64,000 nt of DNA from Torpedo marmorata (taxonomy: Eukaryota), in NCBI GenBank assembly GCA_977017645.1, contig OZ360230.1, positions 35,340,001 to 35,404,000 on the forward strand, read 5' to 3'. Within the stretch, counting starts at the first letter, position 1. The number at the start of each line of letters is the position of its first letter. Below, piece by piece: positions 1-64,000 of the stretch. A program made the translations under genes and the position numbers. Below the pieces are notes generated by a model. It ran no database searches. It saw only the letters and a program-made list of their open reading frames with translations, and had not been told where the DNA came from.

Positions 1-3000
1 GGCACCTGTTCAAAATATGGCTTAATCATATTCACATGACAGACCTGTGTGTCTCGTCTGCGATGAGGTGTTTCTATGACATAAGTGACATCATTAATTT
101 TTGACCTAACTCTATAGGGTCCTGAAAATCTAGCCCTAAGAGGATTTGAATGGATGGGAAACAGAACTAATACATTCTCACCAGGTTTAAAAGTTCTCAT
201 CTTAGCCTTTCGATCATACCAAACCTTCATTCTCTGTTGAGTGGCCTTTAAATTCTCCTTTGCCATCTCACAAGCCCTATGCAACCGATCCTTACATTTG
301 AAAACATAATCTAACAGGTTTAAATGCGTATTACTATTAATCCACTGTTCTTTTAATAATCTTAAAGGACCTCTCACCTCATGTCCGAAAACTAACTCAA
401 TTGGACTAACACCAAGTGATTCTTGGACAGACTCCCTTGCTGCAAATAACAACAAATGAACCCCCTCATCCCAATCCTTTTCCTTCTCACAACAATAGGT
501 TCTAATCATGTTTTTCAAAGTCGAATGGAACCTCTCCAAGGCCCCTTGACTTTCTGGATTGTACGCAGGGGATACAATCTGTTTAACTCCCAGTCCATCA
601 ACCACTTGTTGGAAAACGCCTGACATGAAATTACTGCCCTGATCTGATTGAATTTCCCTTGGCAAACCTACCAAGGTGAAAACCTTTACCATAGCCTTTA
701 CAATTGACTTTTCTTTAATGTTTCTCAGAGGAATGGCCTCTGGAAATCTGGTGGCTGCACACATAATTGTTAACAAATACTCATTCCCCGCTTTGGTTTT
801 GGGCAATGGGCCAACACAGTCCACAATTACTCTCGAGAAAGGCTCACTGAAAGCAGGGATAAGTTGCAAGGGTGCCACCGGGGGACCCTGATTAGGTTTA
901 CCCACCACCTGACAAGTGTGACAGGCCCCGCAAAAGCTTACAACCTCCCTTCTCAAACTGGGCCAATAAAATTGTTTCATTATCTTCCTTATAGTTTTCT
1001 TCACCCCAAGGTGACCACCTAAGGGTGTGCTATGAGCCAAAGTTATTATTGCATCCCTATATACTTTAGGGATCACAACCTGCTGCACTACTGCCCATTC
1101 TTCATTGGCAGGAACATCACATGGTCTCCACTTTCTCATCAACACCCCATCTTTTTCATAATAACCCACTGGCACCTTTTTAATCTCCTCTTCAGAGAGA
1201 ACCTTATCCCTCACCTCAGCAAGATCAGGACCGTCCTTTTGCCTTGCTATTAGCTCCTGTCGGGATAGTGACAAATCTGTGCCTTTAGGTGTCTTATCAG
1301 TGGATGGGTGTAACACAGGAGATTGCTCAACCTTTTCCAGGTGTTCTTGATTATCAATGACTTTTTCTTTCACCAATTTATTTTCCACTGCCTTCTCTAC
1401 AGTGACATTTTTCTTAGACATGGCCCTGGTTATGGCACATGCCGGATAAATATCAGAATCTTTCTCTGACTTATCAATGACTGGCTTAGTTGTCATTCGC
1501 ACTGCAGGAACTACTTTACCCTTAGCCAAGTCATTGCCTAGCAACAGTGAGACTCCTTCTACTGGCAACTCTGATCTCACTCCTATTATAACAGGTCCTT
1601 CCACCAAGGCTGAGTCCAACACTATTTTGTGCAAAGGAATGGACTCAACATCACCCCCAATTCCTTTAATTAAATTCCTGTCACCGGTGTCAGTAGCTTC
1701 ACAAAATTCCAACACACTATCTAACACAAGTGATTGAGCAGCTCCAGTATCTCACAAGATTTTCACTGGAACTTGTTTTGATCCTGCCTTAACTGAAACA
1801 AAACCTCAGTCACAAAAGGTTTAAATACATCCCTAACTTTGTCAGTAAATTTATCTCCTTCCTGGGTGTTATGCCGCTTCTCACTCTGAATACAAGCATT
1901 AGGTGTTGCATCCTTTTCTCTCTTCTTTTTCAACACTGGACAGCTTGCTAGCATATGACCAGCCTTCTTACAGTAGTGGCAAATGGGACCGAAGGGTTTT
2001 CCTTTTTCCACTTTCCTTCATCCCTTTCCTTAACACCACTTCCAAATTTAATTTCCACTTGCTTGAGATTATCCACATTGACCTTTTGGAAAATTCTGCC
2101 TGACGTCCACTTAGGCTTGTGTGTTAAAGCATATTCATCTGCTAACTTAGCTGAATTTTGCCAAGTTTTCACCTCCTTTTCATCTAAGTATGCCTTAATA
2201 TCCTCAGGAACACACCTTTTTATCTCCTCGATTATTATCAATTCTGTCAATTGATTGTAATCAATGTTTACCGCCTTAGATGTGCACCACCGGTCAAAAC
2301 ACACAACCTTTTCATAGGCAAACTCTGTGTAAGATTGGGTTGCTGATCTTTTTAAATTTCTAAACTTCTGTCTATAAGCCTCTGGAACTAACTCATAAGC
2401 CTGGAGTATAGCGTTTTTCACCGTTTCATAATCAGCAGCTTGCTCCGTGGTAAGAGTACAATAAGCTTGCTGAGCTTTTCCTTTTATTACACTTTGTAAC
2501 ATAAGAGACCATTGGTCTTGTGGCCATTTTAATTTCAAGATTCAATTTATTGTCACAGCAATAAGACAGTGTCATATACCACGAAATTTCTTTTTGCCTG
2601 CTGCAAGGCAGACAGATTCGCCATCGGCAGAAATTGCCTAAGCGCCTCTAACATTCCTTACAGTCAGAGAAAGAGAAGCAAAAGAGAGTCCCCCCAGAGT
2701 TACCGAGTGTCCATAGATTCGCCTCCAGCGCTTCCGCAGCCACACAGAGTCCAGTCCAAACGATCCGCATCCTGAGCTCCGGATCCGAACCTCCAACACG
2801 GTCAGGTCGCCTCGGCACCTCCTCACATCCCGGTTCCGATACCTGGTACTCCTCCAGCCATTTCGAGCCAACCTCCAGCAGTCCGCATCCCGGCGTGAGT
2901 CCCCCGACAGCAGTCTCCAGCAGCCCACAGCCTCCGCGGGTTCCTCGCCTCGAGTTGCCAGCAGCCCGCCGCATGCACTGGTCCTTCAGCCTCAGAGCCC

Positions 3001-3957
3001 CTCACTGGTCCGCCGCTGTGCTCACCATCCCATGGGTCGTCTCCTCCGCTTCTCCTTCTCAGACGGGGGTGATCTTCCCTTCCACTGGTGCCCTGCTCCA
3101 GACCCCGCTTCCCCAGAGTCTGCAGCCCCTCGTGGCTGCTGCCGATTAATAGGCGCTGCCATCTTGGGCGCAGACCCCGCGGTCGCGGGATCTCAAATAA
3201 AACCACCGTCGCTCCTTTAACGGGCCATTCAAAGCCCCTGCGGAACCAACGGCAGTCGACTGGGCGGCTGGACCACGCGGGAGCGCTGTATTTCTGCTCC
3301 CTCGCTCCCCGCGGGTCCGCACCAGTGGCAGCGCTGCCGCTACAGCGGCTCCGGCAGCGCATCCACCTTCTCAAAATGCTGGAAGTACTTATTTATTTCT
3401 GCCTCCTCAAATGGAGGAACCAACCTAACTTCTCTACTGGCCAAAAACCCCTCAACAGGATGACGAATTTGATCTTTGTGCTCTTGTTTCCTCTCATATT
3501 CCAACTTTATATTTTTCAGCTCATATATCCTATTTTTCTCCTTGTTCTCTGAGTCTAATCTCTTTTGTTCCCTGGCTACCTCCAATTCTAATTTCCTTTG
3601 TTCCAATTCCCTGTTCTTTTGTTCGAATTCCCTGTCTAATTTCTTTTGTTCCAATTCCCTGTCTAATTTCTTTTGTTCCAATTCCCTGTCTAATTTCTTT
3701 TGTTCCATTTCCAATTTCTTTATTTCCAACTGTATGTTTTCAGAAGGTTTACCCTTGGGAAACTGCTCTAACACGCTCTCCTCAAACTTTTTTTCTTTTA
3801 TATAGTATTTGATAATTTTTCTCCCAATCTCTGCCTTTTTCATTGATGGTTTTACTGAAGAAATGACCAACTCTGTTGCTATAGCGACTAACTGTTCCTT
3901 TTTTGCCTTTTTTAAAGTATCAGGTTCAGGTGATTCCAAAAAATTTTCTACATCCAT
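1..3957 (-). pseudogene. Disrupted gag-protease-integrase of Gmr1-like copy A
   Basis: ORF pieces 3340-3981, 1948-2538 and 1763-2011 match the 36409-39993 protein (SCAN-like YELVPEAYRQKFR, zinc knuckle CHYCKKAGHMLASC). Frameshifts near 1990 and 1805, a TGA in the protease LRDTG motif (~1755) and an insertion at 2538-3362. Confidence 0.9.
2538..3362 (-). mobile_element. GC-rich non-autonomous retroposon (full-length copy) inserted in gag
   Basis: Interrupts gag between FEKV and KLKW relative to copy B. Has a Rex1/Babar-like 3' end (GACAATAAATTGAATCTT on minus). Homologous copies at 60950-61750, 62575-62878 and 30722-31090. No TSD. Confidence 0.85.
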
Positions 3958-4068
3958 TGTTGCTGGTTTTTCATTACACACACACTAGCTTTTTAATTAT
4001 CTTTACAAAAGGAATGTCTTAAACCAGACAGGGATTCCTTCAATTACCAAGATGGATTTTTAATTCAA

Positions 4069-4087
4069 ATCCAAGGACGAGCCCCCA
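4069..4087 (-). promoter_or_regulatory. Primer-binding site, tRNA-Pro type
   Basis: TGGGGGCTCGTCCTTGGAT just inside the LTR; compare the MLV tRNA-Pro PBS TGGGGGCTCGTCCGGGAT. Confidence 0.85.
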
Positions 4088-4091
4088 ATTT

Positions 4092-5043
4092 TGTTACAAA
4101 TTCAAACCAGCAACGACAGAAGACGCAATGCAAAAAGGGTAAAATTGAAATTTTACATTTATTAAAGACAATTAAACATATAATATCACAACAATTAACC
4201 CCACTATAAACGTCTATAAACACTATTCTTATCTAAAAGGTGTGTGTGTGTGTGTGTGTAAAGCCCAGACCATTACAGTTTGTGCCCAATCCTCATGTAA
4301 AAATAGAAAAACTTTCCCCCCAAAAACCTCAGGTCAGTCATAAAAAAACAAGTCAGTCCCAAAAATACAGTCCACAAAAATTCACTCTTTATGTTCAGGG
4401 TCCAAATTCAGCTCTGTGTGCTGGCAAGCAGGACTTCTTAATGAACGTTGGAGATAGACAATGACTGTTTATGCTTACGAAAACTTGGCTTGCTTTTCTT
4501 CTCTGATGACTTTCCCTTCTGGTGTTTTCACAAGGATTACGAATTCAGATCCGTTCTGGATTGAGGCGTATCCTTGGATCTCACAGTCTGTTCTTCACAA
4601 AAGCTGCTCTCAACTCAGGATTTTGCTGAATCATCAAGCGGCCTTGTATTTCTCCCAGCCTTTTCCCCTGGGATACACAAGCCTGGATTTTTCTGATTCA
4701 ATAGACTCCCTGCTATTCTCCAAACTTCTTCTCTGGGATGCACAAGCCTGGATCCTGCTGAGTTCTTCCACCTTTGCAACTCCAAAACTGCCACTGATTC
4801 AGTTTTCCACGACTGAACTTTATGTCTTCATGTGGAGAGCATTTACTCCAGCTCCCTTTTTCAAAAGTTCCACACCCAAGTATCTTTTCACAGTTTGTCT
4901 CCCCCTGGTTTCTCTCTCTGGTAAATACAAGAAGTCCTGGGCAAGTTAACTCTTTCAATACCAGGTCCCAGTGTATAGTCCAAAAGACTTCATCCTTCCT
5001 GCTTATTGTCCGCAGTCCAAATTGTCAGTCATGGTCCATAACA
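4092..5043 (-). repeat. 5' LTR of Gmr1-like copy A
   Basis: TGTTAC...ATAACA termini; both ends homologous to the LTR at 40346-41253. Confidence 0.9.
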
Positions 5044-5112
5044 GTTCCTTCAGAAAACACTTACTTTTACAATTTTAAACTTACGTATTTTTTACCTATT
5101 ATTTTATTCTAA

Positions 5113-5357
5113 TGGCACGGTTAGCATAGCAGTTAGTGCAACGTTGTTACAGCACCAGTGACCAGGGTTCGAATCCCACGCTGTCGTTGAGGAGTTTGTA
5201 CGTTCTCCCCGTGTCTGTGTGGGTTTTCTATGGATGTGCCGGTTTCCTCCCACCATTCAAAACATACTGGGGTTGTAATTCAATTGGGTGTAATTGGGCT
5301 CATGGCCCGAACGTGCCTGTTACCATGCCGTATGTCTAAATTTAAATTTAAATTTAA
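5113..5357 (+). mobile_element. V-SINE (HE1-like, tRNA-derived)
   Basis: B box GGTTCGAATCC, V-domain GGAGTTTGTACGTTCTCCCCGTGTCTG...GGTTTCCTCCCAC, CR1-like tail ending in (TAAATT)n. Confidence 0.85.
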
Positions 5358-5474
5358 AAAAATTAAAACAATTTAAAAAAATTATTTTCCTTGATTTTTT
5401 TGCCTGTTGCTTGACGCTGTCAGTTGCTTGAATTCCGGATACCAGAGGTTTTACTGCATTAGGAAGATTTATCT

Positions 5475-7515
5475 TCTGTTTTTTTTGTTTTTTTTTAAAT
5501 ATTTTATTTAAATTTTTAAATCACAAAATACATAAAATAAAATGCATATATTTATAAATATATGTGATATACATTTTCTCCCCCCTTCCCACCCTCCCCT
5601 CCCTAACCCCTATAATCCCCACTACTCTAAAAAAATATATATAATAAAAGAGAAAAAGAAAAAGAAAAAAGAAAGATAGAAAAATAGAGTGAGGAGACAA
5701 CAAACTTCAAACTAATTCTACCATAGAGGTTATTTTCGCCAGTGGATCCGATATCTAGAGAATTTAAATTGTTAAACCCATAATTCTCATATATGGGCCC
5801 CAAATTTTCAAGAAAAAATGATATTTATTTCGCAAATTGTAAGTAATTTTTTCTAATGGTATACATGAACGTAACTCTGCATGCCATCGTTCTAAATTTA
5901 AATCCACATCCGACTTCCAAGTAATAGCTATACACTTTTTCGAAACTGCTAATACTATACGTAAAAATTCTACTTGGTACATATTTAATCTATTTCTAAT
6001 ACTAATTTTTTTAATATCTCCAAATAAAAATAACATAGGATCCATTGTAAACCCAACTTTAAAAATTCTCTCTAAAAAATTCTTAACTTTCAACCAAAAA
6101 TCTTGAATTTTTGAACATAACCATGTACAATGAACATAAGAACCTATTTCACTTTTACATCTAAAACACATATCTGATAACGCTGGATTAAATTTCTTCA
6201 ATTTTTTAGGTGTTAAACATAATTGATGAAAAAAATTATATTGTACTAATCTATATCTAACATTAATAACTTTAGTCATACTTAATTTACATAAGTCTTT
6301 CCAATGATTTTCATCTATATTAACATTTAAGTCTAGTTCCCATTTTAATCTAGATTTATGTAACCCTACTTTAGACATCTTTCTCTGAAATAATTTGTAC
6401 ATTTGTGATATAAACTTATTAATATTAACTTTAGTAATTAACAATTCCTATTCATTTTGTCTTGGTGCTACTAATTCATTCCCTAATATCTCAATCAAAA
6501 ATGCTTTAACTTGAAAATAAACTAATATTGTATTATCTAATATATTAAATTTTTCTTTTAACCTTTGAAAAGTAACAAATCTACCAGCTTCAAAACAATC
6601 TTTTAAAGTCTTAATTCCCTTTTGAAACCATAATTTAAGTAACTGATTGTCAATAGAAAATGGTATAAGCAGATTTTGGTATATTAGTGTATTTAAAGAA
6701 ATTGATCCTTTCCGACCTATCTCTTTATCTACCTGTGACCAAATTTCCAACAAATGTTTAATAATTGGTGAATTTTTCTTTTTAGCTAATAACAATTTAG
6801 AATTCCACTTATAAATAATCTCTTCTTTATGTATTTCTCCTATATTATTCAATTCTATATTAATCCAAGCAGAAGATTTAGTTAAATCAAAAAATTCATT
6901 AATAAATTTTAATTGAGCTACTTTGTAATAATACTGAAAATTAGGAAGTTGCAATCCTCCCATCTCATAATTCCATGTTAATTTATCTATACTTACTCTT
7001 GCCAACTTTCCTTTCCATAAAAATTTCCTAATAACAAATTTTAAATCCTTAAAAAATTTATTTGGGATTCCAAAAGGAATCGATTGAAAAAGATATTGAA
7101 TTCTTGGAAAAACATTCATTTTAATACAGTTTACTCTTCCCATCAAAGTTATAGGTAAGTCTTTCCAAAGTTCTAAGTCTTTTTTTATTTTCATAAATAA
7201 AGGTATATAGTTTAATTTATACAAATTTTCCAGCTTTGTATCCACTTTAACTCCCAAATATTTAATACTTTCTTTAGCCCATTTAAACTCCGTAACCTCT
7301 CTACATCTAGTATAATCCCCTTGGGATAAAGCCAATATCTCACTTTTATCTGAATTAATTTTATATCCAGATATCTCACCATATTCTATCAATATAATAG
7401 CCAATTGCTGAAGTGATGTGACAGATTTTGTCATATATATTAATACATCATCTGCAAACAAGCTAATCTTATGTTCTTCCCTACCAACTTTTATACCCAT
7501 TATATTTATATTTTC
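5475..7515 (-). mobile_element. 5'-truncated L1-clade LINE (same family as 17120-22967)
   Basis: ORF2 C-terminal half (FADD, CCHC) in ORFs 6448-7500 and 5764-6444, split by one in-frame stop. Poly(T) at ~5479. Probable TSD GATTTATCT at 5466-5474 and 7516-7524. Confidence 0.93.
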
Positions 7516-8400
7516 GATTTATCTGGAAATGAAGAAATGCACCAATTCTATGTCGACAGCCAGTCTAAATGGGGGACAGTGGTGATTGAAGAGGTGTAGA
7601 TTTTATAAGAAGATAGGATTGTTACATGGGAGCCCACTCAATGGATATGAAGGGGAAAAGGTACAGCTGTTTTTAACTATTGGGACTTATTGCAACATTT
7701 AAAATTTGACTTAACTGGTGCAATATACATTATTACCTAGAAACCATTATTTCAAATGAAACTGCATTCAATAAGGCAATCAAATTCCAGAATACATCTG
7801 AAGGAAATCCAAGTGTCTAAGTATTAGTCGTGGAGGATCATGCTTGAAATCCTCCTGAGGCCCCTTGTTGGGAGCTGAGCTTTCTTCAGCATGTTCACAC
7901 AATGTAAAAAATAGTTTCAGAACTCCAGCTGCTAAATTTAAAAGCTAAAATCTAAATGTCAAAAATCAATATCAATGTGCAATGAAACCATTGAGTTGCA
8001 AGGCAGGCAAAATGCCCAACTCCATGCTGTCTGCTCAATTTAATAATTACACAGTGTTGCCAACATAAATTGCACTGATGGTTAGTTGCTTGCATCATCA
8101 AAAGGCCAAGATTAAGAGGCTAGCACCAGTTAAAGAGAATCCACCAGCTCTTAAATGGGTAATGCATTGTGGCTAGAACATTGTGTGGGAAGTCAAACTT
8201 ATTTTGGACAGTGAAGTATGATATAACATGAGAAAGAGAGTGCTCTGTGGTTTACAAATACTGCACAGGAGGTGTTGTTTAGGATTCATTTTAAATAGCA
8301 TATGTGTAGGATGAGAATGTCTTTAAAATACCGTAAAAATTGCAAAAGAAGTAGATAGCCATGCAGGTCAATCCAAGGAAAACACCAATATCCTTTTGTT

Positions 8401-8945
8401 GAATTGAAATAGTTGGCCACTGGGAGATCCCTGCCATTGATGCGGACAGAGGGAAGGTGCTCAGCGAAGCGATCTCCCAGTTTGTGTCCAGTCTCCCCAA
8501 TGTAGAGAAGGCCACTTCAATTCTGCGCCCCACTCCCACGCCAAATTGTCAGTCAATGGCCTCATGCATTGCCAAAACAAGGCTACCCGTAAATTGGAGG
8601 AGCAACACCTAATATTCCGTCTTGGCGCTCTCCAACTGGATGACATTATCATCGACATCTCCAGTTTCTGTTCAACCACTTCCTGTTCTCTCCTATCCCT
8701 CTGTCTCCTTTCCTCCAGCTCTCCACCACCTACCCTCTCCATTCACAGAGCTATCCCCCATCCCCTTGTTTAATTCTCTGCCCTCCCTCCCTTATCCTCC
8801 AATTACCTCCTGCCTGTGGATCTGTGCTCCTCCCCCACCACCAATTTGTTTGGGCGTCTGCCGACATTTTGCTCACACCTTTTGAAGGGCTCAAGCCCAA
8901 AATGTTGGTTATGTCACTTTATCCTTGCTTAATGCTCTGACTTGC
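8401..8945 (+). mobile_element. Penelope-like element 3' fragment with an inverted 5' piece (8401-8515)
   Basis: ATRKLEEQHLIFRLGALQLDDIIID resembles the GIY-YIG C-terminus of Penelope-like elements; homologous to 45308-45900. Confidence 0.75.
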
Positions 8946-9379
8946 TTCCCCAGCATTCATTGCAACTTAAAATAAGCTCTTAAACAATGAGTATGGAACA
9001 ATAAAAATATTACCATCTGGACAGGTTTCCCAGAAAATTCAATTCCTGTCAGTAGGCAATGATTTGCATGACATTTTTTTTCAGATTCTATGTTCTTAAA
9101 GTATCCAGTCCAACGGAATATTGCTCAGACACAAATCCTTTGATAGCAGATACACAAGATGTGCTGTGACGGTAAATGTATTTATTGGCATTTCATAGTA
9201 GTTAACGATTTAAACATTTGTAATATTCAGGTGTTGTATACAATAGCAAGGATTTCCATTACTGTATATAAATCAATGATTTAGAAAGTGCATTTAAAAG
9301 TATTAACATTAGAATCAATATACTTGCAGTCAAGATGGTTCTGCAAAATATAGGACTTAGGCTCACTAAGTGTTGTGCA

Positions 9380-10600
9380 GGTCGAATTTTTACACCGAGG
9401 GTGGTAGGTGCCAGGAGCTGCCTGCCAGGGGTTGTGGTAAAACAGATACAATAGTAGCATTTAAAAGGCTTTTAGCCAGAGACATGAACATGCAGGAAAT
9501 GGGGTGGGGGACAGGGGGGGGGGGGTATGGATCATGAGCAGGTAGAAGAGTTTTAGTTGAATTTGGCGATTAAGAATGATTGGGAATGTGATTTAAATAT
9601 AAAATTTTCAGATGAAGACTGGTATCATACTCTTAGCTTGATTAACACCTCTTCTTTCTGTGCAAGACATAGTTTATTACAATTTAAGGTGGTACATAGA
9701 ATCCATATTTCTAAACTTAAATTATCTCGTTTTTTATACAGATATTGATCCACTATGTGAGAAGTGTAAATTTTTTGAAGCCTCCCTTATTCATATGTAT
9801 TGGGAATGCCTAAATTTAGAGAGATTTTGGAAAGATATTTTTCAAACTTTATCGACGATTTTTAAGATTAAAATAGAACCATTTCCGTTATTGCTTTGTT
9901 TGGTTTTTCACGTGAAACAAATATACCTCTGTCAGCATCTCAGGAGAAAGTTCTAGCCTTTTCTACGTTGATAGCCAGACGAGCAATTTTATTGAAATGG
10001 AAAGACGATTCATCACCGATACATAGTCAGTGGTTACAGGATGTAATGTCTTATCTGAGCTTGGAGAAAATTAGATATCATATTAAAGATAGAAAGTTTC
10101 AATTTCTAAAGATATGGGGCCCATTTATAGAATACTATCATGATTGGAATAATTAGTAAACGTGAATGTTCCGAGGATTCTCTGTCCGAGGTCTGGAGAT
10201 CGCTATCTGATCCATTTTCTATTTTATCTTTGTTATAAAGGTAACCTTTTATAGAGGGAGGGGTTAGATTAGAATTAGCTTTTAGAATTAATTTTTTGGG
10301 GATTTTTTTTATTTTACATTTTAGTTAATAATTTGGAATATGAGTTTTAACATGAATTTATAACATATTCATAACTTGTTCTATATTTAAACTTGGGAAC
10401 TGGTTAATGTAGTTTCATTTGCTTGTTTTTCCTTTGAATTTGTATGATTATATGGTTTTTTTTCTTGTATATTTGTTATTATGTTAAACTCAATAAAAAT
10501 ATTTTAAAAAGAAAGGAAAGTATTTGGCATCATGTTCGGCATTGACATTATGGGCCGAAGAGCCTGTTCTAGTGCTGTGCTGTACTGTTATATGTTCTAT
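9380..10600 (+). mobile_element. CR1-type LINE 3' end, interrupted by an L1 fragment
   Basis: TTTTACACCGAGGGTGGTAGGTGCC...GGGCCGAAGAGCCTGTT...GTGCTGT...(TCTATG) CR1/HER1-like tail. Confidence 0.7.
9568..10521 (+). mobile_element. L1-clade LINE 3' fragment (different family)
   Basis: ORF2 C-terminus (LLQFKVVHR, CEKC...HMYWEC, LEKIRY...FLKIWGPF), AATAAA plus A-rich tail; ATTTGGC repeated on both flanks. Confidence 0.85.
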
Positions 10601-12417
10601 GATTGCTAAGTAGCAGATGCTCATTATGCAACATGCTCAATCTTCCTTTAAAAAACTATCTTTACAAATCTACTATATGTATGTTTTAATTAGTGTATAA
10701 TGCGTTGAGGGAAGAGACGAGCTGAATTAAACTTTAACCTTGCACTGGTATCTGGAGATTTCAACCTGGGTATTTAGACAAAGAAATCTTTAAATATAGA
10801 AGCATACTCACAGAGCATTGGCATGTTACCTCCTAATCTCCCAAGAATCATAGGAAAAGGAGTTAAGAAGTGCCATATACAGTAGTCCTGAGATGAAGGG
10901 AAAGAAGCCAGTCAGATTATTACAAAAGCAGATCTTCTTTTACAAAGGAGATTTAAGTTGGAAACAGGGAATTTATTGACCAAATCCAGGAACGATATTT
11001 TTCTTCAGACAACCAACATTGTCGATTTACATTTATAATCCTTAAAGTTTCTAAATAATTGCCAATGGTCAGGAATTTCATCTCCATCCATTGAAGATGG
11101 TCTTCAAACCTCCGAATTACAAGACTGGAGAGCAAAATGCCATTTAGAGGTGAATTGGTGAACCAGAGCTCCATTTAACATGCTGTGATGCAGGATGCAG
11201 TTATAGAACTGATCGGAGGTGGTGAAATTGCCGGGGTCAGAAGGCATGAATCTTCAGGAGGTCTGGAAATGGGAGAAGCCTTGTCATTCCTTCTGGCTCC
11301 AGATATGGGTTAGAAGTTTTAAAAGGATCTTACTCTTTGGGGGAGTCTTCATTAGCCATTATAAGTGCACTGCTTAGAAGTGCTCATTACAAACATAGCT
11401 GGCTTGGCACGGAATCATTTCAATGCAGACCAGTTTTAGGAAGAGGTCCGAAAATAGTCATTAAGCTTGTTAATGATGCATGGTCCTAATTGCCATTTTA
11501 GCAATCCATTTGGAAAGCTTGAAAAATCACCCAAATAGTGTGAACTTTAACATATACTGGCCATCTATGGGGTATGAAACAGAGCCTTGGGTAACAATTT
11601 TGATGCCACGAAATTACACGACTGTGTGTGCATTGGCTTTTAACAATCAATATTTGACTTCAGTTAAACTCATTCACCCCATTCCACTCCATCCCAATGC
11701 CACATCCATCATCAGGGTCTGCTGATCTTCTAATAGCTCTGGAATTATCTCATTCAGAACCGATGCAGAGTGGACTATTATCTGTACAACATGCCTATTA
11801 AAGCTGATGCACACCCGTTTCTAAATGTTAACATCATATAGCTGACATTCATTTTTGTGGATTTTTTAAAAAAACTTTCCTCTTTTGTAGGTACATTATA
11901 ACACTGTAATATGCAATGCAATCAGTATGAAGTTTTGGATGTAAACCAGGCATGATCAATTCAGTGTTTAATATCTACTATTTACCTCCCAATTGGTTTA
12001 TTTCTCCAAGAATTCCAATAGATTCATAGAACACAACCTACTTTTCTCAATTCACTTGTGTATAAATATTCACCTAATGCTCCTGACTCACCCCTTAATA
12101 AAGAATCCAACACCTGCCCACTAAAGATATCAAGTTGTCAGGACTGTAATTTCCTGGACAATGGTTTATTCTATTTTTCAGTCATATTTGGTATGCTTGA
12201 GCATTAGTACATGAGGGAGACAAAATATCTCTAACCTTTACTTCTGTTAGGCATTCTCATTTATTAATACTGCTGCTGGAGTGATCCACCATGGCAAACA
12301 TTTTGTGGTAAACTATTTTATAGAATTTAATCCTTATTTTGATTCTTCTGCTGCCCACTTTGAGGGCTTTTGATTTTATTTTGTTTTCCCAACTCTTTTA
12401 GTTTTTTTTTACCTTTA

Positions 12418-12521
12418 TTTCAAAACGTATCGAGGGTATAGGTCAATTGGGTGTAATTGGGCAGCACTGGGTTGTGGGCCGAAAGGGCCTGATACCGTGC
12501 TGAATGTCTAAATTAAATTAA
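12418..12521 (+). mobile_element. V-SINE 3' half
   Basis: GGTCAATTGGGTGTAATTGGGCAGCAC...GGGCCGAAAGGGCCTG...(TAAAT)n, as in the other SINE copies. Confidence 0.7.
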
Positions 12522-15164
12522 ACATTTCCAAGTTTTTAATTCAGTTAAGCATTTGACAAATTTTTTATTTAATTGCATGTCCCTACATTATTTTCTTATT
12601 CCACGGTGTTACCTTTTTTAAATAAAAGCACTTTGGTTCAATATTTTTCTCCTTGTTTTTTCCCCCCAATTTTTTATGGTTCTTCCTTTATTGCTCTGAA
12701 ATCTTGACTAGTCATCTCAATGGGTCATGTCTTAATGGATCAAGGCAGAATGCAGTGCCAGCACCCCACAGCTCAAATATAAATTGAAATGCAAATATTT
12801 GGAAATGAGAGCTGATGTAGGAGGGAGGACGAGTAGCAGTGGGGATGGGAAGAGGAGGGTAATAGGATATCCAGCAATATGACAAACATTGAATCAATGG
12901 TGAAAGAATGTGCATAAGAGCTAAAATGGGTACAAAATATTTATGTCTGGTTATGACCACTGGCAATCATCCAAGTAATGCTCCATTGCCACAGCAAGCC
13001 TGTAAAACAGTTCTAACACAGGTTTGTTTATATTTTATTTATTTTTTAAAAAGCCCTTGTTGTGATTGTTTTAGACTTTTATCATTCATTGACAAAGCAC
13101 GTTGGGAAATTTATCTCCTGCTTTGATTAGGCTGCTCACATCTTTGAAATGAGTTGAGAGGGTTCATGAAGATAAATGATAACAAGCAAAATGAGGGTGT
13201 CAATAGATCTTCAAAAATACAGCAGAGAAAATCAGTGTGCTTAACACATAAAATAAAGGAAATGATTTTAAAGCTACTAAAATGTGGACCTTTGCATTCT
13301 TAAAGTAACTTAGATATTATCGATGTGTATTTGTTCAGAAGAGGTAAAACCACAGCTTAAAGTTAAGTTATGATAGCAGGGAACCCAGGGTCAATAGGAA
13401 AAATAATAATTGTGGCTGGATATTGCAAAAGTTTACACCATGCTAATTATAGTCAACAATATGGACCTTTTGTTTGCAGACTAAAACTCTTGTTGTAATG
13501 TAAGAAACAATGCAAGTTCCTGATTGTCTGAGGCCAAAGATTTTCTCCACTGTTGTGAAAATGTTTAGCTGCATGCCTCTCTGAATCTCATTCTTTGAAA
13601 CTTCCTCAATATACCTGCTTTAACCAGATGGATGTAGGGAATGTCAGAGGATTGCAAGAGCTTGCAAGAGCTTCAACTGTGGCAGCCGGCATTTGTTTCC
13701 ACAGCAGCTCACGAAAGGGAAAACTGAAATCTTAAGTTTGTTGCTGTACTATCTGAGGCTTCAGGGTAGGCTCGAGAGGTCTAATAGGGAGAGGGAAGGG
13801 AGGTGAGGGGGAGTCAGTGGAAGTACTTACAGATATCACAAGTATAGTGGACCTGGGACAAAAAACAGTTGTTTCTTGGGCCATATGCACACAGGAAAGT
13901 CTGAGTGAAGCAAGCCAAAGGCATAGCATGCCAACTGGCAATTATAAACAACATAATCACAATGAACTCAGTTCCCCTTAAAAAGGCTGTTCCTTGATTT
14001 CTGGGTAGCAATTGCATTTTTTGACATCTTGTTCTCAGAGCGTTATCTATTTGGAGTAATGGGCTTCCAGGAGATCTGGAACTGGCTTTCTGCAGCTTTG
14101 CCTAATGACATCCTTGTAAAACTGAAAATAAACAAGCATGCCCTGATACCATAGGATTTATGCATTTGTTAGCTTGATAATGCAACTAACAGCTGGCCCT
14201 TCAAAACTGTGATAACACATTGGAAGAAACCCTGGAGTATGACGTACTGCCAGCATCTCCAATATCAACACCACCTGTTGCATCTACTACAAGCATGGCT
14301 AGATCAGGACATAGACAATGGAACCTAGGGTGTCACCATTGTTACAGCTTTGCAGTCAGGATGTACTGTATGTACAGCAGTTTTTGACAAAGGAGGCATT
14401 TATATAAACTACCAATTCATGCAATCAACTAACTGCTGGGTCTTTCTGTGTTCACATCATGCCTTCTGTAATATTGTGCTTCATATCCTTTGATATCATG
14501 TTACATTATTTTCTTTTTAACATTCCATATCAATGAAAATAAGCTGTGCTGGTATAGCTGGAATAAAATGCAAGCAATTTATTTTCCTCTAAGCAACCTG
14601 TGCTTTGTGGTTTGCAGACTTGATGCTTGCCCTCAATGAATGTTATTAGAGGTTACCATTGAGAAAGTGGTCTCATACAGTGCCCTCCATAATGTTTGGG
14701 ACAAAGACACTTTTTTCCTTTATTTGCCCTTATGCTCCACAATTTTAAATTTGTAATCAAATAATTCACAGATGATTAAAGTGCATACATTCCAGATTTT
14801 ATTCAAGGTTATTTGTATACCTTTTGATTTGACCATGTAGAAATTACAGTAATTTATATACAGTTCCCCCAATTCAAGCCACTGTAATGTTTGGGATGTT
14901 TGGCTTCACAGGTGTTTGTGAGTACTCAGGTATGTTCAATTGCTTCATTGGTGCAGGTATAAGAGAGCTAGGCTTTCTTCTAAGCTTTTGATCACCTTTG
15001 GAGTCTGTAGCTGCCATTTTTTAACATGAGGACCAGAGTTGTGCCAATGAAAGTCAAAGAAGCCATTATGAGGCTGAAAGACAAGAATAACACAGTAAGA
15101 GACATTGCCCAAACCTTAAGATTACCAAAATCAACTGTTTGGAACATCAATAAGAAGAATCATT

Positions 15165-15412
15165 GGGGTGGCACGGTTAGCGTAGCGGTTAGCGCAATGC
15201 TGTTACAGTGCCAGCGATCAGGACTAGGTTTTGAATCCCATGCTGTCTGTAAGGAGTTTGTACGTTCTCCCCATGTCTGCATGGGTTTTCCCCGGGGGCT
15301 CTGGTTTCCTCCCACCCTTCAAAACATACCGGGGGTTGTAGGTCAACTGGGTGTAATTGGGCGGCACGGGCTCATGGGCCGAAAGAGCCTGTTTCGGAGC
15401 TGTATGCCTAAA
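15165..15412 (+). mobile_element. V-SINE inserted in the Tc1 transposase
   Basis: Full head, V-domain and tail; absent from the second Tc1 copy at ~47585. Confidence 0.88.
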
Positions 15413-15602
15413 AAAAAGAGCGTACTGGTGAGCTCAGTAATCGCAAAGGGACTGGTAGGCCTAGGAAGATCTCCACTGCTGATGACAGAAGAATTCTCAT
15501 CATAATGAAGAAAAATCCCCAAACGCCTGTCCGACAGATCAAAAACACTCTTCAGGAGGCAAGTGTGGATATGTCAATGACTACTGTCTGCAGAAGACTT
15601 GA

Positions 15603-15705
15603 TGTCATAAGATGGTTATAATATGAATGTTTGCACTATGATGCTGCTGCAAAACACTGAAATTTCATGGCTTGTTCATGACAATAAATTCTGATTCTGA
15701 TTCTG
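15603..15705 (+). mobile_element. Rex1/Babar LINE 3' tail inserted in Tc1
   Basis: CATGACAATAAATTCTGATTCTGATTCTGA is the reverse complement of the tails at 16717, 24234 and 57537. Confidence 0.8.
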
Positions 15706-17250
15706 AACAGAAATACAGAGGCTACACTGCAATACACAAACCACTAGTTAGCTACAGAAACAGGATGGCCAATTAGTGTTTGCCAAGAAGTATTTAAAAG
15801 AGCCTGGAAAAAAAGACTTGTGGACAGATGAGACCAAGATTAACCTGTATCAGAGTGATGACAAGAGCAAAGTGTGGAGGCGTAAAGGAACTGCCCAAGA
15901 TCCAAAGCATACCACCTCATCTGTGAAACATGGTGGTGGGGTGTTATGGCCTGGGCATGTATGGCTGCCACAGGTATTGGTGCATTTACCATCATTGATG
16001 ATGTAACTGCTGATGGCAGTAGCAAAATTAATTCTGAGGTGTATAGAAACATCTAATCTGCTCAAGTTCAAGCAAATGCCTCCAAACTCATTGGACGGCA
16101 CTTCATCCTAGAGCAAGACAATGATCCCAAACATACTGCTAAAGCTAAAAACTGGAATATTCTTGAATGGCCAAGTCACTCACCCAATCTAAATCTAATT
16201 GAGCATGCCTTCCATATGCTGAAGAGAAAACTTAAGGGGACAAGCTTCCAAAACAAGCAGGAGCTGAAGATGGCTGCAGTAGAGGCCTGGCAGAGCATCA
16301 CCAGAGAAGATACGCAGCTCCTGGTGATGTCTATGAATCACAGACTTCAAGCAGTCATTGCATGCAAGGGATATGTAACAAAGAACTAAACATGACTACT
16401 TTAAAATACATACCATTGCTATGTCCTAAATATTATGGTGCCCTGTAATGAGGGGACTATGTATAAAAAGTGCTGTAATTTCTACATGGTCAAACCAAAA
16501 TGTATACAGTACAAATAACCTTGAATAAAATCTGAAATGTGCACTTTAATCACATGTGAAATGTTTGATTACAAATTTATAACTATGGAGCATAGGGGCA
16601 AATAAAGGAAAAAAAAAGTGTCTTTGTCCCAAACATTATGGAGGGCACTGCATACTTTTCAAGTGCTTCCAGTGAGAACCAGTTTCTAGGTGCCAGTGAC
16701 AATCTTTCAATATTAAATCAGAATCAGAATCAGAATTTATTGTCATGAACAAGTCATGAAATTCGGTGTTTTGCAGCAGCATCATAGTGCAATTAACATT
16801 CATATTAACCATCTTACGACATTACTATAAAAATTATAAATAATAGTGCACAAAAAGTAAGGCAATGTCTTTGGTTCATTGATTATTCAGGAATCTGATG
16901 GCAGCGGGGAAGAAGCTGTCCTTGTGCCGTTGAGTGCTCATCTTTAGGCTCCTGTACCTTTTTCCCGATGGAAGCAGAGTGAAGAGGGCATGGCCTGGGT
17001 GGTGGGGGTCTTTGAGGATAGAGGCTGCTTTTTTAAGACACCGCCTCATGTAGACTTCCTCGATGGAGTGAAGTTTGGTGCCTGTGATGTCACAGGCCGA
17101 GTTAACAACCCTCTGGAGTGGGGGCGTGGCGTGATGGCGTAGGGAGAAGACGCAGAGATACACCTCTCCCAGCAGATTAAGTCAAGAAGCCCTTTTAATC
17201 AACTCTAAAAGTTTTTTAGAATACTCTGAAAAGTGTTATAAACTAATACA

Positions 17251-18624
17251 ATGGCTACTAGAAAAAAAACGAAAGAACAGAAACCTAAGAAGCCTTTGAA
17301 ATCTGTAAAACAACTGTCCTCAATACAAGAAGAAAAGAGGCCTACCTTGGCTTTGGATCCGGGGACTGTCCTGTCGATGGAGCCTAAGGCTCAACGGAGA
17401 AGACGATCAGGTGAGTCGGGAGTGCCGACGCTAACTCCGCAGGGAGCTGCGGAAGATGGCGCCGACACCCGACGTCGAACTACAAAAAAAATCCTAGATG
17501 CACTGCGCATGCGCGAGCCGTTAAGGATCGACGAGCTGCAACGGCAAGCAGCTGGAGAACAGATGACGTTTGCCAAGGCTCCCCAGGCTATGCTACAGAC
17601 TGGGGAGCCAGAAATATCGTCAGATTCGGAAGGAGAGAAAGATATTTTGCAGCTGGGAGAAGAGGACAGTGAGGAAGAGGAAACATCTTCAGAAGGCACA
17701 GAAGATTTAAAGAAGGATATAAGGTTAGTAAAGAAAAGTTGACAAAATGTTTTATTAGCCATTGCAAATTTGGAGAAAAATGTACATAAAGAATTTAACC
17801 AACTTGAACAAAAAATGCAAAATGAGTTTCAGGAGATAAAACAAGATATGAGGAAAATGGATACTAGAGTCAAGAAGGTAGAAGATGATATTGAAGATTG
17901 TAGAGATAGAGTGGATAATATGGAAGATACTTTTACTGGCTGGCAAGAACAACGTGATCAATTAATACAGAAGATGGACCAGATGGAAAATCAAAGTCGG
18001 AGAAACAATGTTAAAATATTGGGACTGCCGGAAGGAACTGAGTCACAAGATATAACTCAATTTTTTCAGATTTGGTTGGTGCAGATATTTAAACTTGACC
18101 AACCAATGGAATTGGAAAGAGCACACAGGATCGGAAGGAAAAATCAAGGTGATCGGAGACCACGTCCAGTTTTGATGAAGTGTCTTAGATATCAAGATAG
18201 GGAAAAATTTTTAAAAATGGCAATACAAAAAGCACGGGACAATAAGGGTCCAATGGTCATAGAAGGAAGTAGAGTTTTCTTCTATCCTGATTTAAGTCCA
18301 ATGGTGGTCAGGCAACGTAAAGAATTTAATCCTGTAAAGGCTATATTGTGGGAGAAAGGATATAGATTTTCGTTTAAGTATCCAGCAATTTTGAGGATTC
18401 AAGATAATGGTGAAAATTTTTTATTGTTTATGGATACCGAAAAGGCTCTTTCTCATGCAAATACTCTTCCTCGTCGGGCGAGAAGTTTTCAGTATATTCC
18501 TGAACAACAAGATCGGGAAAACCAAGTAAATCACGGTGATGTGCTATCTGATGTGTCAAGAGAAAACACCTTAGCTCAAGTTGAAGAAGAACAGGAAGAT
18601 TTAGCTGCAGGAGGAGTTGATTGA
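17251..18624 (+). pseudogene. L1 ORF1p (coiled coil, RRM, CTD) with one in-frame stop at 17740
   Basis: ORFs 17251-17742 and 17770-18624 share a frame; motifs ENQSRRNNVKILGLPEG, ERAHRIG, RPRPV, FYPDLS, YPAILRI. Confidence 0.9.
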
Positions 18625-18901
18625 ATATATGTTGGACAAATATATATCTGTTGGGGGGAGGTGGGTTTACGGACACTTCTTCTGAACCTATCACCACCTT
18701 AGCGGCGAGAGCCGCTTCTCGAACAATGGAGGGGGGTAGCACTGGAAATAGAAGACCAGTGTTTTTTATAGGGGAGTTTTTCTTTTTTTTATTACTTCTG
18801 TCTTTTAATCTAGTTGAGGAGGAAATGTATATACAGCAGAACAAAAGGGAAACGCTGGTGGATTTGATTGATAGGGAATGGTTAATCTTTTTTTTTTGAT
18901 T

Positions 18902-21900
18902 ATGGGGGATTCTAGAAGTATAAATTTAGTAAGTTTTAATATAAATGGGCTTAATAATCCAATTAAAAGAAAAAGAGCTTCGGCATATATTAAAAAGTTG
19001 AAAGTAGATATAGCTTTTCTACAAGAAACTCATCTGACAGATATTGAACATCAAAAATTGAAAAGAGATTGGGTAGGACATGTTATAGCTTCTTCATTTA
19101 ATTCTAGAGCCAGAGGTGTAGCTATTTTAGTTAATAAAAAATTACCTTTTAAGATACAATCGACAGTGATTGATACGGCAGGAAGATATGTTTTGATATA
19201 TTGTCAAATTTATTCAGAATTTTGGACTCTTATGAACTTATATGTGTCAAACCCTGATGATGAACAATTTATCCAAGATGTTTCTCTACATTTATCAGAT
19301 GCTAAAGAAAATATTTTAATTGGCGGAGACTTTAATTGTTGTTTAAATCCAGTAATGGATAAAACTTCTAAAACATCTGTTAGACCTAAAATAGTTAAAA
19401 AGATTATTAACTTGATGGAGGATTTAAATTTGGTAGATATTTGGAGAAAATTGAAACCTAGAGAGAAAGATTATTCATTCTATTCATTTAGACATAATTC
19501 ATTTTCTAGGATAGATTTATTCTTATTATCTTCACAAATTCAGGATAGAATAACACAGGTATCCTACAAAGCAAGAATAATTTCAGATCATTCACCCCTA
19601 TTAATGACATGTATAATCCCGGAGAAGGAAAAAACTGTATATAATTGGAGATTTGACTCCTCTTTATTGAAAAGAAAGGATTTTTGTGAATATATGAGAA
19701 GAGAAATTCAGGAGTTTTTAAGAACAAATAATAATTCGGTTAATGATAAATTTATGATATGGGAAGCTTTGAAAGCCTATCTAAGAGGTTTAATAATAAG
19801 TTTTTCAGCAAAGATTAAAAAAGATTATTTGAAAGAAGAAGAAAAATTAGAGAGGGAGATTGAATTTATGGAAAAGGATTTACAGAGAAATAAGTCCATT
19901 TTTAAGAGAAATCGTTTAGTTAGGAGGAAATTACACTATAATTTATTACAAACTCGTAAGACTGAAAAATTAATTGAAAGAACGAAACAAAGATATTATG
20001 AATTAGGGGAAAAAGCTCATAAGGTTTTATCATGGCAATTAAAAAAAGAGCAAGTTTCTAAAACTATTAATGCTATAAGGAAGAGAAATACTGGGGAAAT
20101 AACTTATAAGCCACAAGAAATAAATGAATCTTTTAAAGATTATTATCAGAATTTATATAGATCTGAGATTGATCATGATGATATGAAGATTAATAGATTT
20201 TTATCTAAAATTACTCTACCTAAACTGAATGTTCAAAGTAAATATTCTTTGGACTTACCTTTTACGATGAAAGAAGTTACTGAGGCAATATCGACGCTGA
20301 AAAGTGGTAAATCTCCGGGTGATGATGGGTTTCCAGTAGAATTTTACAAAGAATTTAAAGATTTATTAATACCTTTATATATGGAGGTATTGAATCAAGT
20401 TACTGAAACTCATTTATTACCGAAGACATTTTTAAACGCTATTATTACGGTTATACCAAAGAAAGATAGAGATGTGTTGAAAACTGAGTCTTATAGGCCT
20501 ATTTCATTGTTAAATGTAGATTATAAAATAATGGCAAAAATTTTAGCAAATAGATTAGCTAAATATTTACCAAATCTAATACATTCAGATCAAGCTGGAT
20601 TTATTAAGAATAGATATTCGAAAGATAATATAGCTAGATTGATAAGTTTGATTAATATATATAAGAAGAAACAAGATTTACCATTGGTGGTAACATTGGA
20701 TGCAGAGAAGGCTTTTGATAGGGTAGAATGGAATTTTTTATTTAAGGTTTTGGAAAAATTTGGATTTGGAGATAATTTTATAAATTGGATTAAAACTATA
20801 TATAAAGAACCTACGGCTAAATGGCAAATATCGCAAAAATGTTTGTTATCAAGATCAACAAGACAGGGATGCCCTCTGTCACCTGCTTTGTTTGTTTTGG
20901 TAATAGAACCTTTAGCTGAAATGATTAAAGAAGATATAAATATAATGGGAATAAAAGTTGGTAGGGAAGAACATAAGATTAGCTTGTTTGCAGATGATGT
21001 ATTAATATATATGACAAAATCTGTTACATCACTTCAGCAATTGGCTACTATATTGATAGAATATGGTGAGATATCTGGATATAAAATTAATTCAGATAAA
21101 AGTGAGATTTTGGCTTTATCTCAAGGGGATTATACTAGATGTAGAGAAGTTACGGACTTTAAATGGGCTAAAGAAAGTATTAAATATTTGGGAGTTAAAG
21201 TGGACACAAAGTTGGAAAATTTGTATAAATTAAACTATACACCTTTATTTATGAAAATAAAAAAAGATTTAGAACTTTGGAATGACCTACCTATAACTTT
21301 GATGGGAAGAGTAAATTGTATTAAAATGAATGTTTTTCTAAGAATTCAATATCTTTTTCAATCCATTCCTTATGGTATTCCAAATAAATTTTTAAAGATT
21401 TAAAATTTGTTATTAGGAAATTTTTATGGAAAGGAAAGTTGGCAAGAGTAAGTATAGATAAATTAACATGGAATTATGAGATGGGAGGGTTACAACTTCC
21501 CCATTTTCAGTATTATTATAAAGTAGCTCAATTAAAGTTTATCAATGAATTTTTTGATTCAACTAAATCTTCTGCTTGGATTAATATAGAATTGAATAAT
21601 ATAGGAGAAATACATAAAGAAGAGATTATTTACAAGTGGAATTCTAAATTGTTATCAGTTAAAAAGAAAAATTCACCAATTATTAAACATTTGTTGGAAA
21701 TTTGGTCACAGGTAGATAAAGAGATAGGTCAAAAAGGATCAATTTCTTTAAATACACCAATATATCAGAATCCGCTTATACCATTTTCTATTGACAATCA
21801 ATTACTTAAAATATGGTTTCAAAAGGGAATTAAGACTGTAAAAGATTGTTTTGAAGCTGGTAGATTTATTACTTTTCAAAGGTTAAAAGAAAAATTTAAT

Positions 21901-22679
21901 ATATTAGATAATACAATGTTAGTTTATTTTCAAGTTAAAGCCTTTTTGATTGAGAGATTAGGGAATGAATTAATAGTACCAAGACAAAATGAATTGGAAT
22001 TGTTAATTACTAAAGCTAATATTAATAAGTTTATATCACAAATGTATAAATTGCTTCAGAGAAAGATGTCTAAAGTAGGGTTGCATACATCTAGATTAAA
22101 ATGGGAATTAGACTTAAATGTTAATATAGATGAAAATCATTGGAAAGATTTATGTAAATTAAGTATGACTAAAGTTATTAATGTTAGATATAGATTAGTA
22201 CAATATAACTTTTTCCATCAATTATATTTAATACCTAAAAAATTGAAGAAATTTAATCCAGCATTATCAGATATGTGTTTTAGATGTAAAATTGAAATAG
22301 GTTCTTTTTTCATTGTACATGGTCATGTTCAAAAATTCAAGATTTTTGGTTGAAAGTTAAGAATTTTTTAGAAAGAATTTTTAATGTTGGATTTACAATG
22401 GATCCTATGTTATTTTTATTTGGAGATATTAAAAAATTTAGTATTAGAAATAGATTAAATATGTACCAAGTAGAATTTTTACGTATAGTATTAGCAGTTT
22501 CGAAAAAGTGTATAGCTATTACTTGGAAGTCAGATGTGGATTTAAGTTTAGAACGATGGCATGCAGAGTTACGCTCATGTATACCACTAGAAAAAATTAC
22601 TTATAACTTGCGAAATAAATATCATTCTTTCTTGAAAATTTGGGGCCCATATATGAGGATTATGGGTTTAGCAATTTAA
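18902..22679 (+). pseudogene. L1 ORF2p (APE endonuclease, RT, CCHC), frameshifted near 21395 and 22305
   Basis: SFNINGLN, LQETH, GGDFN, SRID, SDHSP; YRPISLLN, LDAEKAFD, RQGCPLSP, FADD; C-terminal CFRC. Confidence 0.94.
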
Positions 22680-23354
22680 ATTCTCTGGATATCGGATCCA
22701 CTGGCGAAAATAACCTCTAAGGTAAATTAGTTTTAAATTTGCTGTCTCCTCATCCTATATTTCTATCTTTCCTTTTTCTTTCTTTCTTTTACTATATTAT
22801 ATTTTATTTTTAGAGTAGTGGGGATATAGGGGTTAGGGAGGGGAGGGTGGGAAGGGGGGGAGAAAATGTATATCACATGTATTTTTGAAATATATGCAAA
22901 ATTAATTTATGTATTTTGTGATTTAAAAATTTAAATAAAATATTTTAAAAAAAACAAAAAAAAAAAAAACAACCCTCTGGAATTTACTCTTGTCCTGAGT
23001 GTTGGCGCCTCCATACCAGGCAGTGATGCAACCAGCCAGAATGCTCTCCACGGTACACCTGTAGAAGTTTACGAGAGTCTTCGGTGACATACCGAATCTC
23101 CGCAGACACCTCACAAAGTATAGCCGCTGATGAGCCTTCTTTGTGATTGCATCAACGTGGATGCTCCAGGACAGATCCTCGGAGATGTTGACACCCAGGA
23201 ATTTGAAGTTTTTGTGGCTTTGTGACCTTGTGGCTTTCTGCTACTGATTTTTCCACATCCATGGTTAGGTCTGCCTGGATACACCTGGGCTTCCTCCTCC
23301 AGCTCACTATCAAAATCTCCATGGTGGGTTTACTGCCTTTTGCTTGCTCTGGAT

Positions 23355-23729
23355 CACTGGTTTTCAAACTGCCTCCCTAAACTCACATTCCACCTTAAGT
23401 AATCCCTATGCCATAAGTGCTCTGTGATTAGTAAGGGATTGCTTAAGGTGGTATGTGAGTTGGAAGAAAAAGTTTGAAAACCACTGTTTTAATCGTACCT
23501 AATTGACTCGTTATGTGCACGGTTTCATAACTCCAAAGGAAATGGGCCAAAGACAATTTTTCTCAAGCAAAATATTTCAGTAACAATTGGGTCTAGAGCA
23601 GTAGTTCTCAACCTTCCCTTCCCACTCACATACCACCTTAAGCAATCCCTTACTAATCACAGAGCACTTATGGCATAGGGATTGCTTAAAGTGGAATGTG
23701 AGTCTAGGGGGGCAGTTTGAAAACCACTG
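23355..23729. mobile_element. Composite hAT (Charlie-type) MITE: two inverted units plus a 112-bp spacer
   Basis: Units 23355-23486 and 23599-23729, each with CAGTGGTTTTCAAAC-like TIRs; outer 8-bp TSD CTCTGGAT/CTCTAGAT. Confidence 0.88.
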
Positions 23730-24233
23730 CTCTAGATGAAGCATGCGATGGGTGGTGTGATGAAGTCTCAGCTTCTATAACAGAATTGGGAACATTAGGG
23801 AATTTAGAAATAGAATAGCAAATCAGAATGCTTAGATTCTATCCTTTAAAATATTACTGATACTTCCACATGATGCGATGTGTTGCATCCATTAGTGCGT
23901 GCATTAGTAGATGAATATAAATGAAGCTCTCTGCTTCTCCTGGCTTCTATTGTGTCTGCACTTTCATTGCCAAGTTGACAGATGATTTGTTTAAAACCTC
24001 AGATAGTGGTACAAATGTGTCCTCTCATCATGTAATCAGAAGTAATTTTGCAATCCTTTTTCAAGAGAGCAGGGTTTGACAGCTTGTCCTTCATTTGTTA
24101 ACTTTGGTCTAAGGATGTGGATTTGACTTGCACATGAGTATCTCAAGTTACCCAGAGAAAATCATATTGGGTCACTGTCCTTCCACAGGGTTGTTCTCAG
24201 ACTTTGTCCTAGCAGTGTCAAGTGGCCAGGATG

Positions 24234-25213
24234 TCAGAATCAGAATCAGAATTTATTGTCATGAACATGTCACAAAAGTCATTGTTTTGTGGCAGCATCA
24301 CAGTGAAAACATTTGTATAAAGCACATTACAAAATAAATAAAAATAGTGCAAGAAAAAGAAAAACACAAAGAGAGGTAGTGTCTGTGGTTCATTATTCAT
24401 TCAGAAATCTGATGGCAGAGGGGAAGAAGCTGTCCTTGTGCCACTGAGTGCTAGTCTTCAGGCTCCTGTACCTTTTCTCGATGGTAGCAGAGTGAAGACG
24501 GCATGGCCTGGGTGGTGGGGGTCCTTGAGGATAGAGGCTGCTTTCTTAAGACACCGCCTCTTGTAGATGTCCTCGATGTTCGTGATGTCGCAGGCCAAGT
24601 TAACAACCCTCCTGAGTTTTTTCTTGTCCTGAGCATTGGCACCTCCATACCAGACAGTGATGCAACCAGCCAGAATGCTCTCCACGGTATACCTGTAGAG
24701 GTTTTCGAGAGTCTTTGATGACATATCAAATCTCTTCAAACTCCTCACAAAGTATAGCCGCTGGCGAGCCTTCTTTTTGATTGTATCGATATGGAGGCTC
24801 CAGTACAGATCCCCAGAGATGTACACACCCAGGAATTTGAAGTTCTTGACCCTCTCCACTGCTGACCCCTCGATGACAACTGGTTCGTGTTCTCCTGATT
24901 TCCCCTTCCTGAAGTCTACAATCATCTCCTTGGTTTTTCTAACGTTGAGCGCAAGGTTGTTGTTGTGATACCACTCAAAGAGCTGATCTATCTCCCTCCT
25001 GCACACTTCATTGCCGTTTGTGATTCTGCCGACAACCGTGGTGTCATCAGCAAATTTGTAGATAGCATTTGAATTGTGCCTAGCCACACAGTCATGGATG
25101 TAAAGTGTGTAGAGCAGTGGGCTAAGCACGCATCATTGAGATGCGCTTGTGTTGATCATTAGTGAGGAGGAGAATTTGTTTCCAATTCATACAGACTGTG
25201 GTCATCCGATGAG
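24234..25213 (-). mobile_element. Rex1/Babar-clade LINE, 5'-truncated
   Basis: ORF 24458-25129: LSPLLYTLY, KFADDTTVVG, NVRKTKEMIVDFRK, FKFLGV; (ATTCTG)n tail. Confidence 0.92.
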
Positions 25214-25485
25214 TAGTAAATCTTCCGAAGTGTAGCAAACCTTTCCTCTAGGAGTTTAGGTTAATACATCAGAGCTTAACAAAAGTCCAGGAGTAATTTG
25301 CAATTGGAAATGGTGCCCTGTTTCATTGTGATCATCCATTATAGCCATCAGACATGTACAGTTGTTTCAGATACTTTACATGCGGCTTCAAGCATCATTG
25401 GAAGGAATCACTTTAATTCATACAACTTTATAAATTAAAATGGATAATTTATCATGGCATATGTTTTGATGGTTGGGAACAAATA

Positions 25486-25752
25486 TGTCTACTTTTCTAT
25501 CTAATATGTGTTTATTTATTTGTATATATGAATACTTGTCCTGTACATATATTGTTTGTCTACTTTTCTATCTAATATGTGTTTATTTATTTGAATATAT
25601 GAATACTTGTCCTGTACATGTATTGTTTGTCTGTATGCGTGTTATGTCTGGTTGTGTGTCTGCATGTTTTGCACCAAGGACCGGAGAACACTGTTTCATC
25701 GGGTTGTATTTGTGCAATCAAATGATAATAAACCTGAACTTGAACTTCAACT
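25486..25752 (+). mobile_element. LINE 3'UTR fragment with an (AACTTG)n tail and a 71-bp tandem duplication
   Basis: GCACCAAGGACCGGAGAACACTGTTTC...AATAAACCTGAACTTGAACTT; homologous to 42750-42870, 56396-56560 and 60260-60410. Confidence 0.7.
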
Positions 25753-27272
25753 TGTACTTATATATACTTTGGGTGGGCCATCACCATTGCCTCCTGACAC
25801 ACTTTACAGCCCTCCCTTGTAGGAATAGTACTCTGGAGTGTTGAATGGAAATCCCCAACTTCCATCTGCCATGTGAAAAGTTTGCAGTAATGCAGTTGCC
25901 CAAGGTGGATTTAGCTTCATTTGAATGTTGTATCATTTCTTTGTTATGTGACACTCTACCCTGAACGTCTGTTTATTGTAACACTAGTCCCTGCACTTTT
26001 GTCTTTATCCTTGCACTACATGCTGTACTAAGTGCAGGTTATTTTGCCTGAACAGCATGCAAAACCCACGTTTTTCCATGTATCAATAACAAAGAACATT
26101 TCAATTCAGCAAGCATCCGCGTTTCATCCTCCCATCCATGTGTCCCATAACAACTTCAGAACTAAAGGCAGATAAGCAAGCCTCTCTGATTGTCATGTTT
26201 GAGCTGATCACATGCTTGTGAGAATACTGAATACAAATTTTACAAATAGAATAAAATGCCTCTAATCCTCATTTAATTCTCTACAACCGGAATGGTTATA
26301 GAGGCAACAGAACGTGGCCTGCAGGAGCTCGAAACATTAAGAAGATGACAGCTCATGCAAAGTTTTTGACTGGATGTCACATGATCATTGATTGACTTTC
26401 TGATTGCAGGACATCTTAACCCACTTCTATTTCCTTCTTTTCTTCTTCTTCCTCTGCTTGCCCTTTATGAAAGTTTCACTTTCTGCATAAAAATATTCAC
26501 TACAAGATTCACCACAAGAATGTGCATCATTATTCCATGGATTTAACGCATTTGAAAACCTTGACAACTTTGCCCCCAAACCATTGTTAGCATGTTTGAT
26601 AGAGATGTCATTGAATTTGAAAAGAATCATGGAATTTACCATGAAGATGTATTGAATTTTGTGAGTGAAGTGGACGTCAACTGATGTTTGCAAGATGTGA
26701 AAAACAGAAGTGAAGGATCACTGTTTTCCTCATAAGGTATTAAAGGCATGAATCTGGATATACCGTGAACAATTTCCAAAAATGCGGATCACACAAAATC
26801 TTTGAAGTTTACAACTTTGTGAAGAATATCAATAGACTTCAAAAGAATATAAACAGGCTAGTGGAATGGGCAGGCATGTGGCAGATGAATTTTAATGCAA
26901 GAAAGGCAATATCTTACATAATGGTTGGAAGGAAGATCAAAGAGAGACAATAATAACTACAAAGCATAATTCTGAAAGGGATAGAGGAACAAACATATCT
27001 GTGGGTATATGCATAAATCATTTAAAATAGAGGCACAAAGTATACGAGTAGCATGATGAACTTCTGTAAAATGTTGACATGCTGCAGTGAGTTTTCTGTC
27101 CATTTCTGGATGCTGTACCTCAGGAAAGGTGTGAAAGTCTGAGAAACAATGCAGAAAAGATTTCCTGAAATGTTTCCAAGAATGAGTGTTACAACATTGA
27201 CCAGCAGAAATAGAAATTCACCAAGACAATGGTATCCTCAAATCAATAATTTTTATTAATAACTATTAATAA

Positions 27273-29481
27273 CACAAAATGTCCCAACATCTTTTCTCAG
27301 ACTAGGCCAATAAAATTGTTTCATCATTTTATAGATAGTTTTCTTTACCCCAGGATGACCACCTAAGGGTGTGCTATGGGCCAAGGTTAAAATCTCATCC
27401 CTATAGGCTTTAGGAACTACAACCTGGTGAACAACTGCCCATTCTTCATTGGCAGGGATATCAGGTGATCTCCACTTCCTCATTAACACACCTTCCTTGA
27501 AATAATATCCAACTGGCACTTTCTTAATTTCATCAGCAGAGAGAGCCTTATCTCTCACTTCAGTAAGATCAAGATCTCTGTTCTGCCTCTCTATAAGCTC
27601 CTTTCAAGATAATGACAAATCTTTTGGAAGGTCATTACAACCTGATTGCTGCTGTGCACTGTCACAGGCTTCTGTCCTTTCTAAATCATTTTGTGCAACA
27701 CCGTCTTCACTGGCAAGCCTTTTCGCCATTGCCCGCGTTACTGCACAAGCTGGGTATATATCCAAATCTGTCTCTATCTCATCAATGACTGGCTTATCTG
27801 TTAACTTCACTGCAGGGACAACTTTACCCTCTGCCAAATCATTTTCTAATAACAACGAAACACCGTCCACTGGCAAACTTGATCGGATCTCTATCTTAAC
27901 AGGTCCATTAACTAATTCTGATTTCAACATTATCTTGTGTAGAGGTATCGACTCTGAATCACGCCCCAAACCTCGAATCAAATTCATTTCACCCATGGCA
28001 GTCTTATCACCAAACTCCAAAACACTGTCTAACACGAGTGACTGGGTGGCCCCAATATCTGGAAGGATTTTTACTGTCACCTGTGGTGACCCTTCCCCCA
28101 ACGAAACTTTACCCTCTGACATAAAATATTTGAATTCCTTCCTAATTTTACCAGCAGGACAAGATCTTTTTTTATTTCCATGTGTTTCATCTCTTTGAAT
28201 ACAGGCATCTGGTGCTGCCTCCTTTTCTTTCTTCTTCTTTAACACAGGACAACTTGTTATTACGTGACCAGGTTTCTTAAAATAGTGGCAAAGTGGACCT
28301 GAAGGTTTTTCCTTTTCTTGTCTCCCTTCTTATTTACTCCTAGCACTACTTCCACATTTGTTTTCTAATTTATTTGGATATTCCACATTACCCTTTTGGA
28401 AAGGTCTGTTGCTTGGTACAAATTTAACTTTGTGGGTTAAAGCATACTCATCCGCTAATTTAGCAGACTCTTGCCAAGTTGCCACTCCCTTTTCATCTAA
28501 ATATGCTTTTATGTCATTAGGAACACACCTTTTTATTTCCTCAACTAATATCAACTCTTTTAGTCTGTTATAGTCACCATTTATCTCTTTTGATATGCAC
28601 CATCGGTCAAAGCACAGAGCTTTGTCATATGCAAAATCCATATCAGACTGTGTCACCGATTTTCTCAAATTCCTGACTTTTTGTCTATAAGCTCCTGGAA
28701 CCGATTCATAAGCCTTAATCACAGCTTCCTTTACAGTATCATAATTAGCGGCTTGTTGAATTGTAAGGGCAGAGTACACCTGCTGAGCCTTCCCTTTGAT
28801 TACACTCGGTAACATGAGGGACCAATGGTTTCTTGGCCATTTCAAACTCTCAGCAACTTTCTCAAAATGCTGGAAATATTTATCAATGTCAGCCTCATTA
28901 AATGGAGGAACTAACTTCACCTCCCTACTAGACATAAAACTCTCACGAGAACCAAAAGATTGATCTCCTCCTTCTCTCCTATTTCCTCTTTCAAACTCTC
29001 TTTGTTTTTCAGCTTCCTCAGCTTTATGTGTTTCTAGATCTATCAAAAACTGCCTTTGTTCTCTTTCAAACTGCCTTTGTCTTTTTGTTTCCTCTCTTTG
29101 TTTTTCTGCTTCCCGCACCTCTAATTTACTTTCTTCTTACTCCATCTCCAGTGCACGTAGGTCAAGCTTCTTTTGTTTCTCGGCTTCCTCCGCCTCAAAT
29201 CTCCTTTTCTCTCTGTCACTCTCAAATCAAAAATTTTCTAACTCAACCTGTTCCAACTGCTGCTCACAGGATTTACCCTGAAGAAATTGTATTAACTCCT
29301 CCTCTTCAAACTTCCCTGTTATTACATAATATTCACCTGTAACTTTCTGGATCGCTATTTTTTTCATCGACTGTTTTACCACCGCAAGTTTCAACTTTTG
29401 GGTGATAAGCAACAAGTCATTCTTTGTCACCCCCTTCAAATCTGCAAAGACTGGCAATTCCAAAAACTTCTCAATATCCAT
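27273..29481 (-). pseudogene. Disrupted gag-protease-integrase N-terminus of copy C
   Basis: ORFs 29227-29541, 28330-29118 (SCAN-like), 27604-28245 (decayed protease ILPDIGA) and 27256-27558 (AHSTPLGGH). Confidence 0.9.
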
Positions 29482-29585
29482 TGCTGCTGATTCCATACAC
29501 ACAAGCCTGTTAATTGGCTTTAAAAAAAGAAATTTAACCAAAAAAATTGAAAATTAATCGATCAATAAGTTCCAATTTTTATTAA

Positions 29586-29603
29586 ATCCCAGACGAGCCC
29601 CCA
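29586..29603 (-). promoter_or_regulatory. Primer-binding site, tRNA-Pro type
   Basis: TGGGGGCTCGTCTGGGAT, a 17/18 match to the canonical Pro PBS. Confidence 0.9.
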
Positions 29604-29606
29604 ATT

Positions 29607-29739
29607 TGTTTGGACATAGACCAGCAGCAATAGAAATTCACCAAGACAATGGTATCTTCAAAACAATATTTTTTATTAATAACTATTAATAATATAAAAT
29701 CTTACTTAACTTTAAACTTAACCCCACTATGCGCAAATG

Positions 29740-29793
<54 letters not shown>

Positions 29794-30665
29794 TGGCAGA
29801 TCCCAAACCATTAAAGTTTAGGCACAATTCTTAAGAGATGATTCATATTTAAAGTTCAGTCTTAGAAATCTTTTGTGTTGAAACTCAGTCTTTAAACTGC
29901 TATTCAAAAGTTCTCAAACTCACGAATTCTTGTAGATTTGCTTTCAGAGAAATATTTCTTCATACGAATGACTTTTTCACAAATTCCCCTCTCTTGTGTG
30001 GAGGTTTTGGAACTTGTGTTTCACACGATGATTTCATCAACCCAGGCACGGGTTAAATGAAGTAACCATCAAAATGGTTATGATCCAGAAACAAGAATGA
30101 TCTTGCTTTCTTTTACCCAGAATTGGGTCAGTCACAAGTGGCTATTACAATAGCCACAGCATCATTGCTCTCCCTGGGCAAGGAGAAGCAACAACAGTGT
30201 TCATCTCACAGAATGTCACTGCATTTTCTGACTCCAGATGAATCTGGTTCAATATTAAAAATGCTCTCTTGAAGTGGTGTAATCACATGACATGACATCA
30301 CTGCTGGCTCTTAAGTTTCATTTTCTTCAGCAAGATGAGTCAACAAGCAAATGGTCTTCTGTTTACACAGGTGCTTCTCCTTAGCAAACATTCATTGTCT
30401 TAGGTTTCAATGGATAACAATAATCAAACTGCTTAATGCTCTGAAGTAGCAGTCAAACTGTCTCTTTGAGCAAACAGGCTTCCAATGAACAATCACTAAG
30501 GTTTTTTTATAGCTTCTTGATGGAGTCTCTGCATCTGCTTCAAAATGATGTAATGCTCTGTGTGTGTGTCTTTGTGTGTTTCCCTGTTTCCAAACCCACA
30601 AAGTCTCTTTACTATTAAAATACATATTTTAACCTAAAGATTAATAATAACATAATTCTGTAACA
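29607..30665 (-). repeat. 5' LTR of copy C, containing (GT)n at ~29746-29790
   Basis: TGTT...TAACA termini, adjacent PBS and TSD. Confidence 0.9.
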
Positions 30666-30721
30666 TGAGAAACTGATAAAGTCGTGGTTTTGTTGTTGTT
30701 CTTTCTTCCCCAAACAAACAC

Positions 30722-31090
30722 AAGCTGCAGGCTGCTGGCGACTTGTGGTCAAGGGACCCACAAAGGCTGTGGGCTACTGGAGACTGGCTAATGGAAACCA
30801 GGTATCGGAATTGGGATTCGAGTGGATGCTGAGGGCAAGAAGCGCTCCCAAAGGTTCTCAGGCACTAAGTGTTCCTGATTGTATTGGAGGTTTGGATCTG
30901 GAGCTCAGGTTGCCGATGGTTTGAAACTGCCTCTGAAGGGATTCGCTTTTGCTTCTCTTTCTCATATTGTTTGGGGTGATGGGCTATGCTCATGGCAACT
31001 ATTTCTTTGCCTTACGACAATCAAAAGTTCAAGTATATCATTTATATTACATTTTTAATGTATTATTATGTGCCAATCAAAGGACCCTTT
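30722..31090 (+). mobile_element. GC-rich retroposon, diverged 3' part
   Basis: GGTTTGGATCTGGAGCTCAGGTTGCCGATGG and TTTTGCTTCTCTTTCTC match the reverse complement of 2538-2950. Confidence 0.7.
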
Positions 31091-31919
31091 GAAGTTGTGA
31101 GAAAATCTGATTATAAGTATTTAAAATCGTGAAAAGTATAGATGGATTAGATGGACGAAAACTGTTCCCATTGGTGAAAGGATTAGTTATAGATGATTGG
31201 CAAAATAACCTAAAGTGATGTGAGGAAAAACATTTGTTTTACGCAGCGAATTATAAAAGTCTGCAATAGAAATAGTGGAGGCAGATTCCATCCTGGCATT
31301 CAAAGTGAAGCTGGATAAATGGTTCAAAGGAAATGGATGTTCAGGTTGCTGGAGTGAAAATGGGAGAATGTGACTGGTTGGATTGTTGTTGCTCAGAGCT
31401 GACCATGGGCAAAAAGACTGTGATTTAGTCTCTCTCTAAAAGGATTCTGTGCTGTGTGATCAAATCAGCACCAGTAATTGGAATGGTAAATATTGTGTTC
31501 ACATGTGTAACTGGTCCTCCATGCACTCCAGGGTCATTTCAACATATCTGCAGTGAATGCTGATTGAGGATTAATTATTTCTAGTTTGATATCTTTAACA
31601 AATAAACAGGTTAAACGCAATTTGATTGGAGAACTGCCTTTTGGAAATGCAAACATTTACTTTGCTTCAATTTTCTGAAAATCCAATAAATCAGGCCCAT
31701 GGATGGGTTAAATTATGTTTCATTCCTTACAATGTGCAAAATTAATGGCAAATACCAGAATTGTCATTTAATTTCATGCTTTCTGGCTACAAATTCAACA
31801 GAATAGAAAATATTCTTTTAATGTACATGTTTGATTAATATTGGGAGAGAAAAGTTATATAAACTTATAAATTGGAGTTGTAACTGGTGTTTGTGTTGTC
31901 CAGCTGCCAGGTGGAAAAG

Positions 31920-32160
31920 CAGCACAGTTAGCGTAGCAGTTAGAGCAATGCTATCACAGCACCAGCGACCGGGTTTCGAATCCGGCGCTGTCTGTCAGGA
32001 GTTTATACATTCTCCCCGTGTCTGCATGGGTTTCCTCCGGGTGCTCCAGTTTCCTCCAACTTTACAAAGACGTACAGTTTTAGTGGATTAATTAATCACA
32101 TGGTGTATTTGGGCAGCACAGGCCAGAAGAGCCTGTTACCGTACTGTATCTCTAAATTAA
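31920..32160 (+). mobile_element. V-SINE
   Basis: tRNA-like head, V-domain, CR1-like tail. Confidence 0.8.
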
Positions 32161-32207
32161 CCAAAAATGGCGGAGAGGGGGGCAGGAGGAGGACCATGTC
32201 TTGGGGT

Positions 32208-33475
32208 TGTAACAGATGTGTTAATGTTGATATTAATATTTAAAGGTAAGTTATAGAATTATATATCTTAGTAAGGTTAATTGTGGGCTGGTACAGGGTC
32301 ACACACAGGTCACAGCACATTTGCAGAAAAAAACCATTACTGAGAGAAAGAAATTGCAGCTGGGAGTCTTTTGGAGTCACTACGTCTAAGAAGACAAAAG
32401 CCAATAATGAAACAGAAGTGCATTTAAGTGATTTAAGGACAATGTGTGTGTTTTTAAAAGCCTTATGATAGCAGCTGTTGCAAACTCAAGTGCCATTTGA
32501 GTGACATGTGCCAGACTATTCGGGGTCGTAATCACTTATAATCTTGGAACAGAGATGAGGTAAGATGTTTTTGTGGATGTAAGTGATTTTGAAGAAAGGC
32601 ATGAGGTAATGCTTTTGAAAATAAACTAAAATGGTGGTGATGTAATGTCACATGATGTCAGAGAGATATATTACTGAAGAAGAAGAGACATTTTGAAACA
32701 GACTGAACCAGACTGGAGAAACTCTGAGACTTTGGAAAGATAAAGAAACAGTTCAAGAAACTCTGACACTTTGAAAGACAAAGAAGCAATTTAAGAAACT
32801 CTGACACTTTGGAAAGACAAAGATTTAAAGTCTGAAGAACTTTGACATTCTGGAAAGACAGAATTAAGTTTGAGCAGTGATCTCTGAATGGATAAAGGTG
32901 CTGTCTCTGTGTATTATCTTTATCATAGGAAATACATAATAAGTGTTTTTTAAAATAAGTAAGACCACTTTCAAATTGTTTCTAAGAAAAGAGGACTTCA
33001 CTGTATGTTACTCCTGATTAAGAAAGAAATCATCTTGAAGATCACAGTTCCGTAACCCTAACAAGATAGGGGGAAACTTGTGAACACACTCGTATGAAGA
33101 CTATTTCTGAAAGACAACTCATCAAAAGACTTGTGAGTTTGAAAGAAATCGAATGCTCCATTCTTGCTTTATAATAACTTCTGAATCACAATTTAAAGGG
33201 ATCCTGAAGTTCAACAAAATAAGTTTGAAACTGGACTTTAAAAATTAACTTTTTCAGAATTAAGTTTTAAACTGAAATAGTTTGGACTTTAACACACACA
33301 CACATTTACATTTGCGCATAGTGGGGTTTAAATTAAAGTTAAGTTTAGAGATAAGTAATATATGCTATGTTATTAATAGTTTAAATAAAACTATTCTTTT
33401 TAATTTACCATTGTCTCGTGAATTTTCCATTGCTGTTCCTTTGTTAGTACTAACAGGGTTTGTTAGTTCGTAACA
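32208..33475 (+). mobile_element. Solo LTR related to the Gmr1-like copy C LTR
   Basis: TGTAAC...TAACA termini with GGGT on both flanks (32204-32207, 33476-33479); the last ~200 bp resemble the reverse complement of 29607-29790. Confidence 0.85.
32718..32860 (+). repeat. ~39-bp tandem repeat, 4 copies, inside the solo LTR
   Basis: GAAACTCTGACACTTTGGAAAGACAAAG-like units at 32718, 32757, 32795 and ~32837. Confidence 0.85.
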
Positions 33476-34380
33476 GGGTGCATGGTCTCAAACTCCATCA
33501 GTACATGTGTCAGTGCACCAGCATATTAAATACTGGAGATATTCTGAAAGACTCTTTATAACGGGTATTAGCCCCCACAATTAAGTGGGAAGCAAGTATT
33601 AGGTCTCTTCAGCAAATAGCATGTAGCTACCAACAAAATGTAAAGCCTGCTTTATAATGTATTAAATAAAAATTACTGCTTTGAACCCAGATGGTGCCTC
33701 ATCAAGATCATTCTGTAAAGTATGTAATGATATTTTAACCATTTTAAGAACAGTAGCCTCTGACCAACTGTTCTCTGCTGTGTTGTTGATGTATTGTTTT
33801 TGTCTAGAACTTGACAGAGCTCCGTGACTGATGCTATGCACTGGCACACAGCTGAGAAACACTGTCTTTCTTTCTGTTATTGAAAGGGCGATCAATAAGT
33901 TATAATAATGTTGAGTAGGTGGCAAAAATCTGGAGAATGGAGAGTAATTAATAATTAGCAATAATTTCCCCACTGGTGGGAAAAACCAGAACTAGGAATC
34001 ACTGATTAAAAATAAGGGCACATCTACTTAAGGCAGGAGTACAGATTATTTCTGATCAGCAATCATGTTAAATGGCAAGGCTAGTTTGATGGGCTGAGTG
34101 GCCTGCTCCTCATCCATGTTTGCTGCATGTCCAGGACAAGCCTTGGTGTAATAGCTGTTTTATGATACCTCAATGATAACTATATTTCAGGGCATAGACT
34201 CAAGGTAGCTTTACCCTTGTTTTTTTTGTGCTAATTGATCGGATAGAGTTACAAAGTTATATAATTAGCACAGAAACAGGCCCCTCCCTAATATCTCATT
34301 CCTCTAAACCAGTGCTACTAGTGTTTTTTTGGGGTTTTTTTGAATATTTTATTTTGAAATTTTTTATCCATACATGCATA

Positions 34381-35128
34381 GATATAGATTAGTGCAATAT
34401 AATTTTTTTCATCAATTATATTTAACACCTAAAAAATTAAAGAAATTTAATCCGACATTATCCGGTTTATGTTTTAGATGTAATAGAGAGGAAGGTTCTT
34501 TTGTACACTCTACATGGTTTTGTCCAAAATATATGAGTTTTGGTTGAAAGTTAAAAAGTTTTTAGATAAAGTATTAAGAATTACACTCCCAATGGATCCT
34601 ATGATATTTTTGTTTGGAGATATTAAAAGAATTAGTGTTAAGATGAAATTAAATATGTATCAAATAGAATTTTTACATATTGCTTTAGCTGTTTCTAAGA
34701 AATGCATTGCTATTACATGGAAATCTGATGTAGATTTAGGGTTAGAAACATGGCATGCAGAACTTCGTTCATGCATACCACTTGAAAAAATTACTTATAA
34801 TTTACGTAATAAATATCATTTCTTTTTGAAAATATGGAGCCCATATATAAAAACTGTTGGTTTAAGGATTTGAAGATCTCCGGATATTGGATCTGACTGG
34901 CGAACCTGTGTTCCACAATAAAATTAGCTTATAGTTGTTCTTTTTAGAGTGACATTCTCCTTACTTTATCTTTTTTCTTCTTTCTTTCTTTCTTTTCGGG
35001 AGGGTTAGGGAGGGGAGGGAGGGAGGGAGGGAGGGGGGTGAAAATGTATCACATGTAATTTGATAATTTTGCATTTTAAACTTTGTACTGTGTCATTTAA
35101 ACATTTTAAATAAAATATTTAAAAAAAA
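34381..35128 (+). mobile_element. L1 3' fragment
   Basis: ORF 34514-34873 is the ORF2 C-terminus; poly(A); TSD ATACATGCATA at 34370-34380 and 35129-35139. Confidence 0.92.
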
Positions 35129-35368
35129 ATACATGCATAATTATATAATACATAACAAGATGTCAATTTATTATTATTACACTACTTAGACACGATGGTT
35201 AAACCCCAGCCCCCCCCTCCCCCCCTCCCCCCAAACCAAAACCCCAGAAAAGAAGAAAGAAAAGAAGGAAAAGAAATAAAAGAAAAGTATGAAGAAAGAT
35301 AAAGTGACCTGGATAGTAAAAAGTCGCCACCTACATCATGGTTTTAATTAGTTACTTTTTTTTTTCTC

Positions 35369-36276
35369 TGTTACAGAATCAAACCAGCAACGACAGAAGA
35401 CGCAATGCAAAAGGGGTAAAATTGAAATTATTATTTATTAAACACAAGTAAACATATAATTTCACAACAATTAACCCCACTATAAACGTCTATCAACTCT
35501 ATTCTTATCTAAAAGGTGTATGTGTGTGTGTGTAAAGCCCAGACCATTACAGTCTGTGCCCAACCCTTATGTAAAAATGGAAAAACTTTCCCCAAAAACC
35601 CCAGGTCAGTCATAAAAAAACAAGTCAGTCAAAAAAGCAAAAGATACACAGTCCACAAGATTCACTCTCTAAGTTCAGGCTTCACTTCAGCTCTGGGTCT
35701 GGTAGAAGTACTTCTGAATGAACGTTGGAGAGAGACAATGACTGTTATGCTTACAAATACTTGTTTTCTTCTCTGATGACGTCCCCTTCTTGTAGGTTCA
35801 TAAGGATTGCAAGTTCCAGATCAGTATACCACTGATTTAGGCGTATGCTTGAATCTCACAGCTAGTCTCGCTGATCTCACGCCTGTTCTCCACAGAAATG
35901 GCTTTTCTCTCAGAATTTCTCTCTGAGACAGGAGGCCATGTGCTATTCTGTCAGTCTTTCTCTGACTTTTGCACACAAAACTGGATCTGGCTGTGTTCTG
36001 TAGCCTTGCAACTCACAACTGTCTGCTTTGCAGAGATCTGCCCCTGCTTTTTGCAGAAGTGAAACAAATGTATCTTCTTCAGCCTGTCTCTGTCTCTCTC
36101 TCTGGTCTCTCTCTGTCTGGGTACACCAGAAGTGTGCAACAATGTATCTTGTCTGGGTACACCAAGTAGCTGGGGAAGTTAACTCTTACAGTACCTGGCC
36201 CCAGTGTATACTCCAAAAGAATTCATCCTTCCTGCTAACCGTCCGCAGTCCAAATGGTCAGTCATGGTCCATAACA
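35369..36276 (-). repeat. 3' LTR of copy B
   Basis: Direct repeat of 40346-41253 at a constant offset of 4977; one mismatch seen (36188 versus 41165). Confidence 0.96.
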
Positions 36277-36288
36277 CCTCCCTCCCTC
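36277..36288 (-). promoter_or_regulatory. Polypurine tract
   Basis: GAGGGAGGGAGG on minus, abutting the 3' LTR. Confidence 0.88.
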
Positions 36289-36408
36289 AAAGGAAATTTT
36301 GGTCTGCAAGAACAAAATTTAGGAAAGTAAGTGAGGTGTCAGAATATAAACAAAATCTACAATGTTCATCCACAAATACAAAATATGAACTATTTTCATT
36401 GATAAAGT

Positions 36409-39400
36409 TTAACATCTAGAAAGACAATCAGCAATTACATTATCTCTCCCTTTTATATGAGTGATTACCAAATTATATTCTTGTAAAATTAGACTCCAAT
36501 TCAACAACCGTCGATTCTTATTTTTCATTTTACAAAGAAAAACCAATGGATTATGGTCAGTATACACTATGAGTGGTTTTTGAGCTGTACAGATATACAC
36601 ATCAAAATGTTGTAGAGCCAACACAAGAGCCAACAACTCTTTCTCTATAGTTGAATAATTCCTTTGATGATCATTGAACTTCTTCGAGAAGTAGGATACC
36701 GGATGGTCAATGTCCTCTTCGTTCTTCTTCTGTAACAGCACCGCACCCACAGCTTCATCGCTCGCATCCACGGCTAAAGAAAACGACTGTTCTAAATTAG
36801 GTGACTTAAGCACAGGTTGGTGGCATAACATGGCTTTCAATTTGACAAATGCTTCCTGACAACCTGTAGACCATACAAATTTCTCTTTCTTTCTAAGCAA
36901 ATTTGTGAGAGGGAGCGCAAGATCAGCAAAGATTTTACAGAACTTGCGGTAGTAGCCAATCATTCCCAGGAACCTCCTCAGAGTTTTCTTACCAGTTGGA
37001 ACAGGGAACTCGGAAATAGCGACAACCCTTTCCTCTACTGGCGCCAACTTCCCCTGTCCTACAACATAACTCAGAGAATTAACAGTTCCATGACCCTCTC
37101 TGAAACTGGTTCTATCTGTCTCCTCCTTACCCCTGTCAATAACCAGTACCTCTGGTACATTTTCAGTCCCTTTGTGTGGCACCTGATCAAAATATGGCTT
37201 AATCATATTCACATGACAGACCTGTGTGTCTCGTCTGCGATTAGGTGTTTCTATAACATAGGTGACATCATTAATTTTTGACTTAACTCTATAGGGTCCT
37301 GAAAATCTAGCCCTAAGAGGATTTGAATGGATGGGAAACAGAACTAATACGTTCTCACCAGGTTTAAAAGTTCTCATCTTCGCCTTTCGATCATACCAAA
37401 CCTTCATTCTCTGTTGAGTGGCCTTTAAATTCTCCTTTGCCATCTCACAAGCCCTATGTAACCGATCCTTAAATTTGGAAACATAATCTAACAGATTTAA
37501 ATGCACATCACGATTAATCCACTGTTCTTTTAATAATCTTAAAGGACCTCTCACCTCATGTCCGAAAACTAACTCGAATGGGCTAAAACCGAGTGAATCT
37601 TGGACAGACTCCCTCGCTGCAAATAACAACAAATGAACCCCCTCATCCCAATCCTTTTCCTTCTCACAACAATAGGTTCTAATCATGGTTTTCAAAGTCG
37701 AATGGAACCTCTCCAAGGCCCCTTGACTTTCTGGATGGTACGCAGAGGATACAATCTGTTTAACTCCTAGTCCATCAACCACTTGTTGGAAAACGCCTGA
37801 CATGAAATTACTGCCCTGATCTGATTGAATTTCTCTTGGCAAACCTACCAAGGTGAAAAACTTTACCATAGCCTTTACAATTGACTTTGCTTTTATGTTT
37901 CTCAGAGGAATGGCCTCTGGAAATCTGGTGGCTGCACACATAATTGTTAACAAATATTCATTCCCCGCTTTGGTTTTGGGCAATGGGCCAACACAGTCCA
38001 CAATTACTCTCGAGAAAGGCTCACTGAAAGCAGGGATAGGTTGCAAGGGTGCCACCGGGGGACCCTGATTAGGTTTACCCACCACCTGACAAGTGTGACA
38101 GGCCCGGCAAAAGCTTACAACCTCCCTTCTTAAACTGGGCCAATAAAACTGTTTCATTATCTTACTTATAGTTTTCTTCACCCCAAGATGACCACCTAAG
38201 GGTGTACTATGAGCCAAAGTTATTATTTCATCCCTATATACTTTAGGGATCACAACCTGCTGCACTACTGCCCATTCTTTATTGGCAGGAACATCACGTG
38301 GTCTCCAGTTTCTCATCAACACCCCATCTTTTTCATAATACCCTACTGGCACCTTTTTAATCTCCTCTTCAGAGAGAACCTTATCCCTCACGTCAGCAAG
38401 ATCCGGATCATCCTTTTGCCTTGCTATTAGCTCCTGTCGGGATAGTGACAAATCTGTGCCTTTAGGTGTCTTATCAGTGGATGGGTGTAACATAGGAGAT
38501 TGCTCAACCTTTTCCAGGTTTTCTTGATTATCAGTTTCTTTTTCTTTTTCCAAGTTATTTTCCACTGCCTTCTCTACAGTGACATTTTTCTTAGACATGG
38601 CCCTGGTTATGGCACATGCCGGATAAATATCAGAGTCTTTCTCTGACTTATCAATGACTGGCTTAGTGGTCATTCGCACTGCAGGAACTACTTTACCCTT
38701 GGCCAAGTCATTGCCTAACAACAGTGAGACTCCATCTACTGGCAACTCTGATCTCACTCCTATTATAACTGATCCTTCCACCAAGTCTGAGTTCAATACT
38801 ATTTTGTGCAAAGGAATGGACTCAACTTCACCACCAATTCCTTTTATTAAATTTATGTCACCGGTGTCAGTAGCTTCACAAAATTCCAAGACACTATCTA
38901 ACACAAGTGACTGAGCAGCTCCAGTATCTCGCAAGATTTTCACTGGCACTTGTTTTGATCCTGCCTTAACTGAAACAAAACCATCAGTCACAAAAGGTTT
39001 AAATACATCTTTAACTTGGTCAGTAAATTTATCTCCTTCCTGGGTGTTATGCATCTTCTCACTCTGAATACAAGCATTAGGTGTTGCATCCTTTTCTCTC
39101 TTCTTTTTCAACACTGGACAGCTTGCTATCATATGACCTTCCTTCCTACAGTAGTGGCAAATGGGACCTGAATTGTTTTCCCTTTTCCACTTTCCTTCAT
39201 CCCTTTCCTTAACACCACTTCCAAATTTACTTTCCACTTGCTTCTGATTATCCACCGTGACCTTTTGGAAAATTCTACCTGACGTCCACTTAGGCTTGTG
39301 TGTTAAAGCATATCCATCTGCCAACTTAGCTGAATCTCGCCAAGTTTTCACCTCCTTTTCATCTAAGTATACCTTAATATCCTCAGGAACACACCTTTTT

Positions 39401-40209
39401 ATCTCCTCGATTATTATCAATTCTCTCAATTGATTGTAATCATTGTTTACTTCCTTAGATGTGCACCACCTGTCAAAACACACAACCTTTTCATAGGCAA
39501 ACTCTGTATAAGATTGGGTTGCTGATCTTTTTAAATTTCTAAACTTCTGTCTATAAGCCTCTGGAACTAACTCATAAGCCTGGAGTATAGCCTTCTTCAC
39601 CGTTTCATAATCAGCAGCTTGTTCTGTGGTAAGAGTAGAATAAGCTTGCTGAGCTTTTCCTTTTATTACACTTTGCAACATAAGAGACCATTGGTCTTGT
39701 GGCCATTTCAATTTCACAGCCACTTTCTCAAAATGTTGGAAGTACTTATCTATTTCTGCCTCCTCAAATGGAGGAACCAACCTAACTTCTCTACTAGCCA
39801 AATACCCCTCAGCAGGATGACGAATTTGATCTTGGCGCTCTTCTTGTCTCCTCTCATTTTCCAACTTTATCTTTTCCAACTCATATTTCCTATTTTTCTC
39901 CTCGTTCTCATATCTCTTTTGTTCTCTGTCTATCTCCATGTCTAATCTCTTTTGTTCTCTGGCTGCCTCCAATTCCAATTTCTTTAATTCCAACTATATG
40001 TTTTCAGAAGGTTTACCCTTGGGAAACTGCTCTAACAATTTTTTTTCTTTTATATAGTACTTGACAATTTTTCTCCCAATCTCTGCCATTTTCATAGATG
40101 GTTTTACAGAAGCAATGCCCAACTCTGTTGCTATAGCCACTAACTGTTCCTTTTTCGCCTTTTTTAAAGTATCAGGTTCAGGTGATTCCAAAAATTGTTC
40201 TACATCCAT
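36409..40209 (-). pseudogene. Gag(SCAN-like, CCHC)-protease-integrase-RNase H polyprotein; TAG at 39994-39996 and RT core missing
   Basis: 1194-codon open frame: CHYCRKEGHMIASC, LRDTGA, HSTPLGGH..CRACHTC, VDCVGP/SDQGSNF/GALERFH, then directly GHGTV..YVVGQG, RRFLGMIGYYRKF, DASD, YSTIEKE, TDHNPL, NVIADCLSR. No YxDD motif. Confidence 0.93.
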
Positions 40210-40323
40210 TGTTGCTGGGTTTTTTTTTGTTACACACACACAAGCTTTTAATTAGCTTTACCAAAAGGAATGCCTTAAACCAAACTGGGATTCCTTCAAT
40301 TACCAAGATGGATTTTGATTCAA

Positions 40324-40342
40324 ATCCCGCAACGAGCCCCCA
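40324..40342 (-). promoter_or_regulatory. Primer-binding site, tRNA-Pro type (variant)
   Basis: TGGGGGCTCGTTGCGGGAT, 3 nt inside the 5' LTR. Confidence 0.85.
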
Positions 40343-40345
40343 ATT

Positions 40346-41253
40346 TGTTACAGAATCAAACCAGCAACGACAGAAGACGCAATGCAAAAGGGGTAAAATT
40401 GAAATTATTATTTATTAAACACAAGTAAACATATAATTTCACAACAATTAACCCCACTATAAACGTCTATCAACTCTATTCTTATCTAAAAGGTGTATGT
40501 GTGTGTGTGTAAAGCCCAGACCATTACAGTCTGTGCCCAACCCTTATGTAAAAATGGAAAAACTTTCCCCAAAAACCCCAGGTCAGTCATAAAAAAACAA
40601 GTCAGTCAAAAAAGCAAAAGATACACAGTCCACAAGATTCACTCTCTAAGTTCAGGCTTCACTTCAGCTCTGGGTCTGGTAGAAGTACTTCTGAATGAAC
40701 GTTGGAGAGAGACAATGACTGTTATGCTTACAAATACTTGTTTTCTTCTCTGATGACGTCCCCTTCTTGTAGGTTCATAAGGATTGCAAGTTCCAGATCA
40801 GTATACCACTGATTTAGGCGTATGCTTGAATCTCACAGCTAGTCTCGCTGATCTCACGCCTGTTCTCCACAGAAATGGCTTTTCTCTCAGAATTTCTCTC
40901 TGAGACAGGAGGCCATGTGCTATTCTGTCAGTCTTTCTCTGACTTTTGCACACAAAACTGGATCTGGCTGTGTTCTGTAGCCTTGCAACTCACAACTGTC
41001 TGCTTTGCAGAGATCTGCCCCTGCTTTTTGCAGAAGTGAAACAAATGTATCTTCTTCAGCCTGTCTCTGTCTCTCTCTCTGGTCTCTCTCTGTCTGGGTA
41101 CACCAGAAGTGTGCAACAATGTATCTTGTCTGGGTACACCAAGTAGCTGGGGAAGTTAACTCTTTCAGTACCTGGCCCCAGTGTATACTCCAAAAGAATT
41201 CATCCTTCCTGCTAACCGTCCGCAGTCCAAATGGTCAGTCATGGTCCATAACA
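40346..41253 (-). repeat. 5' LTR of copy B
   Basis: TGTTAC...ATAACA termini; repeat of 35369-36276. Confidence 0.96.
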
Positions 41254-42749
41254 TCTCATATATTTCTCAGGAGGAAATTAATGAGGCACTTGATAAGGGA
41301 AAAGAAAAAACTATAAGTTTATTCCTACAGTTTGTAAATATGGGCGCCATATTTTCAAAAATACATCATATTTATTTCTTAAATTGTAAGTAATCTTCTC
41401 AAGTGGGATACAACTACGCATTTCTGTATTCCACCATTCCATACCCAAATGGGAGTCTGATTTCCAAGTTACTGCTATACATTTTTTTGCTACTGCTAAT
41501 GCAATTTTTAAGAATTCTTTTTGATACATATTTAATTTCAATTTGGGTCTTGTCCCCTCAATGTTACCTAATAAAAACAACATTGGATCTTGTGGAAATT
41601 TAGTTCTCATAATCTGCTCTAAAAAGGTTTTTAAATCTATCGAAAAATATCTTACTTTAGGGCAAGACCAAGTTGAATGTATAAAAGTTCCTATTTCCTG
41701 ATTACATCTAAAACATTGATCTGATGAGTCTGATTTTAACCTTTTCACTTTCTGTGGTGTAATTTTTAATTGATGTAAGAAATTATATTGAACCAATCTG
41801 TACGTAACATTTATTGTATTTGTCATACTATCTCGACATAACTCCGACCAGTTTTGTTCATCAATATTTATGTTCAAATCCATCTCCCATCTTTAGCTAG
41901 ATCTATGAATCCCTTTCTTTAAAGTTCCTTTTTGTAATAAATTATACATAACTGAAGTAAATTTTTTTATACGACTGTTCCGAATCAAAATGTCAATGCC
42001 ACTAGGTTTCGGTAATAGCATTGTTGGGCCTAATTTTTCTCTGTGCTACTAGTGTTTGAGAATGAGGAGTAGACTCTAAATTTCACTCATCAGCAGTGAA
42101 CAATATAGAGAAAGGGAAGAATTAATGTTAATATTGGCTTAACTAGGTGTTACTTTTCACTGTTAAAAAAGGGAATTCTCTCTGAAATGTTTTCTTCCAA
42201 ATTCTGTTTCGTCTCAGATGGCACAGGTTCTAAACAGTAATGGTTAAATTTTATGTAAGCTATTTTTCAGCTGCGTGAGCCTCATAATGTCACAGCAGAC
42301 AAAATCTCTTTGGAATTTGCCTCTTCACTCTTTCAAACCAGTGGGCCACAAATGGATCATATAATCCCAATGGAGTTACTAGGAAATTGCTTGTGACTAA
42401 TACAGTGATGTGTACTGACATTGACTGACTTACTGGAAAGCTAATGGAAAATACTAGATCTGTTTGTATTTTAGTTAGCATAATACACCACAAAAGGAGG
42501 CCATCGGCTAGTTTAGCTCTTACTGGAATATTCAATGAGTTTTGCATAACATCAAAAGAAATAATTGTGTGGAAAGGATTATCTATATTTAGGCTGTTTT
42601 ATACACTGATTGCCTTTATTGAACTCTCTTCTTTCCTCTCAGCTTTGACATTTACTGTTAATTTCCATCCAGTCACACTTGAATGAAAAACAGAGAAGCA
42701 TTCATCCTCCTCAATTAAATTTGAAAGGGCTTTGGATCACAATGAACGG

Positions 42750-43215
42750 GTCAAATCAAGTTTATTATCATCTGATTGCACAAGTACAACCCGACAAAAC
42801 AGTGTTCTCCGGTCCTCGGTGCAAAACATGCAGACACTCAACCAGACATAACACACATGCAGACAAACAATACTGAGGCATATGAGGCACCGTTCTCCAG
42901 GTGGGTCAGGACGGAGTGAAGGGACAAGGCTACAGCATCGCCAGTGGAACAGTTTCTCCTATAATTGAAATGGGCCCAGCAACTCTGGAAGGTGTGCTTT
43001 GATGTGTTCCATCACTAGACGCTCAAAGCATTTCATATTGGTGGAGGTCATTGAGGCCTGTTATTGTCGCCCTCTTGGGTGATGGTGGCTGTCTTGAAAC
43101 CTGCAAGGACAATAAATTGCTGCAGTGAGGTGTTGAAGATGTCCGTGAAGACCTCCGTCAAGTGGTCTGCACAGTCTTTATGTTGGCTGGTCCCACTGCC
43201 TTGTGTGGGTTCATC
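42750..43215 (-). mobile_element. Rex1/Babar-like LINE fragments
   Basis: 3' tail homologous to 25630-25752, followed by decayed RT-like sequence (LTEVFTDIFNTSLQQ on minus). Confidence 0.6.
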
Positions 43216-43440
43216 TTTGTCTAAATGGGGACAATGGAAGTTTTGCCCAGCAATTTAAAAAAAACATGCTCAATGAAAATGGGTGTTAGTGGATTGGTGT
43301 GCTTTTTTAGACCCTATGGAGTAGTCAATAGAATTGGAAATTGAAGCAGAAAATGCTGGAAATACATAACATGTCTGCCATATGTATGAACTAAAAGCCA
43401 GAGTTACCCCTTCATCAGGCTTGTAAAAAGTTAGAAGTGA

Positions 43441-43699
43441 CAGCACGGTTAGCATAGCAGTTAGCTCAACACTGTTACAGCGCCAGCGATTGGGACTGGG
43501 GTTCGAATCCCGCGTTTTCTGTAAGGAGTTTGTACGTTCTCCCTGTGACTGTGTGGGTTTCCTCTGGGTGCTCCGGTTTCCTCCCACCCTTCAAAACGTA
43601 CCAGGGTTGTAGGTCGATTGGGTGTAATTGGGCAGCACGGGCTCGTGGGCTGGAAGGGCCTGTTACCGTGCTGTATGTCGAAATTTAAATTTAAATTTG
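43441..43699 (+). mobile_element. V-SINE
   Basis: A/B boxes, V-domain, (AAATTT)n tail. Confidence 0.88.
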
Positions 43700-45307
43700 A
43701 AGCAAGATTTATAGGAGAAAGAATGGGGGTGAGGAAATGCTGACAGGATGTCTCTCCTCATGACAGAATCCAGAGGAAGGGATCACAGTTCCTGAAAAAG
43801 GAGTCACCATTTGAGTCCAATGAGGATATTTCTCTCAAAGAGCACCTCCTCAGTCAAACCCTCTACTAATCAGAGGTTTCATTCAGAATTTCCTGGTCTT
43901 TGCTGTTATATGTGTCATCCTCTATACCACTGTCCTTTAAATTGTTTATTAAACCTTGATTCACATAACGTTTTGAGAGCTGTGGAGCCTATTGGATATA
44001 TTCAAGACCAAGAAGGACTGTTTTGGACAGTTTTAGTCTGTAGGGCTATTGAGGGTTATGGGAAACAGGCAGGAAAATAGAGCTCCAGCAAAGATCAATT
44101 TAGGGCTGCACGGGCTCGTGGACCGGAAGGGCCTGTTACCATACAAAGATCAACTTAGTTGAATAGTGGACAGTTTGGGAAGGGGGCTCATGAACTATTT
44201 CTGTTCTCATTTATATGACCTTGCCTGGAGTACTGTATGCTGCAGCACCAAAGGAATGAGACGTACTTGTATTAAAGGCAGTGTAACAAATACTCTTTTT
44301 CTTTTCTCCTGGGAATCCATTGTGGCCCTGGACTCTCAGGAATTCAGTAAAGTAAGAAAGTGATCTCACTGAAGCATGGAATTCTGAAAGTGTTTGACAG
44401 AGTAGATACGGGGCAGCAGATCAGGCAGCATCCATGGAAGGCAATAAACAGCCAACGTTTCAGGCCGAAACCTTTCATCACGACTTTGTTTGGCCAGTCT
44501 GTTCAGTTCTGCCAAAAAGTAATCCATCTGTAATACTAAGTCAGTTTATTTTCCTCTCCACAGGCACACAGATCTTGATTCTAGGTCTCAACAACAGCCT
44601 TGACCTACATTTCACAGTTTCACTTGTCCCTTTGCTTGGTTTTGCCCTCTCCATCGGCCCTCATTAATCTATTAACCAGATAACCCCATAAACACTGGAA
44701 TCGCCTTGGCAAATGTGGCCTTGATTTACCAGAGCATGTACTGTCCATCTCTCTCCCACCGCCTCTGCAACTTACACCGAACATGTTTTCACACATTCCC
44801 AGATTGACCTGAAACATCCTTCACTGTTTGTCTTTCCAATGACTCTGCATGGTCAGACAAGTGTTTCTATTTTGGGTGGAATCCAATTTGCTCCATCTTA
44901 ATAGAATTGTGATAGAGCGAAAAAAGAGATTTGAAAGTATTAAGGAAGAAGCTATGAAGCTTTCAAACTAGAGTTTGATGGCTGTAAGAATAGCACATTT
45001 GAAATATGAAAGAAATGGAACATAAATCTGAGGAGCTTATCTTCTTGTTATTAAAAAAAGCAAACATGTTCCGACCCTACCTGGATTATTGTTTGTTGGT
45101 CCAGATAGGAAATGCAGTGAAACTCTAATATCCTACTGTCTGATTGTTCACCAGGCATTCTGCTCACCGAGCACTGTTTTCTGTACCCCCTTTAATCTCA
45201 CTGGATATTTGGGAAATGTGTTATACTTCTGTGTAACAGCTAAAAAGATGAATTATAAGTGTGTTGTGATAGTAACAGGAATAGCAACTAAGAGTCTAGA
45301 AAATTTA

Positions 45308-46690
45308 AGAAAAACACAGTGCTGGAGAAACTCAGCAGGTCAAACAGTGTACTTTATACAGCAAAGATAAAGATACATAACCAAATTTTCAGGCTTGAGC
45401 CCTTCATCAAGGCATGAGCAAAATGTAGGTAGGCGTCTGAATAAAATGGTGGGGGGGGAGTGCAGGAGGACAGGAGGAGGAGCACAGTCCCACAGGCAGG
45501 AGGTAATAGGTGGATAAGGGAGGGAGGGCACACCAGCAAATAGGGGGAGGGGAGGGAAAGCACTGTGAATGGAGAGGGAAGGCGGTGGAGAGCTGGAAGG
45601 AGACAGAGGGATAGGGAAGAGAGGGAGAACGAAGTGGTCTAGCAAAAACTGGAGAGTTGATGTTAATGTTATCCGGTTGGAGAGTGCCCAGATGGAATAT
45701 TTGTGTTGCTCCTCCAATTTACGGGTGGCTCTGGTTTGACAGTGCATGAGACCATAGACAGCATGGGACTAGGGTGTAGAATTGAAATGGTTGGCCACTG
45801 GGAGATCCCTGTTATTGATGCGGCCAGAGCAAAGGTGCTCAGTGAAACGATCTCCCAGACTGCATGCAGTCTCTGCGATGTAGGGAAGGCCTCAACAGGA
45901 GCCCCGGATTCAGTAGATGACTCCCGCAGACACATGTGAAGTGCTGCTTCCCTTGGAAGGACTGTTTGGGGCCCCTAATCGTGGTGAAGGAGGAGGTGTG
46001 GGCACGTTGGCGCTTCCTGCAGTCACAGGGGAAGGTGCCAAGGGGGCGATTAGTGGGAAGGGATGAGTGGACGAGGGAGTCATGGAGGGAGCGGTCCCTA
46101 CAGAACGCAGAGAGGAGAAGATGTGTCTGTTGGTGGGATCACGTTGTAGGTGACAGAATTTGTAGAGGACAATATGTTTGATGCGGAGACTGGTGGGGTG
46201 GTAGGTGAGAACAAGGGGAATCTTGCTCGTTGCGTCTAGGGGCAGAGGTGACTAGGGGAGATGTGCAGGAAATGGAGGAGATGCGGGTAAGGGCTGAGTT
46301 GATGGTGGTAGAGGGGAAGCCACATTTTTTGAAGAAGGAGGACATCTCGGATGATCTGGAATGAAAGACCTCATCTTGGGAGCAGATGTGACGAAGATGG
46401 AGTAATTGAGAGAAAGGAATAGATTCCTTACAGGGATGTGGATGTTAAGAAGTGTAGTCGAGGTAATTGTGGGAGTTGGTAGGTTTGCAAAAAATATCTG
46501 TAGAAAGTTTGATGGAGACAGAAAGATCAAGAAAGGGGAGAGTGTCCTGGAGATGGACCAAGTGAATTTGAGGTCGGGGTGAAAGTTAGCAGCAAAGTAA
46601 ATAAAGTTGACGAGCTCATCATGGGTGCATGAGGCTGAACCAATGTAGTCATCAATGTAACGGAGGAAGAGTTGAGGGGTCTTATCGCTC
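45308..46690 (-). mobile_element. Penelope-like element (RT C-terminus, GIY-YIG region, 3' end), decayed
   Basis: FLRYIDDYIG...FAANFHPDLKFT, FFKKCGFP, TRKLEEQH; 3' end CTTGATGAAGGGCTCAAGCCTGAAA. Confidence 0.85.
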
Positions 46691-47128
46691 AGCCCCTGCA
46701 AAGTCCTGAGGGTGCCAGATTATTGGAGATTTACGCAATAGGGAGGATATTATTAACATTGAAACAGAATGGAAGCAAGGAACAAAAGAACCTCTGATTA
46801 GCTGGGACTGTAAATTTGCAAACAAAACTCAGAACTTGTGGTGCAGTGGCTATTTGCAATATAAGAATTGCATTTAATTGAATTGAAAAGTGTATGTAAA
46901 CAATAGATGACTAATTCCTAAAGCAAAAGCACAAAGTACACACATAAATATAAATATGCTGCGATATTTGAAAATAGCAGAGGACACATGTCAAAATTTC
47001 TTTTCGACTGATGTGACTGGATGAGTAACAGTATCTTTCTAAAATATAATGCTTGGAGTATTATCATTAACATGATCCTGGTGCATCCACCATCTTGTGG
47101 AGATTGTGCTATAATCAAAAGTGATATA

Positions 47129-47803
47129 CAGTGCTCTCCATAATGTTTGGGACAAAGACTCTTTTTTCCTTCATTTGCCCCTGTGCTCAACAGTTTTAAA
47201 TTTGTAATCAAACAATTCACATGTAATTAAAGTGCACATTCCAGATTTTATTCAAGGGTATTTGTGTACATTTTGGTTTGACCATGTAGAAATTACAGCA
47301 CTTTTTATACATAGTCCCCTCATTTCAGGGCATCATAATGTTTGGGACAATTGGCTTCACAGGTGTTTGTCAGTACTCAGATATGTTTAATTGCTTCCTT
47401 GGTACAGGTATAACAGAGCTAGGCTTGCTTCTAAGATTTTGATCACCTTTTGAGTCTGTAGATGCCATTTTTCAATACGAGGACCAGAGTTGTGCCAATG
47501 AACGTCAAAGAAGCCACAATGAAGCTGAAAAACAAGAATAACACAGTAAGAGACATCACCCAAACCTTTGGAACATCATTAAGAAGAAAGAGCGTTCTGG
47601 TGACCTCAGCAATCTCAAGGGGACTGGTAGTCCAAGGAAGATTTCCACTGCTGATGACAGAAGAATTCTCATCAGAATGAAGAAAAATCCCCAATCTTAT
47701 GTCCGACAGATCAGGAACACTCTTCAGGAGGCAGGTGTAGATATGTCAATGACTACTGTCCGCAGAAGACTTCATGAAAAGAAATTCATTATGGAAGGCA
47801 CTG
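47129..47803 (+). mobile_element. Tc1 deletion derivative of the 14678-16650 family
   Basis: Full left IR/DR and transposase N-terminus, then only the last 17 bp of the right TIR (CATTATGGAAGGCACTG); TA on both flanks. Confidence 0.9.
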
Positions 47804-48312
47804 TAGATACTCACAACCAGATCTCATCACCTCCCCCATATCCTTGTTCAATTCTATTTTGTTTGTCTTTCCTGTTTGGTCCCTTCTTTTCATTTATTTA
47901 CCAGCTCATCGAGCAGAATATTGTGGATTATAATGTCTGCTAAGTTATTTGCCAGAGTTAACCAACTGAGACTAGTTCTGGAATTAAAAGCTTTAATTTA
48001 TTAACCATCTACATCATGGCACCTATTTTATTTGGCCTCCTTCGCAGAGAACCAGCATCAAATATTCTGCTCAGTAATGTCTAGCAGGCAGAAGGGAGAC
48101 CTTCTTAAGCAAGTGCAAAATTATTTCAAGGTAATTTGGACTCCTTATAAAATGTTTGTTTTTTTAACACAATGGGTTCACCTCTTGAATTTATGAATTC
48201 TTCTGAATACCCTATTCCAGTGATGATGACAACTTCCTTTCCACCCTCTTGTAACGAGCCCGCCAGTTTGGTAACATTCCCGTAAATCTTTTCTGCACCC
48301 TTTCCATCTTAA

Positions 48313-48562
48313 GGGCGGCACGGTTATCGTAGCGGATGGCACACTCAGCGTAGTGGGTGGCATGGCTAGCGTAATGGTTAGCGCAACGCTGTTAGAGCGC
48401 CAGCGAGCGGGCTTTGAATCCAGCGCTGTCTGTAAGGAGTTTGTACATTCTCCCTGTGTCTGTGTGGGTTTCCTCCGGGTGCTCCAGTTTCATCCCATCC
48501 TTCAAAAAAACGTACCGGGTTGGAGGTCAATTGGGTTTAATTGAGCTGTATGTCTCAATTTA
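48313..48562 (+). mobile_element. V-SINE with reiterated head segments
   Basis: Three GGCAC/GGCAT..TAGCGTAG-like head starts precede the body. Confidence 0.8.
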
Positions 48563-49038
48563 AAAATGTTAAAATGTTAAAAATTTAAAAGAAGTTATGA
48601 GGTCCTTATAGGGGCCCTGTATAACATTCACCAATCCCATTTTCCAACCCATTCTTATCCAACTCCTTTTTGCAAAGTGTCAATCAAATCTTTGAAATTG
48701 CAGGTTGTGTCCCAATTGCATCTGATGCCAATGTCTTTACAATGCAAAATTCCATGATATTCTGTTCATCAACGATATAATTAGTGGCAGACAATTTATG
48801 CACAACATTACCTTTGCATTATAATCATTGCTTGAATACTGTATTTTTTTCTATCACTTACCAGATGGTTGAAATTAGCCATCAAAATGGAACTGTTGCA
48901 AACACTCCCCAGCTAATTGCCTCTCGAAATCTATTAAATCTTAAGGTAGGAATGAGTGAAGCACCTGCTCCAATTTGTCTCTATAAATTTTAGGTTATCC
49001 AAGTCTCCACTGCCCATGTCCAAATGCATCTCACCTAT

Positions 49039-49297
49039 GGGGCGGCATGGTTAGCGCACCGCTGTTACAGTGGTAGCGATCGGGACTTGGGTTCGAATCC
49101 CGCGCTGTCTGTAAGGAGTTTGTACATTCTCCCTGTGTCTGCGTGGGTTTTCCCCGGGGGCTCTGGTTTCCTCCCACCGTTCAAAATGTACCGGGGGTTG
49201 TAGGTTAATTGGGTGCAATTGTGCGGCACGGGCTCGTGGGCCGAAAGGGCCTGTTACCGTGCTGTATGTCTAAATTTAAAAAAAATTAAAATTAAAT
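49039..49297 (+). mobile_element. V-SINE
   Basis: B box GGTTCGAATCCC, V-domain, CR1-like tail. Confidence 0.88.
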
Positions 49298-51705
49298 TTT
49301 TTTTTTTAAGTGTGACTAATTTTAACAACAGTTTGGTATTAAAATTCTCATCCTTACTTTCAAATCTGTCTGCTACCTTTTCCCTTCCCATCCCCACCCA
49401 TTTGTGTAAACGTCTCCAGCTATAAAACCCTCCAAAATATGTGCTCTCCTTCACTCCCAGCTCTTGACCGTCCACAGATATAATTGCTCCAACTCTGGCT
49501 GCCGTTGCCTTCATCTGCTGAAGTCCTCAGCTCTGGAATTCTGACTTTAAACCTCTTTATCATCTTTTCTCAAACTTATTTTGTGACCAAGCATTTGGTT
49601 TATCTGCCCTGATATCTCTTTCTGTGGCATATGTTAAATATGTTCAATAACACTCCTGTGAAGCACCCTTGTTTTGGTTGCCATAAGTTTAAATAGATAT
49701 TGAGTTCTGTGACACTTTGATCTCTCCCTATTAGCAGATTGTGAAAGTATTGATGTTTTTCATGGGAGAGGTTAAGTTTTTTTTTCAAATATGTTTTGCA
49801 GAAAATTTCTAATGAAATTGAACAATGATATTCTCATAATTTATTCATAACCTACTACATTGGAGAATAAATCATAATCTTTTTTTTTGAATATTTTATT
49901 TGTATTTTTTAAAGCCAAACATATTATCAATAACAAAAATAATACATCATCGAATATAATATTCGTCTGTTGACTATTATACTAAAAAATAACAACAAAA
50001 TTACAAACAGAGAATAACCCACCCACCCAATACCCCCCTAAAAGAAAGAAAGGAGAGGAATAGAATAAGAAAAGGTTGAAGTAGAAAAGGAAAGAAGACG
50101 TTGGAGGTTCGTCATCCACCCCGCAGTCTTAAATTACTTGGCATACTCGGATTTTTAAAGAGGAAATGGACATAGGTCCTGGAGGCGAGGAGGGGCCTAG
50201 CTATAGATTTACAGCCATATATTGTAAATATGGAGTCCAAATCTTTAAAAATATATCATATCTATTTCTAAAGTTATAGGCAATCTTCTCAAGGGGAACA
50301 CAACTGTACATTTCCTCATTCCATCTTGTCATACCTAGATGGGAATCAGACTTCCATGTGACCGCTATACATTTCCTGGCCACCGCCAATGCGATCTCTA
50401 CAAATTTTATTTGAAATTTTGACAGCCTCATCTTAGGTCTTATGCCAGAGATATTGCCCGATAGAAATAATTCTGGGCGTTGGCTGTCCACTGTCTCCAA
50501 CTCTTTTTATTTTGGTTATAGAACCATTAGCGGAAGCTATTCGGCGAGATCCAGACATTAAGGGATTCAGGATTAACCAGGAAGAGCACAAAATTAACTT
50601 ATTTGTGGATGATGTACTGATATACCTGACAGAACCAGCAGTTTCATTAGAAAATTTGCACTTAAAATTAGAAGATTATGGGAAAATTTCAGGTTATAAG
50701 ATAAATTGGTACAAAAGTGAAATTATGCCACTTACGGGTGGGAATTATACTCAATACCAAAGGAATACTAAATTTAAGTGACTTGCAAATGGGATAAAAT
50801 ATTTAGGTATCAAAACAAATAACAACTTACAAGATTTGTATAAGTTAAATTATCTCCCCTTGCTTAGAAAAGCTGAAGAGGACCTTAACAGATGGACGGC
50901 ACTGCCAATAACACTTATTGGTAGGGTCAACTGTATAAAAATGAATATATTGCCACGGCCCAATATCTTTTCCAAACACTACCTATACTATTGCCTCGAA
51001 AGTTCTTTCAAGATTTAAACAAATGTATCAGGAAGTTTATTTGGAGAGGTAAGGTAGCCAGAGTCTCCACTGAAAAATTAACATGGAGATATGAACTGGG
51101 AGGTTTACAACTCCCAGATTTTAAAAAATATTATTGGGCAGCCCAAATGAAATTTGTCACCTTTTTTGAAAGGGGAGACAAGCCTTTTTGGGTAAAGATG
51201 GAACTGCATAAGGTGGGAGAGAGGATAGCAGAAGACTTTATATACAAATAGGATAAAAAATTAATATCCGGTGTGAAAGAATCCCCCCTGTTGAAACACA
51301 TAATTGATACCTGGTATAAAATAAATTATCAAATTGGGAATAAGGGGAGGTTATCTCCAAAAACGCCCCTGGCTCAAAATAGGTGTATACCTTTTACAAT
51401 GAATAGTAAGATCCTGGACGCCTGGTCCCGGAAAGGGATCAGATGTGTCGAGGATTGCTATGAGCAGGGACAACTTATGTCATTTGAACAATTAAAAAAT
51501 AAGTATGGTATTATGAACAACACACTCTTCTGCTATTTCCAGTTGAGATCTTACTTAAGGGATAAATTGGGCCCATCAATGACCCAACCGAAATGCAGTG
51601 AAGTGGAGTATTTGATTCAAAAGGGGATCACAAAGAAGTTTATTTCAGTAGCCTATCTTTTACTACAAAAAGGAACCCCTAAACAGGGGCTACATAGATC
51701 TAGAC

Positions 51706-51854
51706 CAGAGGTTCTCAACCATTTTTTAACCACTCACATACCACCTTAAATAATCCCTTATTAACCACAGAACACCTATGGCATAGGTACTCTGTGGTTA
51801 GTAAGAGATTACTTAAGGTGGTATGTGAGTGGAAAAAAAGGTTGAGAACCACTG
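51706..51854. mobile_element. hAT (Charlie-type) palindromic MITE, 149 bp
   Basis: TIRs CAGAGGTTCTCAACC / GGTTGAGAACCACTG; perfect 8-bp TSD ATCTAGAC (51698-51705, 51855-51862). Confidence 0.95.
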
Positions 51855-51998
51855 ATCTAGACAGAGATGGGAATCAGACTTGGATATAATAATTAATGAA
51901 CAAAACTTGTCCGACTTATGTCGGGACAGTATGAAAAATACAATAAATGTGAGATACAGACTGGTACAATATAATTTTTTGCACCAGTTATATCTCAC

Positions 51999-52210
51999 TG
52001 ATATGCCTATCAATTAGCACTCAAGAGACTATGAGTGGGTTAACGAACCATAGGCTTTAATACACATAAAACAGACCAACAGTAGACCTGCAGATCTCTC
52101 CCGGACTGTGGGCGGAGCAGTGGCACACAGGCCTTTATTCAGGTGAGAAAAGGGGAGGGATTACCTGGACACCCAAAGGAGGGGAGAGGAGTCGCCGGGA
52201 CAGACAGCAG
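51999..52210 (-). repeat. 3' LTR, lacking its first ~32 bp
   Basis: Matches 55894-56105 with one mismatch seen, then joins the integrase C-terminus directly. Confidence 0.92.
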
Positions 52211-55200
52211 GTCCCGAATTGAGACCGTGTCCTCTCTCCCATCCGGGAAGACCACGTAGGCGTACTGCGGGTTAGCGTGCGCTAACTGCACCCTCTGGAC
52301 CGCGGGCTCATATTTGCTGCTCCGGAGGTGGTTGCGGAGCAGCACCGGCCCCGGAGACGTCAGCCAGGCAGGCAGGGCGGTTCCGGTGTTCGACCTCCTG
52401 GAGAAGGAGAAAAATCTCTCATGAGGCGTTACATTGGTGGCTGTGCACAGTAAGGACCGTATCGAATGGAGGGCTTCGGGGAGAACATCTTGCCAGCAGG
52501 AAACCGGCAGTCCCCTGGACTTGAGAGCCAGGAGCGCCGCCTTCCAGACAGTGGCGTTCTCCCTTTCCACCTGTCCATTACCTCGGGGGTTGTATGCGGT
52601 GGTCCTACTAGTGGCGATGCCCCGGGTCAGCAGGAACTGGCGCAGCTCCTCACTCATAAAAGCTGATCCCCGGTCGCTATGAATGTAGTTCGGGAAGCCG
52701 AACAGCGTAAATACCTGGCAAAGAGCTTTTATGGTTGAGGCAGCCGAAGTGTCGGGGCAGGGAATGGCGAAGGGGAACCGCGAGTACTCGTCAATAATGT
52801 TCAGAAAGTACACATTGCGGTTCGTGGAGGGAAGGGGGCCCTTGAAGTCAATGCTGAGACGTTCAAAGGGGCGAGTGGCTTTGATCAGCTGTGCCTTGTC
52901 GGGGCGGTAGAACTGGGGTTTGCACTCTGCGCAAACCCGGCAACTGCTGATCATTGTCCTGACCTCTTCCAGGGAGTATGGCAGGTTCTGTGACTTCACG
53001 AAGTGAAAGAACCTGGTAATTCCTGGGTGGCATAGGTCGTCATGTAGGGCGTGTAATCGGTCGACCTGCGCGCTGGCGCATGATCCCCGGGATAGAGCAT
53101 CGGAGGGCTCATTGAGCTTCCCGGGCCGGTACATGATGTCATAATTGTAGGTGGAGAGCTCTATTCTCCACCTCATGATCTTGTCATTTTTGATCTTACC
53201 CCGCTGCTGATTGTTGAACATGAATGCCACAGAGCGTTGATCTGTCAGCAGGGTAAAATGCTTACCGGCGAGATAGTGCCTCCAATGCCTGATGGCCTCC
53301 ACTATGGCCTGGGCTTCCTTCTCCACCGCTGAGTGCCTAATTTCGGGGCCCTGAAGGGTTCGAGAGAAAAATGCCACCGGCCTTCCCGCCTGGTTGAGGG
53401 TAGCAGCCAGCGCGAAGTCCGATGCGTCACTCTCCACCTGGAAAGGTGTCTCCTCATCCACTGCGTGCATTGTTGCTCGCGCAATGTCCCCTTTTATAAG
53501 GTCGAACGCCTTACGTGCCTCCGAAGCAAGGGGAAATGCAATGGATTTCACAAGGGGTCGGGCCTTATCCGCATAATTTGGGACCCATTGGGCATAATAG
53601 GAAAAGAACCCCAGGCATCGTTTAAGGGCTCTGGGATTGGTGGGGAGCGGAAGTTCCAGCAGGGGCCGCATGCGTTCGGGGTCTGGTCCAATTACCCCGT
53701 TCTCGACCACATACCCCAAAATAGCGAGGCGAGTGGTACCAAACACGCATTTTTCTTTGTTATACGTGAGGTTTAGAGCTTCGGCCGCCTGCAGGAACCT
53801 CCGGAGGTTGTTGTCATGGTCCTGACGATCATAACCACAGATGGTAATGTCGTCAAGATATGGGAAAGTGGCTTTAAGTTTGTAATGGTCCACAATCCTG
53901 TCCATCTCCCGCTGAAAAACAGAAACACCATTAGTAACACCAAACGGAAGGCGCAGGAATTGGAACAGCCTGCCATCTGCCTCGAACGCGGTGTATGAAC
54001 AGTCCTCCCGACGGATAGGGAGCTGGTGATATGCCAATTTCAAGTCGATGGTGGAAAAGAGACGGTATTGGGCAATTTGGTTCACCATCTCCGCTATCCG
54101 TGGTAGCGGGTATGCGTCTAGTAGCGTAAACCTGTTAATGGTTTGGCTGTAGTCCACCACCATTCTGCTCTTGGCCCCTTTTACAACAACCACCTGGGCT
54201 CTCCAGGGACTATTACTCTTCTCTATAATCCCTTCCTGTAGCAATCTCTGTACCTCCGTCTTGATAAATGCTCTGTCCTCGGCACTGTAACGTCTGCTTT
54301 TAGTTGCCACAGGCCTACAGTCCGGGGTCAGGTTCGCAAACAACGACGGAGGCGAGATCTTAAGGGTGGAGAGACCACAGGTGGTTTCGGGCGTGCTATC
54401 CAGAAACTGGTGGTTGGCTACAGTGATCGCGGGGAGAGGACCGTCATACCGCATTGTAACGCTCTGCAAATGGCTTTGAAAATCCAAACCCAGTAACACC
54501 GGCGCACACAAACGGTTCATGACAAACAAGGAAAATTGCCAGTACTCAGTCCCTTGTACCACAATGTTCGCCACACACGCCCCCCGGATGTCTGTTGTGT
54601 GGGACCCCGACGCCATGGCCACCCTCTGGCTTACCGGTACAATCGTTAGGCCACAGCGTTGAACAGTATCCGGGTGGATAAAGCTCTCAGTGCTGCCAGT
54701 GTCGAATAAACACGTTATCTTGTGTCCCTCGACCAGTATGTCCATCATGGATCTTGTCAGCTGGTGGGGAACGTTCTGGTCGAGGGTGATGGATGCCAAA
54801 GTTGGGGTGAAGTCGTCTTGGTCCGAGGTCTTTAAAAATGGCCGCTCCCGTGGGTTGCACGTGTCGCTGGAGGTCTCTGTACAAAATGGCGGCGCCGGAA
54901 GTGCAGGAAGTAACGAGGTACGGCTCTGAGATGGCGGCGCCGGAAGTGCCAGCATGAAAGATGGCCGCTTCCACTCCTCACACGCTGTCGGCGCCAGAAG
55001 TGCCAGTCTGCAAGATGGTCGCTCCCATCTCTCGCACGCGGCACTACTCGGGCCCACGCGCGGCTTGGAGCGGCAGGCCTTCGCGAAGTGGCCTTTCTTG
55101 CCGCAGTTGGAACAAGTCGCGTCACGGGCCGGGCAGCGTTTCCTCGTATGCTTGTCGAGCCCGCAGAAGTAGCACTTCTCGGGCTCGCGATTAACAGCTG

Positions 55201-55870
55201 CGGCGGTGAGAGTAGCGTCGGTAGTGGTCGGGTCGCGGGTAGCGGCGGCAGCAATCGGGTCGCGGGCCACAGCGGCCACAATTGGATCGGTGGGGCTGGG
55301 GAACGGGGCGATCCACGCATTAGCCTGGGGGTCCCGCGTCTGCATCGCGTCGGAGTTCTGCAGCGCGGACTCCAGCGTGCGGGCCATCGCCACCCCAGAA
55401 CGGAGATCGAGGTCAGAGTGCTCCAGCAGTCGCTGGCGTACGTATACTGACCTCATCCCCATAATAAAGGTGTCCCTCTCCAGCAGATCAACATGTTGTT
55501 CTTCAGTCAGCGCTTTACAGGCGCACGCTCGCACTAGGGACTGGATGTCCCTGACAAAGTCCACTATTGACTCCCTGGCCCGCTGTTTTCGTAACGATAG
55601 TCTATACCTCACGTAGACCTCATTAACGGGGGTCACATAGATCTTTCTCAGTGCCTCCATCGCCTCGTCGTACGTCCCACATTTCCAGATGGTTGAATAC
55701 AACTGAGGGCTTACCCTAGATACTAGGACCTCTAGTTTCTGCTCGTCGCTTTCGGCCTTGACCTCCTTTGAGAACGATCGGAGGCAGCGTAGCCAGTGTT
55801 CGAATGCATGGCCAGCATCAGGAGCTAAAGGGTCGATGTCCAGTCGGTCCGGTCGGAGGGCGCCTTCCAT
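52139..55870 (-). CDS. Gag-Pol polyprotein (2x CCHC, protease, RT, RNase H, integrase), 1243 aa from the first internal ATG
   Basis: CYFCGLDKHTRKRC and CSNCGKKGHFAKAC, LFDTGS, LPFG, YLDD, SDASD, TDQRS, HDDLCH..CRVCAEC, IDFKGP/HSDRG/GQVERE; no internal stops. Confidence 0.93.
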   Translation of the reverse strand: MEGALRPDRLDIDPLAPDAGHAFEHWLRCLRSFSKEVKAESDEQKLEVLVSRVSPQLYSTIWKCGTYDEAMEALRKIYVTPVNEVYVRYRLSLRKQRARESIVDFVRDIQSLVRACACKALTEEQHVDLLERDTFIMGMRSVYVRQRLLEHSDLDLRSGVAMARTLESALQNSDAMQTRDPQANAWIAPFPSPTDPIVAAVARDPIAAAATRDPTTTDATLTAAAVNREPEKCYFCGLDKHTRKRCPARDATCSNCGKKGHFAKACRSKPRVGPSSAACERWERPSCRLALLAPTACEEWKRPSFMLALPAPPSQSRTSLLPALPAPPFCTETSSDTCNPRERPFLKTSDQDDFTPTLASITLDQNVPHQLTRSMMDILVEGHKITCLFDTGSTESFIHPDTVQRCGLTIVPVSQRVAMASGSHTTDIRGACVANIVVQGTEYWQFSLFVMNRLCAPVLLGLDFQSHLQSVTMRYDGPLPAITVANHQFLDSTPETTCGLSTLKISPPSLFANLTPDCRPVATKSRRYSAEDRAFIKTEVQRLLQEGIIEKSNSPWRAQVVVVKGAKSRMVVDYSQTINRFTLLDAYPLPRIAEMVNQIAQYRLFSTIDLKLAYHQLPIRREDCSYTAFEADGRLFQFLRLPFGVTNGVSVFQREMDRIVDHYKLKATFPYLDDITICGYDRQDHDNNLRRFLQAAEALNLTYNKEKCVFGTTRLAILGYVVENGVIGPDPERMRPLLELPLPTNPRALKRCLGFFSYYAQWVPNYADKARPLVKSIAFPLASEARKAFDLIKGDIARATMHAVDEETPFQVESDASDFALAATLNQAGRPVAFFSRTLQGPEIRHSAVEKEAQAIVEAIRHWRHYLAGKHFTLLTDQRSVAFMFNNQQRGKIKNDKIMRWRIELSTYNYDIMYRPGKLNEPSDALSRGSCASAQVDRLHALHDDLCHPGITRFFHFVKSQNLPYSLEEVRTMISSCRVCAECKPQFYRPDKAQLIKATRPFERLSIDFKGPLPSTNRNVYFLNIIDEYSRFPFAIPCPDTSAASTIKALCQVFTLFGFPNYIHSDRGSAFMSEELRQFLLTRGIATSRTTAYNPRGNGQVERENATVWKAALLALKSRGLPVSCWQDVLPEALHSIRSLLCTATNVTPHERFFSFSRRSNTGTALPAWLTSPGPVLLRNHLRSSKYEPAVQRVQLAHANPQYAYVVFPDGREDTVSIRDLLSVPATPLPSFGCPGNPSPFLT

Positions 55871-55893
55871 AATTTTTCTTATGTGTATTAAAT

Positions 55894-56137
55894 TGATATG
55901 CCTATCAATTAGCACTCAAGAGACTATGAGTGGGTTAACGAACCATAGGCTTTAATACACATAAAACAGACCAACAGTAGACCTGCAGATCTCTCCCGGA
56001 CTGTGGGCGGAGCAGTGGCACACAGGCCTTTATTCAGGTGAGAAAAGGGGAGGGATTACCTGGATACCCAAAGGAGGGGAGAGGAGTCGCCGGGACAGAC
56101 AGCAGTACATACAATACACAAACAGTGGTTTACCACA
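55894..56137 (-). repeat. 5' LTR, 244 bp
   Basis: TGTGG...TATCA on minus, with an ATTAAA poly(A)-signal candidate. Confidence 0.93.
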
Positions 56138-56299
56138 CTCACACCGCAAAAATTGAATAAATTTAAATCAGAAATATCAGATAAATGTTTTAGATGCGGC
56201 AAAGAAATAGGAACGTTTTTACATTTAACCTGGTCATGCCCCAAGGTAAAACCTTTTTGGACGGATTTAGAACAAATCATAATCATTTTTTGAAATGAA

Positions 56300-57535
56300 A
56301 TATTACAGCAAATTACTGCTGGAACTCCATCTACAAGTTTGCAGATGACACCACTGTTTTAGGCCAGATCTCAAACAATGAAAAGATAGAGTATAGTTCA
56401 AGTTCAAGTTTACGATCATCCAATTGTACAACCTGACGAAACAGTGTTCTCCGGTCCTTGATGCAAAAACATGCAAACACACATCCAGACATAACACATA
56501 TACAGCCAAACGATACATATGCAATAAGTATATACATATATAAAAATAAATATTGTTTAATAAATCGTAGTCTTGGAGAGCTTGTTTGAGCACTTCATTT
56601 CAGTCATTCAGCAGTCTCAGGGAAGAAGCTGTTTCTCAGTCTGGCGGTTCTGGCTCCGATACTCCTGTACCTCTTTCCTGATGGGCGTAGCTGAAAGATG
56701 CTGTGTTCAGGGACGTAGGGGTCCTCAACGAGCTCTCTTCAAACAACGATCCCGGTAAATCACGTTGATGGGGGGAAAAGAGTCTTATACCATGGTGTCA
56801 GGATAACAAACTCTCCCTCATTGTCAGCAAAGCAAAGAAGCTGATCATTGACTTCAGGAAATTTGGGGGTGTGGTACACATCCCTGTATCTATCAGTAGC
56901 ACTGAGGAGGAGATGGCAGAGAAATTCAAGCTCTTAGGATAAATATCATGAAAGTCCTGTCCTGATCCAACCACGTTGACACTACCACAAAGAAAGTGCA
57001 TCAACAACTCTACCTTCTTAGAAACGAGGAAATGTAGCATGTCCCAAGATCACTTTCTGATTGTTTTACAGATGCACCTGTTCTGATGCATCACAGCTTG
57101 GAATAGGAAGTGGTCTATATGGAGAGAGTGGAAAGCACAAAGTTCCTTGGTATGCATATAAAAGATAAACTAACCACAACACCTCCTCAATATTCAGGAA
57201 GGCACAGCAGTGCCTATACTCCCGAAGGAGGTTGAAGGGAGCAAGACTACCGGCATCCATTTTGACAACATTTTACAGGAGCACAATTGAGAGTGCCCTG
57301 TCTAGCTACATCATTGTGTGGCACGGTAGTTGCAAAGCATCAAAGCATCAGACTGGAAGTTAATACAGAGGATCATCAAAATAGCCGAGAAGATCACTGG
57401 GGTCTCCCTTTCCTCTAATGATGACATTTACTGGGAGCGTTGTTTAAATAGGGCTCAAAGAATTATAAAAGACCCAGTCCATCCAGACACAGTATCTTTG
57501 ATCCACTACCATCAAGGAGGAGGTACAGGAGCATC
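56300..57535. mobile_element. Cluster of decayed Rex1/Babar-type LINE fragments in both orientations
   Basis: IYKFADDTT-like sequence at ~56330, (TTCAAG)n tail at 56396, QRIIKIAEKITG...AQRIIKDP at 57330-57530. Confidence 0.65.
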
Positions 57536-57536
57536 A

Positions 57537-60170
57537 AAATCAGAATCAGAATTTATTGTCATGAACATGTCACAAAATTCATTGTTTTGCGGCAGCATCA
57601 CAGTGCAAATATTGCTATAAATTACATTACAAAAATAAATAAATAGTGCAAGAAAATAAGAGAAAATGAGGTAGTGCCTGTGGTTCATTGTCCATTCAGA
57701 AATCTTTTGGCAGAGGGGAGGAAGCTGTCCTTGTGATGTTAGATGCTCGTCTTCAGGCTCCTGTACCTCTTTCCTTTTTTTAAAAAAATATTTTATTTAA
57801 ATTTTAAAATCACACATTACATAAAATAATTTGAATATATTTCAAAGAAAAAATACATGTGATTTACATTTTCTCCCCCCCTTCCCGCCCTCCCCACCCT
57901 AACCCCCCCCCCTCTACTCTAAAAAATAATAATATAGTAAAGAAAAGAAAGAGAAAAAGGAAAGATAGAAAAATAGAGTGAGGAGACATCGACCTAAAAC
58001 TAATTTACCTTAGAGGTTATTTCGCCAGTGGATCTAACATTCAGAGAATTTACATTGTTAAACTCATAATCCTCATATATGGGCCCCAAATTTTCAAAAA
58101 AGAATGATATTTATTTCGCAGATTGTAAGTAATTTTTTCTAAAGGTATACATGAACGTAACTCTGCATGCCATCGCTCTAAATTTAAATCCACATCTGAC
58201 TTCCAAGTAATGGCTATACACTTTTTCGAAACTGCTAATACTATACGTAAAAATTCTACTTGATACATGTTTAATCTGTTTCTAATACTAAATTTTTTAA
58301 TATCCCCAAATAAAAATAACATAGGATCCATTGTAAACTCAATATTAAAAATTCTCTCTAAGAAATTCTTAACTTTCAACCAAAAATCTTGAATTATTGA
58401 ACATAACCATGTACAATGTACAAAAGAACCTATTTCACTTTTACATCTAAAACACATATCTGATAACGCTAGATTAAACTTCTTCAATTTTTTAGGTGTC
58501 AAATATAATTGATGAAAAAAATTATATTGTACTAATCTATATGTCACATTAATAACTTTAGTCATACTTAATTTACATAAATCTCTCCAATGATTTTCAT
58601 CTATATTAACATTTAAATCTAATTCCCATTTTAATCTAGACCTATGCACTCCTACTTTAGACATCTGTCTTTGAAACAATTTATACATTTGCGATATAAA
58701 CTTATTAATATTAGCTTTAGTAATTAACAATTCCAATTCATTTTGTCTTGGTGCTATTAATTCATTCCCTAATCTCTCAATCAGAAAGGCTTTAACTTGA
58801 AAATAAACTAAGATTGTATTATCTAATATATTAAATTTTTCTTTTAACCTTTGAAAAGTAATAAATCTACCAGCCTCAAAACAATTTTTAAAAGTCTTAA
58901 TTCCTTTTTGGAACCATAATCTAAGTAACTGATTATCCATAGAAAATGGTATAAGCGGATTTTGGTATATTGGTGTATTTAAAGATATTGATCCTTTTCG
59001 ACCTATTTCTTTATCTACTTGTGACCAAATTTCCAGCAAGTGTTTAATAATTGGTGTGTTTTTCTTTTAAACTGACAACAATTTGGAATTCCATTTATAA
59101 ATAATCTCTTCTTTATGTGTTTCAATTCTATATTAATCCAAGCAGATGATTTATTCAAATCAAAAAAATCATTAATAAACTTTAATTGCGCTACTTTATA
59201 GTAATACTGAAAATTGGGAAGTTGTAATCCTCCCATCTCATAATTCCATGTTAATTTATCCATACTTACTCTTGCCAACTTTCCTTTCCATAAAAATTTC
59301 CTAACAACAAATTTTAAATCCTTAAAAAATTTGTTTGGGATACCATAAGGAATCGATTGAAAAAGATATTGAATTCTTGGAAAAACATTCATTTTAATAC
59401 AATTCACTCTTCCCATCAAAGTTATAGGTAAGTCTTTCCAAAGTTCTAAATCTTTTTTTATTTTCATAAATAAAGGTATATAATTTAATTTATACAAATT
59501 TTCCAATTTTGTATCTACTTTAACTCCCAGATATTTAATACTCTCTTTAGTCCATTTAAAATCCGTAACTTCCTTACATCTAGTATAATCCCCTTGAGAT
59601 AAGGCCAAAATCTCACTTTTATCTGAATTAATTTTATATCCAGATATCTCACCATATTCTGTCAATGTAATAACCAATCGTTGAAGTGATGTAACAGATT
59701 TCGTCATATATATTAATACATCGTCTGCAAATAAACTAATCTTATGTTCTTCCCTACCAACTTTTATTCCCATTATATTTATATCCTCCCTAATCATTTC
59801 AGCTAAAGGCTCTATTACCAATACAAACAAAGCAGGTGACAAAGGACACCCCTGTCTTGTTGATCTTGATAACAAAAATTTTTGTGATACTTGTCCATTT
59901 GTAACTACTTTGGCCGTAGGTTCTTTATATATAGTTTTAATCCAATTTATAAAGTTATCTCCAAATCCAAATTTTTCCAAAACTTTAAATAAAAAATTCC
60001 ACTCTACTCTATCTAAAGCCTTCTCTGCATCCAATGTTACCATTGTACCTCTTTCCTGATGGTAGCAGTGTGAAGAAGGCATGGCCTGGGTGGTGAGGGT
60101 CCTTGAGGATAGAAGCTGCTTTCTTAAAACACCACCTCTTGTAGATGTCCATGATGAAGTGAAGACTCAC
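57537..60170 (-). mobile_element. Rex1/Babar LINE 3' end, split by an L1
   Basis: (ATTCTG)n tail at 57537; KKAASILKDPHHPGHAFFTLLPSGKRY at 60045-60150. Confidence 0.85.
57776..60043 (-). mobile_element. 5'-truncated L1 (same family as 17120-22967)
   Basis: ORFs 59015-60082 and 58050-59039 encode RT to C-terminus; 14-bp TSD TGTACCTCTTTCCT at 57762-57775 and 60044-60057. Confidence 0.95.
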
Positions 60171-60259
60171 CAGAACTGCTAGGCTGGGAAATAGCTTCTT
60201 CCCACAGGTTGTGAGATTGATGAGCAGCAAACAGAGTAAATCACCCCAAAATATTTATA

Positions 60260-60900
60260 TAAATGTTTTTCAAATTATATCTTTATGTATTATATTTGAT
60301 TATTATGTACTGTGTTGTGTGTGTATGTTTGTGCACCATGGTACGGAGAAACACTGTTTCGTCGGGTTGCATACGTATGTACAATCAGATGATAATAAAC
60401 TTGAACTTGAGAAAGAAACTGCAGAACTTTACGAACATAGCTCAGGCCATCACACAAACCAACTTCACCTTCATTAACTCTGTCTATCCTCCCGCTGTCT
60501 CAGGAAAGGTGCCAACTTATTAAAGGACCCATCCTATCCCAGTCACCTTCTCTTCCCTCGTTCCATTGGGGAGAAGATACATAAGCTTGAAAACACAAAT
60601 CTCTAGGTTCAAGAACAGTTTCATTCCTGCTGTTACAAGACTCTTAAATTGACTTCTCATTGGTAAAAGATGATGCTCTTGCACTGATTTAACTGGACTT
60701 TTCTCTATACTCTGTGCTTTGTCTTTGTAACACTCTACCCTGCACTCTTTAAGGTACTGTAACACTATATCCTGCACTATTCTTTCATTATTGCACTACC
60801 TGCTGCGCTTAATAATTGGTTGACTTGCCTGGATGGCACAAAGAACAAATTTTTTCACTATGTTTACATTTGTGACAATAAACAATTCAATTTCCAAAGT
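60260..60900 (+). mobile_element. Old Rex1/Babar-type LINE 3' fragments
   Basis: (AACTTG)n tail at ~60400; decayed IKDPSYPSHLLF..PLGRRYISLK..RFKNSF at 60520-60650. Confidence 0.6.
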
Positions 60901-60949
60901 TCCTTGGGTTTTAGAAAGATTCCTGCACAGAAGATAGCAAATCTGACTG

Positions 60950-61750
60950 TCTTATTCAGGATTATTTTATTGTCATGTAATAAAACAGAAAATGTGATAT
61001 TACATGAAATTTCCTTTAGTCTACCGTAAGGCACACAAAGATTCGCCATCATCAGAAATTGCCCGGCGCACTTACAGTCAGAGGAAGAGAAGCAAAAGAG
61101 AGTCTCCCCAGAGTCATTGAGTGTCCTGGAATCACTTCCAGTGCTCCTGCAGCCTCCACAGCCACACAACCTTCATTCCAAACCATCAGCAACCCGAGCT
61201 CCAGATCCACACCTCTGAAACGATCAGGAAGTCCTCAGCGCCCTCGGCATCCTCTCACATCCCTGTTTCGAACCCTGTTGTCCCTTCAGCCAGTCTCGAG
61301 CCAGACTCCAGCAGTCCGTAGCCTGGTTCGAGTCCCTTGACCGCTGTCACCAGCAGCCTGCAGCCTGTGTGGGTTCCTCGCCTTGAGTCACCAACAGCCC
61401 GCCAACAGTGTGCTCTTCAGCCTCAGAGCCCCTTGCTGGTCTGTCGCTGTGGTCAACGTCCTGTGGGTTGTCTCCTCTCAAACAAGGGGTGGTCTCCCCA
61501 GTTTCTGCTGCCCTGTGCCAGTCCTCTGCTTCCCCGGAGTCTGCAACCCCTCGTGGCTGCTGCCGTGCATAGGCGCTGCCATCTTGGGCCCAGGCCCGCG
61601 GTCGCAGGATTTTAAATAAACCACCGTCAGCTCAATTAACAGGCCATTTAAAGCCTGCTAAATGGTGGTTGGACTCCACGGGGGAGCACTGTGTCTCCAC
61701 TCCCCGCGGGTCCACACCAGTGGCAGCGCTGCCGTTACAGCAGCTCCGGC
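60950..61750 (-). mobile_element. GC-rich non-autonomous retroposon, second full-length copy
   Basis: Colinear with 2538-3362 from the tail to the 5' end (CCAGTGGCAGCGCTGCCG..CAG..GCTCCGGC). Confidence 0.85.
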
Positions 61751-62574
61751 TGGTAAGGAAAGAGGAAGAGAGATGGGAAACTCCAGGTCAGCTAGCTTAA
61801 CATCAGGAAAATGGAAAACACTGGAATCTATTATAAGTGATGTCATAACATAAGATTACAATATGAGCAGAAAAACATCGATTTCTTAAAGGAAAATCAT
61901 GGTTTATAAATCTGTCAGAGCTATTGGAACTCTCTCTCATCTTCAAACCTCATTTGATAAAGTACAATAAAAAGTTAATTTTCAACATTAGAATGCTGAG
62001 CATGAGAGATAATTTATTGGCAAGGTTTTTACAGTGAGAGTAGTTTGTAAGTAACTGAGGCCCTCTTAAATCAATGATTTCTAATTGATTCAATCTGCAA
62101 AGGTTGGGACAATGCAACATGTGGAAGAGCAGAATATCACAAGTAGTACTTTCAGGATTTACAGGCTGAACCGGGGCTGTCTACTTCTTAGGCACTCCCT
62201 TGGGATCAAGGATGAACTGTTTCCACTCTAATTTGGTGAGTTCAGAGGTGATTGAGGAGGCCATTATACGGACATTGACAAGTGGCTCCCGAGATATGGG
62301 AAATGATCCACGTTTTCCATGGTCTTACTGTGAACTTTTATGTCTGCCAATAAAGGGTTTAATGCCAGCAAATGCTGACAGTTTCATTGTTATTGCAAAA
62401 GTCCAGGCCATTATCTGTCGACCTTAAGAAATGCTCTTGCAGTCTGCTTTTACAGGCAGAGTTTTCAATTTTAAAACTGAACATTGCTTTAATTTTCTCA
62501 TATATTTCTTACCATTGCTACTCTTCACTTCTACTTTATTTCACTCCTTGAGTTATTAAACTGAATAATAAAAG

Positions 62575-62878
62575 GTAAAAAGGTAAAGGTTCCTTTTTAT
62601 TGTCACGTAATAAAACATTAAAAATGTAACATACTTGATAAACTTCAACTTATGTCTGCCGTAAGGCAAGCAAAGAGTCGCCATGAGCATTGCTCGGCAC
62701 CCTTATCAATAGGAGAAAGAGAAGCAAAAGAGAGTCTCTTCAGAGACACTTAGTGTCCGTGGATTCACCTCCAGCACTCCCACAGCCTCTGTAGCTGCAC
62801 AAATTCCACATCAAATCATCGGCAGCCCGAGCTCCAGATCTAAACCTCCGATATGATCAGGAAGCCTTCAGCGCCCTG
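62575..62878 (-). mobile_element. GC-rich retroposon, 5'-truncated copy with an (ACCTTT)n tail
   Basis: AGAAAGAGAAGCAAAAGAGAGTC and GAGCTCCAGATCTAAACCTCC are shared with the other copies. Confidence 0.8.
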
Positions 62879-63194
62879 CACAGAATTCTGAAGGAAAGAG
62901 AGAAATGACTTGTAACCTGTAAGTGACATGCTTGTACATGCAGAGGGATCAGAGGGAGGAGGATAGGGAAATTGAGTTTAGCTCAATGGTGGAACAGTTG
63001 ACTGTGGTTCAATGGTTGCTGATTCAAATCCATGTTCCGCTTTGCTTTTCCCGGAGTTTAATGGAAACTCATTGAGTATTTTCAAGGAATGATTGTTCTT
63101 TGAAAACTATGAGACACAAGACATGGTAATTGCAATGGGGAAATGGACAAGGCACAGGATCTGCCATGATTTCGGTGAATAGAGAAAAAAGCTG

Positions 63195-63440
63195 GAAGGA
63201 CCATGTTGCTTATTGGAGTAAAACACGAAAGTCTGCAGACGCACTGATTGAAGTAAAAACACAACGCTAGAGAAACTCAGCAGGTCAAACAGTGTACTTT
63301 GTAGAGCAAAGATAAAGATATATAATCAATGTTTTGAGCTTGAGCCCTTCATCAAGGTATGAGCAAATTGTAGGCAGGCACCTGAATAATATGGTGGGGT
63401 GGGAGGGGGAGGAGAACAGGCCCACTGGCAGGAGGTATTA
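63195..63440 (-). mobile_element. Penelope-like element 3' terminal fragment
   Basis: Homologous to 45308-45510 (GAGAAACTCAGCAGGTCAAACAGTGTACTTT...GAGCCCTTCATCAAGG). Confidence 0.75.
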
Positions 63441-63828
63441 CTTATTCCTGGTTCTACTTGTTATGTTTTTATTTCTGCTTAGGAGAATCATCCAAATAGA
63501 TAGGCCAAAAGAAAACCACAAAAAAGTAAGCTGTAGATACATAAATAGATACACACACTCACACAAAAGCAGAAAAACAGTGCTTTTGCTTGACAATCTA
63601 CATTGCATACTGGCTCCACATACAAGAGAGAATTAGGGAAAGAAGGAGAGGCAAACGTACAAAGGTAAGTAAGGAGAGTGAAGCAATTATGTTCAGGTAA
63701 AATAAAAGGCCTTACAAATGAGTGGCAAACTCCTTATATTCCCTTGTGGTTGTAAATTTTAGCACTATTTCCAAGAACGAAACAAATGTTTCTGAAGTGT
63801 CACAGAAAGATTCAAATGAATCAAAGGG

Positions 63829-64000
63829 AAATATGATATTGTAGCCATCAGTGAAACTTGGTTGCAGGAGGGGCGTGATTGGCAGCTAAATATTCCTGGA
63901 TTCCGTTGTTTTAGGCGTGATAGAACAGGGGGATAAAAGGTGGAGGGGTCGCAGTGCTTGTTAGAGAAACCATTAGAGCGGTGCTATGGCAGGATAGATT
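63829..64000 (+). mobile_element. CR1 LINE ORF2 APE endonuclease region (runs off the window)
   Basis: KYDIVAISETWLQEGRDWQLNIPGFRCFRRDR, then GGGVAVLVRE after a frameshift. Confidence 0.85.

Follow-up and report, generated by a model that had tools for sequence, protein, structure and literature searches.

The closest known counterparts of the element described here are the C and D types of bovine ERVK[2-1-LTR] and the IAP 1Δ1 form of the mouse. The bovine D type, described as having no ORFs, accounts for 85% of its family and shows the same pattern of recombination with the C type as that reported below (PMC10924933). IAP 1Δ1, according to PMC7411935, out-transposes the full-length form, and its fusion protein acts in cis. 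A further point of reference is the Gmr1 clade of Ty3/Gypsy elements, defined by an integrase upstream of reverse transcriptase (RT) (PMC8220671), by the single fused ORF of Gmr elements (PMC11117352), and by a SCAN-like capsid (PMC4592553). By these definitions, the insertion considered here, from Torpedo marmorata, is a young Gmr1-type Gypsy element: its integrase precedes the RT-RNase H region, gag and pol are fused, and the capsid is SCAN-like.

The window analyzed is a stretch of 64,000 nucleotides from contig OZ360230.1, and the element occupies positions 35369-41253 on its minus strand, as do all the features given below. Its LTRs, 908 bp each, lie at 40346-41253 (5' LTR, TG...CA) and 35369-36276 (3' LTR) and differ at a single position (36188/41165). 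They are flanked by a 4-bp target site duplication (TSD) that reads GAGA on the minus strand (41254-41257 on the 5' side and 35365-35368 on the 3' side). A primer binding site (PBS, 40325-40342), which we take to resemble the 3' end of tRNA-Pro, follows the 5' LTR, and a polypurine tract (PPT, 36277-36288) precedes the 3' LTR. In these respects, the initial annotation was borne out, as it was in describing a 1194-codon Gag-PR-IN-RH frame, found from stop to stop at 36409-39993. From its ATG, the single gag-pol frame would extend over 1267 codons (36409-40209), were it not for one stop, at codon 72 in gag (39994-39996), also described initially.

The frame encodes a SCAN-like capsid C-terminal domain (39295-39564; PF02023, E 1.6e-10), a CCHC zinc knuckle (39112-39159), an aspartic protease (approximately 38695-39012, with the catalytic DTG at codon 428), an integrase (37195-38250, with HHCC, D738-D797-E833, and a C-terminal SH3/p58 domain), a remnant of RT (36874-37083), and an RNase H (36412-36873) in which D1148, E1191, D1218, and D1261 are all present. 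The remnant consists of the decayed end of the palm (YLG changed to SLS) and the thumb; it is nearest, by comparison with solved structures, to Ty3 RT and corresponds to 4OL8 from residue 259 onward. A Pfam search of the element matched SCAN, zinc knuckle, integrase (H2C2, rve, p58_C), and RT_RNaseH but not RVT_1, and neither [LM]PFG nor a coding YxDD occurs in any of its six frames, as had been claimed. The order of domains is thus PR-IN-thumb-RH in this element, while RT-bearing copies have the PR-IN-RT-RH order that the initial annotation had cited for the clade.

Of the domains, only the polymerase core is missing: an in-frame loss of 771 nt, or 257 codons, has taken the fingers and palm of RT with their MPFG and YIDD motifs, along with the end of the integrase-RT linker. 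The genome that remains is about 12% shorter and retains Gag, protease, and integrase, as well as thumb and RNase H. The in-frame jump in pol that had been placed at 37096 is real, but it lies about 10 nt away, at 37084-37087. The join sits at an imperfect microhomology, CATGnnAC, and the residues REGHG are the native linker of RT-bearing copies. Copy A, with which the element had first been compared, does have RT (MPFG, YIDD), but it is frameshifted and carries a small linker deletion of its own. The idea that the junction combined a deletion with an 18-nt filler was rejected, as the filler stemmed from this private deletion.

The junction is neither chance nor artefact. An exact 40-mer spanning it has 722 matches, versus none for the reversed control, and the 771-nt joint is present in contigs of six of eight public runs, so that it is not unique to this locus and is very unlikely to be an error of assembly. 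Run X5 gave no joint, and run X4 gave just a loose end with the junction sequence. Contig depth was lower over RT in runs X1, X2, X6, X7, and X11, although contig depth provides no ranking of gene parts and is not evidence of expression.

Genome-wide, exact sequence patterns across the junction matched the deleted form 15,059 times and the RT-bearing form 5,819 times, a ratio of about 2.6:1 (72% deleted), which puts the number of deleted copies at no fewer than 15,000. (A pattern count of 3,314 was discarded, because its target lay left of the junction and mixed both forms.) Were all matched copies full length, they would fill 1.4% of the assembly (about 89 Mb), but about half of the sampled ones are complete. 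Among 80 deleted loci sampled, 43 were complete, and 40 of these were bounded by perfect 4-bp TSDs, each at a site of its own. The initial annotation had supposed that the defects of the element predate its insertion. For the RT deletion, found in thousands of copies with separate TSDs, this is so; the gag stop, present despite the near-identical LTRs, was not inherited with the deletion and is ruled out as a marker of lineage, since none of 19 scored copies with the same 12-nt gag deletion has it.

The deleted form lacks an enzyme essential to replication, and partners with RT and the same LTR were found, as had been anticipated. By the criteria described in PMC9744471, the two forms go together: they have PBS variants in common, they are intermixed in the LTR tree, and they were active over the same period. 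Median LTR divergence is 2.3% in deleted copies and 2.2% in RT-bearing copies (p=0.63), with ranges of 0.67-4.4% (n=22) and 0.12-5.7% (n=16), and the RT-bearing helper was itself still inserting in recent times. From TSD-bounded copies without RT, we infer that the deleted form was mobilized in trans.

The deleted copies, it had been suggested, may be a nonautonomous subfamily. Instead, the deletion behaves as one old allele that makes up about 72-80% of a recombining pool. Deleted and complete copies are interspersed in the trees of every region; monophyly of the deleted copies is rejected (p-AU 1.55e-61; 23 versus 16 rows); and the form label switches 13-15 times per region tree, as it does in shuffles (13.6-14.4), unlike the age label, which clusters. 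Only about 50 nt on either side travels with the deletion. Linkage between the deletion and SNPs has a mean r2 of 0.36 inside 50 nt and about 0.02 past 100 nt, no site past +30 or -50 reached p<0.001 in a sample of 40+40, and even at a distance of 70 nt from the break, alleles that mark age swept both forms alike (22/18 versus 21/18). The deletion nonetheless has one origin, because derived bases near the junction, at +9 (37 of 40 deleted copies) and +12 (33 of 40), are missing from all 36 RT-bearing copies.

How might such an allele persist? The element at 35369-41253 shares its polymerase-core deletion allele with the other copies of a set that numbers no fewer than 15,000. On balance, we lean toward the view that RNAs of this allele are likely co-packaged with RT-bearing RNAs, borrow their RT, and exchange sequence with them. 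Deleted RNA would enter shared particles, the partners' RT would copy it, and template switching would exchange sequence between both forms. It is likely because RT is borrowed and sequence swapped in this way that deleted copies outnumber complete ones. Co-packaging is suggested by the genomic pattern, and a further, less well supported step may be proposed by analogy to IAP 1Δ1, namely translation of the open frame (Gag-PR-IN-thumb-RH), which would aid the packaging of its own RNA. On this reading, the allele drops just the component that is probably in surplus, since a single-ORF element would make one RT per Gag. Surplus RT combined with the shorter genome could lead to frequency-dependent, long-lived coexistence rather than collapse. 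If so, the deleted form may be a long-lived freeloader whose other proteins still help.

The protein might instead be irrelevant. The deleted genome would then be a pure defective-interfering passenger, its RNA co-packaged and copied, its frame cleaned by recombination, and its in-frame length a matter of chance. This is possible, though clearly the less probable reading. Comparison of dN/dS among deleted copies had been proposed, and it does give a signal of purifying selection across Gag, PR, IN, and RH, but the selection is not creditable to deleted genomes: almost every variant that is shared occurs also in RT-bearing copies. Just 15 common variants are specific to deleted copies (7 nonsynonymous, 8 synonymous), too few for a deleted-specific dN/dS, and almost no variation is private to them beyond 50 nt from the junction. 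Low-frequency N/S shows no difference between the forms in any domain (p 0.11-0.9), and the ratio for rare variants in deleted copies, 2.7 in young and 2.9 in old, is near neutral in the young. In the RT of RT-bearing partners, purifying selection is evident (shared N/S 6/17 versus 179/68 for singletons, p=1.5e-5). Nor does a clean deleted frame prove a working protein, because recombination alone could produce it, and only 2 of 52 deleted copies have neither a stop nor a frameshift once the Gag repeat is set aside. The share of deleted copies, estimated by proxy, is not flat across strata but rises slowly, from 74% in the middle stratum to 80% in the young stratum, as befits a passenger.

Against this, shorter genomes should win if the protein is irrelevant, yet 96 deleted copies show no larger shared deletion. 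There are also hints that the frame is used, one being that the deletion is in frame, for which the odds by chance are 1 in 3. There is no common stop, either: no non-CpG stop occurs in six or more copies among 167, and none of the roughly eight common junction-linked changes is a stop or frameshift. (One stop is common to a closely related deleted pair, L143/L144, which is possibly a duplication.) Stops and frameshifts per synonymous change in deleted copies number 0.38 in the young and 0.60 in the old, a weak and confounded difference; the neutral rate for stops is about 0.2-0.3 per synonymous change. When disabling changes are regressed on LTR age, the result is a hint only, given the noise in LTR dates and the chance that some frameshifts are assembly errors. 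A 7-nt deletion in RNase H, seen in eight deleted and two RT-bearing copies, was rejected as an inherited change; it lies in a hotspot where numerous distinct deletions are found, on different haplotypes. In the palm remnant, a sweep has carried residues from hydrophobic toward polar (I to N, Y to S, L to R, and G to S), a further hint of a used frame, although these changes fit simple loss of constraint as well.

The retained thumb and RNase H invite a more cooperative reading. The dimer of Ty3 RT is substrate-dependent. It is also asymmetric, with polymerization assigned to subunit A and RNase H provided by subunit B, and the thumb and RNase H of subunit B are described as shifting jointly by about 40 Å (PMC5371799). 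In Torpedo marmorata, the break separates palm from thumb, so that Ty3 residues 259-475 are retained, and all four acidic residues of RNase H are intact in 86-93 of 96 deleted copies. We think it unlikely that the genome without polymerase cooperates as one half of the family, supplying capsid, protease, integrase, and thumb-RNase H as the RNase H subunit of a Ty3-type dimer, with a 3-4:1 mix of alleles that would set enzyme stoichiometry and that balancing selection would maintain, perhaps even through the splitting of species. It is quite improbable that there is a division of labor at the enzyme itself, with the retained part donating RNase H to full-length RT, as recombination with RT-bearing genomes fully accounts for the retention, microhomology sets the breakpoint, and the RT-bearing copies have an RNase H of their own and show no complementary defect.

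Very improbable, finally, is the absence of any shared replication, with the pattern owed to recurrent microhomology deletion, genomic gene conversion, or assembly collapse. The imperfect homology does flank the deleted segment, and in this family deletions at microhomologies have arisen repeatedly after insertion (as at the RNase H hotspot). But this explanation is already largely refuted by the derived alleles that are fixed beside the junction and that no RT-bearing copy has. Moreover, the alternative crossover dinucleotide occurs in none of the 100 junctions listed, the allele is at 72% while another microhomology deletion has 60 exact genome matches, each copy's load of private mutations follows its own LTR divergence, contrary to heavy conversion, and the joint recurs in independent runs.

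More than 20,000 dated copies form a very large natural record in which a genome that depends on a helper shares one gene pool with that helper. Through it, three questions can be tested directly from sequence: what keeps defective LTR elements from invariably extinguishing the family they belong to, the strength of cis preference among the Gypsy elements of vertebrates, and the frequency with which reverse transcription of LTR retrotransposons is accompanied by recombination. Also, the dN/dS of a "nonautonomous subfamily" can mislead if it recombines with its helper, and surveys based on RT would overlook most copies of this family.

Among the best 120 of 2818 protein homologues, all carry RVT_1 and none is RT-less, and we found no report in the literature of polymerase-only loss at comparable scale. 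The pararetroviruses eRTBVL2 and ePVCVL resemble the present case in being RT-less, keeping CP and PR, and being homogenized with their partners by recombination; they differ, as described, in having lost the whole RT/RH domain, in being without integrase or LTRs, and in sharing only noncoding regions (PMC5491270). The wheat elements RLG_Sabrina_SA (PMC9744471) and RLG_Quinta (PMC11302176) are likewise high-copy and partly coding and share PBS, LTR ends, and periods of activity with an autonomous family, but they are reported to encode only Gag or Gag-protease, without RT and integrase, and are separate families that diverged long ago rather than alleles of one pool. Closer is IAP 1Δ1, with its internal deletion, fused frame, and need for enzymes in trans; it has, however, lost parts of both gag and pol and requires both Gag and Pol in trans (PMC7411935), whereas in the Torpedo marmorata allele Gag, PR, IN, and RNase H are retained, and a cis effect is just hinted at. 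In cattle, the ERVK[2-1-LTR] pair is alike in that the defective form is the commoner (85% there, 72% here), in that the forms recombine, with form linkage strong only beside the boundary, and in that co-packaging was inferred in the same way (PMC10924933). The D type is described, however, as an enveloped ERV of about 400 loci with a swapped foreign segment and no intact ORF, and simulations of the bovine pair end in collapse (PMC10924933). In Torpedo marmorata, a clean in-frame deletion has removed the polymerase only, the other domains are kept in at least 15,000 copies, and the RT-bearing partners persist over the whole dated record.

The focal element (35369-41253, minus strand) is bounded by two 908-bp LTRs that differ at one position, with a GAGA duplication on both sides and a PBS and PPT in place, much as the initial annotation had described this young insertion. 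Its reading frame runs on the minus strand from an ATG at 40209 to 36409, 1267 codons with a single internal stop, at codon 72. A Pfam search of the element detected SCAN, a zinc knuckle, three integrase domains, and an RT-type RNase H, and did not detect RVT_1. Protease, integrase, and RNase H retain their catalytic residues here and in nearly all deleted copies covered. RT is present in all of the best 120 of 2818 homologues, and the best named protein among those 120 is from sawfish (73% identity), on which basis the host is probably a cartilaginous fish. The inner half of the PBS (40325-40342 and its equivalents in sampled copies) is variable (CCGGG, CCTAG, CGCGG, TGCGG, and others), and deleted and RT-bearing copies carry the same variants.

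The initial annotation placed the loss of RT between the integrase tail and a last RT motif. The loss itself stands, as 771 nt are missing, but comparison with 30 RT-bearing loci reveals the supposed motif to be native linker and puts the join at 37087-37084. Between a linker anchor and a thumb anchor lie 146 nt in 37 of the 40 deleted copies; for RT-bearing copies the interval is mostly 915-918 nt. Contigs from public runs likewise skip 771. The 257 absent codons comprise the end of the linker, the fingers, and the palm; what is retained aligns with Ty3 RT residues 259-475, the thumb and RNase H (E = 2e-35). Copy A, the older, approximately 95% identical family member at the left edge (1-5043, continuing left of the window into the flanking locus L001), does have RT, with MPFG and YIDD. 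It also has several frameshifts, a gag insertion at about 2540-3360, and, lying between two GAGACAGA-like repeats, a small deletion of its own in the linker that joins integrase to RT. A deletion hotspot lies in RNase H (near 36704, an ATCC repeat around CCGG), where about 20 of 160 copies, of unrelated haplotypes, have lost varied lengths (L035, L047, L150, L153-L156, L158, and other loci). Other elements nearby are a rearranged piece from a more distantly related Gmr1-type family (27286-28945, about 71% identical) and a second young Gypsy element of the usual PR-RT-RH-IN order (51999-56105, 212-bp LTRs with 1 position different). In L001, at about 40-4000, the minus strand holds a pair of long ORFs (794 and 528 aa) that contain a zinc-knuckle Gag and a protease-like motif and that we take to resemble BEL/Pao.

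The possibility that the junction was unique to this locus is readily dismissed: a 40-mer spanning it has 722 exact matches in the genome. Matched patterns of 27 fixed bases (control, 0 matches) found 15,059 deleted and 5,819 RT-bearing copies (72% deleted), both lower bounds that include tandem units and that come from a 6.22 Gb assembly that may hold duplicated haplotypes. Some deleted units form head-to-tail arrays with a spacing of about 5.0 kb, consistent with shared LTRs (G000:C1:118013533-118023609 and others). Samples were drawn of 40 of the 722 matches and of 40 deleted and 40 RT-bearing copies, each out of 100 matches listed, this second deleted sample excluding the focal element's junction variant (15 of the 100 listed, and younger). 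Complete copies with two LTRs numbered 21, 22, and 16 of 40, respectively, of which 19, 21, and 13 had perfect 4-bp TSDs; the rest were truncated, interrupted, or unparsed. LTR divergence is similar in the second deleted sample (0.67-4.4%, median 2.3) and the RT-bearing sample (0.12-5.7%, median 2.2; p = 0.63). The joint was also found in 6 of 8 public runs under five organism codes, but its presence in other species is only possible, since one run may be the assembly source and low-depth runs may carry host DNA. In run X11, loose ends on one family locus (L124:3300-6300) look like what we presume to be small-RNA library adapters, so small RNAs may be produced from the family, including across the junction.

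A derived base 9 nt past the junction occurs in 37 of 40 deleted and 0 of 36 RT-bearing copies, and another at 12 nt in 33 of 40 and 0 of 36. The oldest deleted copies retain the ancestral bases, so the deletion had a single origin and has aged since as it replicated. Farther than about ±50 nt from the break, it is unlinked to all variation: mean r2 is 0.36 beside the break and about 0.02 past 100 nt (40 + 40 sample), and the weak linkage that appears on adding the younger sample (0.03-0.14) is expected from the mismatch in age. For SNP pairs in general, r2 stays near 0.17, with about 60% of pairs failing the four-gamete test. In region trees (gag, protease, integrase, thumb-RNase H, and LTR; FastTree, 58-60 rows, low support), the deleted/complete label switches 13-15 times per tree, against 13.6-14.4 when shuffled, and the age label clusters. 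Forcing deleted copies into one group costs 490 log-likelihood units (p-AU 1.55e-61; 39 rows, junction columns excluded). Sweeps of age-marking alleles reached the same frequency in the two forms, even at sites just 60-70 nt away from the break, and the focal element's nearest relative by tree path is RT-bearing. Each copy's private mutation load roughly tracks its own LTR divergence, a pattern that suggests sequence was exchanged prior to insertion. The established route for this is template switching between RNAs packaged together (PMC6894440, PMC10924933).

Contrary to what the initial annotation suggested, the gag stop (39994-39996) does not belong to a shared package of defects. In its sequence context it has 189 exact genome matches, and among 85 copies covering the site it is present in 5, drawn from both forms and not closely related. 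The focal element's 12-nt gag deletion is carried at 60 genomic places, of which 20 were fetched (15 deleted, 3 RT-bearing, 2 not assigned to a form), and 0 of 19 scored sharers have the stop. The stop arose either recurrently or privately, and the focal element is probably unable to make the polyprotein.

Is the deleted frame used? Across 167 copies, the non-CpG N/S ratio is 3.5 for singletons and drops to 0.74 for variants with at least 20 carriers, and no non-CpG stop is carried by as many as 6 copies. Purifying selection acts on each of capsid, protease, integrase, and RNase H (ratios 0.08-0.26, p < 0.003), and on RT in RT-bearing partners (p = 1.5e-5). Purifying selection in integrase and RNase H, to which the initial annotation had looked, is thus present, but it is assignable to the pool, because deleted copies have just 15 common variants specific to them and the two forms do not differ in N/S. 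Against use, rare variants of young deleted copies are near-neutral (N/S 2.7), one stop is common to a related pair of deleted copies, and, when the Gag repeat and RT are set aside, just 2 of 52 deleted copies and 1 of 16 RT-bearing ones are free of both stops and frameshifts. On the other side, the deletion is in frame, a search among deleted copies for larger shared deletions saw none, changes in the junction-linked window all preserve the frame, and four adjacent sweeps turned the palm remnant more polar; each of these would weakly favor a used frame. On balance, we lean slightly toward a deleted frame that is translated and useful.

RT-less copies insert with correct ends, in step with the activity of their partners, and reassort with them. 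Very probably the deleted genomes borrow RT inside shared particles. Gag and Pol of Gmr elements are described as one protein (PMC11117352), from which we infer that each particle likely holds a large surplus of RT. A genome lacking only RT, still translatable and 12% shorter, would then cost little for as long as helpers are not rare. The picture is one of long coexistence with a slowly rising deleted share, from 3,741 of 5,044 copies (74%) in the middle stratum to 4,413 of 5,528 (80%) in the young, as counted by a proxy marker 45 nt upstream that is reliable in both of these younger strata, where it misassigns a few percent of copies. In Ty3, RNase H is contributed by a second subunit, whose thumb moves as one with its RNase H (PMC5371799). 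A bolder but improbable reading draws on this and would have the retained thumb-RNase H serve as the RNase H-supplying subunit of a Ty3-type RT dimer.

Among the papers listed in literature searches, no in-frame deletion of the polymerase alone that keeps integrase and RNase H was found, and none in a Gmr1 family, though Repbase or Dfam may hold the element. It is already known that LTR elements can depend on helpers, come to dominate, and recombine with those helpers; precedents include bovine ERVK C/D (PMC10924933), IAP 1Δ1 (via PMC7411935), wheat Sabrina_SA (PMC9744471), Quinta (PMC11302176), and RT-less pararetroviruses (PMC5491270).

Follow-up and report, generated by a model that had tools for sequence, protein, structure and literature searches.

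Self-priming of reverse transcription, in which the RNA of an element takes the place of a tRNA, has so far been demonstrated in a single yeast element, and predictions of it mainly concern chromoviruses and a plant copia lineage; some Gypsy families are called self-primed in Repbase entries. In Tf1 the primer consists of the first 11 bases, the RNase H cut falling between bases 11 and 12, and RNase H is able to cut such a fold into primer (PMC7175516; here and below, statements on published systems refer to the available sections of the papers cited). Tj1 of S. japonicus has been proposed to prime like Tf1 (PMC4600332), and hairpin priming has been tied to some chromoviruses (PMC3601003). The plant elements Tcn1 (gypsy) and TAR/Houba/Osr-1 (copia) are predicted self-primers under a rule that asks for at least 10 bp complementary to the LTR, starting 0–5 bp after the 5′ LTR (PMC6317226). 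The Gypsy clades of animals have been catalogued (PMC6238403, PMC8556966, PMC3670739); the term PBS does not occur in the available sections of the first two papers, nor is self-priming mentioned in those of PMC10886601. A title-level search of papers free of subscription retrieved no report of self-priming in a non-chromoviral animal Gypsy clade.

The element described here lies in a stretch of 64,000 nt, hereafter the window. It resembles Tf1 and Tf2 of S. pombe, Tj1 and the Tf1/sushi chromoviruses in having no tRNA site, in carrying an LTR-complementary site after the 5′ LTR, and in the structured U5 between the site and its complement (PMC7175516, PMC4600332). In contrast to Tf1, the complementary stretch of the LTR (the arm) is found in this clade 36–61 nt past the predicted transcription start and ends in a poly(A) hexamer. 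In agreement with the published rule for self-primers, 14 bp complementary to the LTR begin 1 bp after it in the window element (PMC6317226). Tcn1 and TAR/Houba/Osr-1, to which the same rule applies, belong to other lineages and other hosts, and the available account of them is silent on an overlap with the poly(A) signal and on a long primer (PMC6317226). The fungal GalEa copia elements likewise carry a self-complementary sequence, the Conserved Hairpin Site, in place of a tRNA site; their hairpin, however, is located downstream of the LTR, in which the authors detected no complement, whereas the partner in the window element is inside the LTR (PMC5445492). Self-priming is already known, and the geometry proposed for the window clade would be a variant of it.

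Organization of the element

The window element is a young Gypsy LTR retrotransposon on the (-) strand, for which Pfam profiles give the domain order gag-PR-RT-RH-IN without env; the two CCHC knuckles were read off the sequence. The best relative of its protein among solved structures is Ty3 Gag-Pol (E 2e-63). Compared with a sibling, the window copy is short by 394 nt, having lost the tail of the integrase along with the PPT and the initial 32 bp of the 3′ LTR, and it is because of this deletion that the end of the gag-pol ORF extends into the 3′ LTR remnant (Table 1). Two 244-bp LTRs, a 5-bp target-site duplication and a PPT are present in all of eight siblings (8/8), in which the LTR pairs differ at 0–4 sites. 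The youth of the family is also apparent from 966 first-look candidates, 40 of which were scored and found to be 99–100% identical.

Two further elements were noticed in the window. A second young LTR element (35369–40645) has flanking repeats that are identical over at least 300 bp, and its ORF (36409–39939, -) encodes a SCAN domain followed by integrase ahead of RNase H, which we take to be the Gmr1-type domain order. Positions 18878–21403 (+) hold a LINE-type ORF with endonuclease and RT.

Table 1. Positions in the window of the features of the element and of its flanks
Feature	Position	Strand	Remarks
Target-site duplication, 5 bp, LTR-proximal copy	56138..56142	.	Identical to 51994–51998
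5′ LTR, 244 bp, TG...CA	55894..56137	-	Same start in 30/30 family copies read
AATAAAGG, predicted TATA-like box	56027..56034	-	AGTY at +32 spacing; putative function
Inr-like CAGTCC, predicted start 56002 (LTR position 136)	55996..56003	-	Suggested by spacing and fossil ends
5′ part of R, 38 nt, not paired to PBS	55965..56002	-	Predicted 5′ part of primer
LTR arm, 14 nt, ATTAAA at its end	55951..55964	-	Predicted primer 3′ end; poly(A) signal candidate
Hairpin directly 3′ of arm, closing stem GCCTAT/ATAGGC	55900..55950	-	From predicted folds; predicted to stack on arm-PBS stem
Spacer A and 14-nt primer-binding site (PBS)	55879..55893	-	Abuts terminal CA of LTR
Single gag-pol ORF, 1243 aa	52139..55870	-	Two CCHC knuckles, protease, RT, RNase H, integrase
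3′ LTR remnant, 212 bp	51999..52210	-	One difference from 5′ LTR; first 32 bp and PPT absent
3′ copy of arm	52056..52069	-	Rival primer; unpaired poly(A) signal candidate
Target-site duplication, 5 bp, second copy	51994..51998	.	Matches 56138–56142

The primer site and its complement in the LTR

Read on the element strand, the terminal CA of the LTR (at 55894) is followed by a single A at 55893 and then by TTTAATACACATAA, so that no TGG start is present, and the gag-pol ATG comes 23 nt past the end of the LTR; our re-reading of this layout agrees with that of the initial annotation. The 14-mer at 55879–55892 had also been described as exactly complementary to a stretch of the element's own LTR ending in a candidate poly(A) signal, and indeed it is the exact reverse complement of 55951–55964 across 14 nt, with ATTAAA at the end of this arm. 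In 20,000 base shuffles of the LTR an anchored 14-nt match never appeared (0/20,000), the longest shuffled match being 11 nt; the 14-bp match is beyond chance. All 14 pairs are intact in 28 of 30 copies of the window family, and the remaining two are changed in the leader.

Folding of the window leader (5′ copy) gives pair probabilities of 0.89–1.0 between arm and primer site, and the poly(A) hexamer of the 5′ copy is accordingly predicted to be masked by the arm-PBS stem. Closing pairs of the CCT/AGG type in the hairpin adjoining the arm were recognized by eye in distant families as well.

Covariation of the two arms

To follow the stem through the 6.2-Gb host genome, a pattern was used whose only fixed parts are the start of the hairpin, the end of the LTR, three T residues and the ATG. 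This layout of LTR, leader and ATG yielded 42,035 matches genome-wide, compared with 414 for the reversed pattern. The copies analyzed are from one contig and comprise 90 of the first 100 matches listed; three of the 90 (L193, L247 and L253) were removed as chance matches before counting, which leaves 87 copies, in which three pairs are fixed by the pattern itself. Stem positions were numbered from the LTR and Watson-Crick cells were counted over all 87 copies: 339/348 at positions 4–7, 420/435 at positions 8–12, 129/174 at positions 13–14 and 174/522 at positions 15–20. When the arms were dealt to other leaders (2000 shuffles), positions 8–12 gave a mean of 215/435 and a maximum of 248, and slid registers gave 90–124. 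As many as 67 of the 87 copies are accounted for by 23 distinct perfect 12-mer stems. On the gag-start tree, positions 4–12 underwent 55 changes in the arm and 52 in the leader but only 66 in pair state, of which by subtraction about 41 are two-sided, whereas positions 15–20 show 52, 67 and 107 changes, respectively, with about 12 two-sided. Compensatory changes across related families, which had been proposed as a check, are therefore found: two-sided changes keep the complementarity among the 87 copies and at 22 of 27 distant loci.

Two further properties of the stem may bear on its renewal. Among 79 distinct sequences, and as far as the predicted folds underlying these counts are correct, G-U pairs make up 7 of 1061 arm-PBS pairs (0.7%) versus 179 of 1208 pairs in the adjacent hairpin (15%). 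Moreover, positions 8–9 changed 12–16 times on the tree and their unpaired neighbors 4–17 times, i.e. equally often. Retroviral primer sites are recopied from the tRNA, and both the near-absence of G-U and the fast change at positions 8–9 fit a primer site that is recopied from its primer in each cycle. Covariation and G-U exclusion are the strong part of the case.

Of the mismatched copies, five have a second arm that is similar and can be read; in four of these the arms of the two LTRs are not identical, which fits what decay after insertion or exchange would give, and one copy mismatches both arms. Eight mismatched copies were screened for diagnostic recombinants and none was decisive, two being without a 3′ LTR in reach and one ending before the arm. 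The strand-transfer point was sought in 62 copies of four families by applying the four-gamete test to U3, R, arm, U5 and gag; incompatibility amounted to 0.14–0.53 everywhere, without localization. One locus (L302, G000:C1:763900–770000) has two LTRs with arms of different subfamilies and a primer site matching the 3′ one; it has no resolved target-site duplication, and an exchange between copies is possible.

Predicted start of transcription

In the 87-copy set an AGTY motif follows an upstream AATAAA at a distance of exactly +32 in 70 copies, and of +31 to +34 in 77. From AGTY to the start of the arm there are 36–39 nt in 57 copies and 58–61 nt in 20. The sequence and spacing of the two motifs suggest a TATA-like box and an initiator, which would place the start at 56002. 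As a poly(A) signal the upstream AATAAA (56034) is less likely, given the fixed 32-nt spacing and the absence of a conserved GU-rich tract downstream.

A splice-donor-like CAGGTGAG in antisense (window 56035–56042, +) adjoins the TATA-like box and has similar counterparts at three other loci (L042, L043 and L053); by eye, similar motifs also occur upstream of the arm in distant families. In the fold of the window element, the predicted first bases of the transcript (55996–56002) can pair with gag codons 6–8 (55843–55850), a pairing which, by eye, is not conserved in all families.

Fossil copying errors at the primer site

Some copies carry a primer site that continues as the reverse complement of R in place of the leader, and these were regarded as fossils of copying errors. 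The search gave 64 matches for the window family and 87 for two sister groups, compared with 0 for the controls. From the total of 151, 130 were read and 127 classified, 3 of the 130 being unclassifiable. In class A (32 fossils) the 5′ LTR is complete and the inverted copy only partial, mostly jumping into the internal region; class B (75 fossils) has the opposite layout, nine fossils are whole on both sides and 11 are neither.

Relative to the predicted start, 12 of the 32 class A ends fall within 3 nt, none at -12 to -4, three at +4 to +10 and four at +11 to +17; three of the 11 unclassed fossils also end at the predicted start. The binomial p of the class A pile-up is 1e-8 if 150 positions are considered, 1.5e-4 for 60, and 0.012 in the most cautious count (8/28 vs 60). 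The ends are blurred by microhomology, and in the window family the microhomology near the start, at 7.6 nt, is slightly higher than the average of 6.0 nt. Such a pile-up implies that a template ending there was copied, namely the 5′ end of an RNA continuous with the arm, and the simplest source of the class A ends is the primer itself, read through to the cap. Three of the 12 start-proximal fossils (L366, L377 and L381) jump to one target at the gag start (window 55843–55850) and may represent one lineage.

The majority of the fossils (84 of 127) continue through U3 to the LTR start, and six of these 84 extend into the PPT, two of the six for some hundreds of bases. Class B ends show no clear pile-up at the predicted cut, with 3/75 at +52 to +55. 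Plus-strand DNA that ends in the primer site and is annealed to an arm, either that of another RNA molecule or that of the strand itself, can yield all fossil classes, and for this reason the fossils back the start site better than the identity of the primer. Class B (75/127; e.g. L312) comprises copies with an inverted U5 between the arms and copies with a longer inverted piece of the LTR ahead of the internal region; template switching seems to be especially frequent at the inverted repeat.

A model of self-priming and its alternatives

Taking these observations together, we consider it highly probable that the element primes reverse transcription with its own RNA, in some geometry, in place of a tRNA. 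As to the geometry, a moderate preference is given to an arm inside R and a primer that carries the cap, is about 52 nt long and results from a cut after the poly(A) hexamer. Transcription would start at 56002, 38 nt ahead of the arm, and arm and primer site would pair with the U5 hairpin enclosed between them; in the 5′ copy, but not in the 3′ one, the poly(A) hexamer would thereby be hidden. The RNA would then be cut directly after the A run of the hexamer, the probable nuclease being the element's own RNase H by analogy with Tf1. The capped primer so formed would measure about 52 nt (about 50–75 in sister families), its last 12–14 nt being paired. Minus-strand DNA would copy U5 and jump to the 3′ end via the short stretch of overlap that lies between cut and poly(A) site, and plus-strand synthesis would recopy the primer end into the primer site, which is why both arms would change together. 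What halts plus-strand copying at 12–14 nt in normal cycles is a step for which this model offers no account. What is new is that the primer would be long, internal and linked to the poly(A) signal; the evidence for it is indirect, and we hold it to be somewhat more probable than otherwise. The likeness to Tf1-type self-priming drawn by the initial annotation stands as regards the LTR complement at the primer site, but not as regards the position of the arm, which would be inside R, 38 nt past the predicted start. From the fossils, this model makes exact predictions, namely a start at 56002 and a cut after 55951.

If it is true, self-priming arose again, in a separate animal lineage and with another geometry; the element would be freed from host tRNA and, as we infer, from silencing by tRNA fragments, and priming would be coupled to the choice of the poly(A) site. 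A self-primer also explains why annotators based on tRNAs would leave such elements without a primer site.

An alternative that we regard as unlikely, and that the initial annotation had already raised, is priming by the 3′ copy of the arm, the RNA 3′ end being trimmed or cut after the hexamer and pairing in cis or with a partner RNA; in that unlikely case the 38-nt R segment upstream of the arm would serve the first strand transfer. Covariation and G-U exclusion would be the same, R reaching 36–61 nt upstream of the arm would be accounted for, and the 6/84 LTR-start fossils that enter the PPT would be explained directly. On the other hand, folding predicts that the site is taken up in cis by the 5′ arm (probabilities 0.89–1.0), the poly(A) tail and about 20 nt would have to be removed exactly, and the pile-up at the start (12/32) would require an additional annealing to an arm that is already paired.

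We judge it quite improbable that the transcript begins at the arm and the primer consists of its first 12–14 nt only, as in plain Tf1 geometry. The sole fixed promoter-like pair sits 36–61 nt upstream of the arm, and fossil ends cluster at the upstream start and not at the arm, with the restriction that ends within about 10 nt of the arm are invisible to the pattern; yet this geometry is an already known mechanism (PMC7175516, PMC4600332) that would give the sharp 12–14-nt boundary without any further step. Slightly less probable again is a purely structural stem, serving 5′ poly(A) masking or packaging while a different primer is used. Two features would suit such a role, namely the terminal AATAAA or ATTAAA that almost every family of the host genome has in its arm, and the predicted pairing of the arm in the 5′ copy. 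The stem, however, occupies the exact position of a primer; selection for shape should tolerate G-U pairs as in the neighboring hairpin (0.7% vs 15%) and should make the stem evolve more slowly than free sites, which positions 8–9 do not, and no external primer would be able to track 23 different stems.

Priming by a host tRNA or tRNA fragment, with an incidental inverted repeat, is the usual route of LTR elements but here very improbable: in a partial tRNA set (34 genes of 10 types) the longest anchored match is 5 nt for the window leader, which has no TGG start, and 4–5 nt for the 87 leaders, and the site varies together with the element's own LTR in every family, so that no tRNA can account for the 23 different stems. 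The earlier suggestion that the element primes without tRNA is thus supported as an inference, by this comparison and by the complementarity kept in the families.

Placement and distribution of the clade

A chromodomain at the end of integrase is typical of Tf1/sushi chromoviruses, although absent in some members. The window element, unlike these, has no chromodomain, and it has two CCHC knuckles and one short ORF; in the ORF of a full-length sibling and in three relatives, no chromodomain was detected up to an E of 0.1. Judged indirectly, from a predicted start 36–61 nt upstream of the arm and from the fossil ends, the primer site does not appear to be complementary to the first bases of the transcript as in Tf1/sushi. 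For lack of a chromodomain and, indirectly, of a terminal primer, the element is not placed in Tf1/sushi in spite of its Tf1-like working. It shares its compact, env-less organization with the animal Gypsy clades Cigr-1, Mag (A/B/C), CsRn1 and MolGy, and it resembles Cigr-1 in its short single ORF and LTR of about 245 bp. The TGTGG start of the LTR resembles the CsRn1 motif tabulated in PMC3601003; motifs of the Cigr-1, Mag, CsRn1 and MolGy clades were not found in the available main texts or in the supplements searched.

The design extends beyond the window family. In the 87-copy set nearly all families of the host genome have an arm ending in AATAAA or ATTAAA, and a more distant family of the same genome has an 18-bp stem with the end AGTAAA. 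Distant relatives were represented by 63 metagenome loci, of which 27 with a gag start were tested, their families being grouped by eye. At 22 of the 27 loci, in 10 families, 11–18 perfect pairs are found although the sequences are unrelated; of the five misses, one is a copy whose stem is held to 9 bp by a mismatch, and in the other four no LTR pair could be read. The hexamer at the arm end in these 10 families is AATAAA or ATTAAA in four and GTTAAA or TTTAAA in five, and one has none. Comparison at the protein level identified named relatives from cnidarians, an echinoderm, nematodes, an insect and a spider.

Tentatively, we describe a widespread animal Gypsy lineage apart from Tf1/sushi, with more than 40,000 copies in the host genome, in which a capped leader primer of about 50–75 nt would end in the poly(A) signal, the same motif being masked at the 5′ end and working at the 3′ end, the primer site would be rewritten in each cycle, and fossils of over-copied primers would map the start. 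The clade makes up a large share of the host genome, and the first-look candidates for its gag start number about 68,000 genome-wide.
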